A program made the position numbers and the translations under genes. This document shows positions 1 through 34,337 of a stretch of DNA of 34,337 nt, one piece after another. The notes beneath the pieces were generated by a model. It did no database searches and was not told where the DNA came from. It saw nothing but the letters and a program-made list of their open reading frames with translations. The stretch covers positions 1-34,337 of the forward strand of contig NW_021832020.1 of assembly GCF_006345805.1 (NCBI RefSeq). The letters run 5' to 3'. The stretch is from Octopus sinensis. Its lineage: Eukaryota. Numbering within the stretch: the first letter of the stretch is position 1; the number at the start of each line of letters is the position of its first letter.

Positions 1-9940: not shown

Positions 9941-10166
9941 CATTAACGATACCATTGGTAAGCGAATGATACAACAGGAGGTAACCCACCACCGTCCGCA
10001 AAACTTTGAATTTTGTTACTTTCAACAAATTATAAATTATTCAATGATAAATCTCTGAGATTTATCATTGTTTGATTTCACTTTTCCAATATCAGTGTCA
10101 ATCGACACTGGAAAAAGTATATGTATTTGTGAAGGGAGCTGACTTCTCGTCGACAACCATGATTGT

Positions 10167-10211
10167 CACACGCTGATGAAAGGTAAACACCTTGAAACTC
10201 GAGTTCGTGTG
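10167..10211 (+). ncRNA. Minimal type I hammerhead ribozyme
   Basis: CACACG/CGTGTG helix I; CTGATGA 10173-10179; AAGGT-AAAC-ACCTT helix II; GAAA 10194-10197; palindromic AACTCGAGTT helix III; GUU site, cleavage after 10205. Confidence 0.8.
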
Positions 10212-10339
10212 TATCATGAGTTGAAGACGGGGAGGATGACTTCCCTTCACAAATACTGAGAGGACACAGATAGTGTGTCTATAGCCAGCTGGAGGAGATA
10301 TCTTCCTGGGGCTACAAACTACAGTAGCATCCACCCTTA

Positions 10340-10968
10340 GGGGTTAGCCATATTCAAATGGCAAATATGCGTCACGATAAATTATTCACTTCCTGCAATA
10401 ATGGTTTTGGTCAGAGTTTATGCGTTTTCAGGATGTTGGTCATCTTTGGGTCTGTAGTTAGTAAAGGGAGATTTTGCACAATAGTGTTGTATGCCTCATT
10501 GTTTCATTGTATATATCAACCCACATTGTTGTGGGTTGATATATACAGTAGTGTTTTGAGATGAGGTGTGGTGTTATGTTTTGTTGTCCTTAGTGTTTTT
10601 ATGTCTTATTTCTTGGCACGCTCAATTCCATTGCCTATAAGTGAGGGTGTCAGGGTCCTTTTGAGTTCTTGAAGACGAAGGTCGCGAGTAGTTTTATCAA
10701 ACACTATTGTCCAAATTATTTTTGCCAAATTAAAGGGATATTCATTTTGATGTATTTCGGGTGGCATGAGCTAAAAAGGAGATATTGATTCGAGTTCGTT
10801 AGTTTATGATAGATGTCAGTTATAATTTGGTTGTTGACACTTTTTATTATAATATCCAAAAATGGGAGCTGTTCTTTGCTATATTCCATTGTGAATTGAA
10901 TGCTGGTGTTTATATCATATAGTGTTGATTTGAATTCAAAAAGTTTGTCAATGGTCTCCTTCCAAATG
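10340..10968 (-). pseudogene. Penelope-like RT C-terminal/thumb/linker remnant with frameshift and stops
   Basis: IWKETIDKLFEF...IQFTMEYSKEQLPFLDI...TDIYHK...QYLLFSSCHPK...NIP, then FNLAKIIWTIV...RLQELK...ISTHN in the next frame; typical PLE RT motifs. Confidence 0.85.
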
Positions 10969-11315
10969 ACATCACTATATAGGACAGACGTGTATGACAT
11001 TGAGATGGAGAACCACTCTACATAAAGAGCAGATCCGGTTCTCGCAATACAGACAGATTCCTGTAAGTGAACACATAGAGAAATGTGCAGGTAGCATCAA
11101 TCCAAATTTCACAGTTTTCCCCTTCTACCAGTGTAAAGATACAATTTCTGTACAAGAACGTTTAAATAAAGAAACATTTTCATCGAAAAGTACAGAACAC
11201 GTCTAAATATACACGCACAACCAACTTTGATCTCTTTACATATTTTAATTCACGATTGCATACCAATCACTGTACATATCTCTCCTCACTACTCGAGTTT
11301 TTGAATTTTGTGTAT
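10969..11315 (+). pseudogene. Penelope-like GIY-YIG endonuclease C-terminal half plus 3' UTR
   Basis: HYIGQTCMTLRWRTTLHKEQIR...QIPVSEHIEKC...FTVFPFY; ends at a (TA)n run. Confidence 0.8.
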
Positions 11316-11632
11316 ATATATATATATATATTCCCGGCCCCTACCGAAATCTGAACAATTATCCACCCTGTCCACAATAATAACGATGACCAATTACCTC
11401 CCCTTAGATTTTATACTCATTGACGCGTTCATTCATAAACTTCACATACAGCGTGGACAAAAACATTCTTCTTAAGAAAATACGTGTTTAAATAAATGTT
11501 AATGTCATGAATAGCGAATGCGAAACCGGTCGACAAACACAATACAAGATATATCAAAAATTATAGGCAAACTACGTAAAGTGTGTGCATTTTCCTTCTT
11601 TAATTTCTTATATATATTACAACTCACTAAAC

Positions 11633-11860
11633 TGCGAGCTGGCAGAAACGTTAGCACGCCGGGTGAAATTCGTAGCCGTATTTCGTCTGCCGTTACGTTC
11701 TCAGTTGAAATTCTACCGCCGAGGTCGGCTTTGCCTTTCATCCTTTCGGGGTCGATGAATAAAGTACCAGTTACGCACTGGGGTCGATATAATCAACTTA
11801 ATCCCTTTGTCTGTCCTTTTTTGTCCTCTCTTTGTTTAGCCCCTTGTGGGCAATAAAGAA
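11633..11860 (+). mobile_element. SINE-C monomer
   Basis: TSD ATATATATTACAACT at 11610-11624 and 11861-11875. Confidence 0.88.
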
Positions 11861-11974
11861 ATATATATTACAACTTACCACGTGGGGATAATCAAAATTC
11901 CTCCCTTTCTGTTACTATATTTATATGTGTATGTGTGTGTGTGTGTGTACGTAAGTATATACTAATAATGTTGC

Positions 11975-11997
11975 TATTTCTAATCTTTTTGCAACAG
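11975..11997 (+). promoter_or_regulatory. Splice acceptor (branch point CTAAT, pyrimidine tract, CAG)
   Basis: TTTCTAATCTTTTTGCAACAG|GT, giving a phase-1 entry into the open frame. Confidence 0.75.
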
Positions 11998-12470
11998 GTA
12001 CAAAACATAGGAATATACTGAAGTTCAACGTTCGCCCGGATAAAGGTCACACGAAGGTTGTGACGGCACAATTACTGGTAGTAATCAAGAGAAAACTGGG
12101 CAAAAGATCGAAGCAGAAACACAAATCAAGACAGAAGAGGCGAGGTAAACGTATCACAATAAAGGTTCACGAAGTGAACAGCACTTCCGGTGAGGAGAGG
12201 CTTTTGCAAACGCTGAAAAAGCGCGTAAAGAAGACTTACCTACAGAATATTAAACTCCCGGCGGAAGTGTTGCAACGCTATGTCGATATGGACCAATCAA
12301 ACGTTAGAACCGACAAAAATATTCTCCAGTTGAAAGTGACGTGTCAGCGTTGTGGTAAGAAAATCAGGCCCTTTTTGGCCAATCGTTCGAACCGAAAGAA
12401 GCAGCTTCGATCGCTGAAGGATCGTTATCATGTAAAACCGCTAATTGCTCTGGATCACTATACAACATAA
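11998..12470 (+). CDS. Terminal coding exon of an activin/inhibin-beta-like TGF-beta prodomain protein, ending without a mature domain
   Basis: (G)TKHRNILKFNV...VVTAQLLVVIK...KRITIKV...LLQTLKKRVKKT...LQLKVTCQRC...HVKPLIAL parallels INHBA exon 2 as I recall it (GTARKTLHFEI...VVERAEVWLFLK...KVTIRL...LLSEKVV...LDVRIACEQC...SHRPFLML). TAA at 12468-12470. Upstream exon not found in the window. Confidence 0.75.
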
Positions 12471-13072
12471 ATATACGGTGTGCTATTGTATTTTTATTGT
12501 TGTTATTGTTGTTGGCTGTTGTTTTTATTTCGTTATTGTTTATTTTCTTTTTCTTTTTCTTTTCTTTTTTTTTTGGTTATATTGTTGTTGCAGGTGGTGA
12601 TTTTTGTAATTGATGCTGACATCTACTGATTTAATCATCAGTGTGATTTTTCTCTCTCTTGCTCTCTTTCCGTTCCTCGAATGGAAATTCTGATCTGTCT
12701 GTTTTACTCTAGTGTTACCTGTCATGTGACAGCTAATGTTGGGGACACGTTTTGTCACCGTGGTTAGTAATATCGAATAACGCTTGATCTCTTATTAATT
12801 AATCGCTAATCAGTAATAATGTTTCTAACAACATATATTTATTGTAAATATACACCTGAGAAATTTACTTTCTTCCATTTTATTTTAATTTATTACATTT
12901 ATTATAAAAATTTAGTATCCATTTCATCATTTTGTAAAAGCGCAATGAATTTTAAGTAAATCTCAGTTTATCTTATTTATGTAGCTTTACTTGATATTAC
13001 CCAAACAAACAACATTATACTCACAAAACTCTCCATCATATACCGGGTAATGTTCTAGTATATTTCAGAATT

Positions 13073-13810
13073 GGGATCTTTTCCTTTTGAACGGCAGTTT
13101 TCAACACAATTTCTAGTTAACTAAACACTTTTAAACTTCGTATACTGGTAGAATGTGTCAAAATAAAACATTTTTTACTCTTGGCTTTCTTGAAAAAATT
13201 GTAATTTGTAAGTTTAATGTAGTTTAATGTTTCGAATTTTAACCAATCCTATCGCCTCTATTGAGCTAAAATCATTTGCTGCGTCTAAAACTGAGACAAC
13301 ATCATGTCACTAACCCTAACTCTAACCCTAACCCTCACCCTAACCCTAACCCTAAATTTTAGCCTTTCGTTTTTTTTTCTTAATTGTTGCGCGTGTGTCT
13401 AAAATTATTCCTTTTGTCTTTGTTTTGAGTTTTTGTTTTCGTTTTTTTTTAATTGTTTTTAATTGTTAAATTAAAATTATTTTCCATTGCTTTCGTTTTA
13501 GCCTTTCGTTTTTTTTTCTTAATTGTTATCCTTAAATTAATTTAACAATTAAGAAAAAAAAACCAAAGGCTAAAATTTAGGTTTAGGGTTAGGGTGAGGG
13601 TTACGTTTAGTGACAGGATGTTGTCTGTTTTAGACGCAGCAAATGATTTTAGCTCAATAGAGTCGATAGGATTGGTTAAAATTCGAAAAATTAAACTACG
13701 TTAAACTTACAAATTACAATTTTCTCAAGAAAGCCAAGTATACGAAGTTTAAAAGTGTTTAGTAGACTAGAAATTGTGTTGAAAACTGCCGTTCAAAAGG
13801 AAAAGATCCC
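13073..13810. mobile_element. Foldback element with ~290-bp inverted arms containing telomere-like repeats
   Basis: GGGATCTTTTCCTTTTGAACGGCAG at both ends; (TAACCC)n-like tract at 13311-13355 and its complement at ~13575-13610; right arm lacks 35 bp. Confidence 0.9.
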
Positions 13811-14364
13811 TGAATTGTAAAAGATATACACAAATGCCAGAATCAGCGAAGAAAATACCTAGAAATATTTATTTAGCCTGTACATTCTGAGTTATGACTC
13901 CCACTCGATATTAACTTTTCCTTTTATCCTTTCGGGGTTGATAACTTTAAAAACCAGTCATGTACTCGGAAGCAGTTTAAATGCTGAACCCCTAACAAAT
14001 TACGTGACCTTGCGTTTATGTTACAAATCCCTATTTTTGTAATTTCGGTGAAGAGGGTGGAAGAAAATGCTTTGCAGTGTTTATATATTACTGGTGCTCT
14101 TTACGTTTTGAGTTCAAATCCTGCTGAATTTAAATCTGCCTTTCATCTGTTTGAGATCGATAAAACAATTAATCAATTATGTAATTAATTGATTACGATT
14201 CTTTAGGTTCTGAGTTCAAATTACACCGAAATCAACATTATTTTTTTTATCCTTCCAAAATCGATAAAATAAAATACAAGTTAATTATTTCTCCCTTGTG
14301 CTTAATTAGGAAATTATTATTTAATTCATCCTCATTATAAAATGAGTAATTGTTAGCGACACTC

Positions 14365-14605
14365 TCTTTTACTCTTTTACTCTTTTACTCTTTACTCTTT
14401 TACTCTTTTACTTGTTTCAGTCATTTGACTGCGGCCATGCTGGAGCACCGCCTTTAGTCGAGCAACTCGACCCCCGGGACTTATTCTTTTGTAAGCCCAG
14501 TACTTATTCTATCGGTCTCGTTTGCCGAACCGCTAAGTAACGGGGACATAAATACACCAGCATCGGTTGTCAAGCAATGCTAGGGGGACAAACACAGACA
14601 CACAA

Positions 14606-14644
<39 letters not shown>

Positions 14645-14807
14645 CATATATACGACGGGCTTCTTTAAGTTTCCGTCTACCAAATCCACTCACAAGGATT
14701 TGGTCGGCCCGAGGCTATAGTAGAAGACACTTGCCCAAGATGCCATGCTGTGGGACTGAACCCGGAACCATGTGGTTGGTAGACAAGCTACTTACCACAC
14801 AGCCACT
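14365..14807 (-). mobile_element. SINE-B, nearly full length
   Basis: Matches other SINE-B copies; long (AAAAGAGT)n tail. Confidence 0.92.
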
Positions 14808-15388
14808 AGCAGTTTTAATAGCAAAAGGTAATATTTATCCCCATTTAAAGATGAATGTTGAGCTAGAAAACAAAATACTGCGATAGTTACCATGAGAGAA
14901 CCTCTCAGGATTTTGTGATGCAAGACTACCAAATCAGGTGATTTCAGCACACCTACGTTCAAATCCTGCACGGGTGTACTTTGATATTTTATTACTTCTT
15001 GGGGGTCATTAAAATATATATATCTCTCTTGTTGTTTTCTCGCCCTTTTCAAGCCGAGCCAGGCTCATGGAGCAGGCTCATGTGCTCCTCACCTCCAGTT
15101 GGATGGGACGCCAGTCCATCGCAGCATTACTCAAGAAACAGGAAGAGAGAGTGAGAGAAAGTTGTGGCGAAAGAGTACAACCCCCACCCCCCTACCGGAG
15201 CCCCGTGGAGCTTCTAGTTGTTTCGCCCATTAAACACACACAACGCCCGGTCAAGGAATCGAAACTGCGATCCTCCGACCGCGAGTCCACTGTCCTAACC
15301 ACCGGGCCATTGCGCCTACACAAAATATATATGCACACACACACACACACACACACCACACACACACACACAACACACACACACACAC

Positions 15389-15422
<34 letters not shown>

Positions 15423-16120
15423 CATATATACGACGGGCTTCTTTAGTTTCCGTCTACCAAATCCACTCACAAGGATTTGGTCGGCCCGAGGCTATAGTAG
15501 AAGACACTTGCCCAAGATGCCATGCTGTGGGACTGAACCCGGAACCATGTGGTTGGTAGACAAGCTACTTACCACACAGCCACTAGCAGTTTTAATAGCA
15601 AAAGGTAATATTTATCCCCATTTAAAGATGAATGTTGAGCTAGAAAACAAAATACTGCGATAGTTACCATGAGAGAACCTCTCAGGATTTTGTGATGCAA
15701 GACTACCAAATCAGGTGATTTCAGCACACCTACGTTCAAATCCTGCACGGGTGTACTTTGATATTTTATTACTTCTTGGGGGTCATTAAAATATATATAT
15801 CTCTCTTGTTGTTTTCTCGCCCTTTTCAAGCCGAGCCAGGCTCATGGAGCAGGCTCATGTGCTCCTCACCTCCAGTTGGATGGGACGCCAGTCCATCGCA
15901 GCATTACTCAAGAAACAGGAAGAGAGAGTGAGAGAAAGTTGTGGCGAAAGAGTACAACCCCCACCCCCCTACCGGGACCCCGTGGAGCTTCTAGTTGTTT
16001 CGCCCATTAAACACACACAACGCCCGGTCAAGGAATCGAAACTGCGATCCTCCGACCGCGAGTCCACTGTCCTAACCACCGGGCCATTGCGCCTACACAA
16101 AATATATATGCACACACACA

Positions 16121-16151
<31 letters not shown>

Positions 16152-16190
16152 CCACACACACACATATATATATATATATATAATATATAT
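14641..16190. repeat. Near-perfect 777-bp tandem duplication
   Basis: CCCGGAACCA at 14761 and 15538; identical ORFs at 14792 and 15569; boundaries inside (CA)n(TA)n tracts. Confidence 0.93.
15041..15317 (-). mobile_element. SINE-A head with tail type 2 (duplicated at 15818-16094)
   Basis: Same architecture as 7736-8022. Confidence 0.8.
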
Positions 16191-16214
16191 ATTATATATA
16201 TATATATTTAAGTA

Positions 16215-16345
16215 GGTGAATGAATTATCCTAGCATGGAAAATTCGTTTAACCGATACCTGGGTAGCAAATTCACGTCAGAAAACACGGTTGAAGCGACC
16301 TGTCAAGGGTAGAAACTCAGGGTTCTTGTGTGGAAATTTGTGTCA
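16215..16345. repeat. Diverged copy of the 7110-7250 segment
   Basis: Shared ATGAATTATC...ACC..TACCTGGGTAGCAA...GGTTGAAG...GGAAATTTG; also between (TA)n tracts. Confidence 0.6.
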
Positions 16346-16352
16346 TTCTTTC

Positions 16353-16388
<36 letters not shown>

Positions 16389-16689
16389 CACACACACTCA
16401 TATAAAAGCTACCTGTAATATAAAGAAACAAAGCAATAATTCGAGAGATCAGTATACGAAAAGCGATTTCAGTTCTCGCCATAGATACACACACATAGTG
16501 ATATATACATCAACCTTCGCATTTTCTCTCGTGTTTTCACGAAGTGGAGAATCCCGGTTTTTTAATGTATCTAAGGTTACTAACTAAATCTGAAAAATTG
16601 CTTGGAGATAAATGGCACGCTTTATATACCTGCCAATTCAATGCACCATAAGCGTGAAACTATTGGTAGCTCTTGTAATTGTGCCATAT

Positions 16690-16695
16690 ACATTG

Positions 16696-16754
<59 letters not shown>

Positions 16755-16775
16755 ATATGTATGTATATATATATG

Positions 16776-16870
<95 letters not shown>

Positions 16871-16880
16871 GTGTATGTAT

Positions 16881-16922
<42 letters not shown>
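16690..16922. repeat. Long interrupted (TA)n
   Basis: Directly visible. Confidence 0.97.
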
Positions 16923-16926
<4 letters not shown>

Positions 16927-16978
16927 AAATGAAGATCTACCAGGCGTGTGTACTTAGCACTCTACGGAAAGAGCTTTA

Positions 16979-17365
16979 GTAGGAGCACTCCGTCGGTTGC
17001 GACGATGACGGTCCCAGCTGATACGATCAACGGAACAGCTTGCTCGTGATATTAACGTGCAAGTGGCTGAGCACTCCACAGACACGTGTACCCTTAACGT
17101 AGTTCTCGGGGATATTCAGCGTGACACACAGAGTGTGACAAAGCTGGCCCTTTGAAATACAGGTACAAGAGAAACAGGAAGAAAGAATGAGAGAAAGTTG
17201 TGGTGAAAGAGTACAGCCGGGATCACCACCATCCCCTGCCGGAGCCTCGTGGAGCTTTAGGTGTTTTCGCTCAATAAACACTCACAACGCCCGGTCTGGG
17301 AATCGAAACCGCGATCCTCCGACCGCGAGTCCGCTGCCCTAACCACTGGGCCATTGCGCCTCCAC
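16979..17365 (-). mobile_element. SINE-A, tail type 1, subfamily 2
   Basis: TSD ACGG(A/G)AAGAGCTTTA at 16964-16978 and 17369-17383; diagnostics GTCCCAGCTG and GTGCAAG. Confidence 0.9.
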
Positions 17366-17975
17366 TAAACGGGAAGAGCTTTACCTAAATTTTGAATGTC
17401 TTTACCCCTGAGTTGCTTTTAATTTTAATAAGTTAGATTTCTTTCCTTCCTTTATGAACCCTCAATTTTTTAAGTGTGTCGAAGGGGTACCGTTGTGACA
17501 TGCGGTCGTAATGAGTATTCAAAATCTCCTGGGGAGTGTCCATCTCCTTCTAGAAAGAAATTAAAAAAGAAAGAGAAATGATGAATCTCACTACTTGACC
17601 AATATATTATTTACTGACCATCGTGTTACTGATTTCTAATGTTGGTACAAGGCTAGTAATAACAAGGTGGGGATGAGTCGATTACATCGATTATATCGAT
17701 CTCCAAAATTCAACTGCAACTTATTTTACCGACCCCGAAAGGATGAGAGACAAAACTAGCCTTGGCGGAAAGGCCAGTTCTGGAGAGTCTGAACGAGTGC
17801 GCCAGTCGTCCCCTTTATCCATTTTATAATATTGGTTTCTAATATTGGTACAAGGCCAGGCGTTTCGGTGAGAGGAAGTTGATTACATCGCATCACAGTG
17901 CTTGACTGGTGCTTACTTTATCGACCTTGAAAGGATGCAAGACAGAGCCGACCTCGGCGGTATTTGGACAGAATA

Positions 17976-18208
17976 AAGGCGGCGAGCTGGCAGAAACGTT
18001 AGCGCGCCGAGCGAAATGCTTTGCGGTATTTCGTCTGTCGTTACGTTCTGAGTTCAAATTCCGCCGAGGTCGACTTTGCCTTTCATCCTCTCGGGGTCGA
18101 TAAATAAAGTACCAGTTTTGCACTGGGGTCGATGTAATCGACTTAATACCTATGTCTGTCCTTGTTTGTCCCCTCTGTGTTTAGCCCCTTGTGGGTAATA
18201 AAGAAATA
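17976..18208 (+). mobile_element. Young SINE-C nested in an older antisense SINE-C
   Basis: 17-bp TSD GGTATTTGGACAGAATA at 17959-17975 and 18209-18225; host sequence continues on both sides. Confidence 0.9.
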
Positions 18209-18670
18209 GGTATTTGGACAGAATACGTAAAGACAAAAAAAATGCCGCCAAGCGTTTTGCTTGGTGTCCAACACGCTGCCTTTTTTCACAATCGTTATAT
18301 TGGTTTAAAATGTTAGCACAAAGCCCGAAAATTCGAGGGAGGGGGCTAAATCGATTACATCAATTCCCGGTGTTCCACTGTTAACTTATTTTATTGACAC
18401 CGAAAGGATGAAAGACAAATCGACCTCGGTGTAGTTTGAACTCACATGGTAAAAATGCACGAAATGCAGCGAAGCAATTTGTTCGACTTGCTATCGATTC
18501 TACCACATCGCTGTCTTATTGGTCATCGGTATATTGGTTGTTCAACGCTGACTTCTTTGGCAGGATTTGAACCTCAGAACGCAGATCTGGATCGAATTGT
18601 CGACCGACTTTGCCACTTCACCGCTGAGTACGATGAGGTGGGTTTCCTTCGTTCCTTTCTTGAACCCTCA

Positions 18671-18922
18671 ATCCCTGATACAGTCAGAGGAATGCCGTTG
18701 TGACATATCCCTGATACAGTCAGAGGAATGCCGTTGTGACATATCCCTGATACAGTCAGAGGAATGCCGTTGTGACATATCCCTGATACAGTCAGAGGAA
18801 TGCCGTTGTGACATATCCCTGATACAGTCAGAAGAATGCCGTTGTGACATATCCCTGATACAGTCAGAGGAATGCCGTTGTGACATATCCCTGATACAGT
18901 CAGAGGAATGCCGTTGTGACAT
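18671..18922. repeat. 36-bp minisatellite, 7 copies (ATCCCTGATACAGTCAGAGGAATGCCGTTGTGACAT)
   Basis: Perfect units except one G>A at 18833; no spacers. Confidence 0.97.
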
Positions 18923-19211
18923 ATGACTGCGTTGAGTATTTTAAGCCTTCTGATGGGTCTCTCCCCCCCCCTCTCTCTCTCTAGAAAGTAAAAACGATAC
19001 TAGGTAAGTATTTTGTTTATCAACCACTATAACGTTGATTGGGCAAAGTTGACGTCAGCAAGATTTGAACCTAAAAATTAGAAAGCTGGAACAAATACTG
19101 CAAAGAATTAACCCCTGCACAATGATCAACAAAAACGTCCAACTCATTATATTGGCGCGTAAGTGGCCGAGTATTGTAAAGACATGTTAACTCTTAAATC
19201 CGCTTGACGCT

Positions 19212-19598
19212 GGTGGAAGCACTCCGTCGGTTACGACGATGAGGGTTCCGGTTGATCCGAATCAACGGAACAGCCTGCTCGTGAAATTAACGTGTAAGTG
19301 GCTGAGCACTCCACAGACACGTGTACCCTTAACGTAGTTATCGGGGATATTCAGCGTGACACAGAGAGTGACAAGGCCGGCCCTTTGAAATACAGGTACA
19401 ACAGAAACAGGAAGAAAGAGTGAGAGAAAGTTGTGGTGAAAGAGTACAGCAGGGATCACCACCATCCCTCTGCCGGAGCCTCGTGGAGCTTTTAGGTGTT
19501 TTCGCTCAATAAACACTCACAACGCCCGGTCTGGGAATCGAAACCACAATCCTATGACCGCGAGTCCGCTGCCCTAACCACTGGGCCATTGCGCCTCC
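19212..19598 (-). mobile_element. SINE-A, tail type 1
   Basis: TSD CCG(C/T)TTGACGCT at 19200-19211 and 19599-19610. Confidence 0.92.
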
Positions 19599-20160
19599 CC
19601 GTTTGACGCTATAGGTAACAAAGCCCCAACTCACATTTAATGACACTTGAAGGTAGAGAAAAAAAAAACAAGATTTGTTGTTAAGGTCACTGTTGATATA
19701 GGGGTGGGTCATCATTGTCGTTGTTTTACACGTTAATCAGCCCCATGTGTAACACTGGTAGATCATTGCAAACTTCACACAACCACCACATGCACCTCCA
19801 GTGGTACATTTTCATAACTTGAGAAAATATTTTATTCTGTATCTTTGGCGTGGTTTCGAGGATATTTGAATAACATGAGTGCTAAATGTTAAAATTTAAT
19901 TAAGAAATATTTTTTTAAATGCAAAGAAAATTACATTTCCTTGTAATTAAATCGTATGCAGTATGGCCGGATATAGGTGGCGCCACCGTTAAATTCTACT
20001 TTCACTTTCACTTTGCCCTTCATCTTTTCGGGGCCGGTAAAATAAGCAGCAGTTAAGCATTGGGCTCGATTATAGTCGATTTCCACTCTCCCCACAATTG
20101 CTGTCCTTGTTCCAAAATTTGAAACCAAATTTGTAGGACATTTAGCTTCTATTTCTTGCA

Positions 20161-20664
20161 TGTCCCTTCTATGTTTAGCCCCTTGTGGGTAGTAAAGAAA
20201 TAGGTATTTCGTCTGCCGCTACGTTCTGAGTTCAAATTCCGCCGAGGTCGACTTTGCCTTTCATCCTTTCGGGGTCGATTAAATAAGTACCAGTTATGCA
20301 CTGGGGTAAATGTAATCGACTTAATCCGTTTGTCTGTCCTTGTTTGTCCCTTTTGTGATTAGCCCCTTGTGGGTAGAAAAGAAATAGGTATTTCGTCTGC
20401 CGCTACGTTCTGAGTTCAAATTCCGCCGAGGTCGACTTTGCCTTTCATCCTTTCAGGGTCAATTAAATAAGTACCAGTTACGCACTGGGGTCGATGTAAT
20501 CGACTTAATCCGTTTGTCTGTCCTTGTTTGTCCACTCTATGTTTAGCCCCTTGTGGGTAGTAAAGAAATAGGTATTTCGTCTGCCGCTACGTTCTGAGTT
20601 CAAATTCCGCCGAGGTTGACTTTGCCTTTCATCCTTTCGGGGTCGATTAAATAAGTACCAGTTT
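20161..20664 (+). repeat. Headless SINE-C tandem array (184-bp period)
   Basis: AAGAAATA|GGTATTTCGTCTG junctions at 20203, 20387, 20571. Confidence 0.92.
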
Positions 20665-21189
20665 AAGGACACTGAAAATTATGAAAGGCGAAGTTGGCCA
20701 CGGTGAGATTTCAAGCTCAGAGTGTAAACAGCCGGAGGAAAGGCTGGTGAGCATTTTGTTCGGTGCGCTAGCGATCCAGCCAGTGTATCAGTGTAAGAAA
20801 CTCATACGTGGAAACTACTTTGCTGTCGTCATCATCAGTGTTGTTGTCATTGTTTAAACTGAAGTCAATCCTGCTCGATTGAGGGACTCTCACGGCCGTT
20901 TCCACATATGAATGTCCAGGTGTTGGATCATTTGAATGACCAAGAGCATCCAGTTACAGGACGCTATAACATTTCGTTAGGGTGTCGAAAAACTGTATTC
21001 CTGGATTTGTTCCAACGCTTTGCGTTATGATTTCAAACCTCGCCGAGGTCTACTTTGCTTTTATCCGTTCGGAGTTGATAAAATAAAGCACCTACGAAGT
21101 CTCTAGTATTGACTCCGTCTCCTAAAAAGCTGCTGTGCTTGCACCTAAATTAAAAAACCAAAGCCGGCGATCAGTCAGTAACGTTATCA

Positions 21190-21450
21190 CTCCGGGGTCA
21201 ATTAAATAAGTACCAGTTACGCACTGGGGTAAATGTAATCGACTTAATCTGTTTGTCTGTCCTTGTTTGTCCACTCTATGTTTAGCCCCTTGTGGGTAGT
21301 AAAGAAATAGGTATTTCGTCGGCCGCTACGTTCTGAGTTCAAATTCCGCCGAGATTTCAAGCTCAGAGTGTAAACAGCCGGAGGAAAGGCTGGTGAGCAT
21401 TTTGTTCGGTGTGCTAGCGATCCAGCCAGTGTATCAGTGTAAGAAACTAA
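21190..21450 (+). repeat. Composite local duplicate: SINE-C array segment joined to a copy of 20706-20805
   Basis: 21351-21449 matches 20706-20804 with one mismatch; join at GAG microhomology. Confidence 0.85.
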
Positions 21451-22059
21451 TATTATTCGAAGTCGAAATAGAAATCAGCGTGCGGCGCCTTCGCACATCA
21501 GTCCTCACTCGCAAGTACACATCCAAACCGGCCCTAATCAAACAGATCTATAATCACAGAACATACAGTTGTAACCACTATGACTTTATATATGCCTCAT
21601 GTACGTTGACCAACATTGATAACATTATTCAATTTGTCTATTTTTAAGGTGGTACAGACCTTTGTTCCAAGGATATTCTAGTTGTGATCATCATAACTGT
21701 TTAAATAAATAGCGTTCTTTCGATAATAGAATCCAATCCGTCCTTTAAAAGACGGCAGGGCTCAGTTTAAATTCCGGTGCTATTTCTAGCATATAAATTT
21801 ACCACGTGGAAATACCTTTGTTGGTTCATTGTCTCTATGAGGCTGTTCGAACTGGTAGTAATAGCAGCTAAATCTTTCTTTTAATCATATTCAGATGTCT
21901 TAAATGAAACGAATTTAAAAGAACGACTTATTGCATAGTGTAGTCTCAAATACCCTATTTCTGAGTTCAATATAGTTGGTCGCGGCTGGAAAACCTTAAC
22001 TCTATGGAATAGTTTGTGTTTGTATTTATTTTTTTTTTTTGTGAGAAATGTATTCCGCT

Positions 22060-22640
22060 GCTTCTATGCGATTGACCGCGTCACCGCTCACCAAACATCT
22101 TTACATACATATACAGACTGAGTTCCCTTCTCTCTCACTTTTCACCTGTCCGTCCTTCCTTCAAAACTCAAATTCATCTCCAGTTCCCGACTCCTTCTTT
22201 CTGATCCCACAACCCCTCATTCCATCTTACCAGCACCATTTCATCTAACCTCACCTTAAAAAATGATTGGGACCTCAGCGACCACCTAGTTAAAAGCTCC
22301 ATAGCATCTAGCCATACACAAACAGTGACTTTTAAGTGCTCTTCGCTTCTCCTATATTAACAACCGTACAAAAATTGCCAAGCCTAAGTTGGGACCCCAC
22401 ATTGCGCAAGACTTCTGTTGCACGTCTACCTAACCAGACATATCTGTAAACATCGCAGAGCAGTTTACATTGGGCAAACAGGCCGTCACCTTGTCTGTCA
22501 TTTTCCTAAGCATATTCGAATCACAACGCTACTTATGCAAGGTCAACCTATCATCACCCACTTCAAAACAATAGGCTAGTCCATTACATAGTGACCAGCG
22601 CGCGGCGCCCTCGCACATCAACAATCCTCACACGCAAATA
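22060..22640 (-). mobile_element. Possible heavily decayed L1/Tx1-like fragment
   Basis: GC-richer block with broken coding-like minus frames (KVTVCVWLDAMELLTRWSLRSQSFFKVRL); its ~50-bp end recurs at ~21476-21530. Weak resemblance only. Confidence 0.25.
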
Positions 22641-23249
22641 CACAAAATGAACAATGTTTCATATTCAAACTTGCAGCTATGGTACCGACTGGTTTAAATA
22701 AAAGTTATTGCTTTCTAATCCTACACTTCGTCTTAGCGCAGTGATTCAAAAATGTTTCTTCAGTTCCCCCTCACCTCCATTTGCCGCTAACTCCCACATC
22801 AACTTCTCTTTTCATTTCTCTTTTCTCTCCCTCCCTCTCACTCTTGTTCTGCCCCTTTTTTCTTATTTCTTTCTGTCTATGTATTAAACTGCGTTGACAC
22901 GTTCCCCAGTAGCTGCAGCCATAGAGAAAGTAAAAACTTCAATCTCTTTCTTTTATTCACCTACCATCATCTATATCGCGAAGAAAAGACTCTTATATAT
23001 AAGTGTGTGTGTGTGTGTGTCTGTGTATGTATGTATTTGTATGTATGTATATGGATTCATATATACATATATTTATATATTTATAGTTATCGCCATACTA
23101 ATATGGCAGTCTTATAAATATAAGACTAAAGCTGTCGCTGATTAGCTCCAAGAGGCCACCGCCTCAAGCTAGCTATTTGACACACAACCTGCGTCCATTA
23201 CAAACTTTCGAACAAGGGAGGTCAGCCGCTTCATCCTGCCAGTCAGACA

Positions 23250-23292
23250 GCTACAGACATGTTTCAGGGTTGTTGCCCCTTATCAATGCAGC
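23250..23292 (-). ncRNA. Decayed minimal hammerhead
   Basis: Minus: GCTGCA-TTGATAA-GGGGCAACAACCCT-GAAA-CATGTC-TGTAGC. Helices retained; core has 2 substitutions versus CUGAUGA. Confidence 0.5.
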
Positions 23293-23949
23293 GTAGTCAG
23301 ACTTGCAGGTGTCGCTACTGATCGTCCCAGTTCGAAGGCTTTATTTACCTAGTTTCAGTGGAATACATCCACTCGTTTTCAATAATAGAAATATTAAAAT
23401 TACTATTAATTTCCAGTAACGCTGCCGTAATCTCCTTTAGAGAGACTTAGTAATTTTAATATTTCTATTATATATTTATATTTTATATATAGGTATATGC
23501 ATTCATATATACATACATATATATGTTTATATATATGTATATGCATAGATATATACATATACATATATCTACATACATATAACTCCACACATACGTCCAC
23601 ACGTCCATACACAAACACACACACATTCACAGCCAGAACATGAAACACAAATCAAAGTACGCACTGGGTTACATATACACATACACACACGTCCACAGAA
23701 TTTTCAGCTCGCTCACAAATACATTCTCACACACTCATCACCATTCACATATACACACTCACACACGCCGTTCTCATTTACACACACGCATTTGCGCACC
23801 TTAGTTCGTTGGGGGGGGGGGTCACCACTATTATTATTATCTCTTTCATTCAGCCTCTTTTTCCTGCCATTTCATCATATTGAACCGTTATTTTTCTCTA
23901 AGCTTTTTTTTTATTCTTTCTCCGTTTTTTTTTTTGCATACTCTTAATC

Positions 23950-23985
23950 CTTTCTGTTAAAGAGCGTACGCTCGAAACGTAAAAG
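23950..23985 (+). ncRNA. Hammerhead-like motif with deviant core
   Basis: CTTT-CTGTTAAA-GAGCGTACGCTC-GAAA-CGTA-AAAG; the first core strand is non-canonical. Confidence 0.3.
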
Positions 23986-24059
23986 ACTGCCATCCTTTCG
24001 AATGTTAAACTAATACATCTGCTTGTTGTTCCTACACCTTTATTTTTTTCTGTAAATTT

Positions 24060-24096
<37 letters not shown>

Positions 24097-24147
24097 TTAT
24101 ATACAGAAATATATATTTGTATATATGCACACACATGTATATATATA

Positions 24148-24189
<42 letters not shown>

Positions 24190-24234
24190 GGATTATTATT
24201 ATATATATATTATATATATATATTATATATATAT

Positions 24235-24288
<54 letters not shown>

Positions 24289-24313
24289 ATTAGAAAGGAT
24301 TATTATTATTATT

Positions 24314-24709
24314 GTTTTTTTTTCTTCTTCTTTCAAATTTGCTTCCATTTCTTGCCGAGCGTCTTCCCGACTCCAAGGGCAAAGAAACTCATAGTATACA
24401 TTGGTAGGCCATTAAACCAAACTCAATAGTTCGTTCATTTTTTTTTTATAGTAATAAAGTTAAATTAAAATACATGGGTAGTAATAGTTCTCACATCGAC
24501 AATGCTCTTCTCAATACGTGTGATGTACCAGTTAAGACAATCTTTTGCACTTCTTGCAGGGATGGGAAGCCAGGGATCATTCTCATATAATTTTCGGTTC
24601 CCTTCTTGATCATTCCTAGTGCTCCTACGGTCACTGGTATTGTAACCGCCTTGAGATGCCACATTTTCTCAATTTCAATGAGTGAGCTTGTCAAACTCTT
24701 TCGCCGAGA

Positions 24710-24710
<1 letters not shown>
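24314..24710 (-). mobile_element. 5'-truncated R4/Dong-type LINE (restriction-like endonuclease C-terminus plus 3' UTR)
   Basis: LIEIEKMWHLKAVTIPVTVGALGMIKKG...IPGFPSLQEVQKIVLTGTSHVLRRALSM*; (TAA)n repeats on both sides. Confidence 0.8.
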
Positions 24711-24767
<57 letters not shown>

Positions 24768-24825
24768 TCGGTTTGCATTTCGGACATAATAATAGCCCGT
24801 CCCCATTACTTTCTGTCTTATTCTT

Positions 24826-25033
24826 TTTACTTGTTTCAGTCATTGGACTGCGCCCATGCTGGGGCAACACCTTCAAAATTTTCAGGTGAATGAATCAAGC
24901 CCGGTACATTTTTGTTATTGCTTTAAACCTGGTACTTATTCGATCTGTCTCTTTTGCTGAACCGCTAAGTTACGAGCCCGTAGACACGCTAACACCGATT
25001 GTAAAGCGGTGGTGGAGGAAATCACAGACACAA

Positions 25034-25064
<31 letters not shown>

Positions 25065-25137
25065 TAGAGAGATAGAGAGAGAGAAATAGAGAGAGGAAAA
25101 TAGAGAGAATGAGAGAGAGAAAGAGAGAGAGGAAAAT

Positions 25138-25173
<36 letters not shown>

Positions 25174-25381
25174 GAAAATAGAGAGAAAGAGAGAGGAAAG
25201 TAGAGAGAAAGAGAGATACGATGGGATTCTTTCAGTTTCCGTCTACCAAATCCCCTCACAAAGCTTTGGTCGTCCCAAAGCCATATTACAAGACCCTTGT
25301 CCAAAATTCCACACGGTGTGACTGACCCTGGAACCCTTTGGTTGGGAAGCCGGCTTCTTACCACACAGCCACGCATGCGCC
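24826..25381 (-). mobile_element. Older SINE-B with expanded internal (GA)-type tract
   Basis: Diverged head at 25230-25381 and tail at 24826-25030; GA-rich tract 25033-25216 replaces the usual CA/TA tract. Confidence 0.75.
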
Positions 25382-25505
25382 ATTATGCCATGTTTTCTAG
25401 CTCCTTCGAACATTTTTATGGAATGCCAGGCGAGTAGAAGGGATGTTTTGAAGGGTCAAAGACTGTCACCGTAGCATCCTAGCGTTACCGATTATGAAAG
25501 AGTGA

Positions 25506-25731
25506 CATGGCCGGCCCCTTGAAATACAGGTACAACAGAAACAGGAAGTAAGAGTGAGAGAAAGTTGTGGTGAAAGAGTACAGCAGGGATCACCACCATC
25601 CCCTACAGGAGCCTCGTGGAGCTTTTAGGTGTTTTTGCTCAATAAACACTCTCAACGCCCGGTCTAGGAATCGAAACCGTGATCCTATGACCGCGAGTCC
25701 GCTGTCCTAACCACTGGGCCATTGCACCTCC
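25506..25731 (-). mobile_element. SINE-A with intact head but no 3' tail
   Basis: Flanked by 20-bp direct repeat TACCGATTATGAAAGAGTGA at 25486-25505 and 25732-25751. Confidence 0.88.
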
Positions 25732-25872
25732 TACCGATTATGAAAGAGTGAACGAAAGAGAAAGAAACATATGTAAGAAGAATCGATTCAATATTTTATT
25801 TTCCGACTCCAGATACATGAAACGTATAATTCAACTCGGTGAGATTTGAACGCAGAACGCAATTATTAGGAA

Positions 25873-26253
25873 CTAGCAGTATCGCCCGGCGTTGCTCGGG
25901 TTTGTAAGGGAAATAACTATATAAGCATTTTTAGAGATGTAAAGTATAATAGCCATCTCAATATGGCTAACCACAAAGGGGGGTGTTACTGTAGCTTTTT
26001 ACGTTCTGAGATTTAATAATACATTTTTAGAGAGTTACTTCCCTTATATAATAGCAAAAAAATGCATTAAAAATGGAAGAAAATGATGGTAAATATTTTT
26101 TTTAAATCGTAGACTCATCGTAGACGCGCGCTAATACCCAGAAGGGCTCGATATGAATCACGACTATAAGATACCCGGAGTATCTTATGTGGGAGTAGTT
26201 AGGAATCTAAATCGTAGGAGACAGACACACAACTTGACTTTTATATATAAAGA
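25873..26253 (-). mobile_element. Non-autonomous Helitron, second subfamily
   Basis: TC start at 26253; hairpin 25885-25900; CTAG end; A|T insertion site; interior unlike 782-1146. Confidence 0.8.
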
Positions 26254-26568
26254 TAATTACCAAATGGCCTTTGCTCTACGCTTTAACCATTCTGCAAACG
26301 TATTAACCATTCTCCAAACGTATTAACCATTCTGCCTTGCGTTGTTTTGTTACGTTTTATTTTTTCATGCTCTGAGTTCAAATCCAGTTCGAGTGAACGT
26401 TCGTCTTTCATCCCTCGTGGGGAAGGTTTATTCGTCGTCGTGGCACTTCCGGATCACGCCGGCTCCCTGTGCATTATGGGAATTCTCAATGGTTTTCCAG
26501 AAAACAACGAATCAATGCTGAAATATGATAAATTTTATTCATTCGGAAGTTGACATTTTACAATATAT

Positions 26569-27142
26569 GGATGGGAAGCACTCCGTCGGTTACGACGATG
26601 AGGGTTCCAGTTGATCCGATCAACGGAACACACCCTGTTCGTGATATTACCGTGCAAGTGGCTGAGCACTCCACAGACACGTGCACTCTTAACGTAGTTC
26701 TCGGGGGACATTCAGCGTGACACAGAGTGTGACAAGGCTGGCCCCTTTGAAATACAGGTACAACTGAAACAGGAAGTAAGAGTGAGAGAAAGTTGTGGTG
26801 AAAGAGTACAGCAGGGATCACCACCATCCCCTGCCGGAGCCTCGTGGAGCTTTTAGGTGTTTTCGCTCAATAAACACTCACGGAACACCCTGCTCGTGAA
26901 ATTACCGTGCAAGTGGCTGAGCACACTCCATAGACACGTGTACCCTTAACGTAGGTCACGGGGGACATTCAGCGTGACACAGAGTGTGACAAGGCTGGCC
27001 CCTTTGAAATACATGTACAGCATAAACAGGAAGAAAGAGTGAGAGAAAGTTGAATACAGCAGGGTTTGCAACCACGTCCCTGCTGGAGCTTTGTGGAGCT
27101 TTAGGTGTTTTCGCTCAATAAATACTGGGCCATTGCGCCTCA
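26569..27142 (-). mobile_element. Two partial SINE-A copies head-to-tail
   Basis: 26569-26880 lacks the head; 26881-27142 lacks the tail and has internal deletions. Confidence 0.85.
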
Positions 27143-27529
27143 ACTGAAGGTTTTTTTCTTTTTAATTAACACTTATCATATATATGAGGGCCCAGTTTAT
27201 CGGGCTATAAGCACTACTCCACCACTCCACCCGAAAATTGTGATTTTTGGCCTTTAACAAGAACCAAATATATTTTCTGTCATGCTATTCACCGTTAAAT
27301 ATTTTTAATATATTTTTTTTGTTGTTGTAGATATTGCTGTTGTTGTTGCTAATGCCGTGTTTTTAAAATTTTTTGTTGTTTTTTTTTTGCTGTTTTAGCT
27401 GTTGTTATTGTTGATTGTTGTTGACAATTGTTAAAATTATAATCCGTGAATAAAATCTTTAATCCCTTTATAGTCGGAGTCAATGAGTTCTTTTTAAAAT
27501 TTTTTTTTACTTCCTGTTACGTACAACAT

Positions 27530-27912
27530 TTGGAAACACTCCGTCGGTTACGACGATGAGGGTTCCGGTTGATCCGAATCAACGGAACAGCCTGTTCGTG
27601 AAATTAACGTGTAAGTGGCTGAGCACTCCACAGACACGTGTACCCTTAACGTACTTCTCGGGGATATTCAGCGTGACACAGAGAGTGACAAGGCCGGCCC
27701 CTTGAAATACAGGTACGACAGAAACAGGAAGTAAGAGTGAGAGAAAGTTGTGGTGAAAGAGTACAGCAGGGATCACCACCATCGCTGCCGGAGCTTCGTG
27801 GAGCTTTAAGTGTTTTCGCTCAATAAATACTCACAACGCCCGGTCTGGGAATCGAAACCGCGATCCTATGACCGCGAGTCCGCTGCCCTAACCACTGGGC
27901 CATTGCGCCTCC
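27530..27912 (-). mobile_element. SINE-A, tail type 1
   Basis: TSD ACGTACAACAT at 27519-27529 and 27913-27923. Confidence 0.93.
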
Positions 27913-28126
27913 ACGTACAACATAATGGAAATGTTAATCGACACTATTCGGGTTTTACTCCCGTCTTTTACATGTATCAATCATTTCACCCCCACCGTGA
28001 AGGGGAAACGCTTTGAATCGACCCCAGGACACTGCTGAGAGACGGGGGTCATAATCACACCAACACCGGTTTTTAAGCAGCCACAAAGACACACACACAC
28101 ACACACGCACTTAAATATATATATAT

Positions 28127-28712
28127 ACTCTTTTACTCTCTTTTACTTGTTTCAGTCACTTGAATGCGGGCCATGCTGGAGCACCGCCTTTAGTCGAGCA
28201 AATCGACCCCGGGACTTATTCTTTGTAAGCCCAGTACTTATTCTATCGGTCTCTTTTGCCGAACCGCTAAGTGACGGGGACGTAAACACACCAGCATCGG
28301 TTGTCAAGCAATGCTAGGGGAACAAACACAGACACACAAACACATACACACACACATATATATATATATACATATATACGACAGGCTTCTTTCAGTTTCC
28401 GTCAACCAAATCCACTCACAAGACATTGGTCGGCCCGAGGCTATAGCAGAAGATACTTGCCCAAGATGCCACGCAGTGGGACTGAACCCGGAACCATGTG
28501 GTTGGTTAGAAAGCTACTTACCACACAGCCACTCCTACGCCTATATATATACATACGACGGGCTTCTTTCACTTTCTGTTAACCAATTCTATTCACAAGG
28601 CTTTAGTAGGCTTTAATAGAAGTAACTTAGCAAAGGTGCAATGCAGTGGGATTGAACCCGGAACCATGTAGTTTGGAAGCAGGCTTCTTACGACAGAGTC
28701 ACGCTTGCGCCT
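28127..28712 (-). mobile_element. Young full-length SINE-B (28127-28542) adjoining an older SINE-B 5' half (28551-28712)
   Basis: Match to SINE-B consensus; second copy diverged. Confidence 0.88.
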
Positions 28713-28794
28713 ATAGCGACACCTGCGTTAAAGTAGTTATGAGACAAATATCCCTGCCTATCATTGGAACGCCCCTTACAGGTAGGTTCCTTTA

Positions 28795-28800
28795 AATGCC

Positions 28801-28839
<39 letters not shown>

Positions 28840-29200
28840 CTATATATATATATATATATATATAATGATAAATCTCAGAGCGAGTTATTTACGTCACGAT
28901 ATATATATATGATATATATATATATATGTCATATAATAATTTATGTGAATATATATATTATATTTATGTATATATATATATATATACTATATATATCTGG
29001 TGTGTATGTATACTATATGTATATATGTATATATTATATGTATATACACCCACATGCATACACACTCACACATACATTTATATATCTTTGTGTATATATA
29101 TATATATAATATATTAACATAAATAATAGATAAATATATGCATATATACATAAATATATGTACATATCTACATCTATATGTATATATACATGCATATATG
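28795..29200. repeat. Degenerate (TA)/(CA) low-complexity tract
   Basis: Directly visible. Confidence 0.9.
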
Positions 29201-29281
29201 GGTTACAGGACATCAAAAAAACGTTGAACATAATGAGAAACGAAAACATAAAAACAAAAACATTGAAACGAAATTTTTATT

Positions 29282-29492
29282 AAACAACGAAAAAACAGAG
29301 TACAAGACATGCAACACAAGGAATATTCCCCTCCAAAAAATCCCAAATTTTATTTGCTTTGCGGGAAGGACTGTTTCAACGGAGTCGCGTCTTGTCCTTA
29401 CCTTCAAAACGCGGAGGTGACAAAACAGGGACAAATGAAGAAGGGGAATATTCCTTGTGTTGTATGCCTTGTACTCTGTTTTTTCGTTGTTT
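29282..29492. repeat. 51-bp inverted repeat with ~110-bp spacer
   Basis: Arms 29282-29332 and 29442-29492 differ at 2 positions. Confidence 0.88.
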
Positions 29493-29919
29493 GAAAAGAA
29501 AATTATAATACAAACTTATGTTGTATTATAATTATATCAGGTTGTTACGTTGTAAAATTGTAACCTTGTAAACTTATGGAGTTAATTATAGTTCAAAATG
29601 GGAGTTATTCTGGCTAATGTGCGGAAGATGGGATAAACATGTAGTGTTTAGATATATTTTAATCCACCAAGATGTACAAGTACTGGTAGGTATATGTATC
29701 CAGGCACACGGATAGATTCCTAATGAGTGTTTAAAATAAATGCATAGGGATTTATGCTAAGAAGAATATGGAATATGGAGTAGCATCCCAAGGATGAACT
29801 AGTGTAATTGAATATTTATATCTATGTATACATACACATACACACATACACGCGCGCACGCACACACATATATACATATACATATATACATACACACACA
29901 TATACACTAGTATATATCA

Positions 29920-30305
29920 GGAGGCGCAATGGCCCAGTGGTTAGGGCAGCGGACTCGCGGTCATAGGATCGCGGCTTCGATTCCCAGATCGGGCGTTGTG
30001 AGTGTTTATTGAGCGAAAACACCTAAAGCTCCACGAGGCTCCGGCAGGGGATGGTGGTGATCCCCGCTGTACTCTTTCACCACAACTTTCTCTCACTCTT
30101 ACTTCCTGTTTCTGTTGTACCTGTATTTCAAGGGGCCGGCCTTGTCACTCTCTGTGTCACGCCGAATATCCCCGAGAACTACGTTAAGGGTACACGTGTC
30201 TGTGGAGTGCTCAGCCACTTACACGTTAATTTCACGAGCAGGCTGTTCCGTTGATTCGGATCAACCGGAACTCTCGTCGTCGTAACCGACGGAGTGCTTC
30301 CACAC
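29920..30305 (+). mobile_element. SINE-A, tail type 1
   Basis: TSD AGTATATATCA at 29909-29919 and 30306-30316. Confidence 0.93.
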
Positions 30306-30537
30306 AGTATATATCAAATGATTTTCAATGCAAAATATCATAGACGATATTAAGAATAAGTAGAATTGTAGCAAAATACCAAATTGAGCATGCGCTCTCA
30401 AAATACATAAGATACTTCCGGATCACGCCGGTTCCCTGTGCATTATGGGAATTCTCAATGGTTTTCCAGAAAACAACGAATCAATGCTGAAATATAATAA
30501 ATTTTATTCATTCGGAAGTTGACATTTTACAATATAT

Positions 30538-30918
30538 GGATGGGAAGCACTCCGTCGGTTACGACGATGAGGGTTCCGGTTGATCCGAATCAACGGAACA
30601 GCCTGCTCGTGAAATTAACGTGTAAGTGGCTGAGCACTCCACAGACACGTGCACCCTTAACGTAGTTCTCGGCGATATTCAGCGTGACACAGAGAGTGAC
30701 AAGGCCGGCCCCTTTGAAATACAGGTACAACAGAAACAGGAAGAAAGAGTGAGAGAAAGTTGTGGTGAAAGAGTACAGCAGGGATCACCACCACCCCCTG
30801 CCGGAGCCTCGTGGAGATTTTTAGGTGTGTTTCGCTCCACTCACGCGCCGGTCTGGGAATCGAAACCGCGATCCTATGACGCGAGTCCGCTGCCCTAACC
30901 ACGGCCCATTGCGCCTCC
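30538..30918 (-). mobile_element. SINE-A, tail type 1
   Basis: TSD TACAATATAT at 30528-30537 and 30921-30930; its 124-bp flank is duplicated at 26445-26568. Confidence 0.9.
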
Positions 30919-31295
30919 TGTACAATATATAACACTTTGATAATTAAATGGTATTTTTTAAAGTTGCTTAGATCGTAGGTTATTCGTATATAGATAACTT
31001 TGAACCTTTTTAGCTTCAGAATCTTCTTCTACCGAGCAGCGTCTGTTAAACGCCAACCCACCATGTTTGGCAAAAAGTAATCAAATAAACTTGCTGCCAT
31101 TTTAATCAATCAAGAACTGATTTTAATGATTTTACTCATTCGTTTCTCATTAGTCGTATTTTCTGCTCTCTGATTATACAAGGTCATAATCATATTCTAA
31201 ATCCGAGGAAGATTTCATTTTCAATATGTTTAGGCTAGTCCATATCACTCCGTAAGAAGCATAAGACCGTTTTCCAGGTTTCTCTGGCGTATATA

Positions 31296-31718
31296 TATTT
31301 CTTTACTACCCACAAGGGGCTAAACATAGAGGGGACGAAAAAGGACAGACAAAGGGATTAAGTCGATTACATCAACCCCAGTGCGTAACTGGTACTTAAT
31401 TTATCGACCCCGAGAGGATGAAAGGCAAAGTCGACCTCGGCGGAATTTGAACTCAGAACGTAACGACAGACGAAATGTCTATTTCTATTTCTTTACCACC
31501 CATAAAGGGCTACACACAGGGGGGGACAAACAAGGACAGAGAAACGGATTAAGTCGATTACATCGACCCCAGTGCGTAACTGGTACTTATTTAATCGACC
31601 CCGAAAGGATGAAAGGCAAAGTCAACCTCGGCGGAATTTGAACTCAGAACGTAGCGGCAGACGAAATACCGCTAGGCTTTTCACCCAGCGCGCTAACGTT
31701 TCTGCCAGCTCGCCGCCT
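31296..31718 (-). mobile_element. SINE-C dimer (head-body-body)
   Basis: A single 17-bp TSD TTTCTCTGGCGTATATA at 31279-31295 and 31719-31735 encloses both units. Confidence 0.9.
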
Positions 31719-31901
31719 TTTCTCTGGCGTATATAACCCTCCCTGTATATCGCAGGTTCGCTTAATTTTAAAATATAATATTGTACCTGAAATATTATGA
31801 CCCTTCTAACCACCCAGCACTGTAAATATTTACCTCCTCTTGTGAGCACACAACGCCAATAAGCAGATACAACCGTCCAGTGGAGAACAACTGTCTTAGA
31901 G

Positions 31902-32284
31902 GAGCACTCCGTCGGTTACGACGATGAGGGTCCCAGCTGATTCGATCAACGGAACAGCTTGCTCGTGGAATTAACGTGCAAGTGGCTGAGCACTCCACAG
32001 ACACGTGTACCCTTAACGTAGTTCTCGAGGTGATTCAGCGTGACACAGAGTGTGACAAGGCTGGCCCCTTGAAAATACAGGTACAACAGAAACAGGAAGA
32101 CAATGTAAGAGAAAGTTGTGGTGAAAGGGTACAGCAGGGTTCACCACCACCCCCTGCAGGAACCTCGTGAAGCTTTAGGTGTTTTCGCTCAATAAACACT
32201 CACAATGCCCGGTCTGGGAATCGAAACCGCGATCCTACGACCGCGAGTCCGCTGCCCTAACCACTGGGCCATTGCGCCTCCACT
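31902..32284 (-). mobile_element. SINE-A, tail type 1, subfamily 2
   Basis: TSD ACTGTCTTAGAG at 31890-31901 and 32285-32296. Confidence 0.92.
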
Positions 32285-32547
32285 ACTGTCTTAGAGTAAC
32301 ATAAATGACAGCTCACAAAATCACTCCTTCAGTCTCATGTTCTACCTCATAAATACAAGATTTGCTCATTACTCTGTGTAGCAAAATGCGACACCATTTT
32401 ATGAACTAACTTTGGAAGCGTCGAATGTGCTTGCAAGCGTCGCCGTCTACTGGCAACTTTTTCCCGTCTTATAAGGGTGAAGTACCCAATCTTTTCGCTG
32501 CTTTCACTGCTGCTGTACTGTGTTCAAAATATTACTATCTTGTCTGG

Positions 32548-32932
32548 AGTGGAGGCGCAATGGCCCAGTGGTTAGGGCAGCGGACTCGCGGTCGGAGGAT
32601 CGCGGTTTCGATTCCCAGACCGGGCATTGTGAGTGTTTATTGAGCGAAAACACCTAAAAGCTCCATGAGGCTCCGGCAGGGGGTGGTGGTGGACCCTGCT
32701 GTACTCTTTCACCACAACTTTTTCTCGCTCTTTCTTCCTGTTTCTCTTGTACCTGTATTTCAAAGGGCCAGCCTTGTCACATTCTGTGTGTCACGCTGAA
32801 TCTCCTCGAGAACTACGTTAAGGGTACACGTGTCTGTGGAGTGCTCAGCCACTTATACGTTAATATCACGAGCAAGCTGTTCCGTTGATCGTATCAGCTG
32901 GGACCCTCATCGTCGCAACTGACGGAGTGCTC
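32548..32932 (+). mobile_element. SINE-A, tail type 1, subfamily 2
   Basis: TSD CTATCTTGTCTGG at 32535-32547 and 32933-32945. Confidence 0.93.
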
Positions 32933-32964
32933 CTATCTTGTCTGGTAAAATACCAAATAAGTCA

Positions 32965-33101
32965 TAGCTTGCTAACTACCACATGGTTCCGGGTTCAGTC
33001 CCACTGCGTGGCATCTTGGGCAAGTGTCTTCTGCTATAGCCCCGGGCCGACCAATGCCTTGTGAGTGGATTTGGTAGATGGAAACTGAAAGAAGCCTGTC
33101 G

Positions 33102-33134
<33 letters not shown>

Positions 33135-33353
33135 TTGTGTGCCTGTGTTTGTTCCCCTAGCATTGCTTGACAAACGATGCTGGTGTGTTTACGTCCCCGT
33201 CACTTAGCGGTTCGGCAAAAAGAGACCGATAGAATAAGTACTGGGCTTACAAAAGAATAAGTCCCGGGGTAGAGTTGCTCGACTAAAGGCGGTGCTCCAG
33301 CATGGCCGCAGTCAAATGACTGAAACAAGTAAAAGAGTAAAAGAGTAAAGAGA
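32965..33353 (+). mobile_element. SINE-B, slightly 5'-truncated
   Basis: Ends CAGTCAAATGACTGAAACAAGT(AAAAGAGT)n. Confidence 0.92.
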
Positions 33354-33615
33354 GCTTCCAGAGTTTGTTTCTAAAATGTCGTCGCATTCCAAAAGCTATT
33401 TATATTTAGCGTTGAATTCGACGGTTTTTTATTTTGAGCGGGTCGCTTAACTTAATGATGGAGGAATAAGCCGGTATCTGAGGGTATGGCTTCGAGTTCC
33501 GGAGCCGGCTGTTGTTAACTTTTTCCCGTTTTATAAGAGTAAAATATTCCATTTTTCTGCTGTTTACACGGCTATATATCGCGTTCGAAATTTCCTTTCT
33601 TGTCCGTAAAATACC

Positions 33616-33846
33616 CATTTCTTTATTACCCACAAGGGGCTAAACATAGAGGAGACAAACATGGACAGACATAGGTATTAAGTCGATTATATCGACCCCA
33701 GTGCTTAACTGGTACTTAATTTATCGACCCCGAAAGGATGAAAGGTAAAGTCGACCTCGGCGGAATTTGAATTCACAACGTAACGGCAGCCGAAATACCG
33801 CTAAGCATTTCGCCCGACGTGCTAACAATTCTGCTAGCTCGCCGCC
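33616..33846 (-). mobile_element. SINE-C monomer with 33-34-bp TSD
   Basis: CGTTCGAAATTTCCTTTCTTGTCCGTAAAATACC at 33582-33615 and 33846-33879. Confidence 0.92.
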
Positions 33847-34121
33847 GTTCGAAATTTCCTTTCTTGTCCGTAAAATACCAAATACATTCGACGCTTCCAA
33901 AGTCAGTTTACACACAAACACACACACACACACACACATACACACATATTTTAAAAGCCAACTTCAGAAGCACCGAGGATCATTTTTGCGGACAAAGAAG
34001 AAAATTTTGAAGGTAGTATAGCTGTGAGAACAGCAAAGAAAGGTTCGGTATTACCTCTTAGAAGACACTTGCTGGTACATTTTTCTTCTGACTGTAAATA
34101 CCCAGTCTTTATAGAATTGGA

Positions 34122-34337
34122 GGGGCTGTGTGTAGCTTGCTTACGAACCACATGGTCCGGGGTTCAGTCCCACTGCGTAACACCTTGGGCAAGTGTCTTC
34201 TACTAGAGCCCCGGGCCGACCAAAGCCTTGTGAGTGGATTTGGTAGACGGAAACTGAAAGAAGCCCGTCTTATATATATATGTATATTTATATATGTGTG
34301 TGTGTGTGTGTGTGTGTTTGTGTGCCTGTGCTTGTCC
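34122..34337 (+). mobile_element. SINE-B 5' half, running off the window end
   Basis: Head and CORE-like motif as in other copies. Confidence 0.88.

What the first reader, a model, noticed from the sequence alone, without database searches (positions are those of the whole stretch)
11998..12470. Activin/inhibin-beta-like exon that stops at the end of the prodomain: candidate prodomain-only TGF-beta protein
Seen: a good acceptor, then a stop-free 157-codon frame with prodomain arm motifs in the right order and a CxxC. The stop falls 4 residues after the last strand (KPLIALD, equivalent to RPFLMLQ), where the furin site and cystine-knot ligand should begin. Downstream is AT-rich, ATTTA-rich UTR-like DNA with no decayed ligand sequence, and I found no CC/GW/CxGxC exon in the remaining 22 kb. 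A very basic insert (KRKLGKRSKQKHKSRQKRRGKR) contains two R-X-K-R furin motifs. Known: in INHBA this exon also enters in phase 1 at G|GT and continues into the ligand; free prodomains (myostatin propeptide, TGF-beta1 LAP) inhibit their ligands. Inference: a ligand-less paralogue acting as a secreted, possibly heparan-binding activin/myostatin antagonist or chaperone.
Basis: partly seen in the sequence, partly recalled or inferred. Interest (0 to 1): 0.85.

Follow-up and report, generated by a model that had tools for sequence, protein, structure and literature searches.

The report
Ligand-less TGF-beta prodomain gene in octopus
This exon is the last coding exon of an octopus gene that encodes only the "prodomain" half of an activin-like growth-factor precursor. 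The hormone half is missing, and the same truncated design is kept under selection in cephalopods, snails and bivalves. That points to an undescribed family of free prodomains that may regulate growth factors made by other genes.

Summary
A good acceptor (AG at 11996-11997) opens an exon at 11998. It reads through 156 codons to a TAA at 12468-12470.

A profile of the ORF finds TGF-beta family proteins whose cystine-knot ligand follows the matched region. A family profile hits only the pro-activin A prodomain in the PDB (E 3e-6). An AlphaFold model of the full protein matches only TGF-beta-family prodomains among its top 19 PDB hits.

The exon is exon 2 of a two-exon, 275-aa gene that is annotated as "hypothetical" or "uncharacterized" in Octopus vulgaris and O. 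bimaculoides. Exon 1 carries the signal peptide and alpha-1 helix and lies about 18 kb upstream of the window.

The stop is at the same position in four octopods, and dN/dS is 0.08-0.16. No ligand sequence is detectable in the window or in the orthologous loci of four other species.

All named molluscan relatives (cuttlefish, oysters, scallop, clam, limpet, vent snail) also end 5-13 residues after the PFLVI strand. A spliced scallop gill transcript confirms this at RNA level. Ligand-bearing relatives exist, for example in an annelid.

The function (a secreted, polycationic, trans-acting prodomain) is inferred, not shown. Octopus expression is not shown either. No literature on the family was found.

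The parts
1..11997 (+). 3' part of intron 1 of the gene. It is repeat-rich and ends in a polypyrimidine tract and the acceptor AG at 11996-11997. Exon 1 (signal peptide, N-terminal Cys pair, alpha-1 helix; aa 1-119) lies outside the window, about 17.9 kb upstream of window position 1 in the O. vulgaris assembly.
   Evidence: The window is colinear at 95-97% identity with O. vulgaris L005 28241-49663. Exon 1 is at L005 10001-10357 with donor ATAG|GTGAGC. tblastn of P0025 finds only exon 2 in the window.
11998..12470 (+). Terminal coding exon (exon 2). It encodes the C-terminal half (arm/shoulder domain) of a TGF-beta-family prodomain: a split Gly codon, 156 codons and a TAA stop.
   Evidence: The translation is 100% identical to residues 120-275 of CAI9742215.1.
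12087..12152 (+). Polybasic loop KRKLGKRSKQKHKSRQKRRGKR, containing RQKR and RGKR. It lies between two arm strands. Basicity here is shared by the whole family; the exact furin consensus is not.
   Evidence: Alignments A2 and A5, motif count, and low-pLDDT loop in the model.
12342..12353 (+). CQRC: two Cys that are invariant across the family. They align with CEQC of pro-activin A, which forms an intrachain disulfide.
   Evidence: Invariant columns C115 and C118 and C234 and C237. Aligned to 5hly. The disulfide is described in PMC4932183.
12435..12455 (+). KPLIALD, the octopus version of the family's last conserved motif [RK]PFLVI (activin RPFLMLQ). In ligand-bearing relatives the furin site follows 12-16 residues later.
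   Evidence: Alignments; sequences.
12468..12470 (+). TAA stop codon, at the identical position in the window, O. vulgaris, O. bimaculoides and a more distant octopod.
   Evidence: Four-way alignment.
12471..13072 (+). Probable 3' UTR: AT-rich (29% GC), 7 ATTTA motifs, and blocks conserved across four octopods. The poly(A) site is not determined. The first AATAAA/ATTAAA signals are at 13162, 13470, 13690 and 14268.
13073..13811 (.). 739-bp insertion with terminal inverted repeats of about 316 bp, looking like a foldback or MITE element. It is present in the window and O. vulgaris and absent from O. bimaculoides and the distant octopod. It interrupts the conserved 3' region.

Best explanation
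SHOWN. Window 11998-12470 is the second and last coding exon of a two-exon gene. The product is 275 aa and is identical over this exon to O. vulgaris CAI9742215.1. The O. bimaculoides orthologue is XP_014776163.1. The product is a complete TGF-beta-family prodomain and nothing else. It has a signal peptide, an N-terminal Cys pair (CNTTEC), an alpha-1 'straitjacket' helix with the family's I..x..L pattern, and an arm domain with the invariant CxxC. It ends 5 residues after the last conserved strand motif. Its closest solved relative is the prodomain of activin A (inhibin beta-A). In ligand-bearing relatives the homologous exon runs on through a furin site into the cystine-knot ligand. In every named mollusc the reading frame stops instead, and what remains is under purifying selection.

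INFERRED. The protein enters the secretory pathway, where it is N-glycosylated and disulfide-bonded, and is released as a free, very basic prodomain (58 K+R against 13 D+E). Because the ligand-gripping alpha-1 helix and the arm are conserved although the gene has no ligand of its own, it most likely binds in trans to a mature activin/myostatin-type ligand made by another gene. Its polybasic patches would hold that complex on heparan sulfate or other polyanionic matrix. It would then act as a latency or localisation factor, like the myostatin propeptide or LAP supplied in trans.

My confidence that it is a conserved ligand-less prodomain gene is about 0.9. My confidence in the trans-acting ligand-binding mechanism is about 0.45.
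For: Homology:
- The A1 profile against 1.84e9 proteins gave P0006 9.8e-7, P0009 3.5e-5, P0014 2.3e-4, P0015 3.2e-4 and P0018 7.8e-4. All matches lie in the region just before a Pfam TGF_beta domain, which scores 1e-17 to 1e-28.
- Family profile A2 against PDB gave only 5hly_A at 3.4e-6 and 5hlz_A at 1.4e-5, in the prodomain region.
- AF2 model: pLDDT 66.5 overall and 75-92 in the arm strands.
- The Foldseek top 19 are all TGF-beta-family prodomains, at 1e-5 to 1e-2.

Gene model:
- P0025 and P0029 are both 275 aa with two exons and a phase-1 G|GT junction.

Selection:
- Exon 2 dN/dS is 0.082, 0.107 and 0.157 in three pairs. Differences fall 8/4/34 by codon position, with no indels.
- The stop is conserved in 4 taxa.
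- In exon 1, residues 41-81 (Cys pair plus alpha-1) show 3 changes, against 21 in the other 77 residues (sequences).

No ligand:
-.

Family:
- Ligand-less relatives are annotated in Acanthosepion pharaonis, Crassostrea virginica, Pinctada imbricata, Argopecten irradians, Mya arenaria, Patella caerulea and Gigantopelta aegis.
- The scallop contig L009 is spliced across the 20-kb intron, carries the stop and has no ligand. It comes from a gill metatranscriptome.
- The C. virginica genome has TGA right after ..FKQS.
- A ligand-bearing genomic exon has the same intron phase.

Secretion and charge:
- Hydrophobic core at residues 10-26, 7 sequons, net charge about +45.

Activin precedents:
- The prodomain stays bound non-covalently after cleavage. 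There is a Lys-rich heparan sulfate site, the CxxC forms an intrachain disulfide, and the N-terminal Cys pair is a likely ECM tether (PMC4932183).
Against: - Pfam TGFb_propeptide does not hit the octopus protein at all. It is only sub-threshold in Sepia (18.6 bits) and Gigantopelta (20 bits) against a cutoff of 25.8.
- No RNA evidence for the octopus gene itself was found. The protein clusters hold only annotation-derived or genomic entries.
- The octopus sequence has lost some family-conserved residues: TRWQK is TYLQN and PFLVI is PLIAL.
- AF2 gives low confidence for the last 12 residues and only pTM 0.50 overall.
- Exon 1 as a whole evolves faster, with dN/dS 0.48.
- No binding partner is identified.
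- The extreme basicity could instead point to a function unrelated to TGF-beta ligands.
- The activin prodomain itself binds weakly and does not confer latency (PMC4932183), so an inhibitory role is not implied by homology.
- A ligand exon more than 22 kb downstream cannot be formally excluded from this window.
Confidence: 0.6

Rival explanations
1. The gene is a conserved secreted prodomain-only protein, but its job has nothing to do with binding TGF-beta ligands. The prodomain fold has been re-used as a polycationic matrix, glycosaminoglycan-binding, antimicrobial-like or other extracellular protein.
For: Net charge is about +45, with 58 K+R against 13 D+E. Polybasic stretches are the most obvious shared feature of the family. 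The ligand has been lost in at least two sequence clades, the PFLVI group and the RRPIL group, so the prodomain does not need a covalently attached ligand. The activin prodomain binds heparan sulfate (PMC4932183).
Against: The alpha-1 helix, whose known role in the family is to grip the ligand, keeps its invariant I and L. It is the best-conserved part of exon 1. The arm-domain core motifs are conserved beyond what charge alone would need.
Confidence: 0.25
2. It is an ordinary full-length TGF-beta family gene. The ligand lies on a further exon beyond the window (more than 22 kb downstream) and is reached from an internal donor, for example GGTAAG at about 12355. The in-frame stop would then be used only in an unspliced or alternative isoform.
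For: Cephalopod introns are long: intron 1 is 28.8 kb in O. vulgaris. A GT-AAG exists at 12355 in three of four octopods. Octopus transcripts were not examined.
Against: - Codons after 12355 are constrained (dN/dS 0.20) and encode family-conserved motifs (IRP.L, KP.I.L).
- The 12432 donor is lost in the distant octopod.
- The stop position is conserved in four taxa.
- In ligand-bearing relatives the ligand is contiguous with this exon, not on a separate exon.
- The scallop mRNA and the RefSeq oyster, snail and clam models all end at the equivalent point.
- No ligand was found within 10 kb downstream in O. vulgaris, O. bimaculoides, Argopecten or Crassostrea, nor within 22 kb in the window.
Confidence: 0.05
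3. It is a decaying pseudogene remnant of an activin-like gene, and the open frame is fortuitous.
For: There is no Pfam hit, there are divergent residues at some conserved positions, and no octopus transcript was found.
Against: dN/dS is 0.08-0.16 with dS up to 0.38. There are no indels in 468 nt, while the flanks are full of them. The 275-aa length is identical in O. vulgaris and O. bimaculoides. The architecture is conserved across three molluscan classes.
Confidence: 0.02

Closest known systems
Pro-activin A (inhibin beta-A precursor), prodomain; PDB 5HLY/5HLZ
   Same: It is the only solved protein hit by the family profile, at E 3.4e-6 over chain residues 114-266. It is among the top three fold matches. 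The motif order is the same: [VI]L.F strand, A.[LV]W.[FL] strand, S/TW.. strand, L.[LV].I.C..C, basic stretch, RPFL strand. Both have an N-terminal Cys pair before alpha-1 and a basic region before the last strand. In activin that region is the heparan sulfate site (PMC4932183). From memory, not tested here: the INHBA intron also splits a Gly codon just before TLHF.
   Different: The octopus gene has no furin site at the end and no cystine-knot ligand. It is much more basic, and about 20% identical or less. Pfam TGFb_propeptide does not recognise it.
Free propeptides that act in trans: myostatin/GDF11 propeptide and TGF-beta1 latency-associated peptide (LAP)
   Same: The predicted product is exactly what these are after furin cleavage: a stand-alone prodomain with alpha-1 helix and arm. 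Fold matches to pro-myostatin (5nxs, 6umx, 5ntu) and L-TGF-beta1 are among the hits.
   Different: Those propeptides are made together with their own ligand from one precursor. Here the gene encodes no ligand, so any partner must come from another gene. There is no RGD and no bowtie CxC for prodomain dimerisation. Inhibitory activity is untested.
Ligand-bearing members of the same lophotrochozoan subfamily (e.g. Ridgeia piscesae 'TGF-beta family profile domain-containing protein' P0027; unnamed P0006, P0009, P0014, P0015, P0018)
   Same: They are 24-30% identical over the prodomain half, with all motifs shared. The phase-1 intron lies before the [VI]LQF strand.
   Different: In these proteins the exon continues 12-16 residues past PFLVI to an R-X-[KR]-R site and a Pfam TGF_beta domain.
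Uncharacterized molluscan proteins of the same ligand-less family: XP_014776163.1 (O. bimaculoides), CAI9742215.1 (O. vulgaris), CAE1318778.1 (Acanthosepion pharaonis), XP_022310534.2 (Crassostrea virginica), XP_041367488.1 (Gigantopelta aegis), KAK6166469.1 (Patella caerulea), KAK3109045.1 (Pinctada imbricata), Argopecten irradians P0021, Mya arenaria LOC128206521
   Same: They share the architecture: signal peptide, Cys pair, alpha-1, arm with CxxC, basic stretches, and a stop 5-13 residues after the last strand.
   Different: None has a functional annotation or, as far as my searches went, a publication.

Membership tests
TGF-beta superfamily precursor (canonical architecture) | N-terminal signal peptide | tested here: met
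   There is a hydrophobic core at residues 10-26 of the 275-aa product, with Kyte-Doolittle 11-residue means up to 2.25. It is encoded by exon 1, outside the window. No dedicated signal-peptide predictor was available.
TGF-beta superfamily precursor (canonical architecture) | Prodomain with alpha-1 helix plus arm beta-sandwich (homology to known prodomains) | tested here: met
   Profile against PDB: the pro-activin A prodomain is the only significant hit, at 3.4e-6. The Foldseek top 19 are all family prodomains. The profile hits proteins that carry Pfam TGF_beta downstream of the match.
TGF-beta superfamily precursor (canonical architecture) | Pfam TGFb_propeptide (PF00688) above the gathering score | tested here: not met
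   There is no hit at E<=10 for the exon or at E<=0.1 for the full protein. The Sepia and Gigantopelta relatives reach only 18.6 and 20 bits against a cutoff of 25.8.
TGF-beta superfamily precursor (canonical architecture) | Furin site (R-X-[KR]-R) at the prodomain-ligand boundary | tested here: not met
   The frame ends ..KPLIALDHYTT-TAA. The only R-X-K-R motifs are in the internal basic loop at residues 163-170.
TGF-beta superfamily precursor (canonical architecture) | C-terminal cystine-knot ligand domain (Pfam TGF_beta, PF00019) | tested here: not met
   It is absent from the product. No match was found in six frames of the window or of the O. vulgaris, O. bimaculoides, Argopecten and Crassostrea loci. 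Positive controls scored 1e-20 to 1e-32.
Activin/inhibin-beta subfamily | Prodomain closer to inhibin beta-A than to other subfamilies | tested here: inconclusive
   Among solved structures only the activin A prodomain is hit by sequence profile. A ligand-bearing relative's best PDB hit is 5hly, with the prodomain included. However, Foldseek ranks the BMP9 prodomain marginally first, and no phylogeny with named invertebrate activins or myoglianins was made.
Activin/inhibin-beta subfamily | Phase-1 intron just before the first arm strand, with the second exon running into the ligand | tested here: inconclusive
   Phase-1 G|GT is shown for Octopus. A phase-1 acceptor one codon away, with the exon running into the ligand, is shown for relative L012. 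The human INHBA intron position is from memory and could not be checked with these tools.
Activin/inhibin-beta subfamily | Arm-domain CxxC forming an intrachain disulfide | not testable with these tools
   The two Cys are invariant across the family and align with activin CEQC. The bond itself is known only for activin A (PMC4932183).
Trans-acting latency or propeptide inhibitors (myostatin propeptide, LAP) | Binds a mature ligand and blocks or localises its signalling | not testable with these tools
   The only evidence is indirect: conservation of the alpha-1 I/L pattern and of the arm.

The most novel reading that the evidence does not exclude
Molluscs, possibly from their common ancestor and possibly more than once, converted an activin-like TGF-beta gene into a dedicated gene for a free prodomain. 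This soluble, matrix-anchored regulator would capture or chaperone ligands encoded by other TGF-beta family genes. It would be a natural, genetically separate 'latency factor': a new class of extracellular TGF-beta pathway regulator alongside follistatin, noggin and chordin.
Probability: 0.35. Interest if true: 0.8.

Novelty: new variant of a known kind. Interest (0 to 1): 0.66.

Why it matters
TGF-beta family prodomains are known to fold, chaperone, localise and in some cases silence their own ligand. They are always described as one half of a precursor. A gene that encodes only the prodomain shows that the prodomain can have a selected function of its own. Here that design is kept under purifying selection in cephalopods, gastropods and bivalves, while relatives elsewhere keep the ligand.

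It gives an experimentally tractable natural case for asking three questions:
- Can prodomains act in trans across family members?
- How are they anchored in the matrix?
- How do signalling ligand genes give rise to regulators?

There are practical consequences too. The family is invisible to Pfam and is labelled 'uncharacterized' everywhere, so censuses of molluscan TGF-beta signalling miss it. Myostatin and activin control of growth is of interest in shellfish aquaculture.

Tried and rejected
- Pfam scan of the exon, and later of the full protein, gave no TGFb_propeptide hit. Only weak chance hits appeared (Cas_Csy3, Ribosomal_S27, zf_UBZ). I rejected these as artefacts of the CxxC and the basic composition.
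Pairwise similarity to human activin is therefore not significant by itself.
- The first word-indexed homology search with the single ORF found only one protein, a genomic orthologue. The annotated O. vulgaris protein surfaced only in the profile search.
- I tried to scan whole translated frames with Pfam through DNA references. I replaced it with a local ligand HMM.
- Looking for exon 1 inside the window found nothing. It lies upstream of the window.
- An exact look-up of oyster isoform X2 was not on record. Isoform X1 worked.
- I first thought the oyster gene might splice after ..FKQS, because some ORFs read on (..KQSWDL..). The C. virginica genome has TGA there, and the read-through tails differ by frameshifts. 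This is therefore stop-codon variation, not a donor.
- The profile search with ligand-bearing relatives returned no named relatives that would assign them to a named subfamily.
- Literature searches for prodomain-only TGF-beta proteins, the gene identifiers, and PF00688-only proteins returned nothing relevant.
- The species of the distant octopod runs (SRR11869384 and others) could not be identified.
- The internal-donor hypothesis was considered and rejected on conservation and codon constraint.
Full report
**1. The observation**

- A polypyrimidine tract ends in ...tttttgcaacAG at 11996-11997.
- The exon opens at 11998 with GT, the last two bases of a split codon.
- There are 156 sense codons from 12000 to 12467, then TAA at 12468-12470.
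- The same frame is closed about 45 nt upstream of the acceptor. There is no ATG before codon 97, so the frame must be entered by splicing.
- The basic insert KRKLGKRSKQKHKSRQKRRGKR (12087-12152) contains RQKR and RGKR.
- CQRC is at 12342-12353 and KPLIALD at 12435-12455. Four residues follow before the stop.
- The next 700 nt are 29% GC and contain seven ATTTA, against a window-wide mean of 1.24 per 700 nt.

**2. It is a real coding exon**

The first homology search found one protein, P0001, encoded on four short Logan contigs.
- The contigs are genomic. The intron, acceptor and 3' flank align to the window at 82% overall.
- Within the ORF, identity is 90.3% with no indels. The flanks are 67-82% identical with many indels.
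- The 46 differences fall 8/4/34 by codon position.
- Nei-Gojobori dN/dS is 0.107 with dS 0.38. It is 0.20 for the part after the candidate internal donor at 12354 and 0.135 for the last 12 codons.

I later added O. vulgaris and O. bimaculoides.
- Exon-2 dN/dS is 0.08-0.16 in three pairs.
- The TAA is at the same position in all four taxa.
- Conserved blocks continue for about 600 nt downstream.
- The candidate donor CAT|GTAAAA at 12432 is AAT|GTCGAA in the distant octopod.
- The GGTAAG at 12355 encodes the Cys-Gly-Lys of a family-conserved motif, and the codons after it are conserved.

**3. What it is homologous to**

Pfam does not recognise the exon or the full protein. Human INHBA aligns only at E=25. 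Three further lines of evidence override it.

- *Profile search.* A profile of the ORF and its orthologue was searched without a word index against 1.84 billion representatives. It gave 20 hits below 1e-3. Five of them (P0006, P0009, P0014, P0015, P0018) carry a strong Pfam TGF_beta domain (1e-17 to 1e-28) directly after the matched region. The ORF therefore corresponds to the C-terminal half of their prodomains.
- *Family alignment.* The trimmed alignment of 16 sequences (A2) shows the shared motifs in order: [VI]LQF, A.LW.L[VI], a polybasic loop, GK[KR]I.L.V, L..L+T+VKKT+WQKI.LP, LQL+I.C..CG..[VI]RP.L, a second basic stretch, and [RK]PFLVI. Searched against all PDB sequences, this profile hits only pro-activin A (5hly_A at 3.4e-6 and 5hlz_A at 1.4e-5).
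- *Structure.* An AlphaFold2 model of the full 275-aa protein was built from a 12-sequence alignment. It has modest confidence overall (pLDDT 66.5, pTM 0.50), but 75-92 in the arm strands and 84-89 in a long N-terminal helix. Its top 19 Foldseek matches in the PDB are all TGF-beta-family prodomains: BMP9, pro-activin A, BMP10, latent TGF-beta1 and pro-myostatin.

**4. The whole gene**

The profile search of the named database returned CAI9742215.1, 'Hypothetical predicted protein [Octopus vulgaris]'. It is 275 aa and 100% identical over the exon. Its cluster mate is XP_014776163.1, 'uncharacterized protein LOC106873350 [Octopus bimaculoides]'. That protein is also 275 aa and has the same C-terminus.

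| Feature | O. vulgaris (L005) | O. bimaculoides (L010) |
|---|---|---|
| Exon 1 (aa 1-119) | 10001-10357 | 10001-10357 |
| Intron 1 | 28.8 kb | about 11.7 kb |
| Exon 2 | 39191-39663 | 22030-22503 |
| Source | | |

- The exon-1 donor is ATAG|GTGAGC, so the intron is phase 1 and the split codon is G|GT.
- The window is colinear with the O. vulgaris locus at 95-97% identity, with indels. It therefore comes from a very close relative or another haplotype or assembly. The exon differs by one synonymous site.
- Exon 1 lies about 17.9 kb upstream of the window start.
- Exon 1 encodes a hydrophobic signal-like core (residues 10-26), a Cys pair (CNTTEC) and a helix LKQLHRIHMIQQYISSAL. The I and L of that helix are invariant across ligand-less and ligand-bearing relatives.
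- Between the two octopuses, residues 41-81 have 3 substitutions and the other 77 residues of exon 1 have 21 (sequences).
- The mature protein has seven N-X-S/T sequons, and 58 K+R against 13 D+E.

**5. Is the ligand really missing?**

No ligand sequence was found.
- A 12-sequence ligand HMM run on all six frames also found nothing.
- The targets were the 34-kb window, the O. vulgaris and O. bimaculoides genes with 10 kb on each side, the Argopecten and Crassostrea loci, and the scallop transcript.
- Held-out family ligands scored 1e-20 to 1e-32 with the same HMM.

Every named molluscan relative lacks the domain and ends 5-13 residues after the PFLVI motif.
- Acanthosepion (Sepia) pharaonis: ..KPFLILYRQQA.
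- Crassostrea virginica: two RefSeq isoforms ending ..STRYRHSFKQS, followed by TGA in the genome.
- Pinctada imbricata, Argopecten irradians, Mya arenaria, Patella caerulea and Gigantopelta aegis.

There is RNA-level evidence from the scallop.
- Contig L009 joins exon 1 to exon 2 across a 20-kb intron.
- It carries the stop and continues colinearly for 5.2 kb without any ligand.
- It comes from run SRR23580857, an rRNA-depleted metatranscriptome of scallop gill (PMC10989825).

Ligand-bearing members of the same subfamily exist, for example in the annelid Ridgeia piscesae and in several unnamed sources.
- In them the furin site lies 12-16 residues after PFLVI.
- One of them sits on a genomic contig. 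It has a phase-1 acceptor one codon away from the octopus position, and its exon runs straight through SRRKR into the ligand.
- The molluscan genes are therefore truncated versions of that exon, cut roughly where furin would have released the prodomain.
- A second sequence clade (..RRPIL..; Mya arenaria and three Logan proteins) is also ligand-less, yet it is closest to the ligand-bearing P0009 group. The ligand may have been lost more than once.

**6. How it most likely works**

Shown:
- It is a conserved gene, under purifying selection, that encodes a complete TGF-beta-family prodomain without a ligand.

Inferred:
- It is secreted. The evidence is a signal-like N-terminus, the sequons and the conserved Cys pairs.
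- It folds like the activin prodomain. The invariant CxxC would form the intrachain disulfide described for activin A (PMC4932183).
- It acts on ligands encoded elsewhere. The argument is that the element with a known ligand-gripping role in the family, the alpha-1 helix, is the best-conserved part of exon 1 although the gene has no ligand of its own.
- It is held on polyanionic matrix. The protein has an exceptional positive charge. The second basic stretch occupies the position of activin's Lys-rich heparan-sulfate site (PMC4932183).

Open points:
- Whether it inhibits, stabilises or localises a ligand cannot be decided from sequence.
- The activin prodomain itself does not confer latency (PMC4932183), whereas the myostatin and TGF-beta prodomains do.
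- The two R-X-K-R motifs in the first basic loop are conserved within Octopus but not in other molluscs; only basicity is. I regard furin cleavage there as possible but not a family feature.

**7. Rivals**

- *Ligand-independent role for a polycationic secreted protein.* This is the serious alternative (about 0.25).
- *A distant downstream ligand exon.* This is unlikely (about 0.05), given the codon constraint up to the conserved stop, the contiguous exon layout in ligand-bearing relatives, and the consistent ligand-less mRNAs and models in other molluscs.
- *Pseudogene decay.* This is excluded for practical purposes by the dN/dS values and by conservation across three molluscan classes.

**8. 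Comparison and novelty**

- The closest solved relative is the activin A prodomain. The closest functional analogues are the free myostatin propeptide and LAP.
- The protein fails two defining features of a canonical TGF-beta precursor, the boundary furin site and the cystine-knot domain. It also fails the Pfam prodomain threshold. It should therefore be filed as a prodomain-only derivative of the family, not as an activin.
- Assignment to the activin/inhibin-beta branch rests on the PDB profile result and on intron phase. It is provisional, because I built no phylogeny with named invertebrate ligands.
- The proteins already exist in databases, but only as 'hypothetical' or 'uncharacterized' with no domain. 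Six literature searches found nothing about them or about prodomain-only TGF-beta genes.
- I rate it a new variant of a known kind.

**9. Caveats**

- Expression of the octopus gene itself was not shown.
- The species of the window and of the distant octopod are not known.
- The structure model is of moderate confidence.
- The human INHBA intron position is from memory.
- The taxonomic origin of most ligand-bearing relatives is unknown, so 'pan-molluscan loss' is an inference from the nine named mollusc species (all ligand-less) and the single named ligand-bearing relative, an annelid.

Noticed in passing
window 13073-13811: A 739-bp insertion with terminal inverted repeats of about 316 bp (81% complementary). 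It looks like a foldback or MITE element and sits in the conserved 3' region of the gene. It is present in the window and O. vulgaris and absent from O. bimaculoides and the distant octopod (empty site CAGAATT|GTAAAAG). A partial copy lies at 6277-6419. The first AATAAA after the stop (13162) is inside it.
   Followed up: partly
window 14588-15150 and 15364-15927: A tandem duplication with 98.8% identity. It gives two identical 86-aa ORFs on the minus strand (14792-15052 and 15569-15829). The O. vulgaris assembly has a single copy (L005 about 41789-42215).
   Followed up: partly
window 4610-5045, 20161-20663, 31296-31667; single copies e.g. 11650-11870, 17998-18214, 33617-33826: A repeat unit of about 184 bp that occurs in short tandem arrays (2-2.7 copies, 89-94% match) and is also dispersed. 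One copy ends about 130 bp upstream of the exon's acceptor. A second dispersed element of about 420 bp occurs at 1684-2094, 5059-5468, 14385-14807, 28126-28533 and 32965-33352.
   Followed up: partly
window 18671-18924: A 36-bp minisatellite with 7.1 copies at 99% match. It produces repetitive ORFs on both strands (..SLIQSEECRCDI.. repeated).
   Followed up: no
window 5618-5693 (+): ARAGORN calls a tRNA-Asn (GTT) inside intron 1. I did not check whether it is a functional tRNA gene or the head of a tRNA-derived SINE.
   Followed up: no
window 2059-2799 (+) and 10716-11000 (-): ORFs of 246 aa and 94 aa that look by eye like retroelement fragments. Neither has any Pfam hit at E<=0.1.
   Followed up: partly
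related proteins P0046-P0049 (Mya arenaria LOC128206521 and three Logan proteins) versus P0009/P0037: A second ligand-less clade (..NFTDENIIQF.., ..HKRRPIL..) is most similar to a ligand-bearing group whose ligand is itself degenerate (C.N.C instead of C.G.C, and a single Cys instead of CC). This suggests repeated or stepwise loss of the ligand within this subfamily.
   Followed up: partly
L011 (Crassostrea virginica) about 22365-22370, and proteins P0011, P0013, P0017: The oyster stop codon varies. The RefSeq genome has TGA right after ..FKQS. Other oyster-derived ORFs read TGG there and continue into tails that differ from each other by frameshifts. The exact C-terminus is therefore not constrained.
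   Followed up: partly
L009 1-480 (Argopecten transcript contig): The first 480 nt of the scallop transcript contig do not map within 10 kb upstream of exon 1. This is either a distant 5' UTR exon or an assembly chimera. The 5.2-kb colinear tail after the stop may be a long 3' UTR or nascent RNA, because the library was rRNA-depleted total RNA.
   Followed up: no
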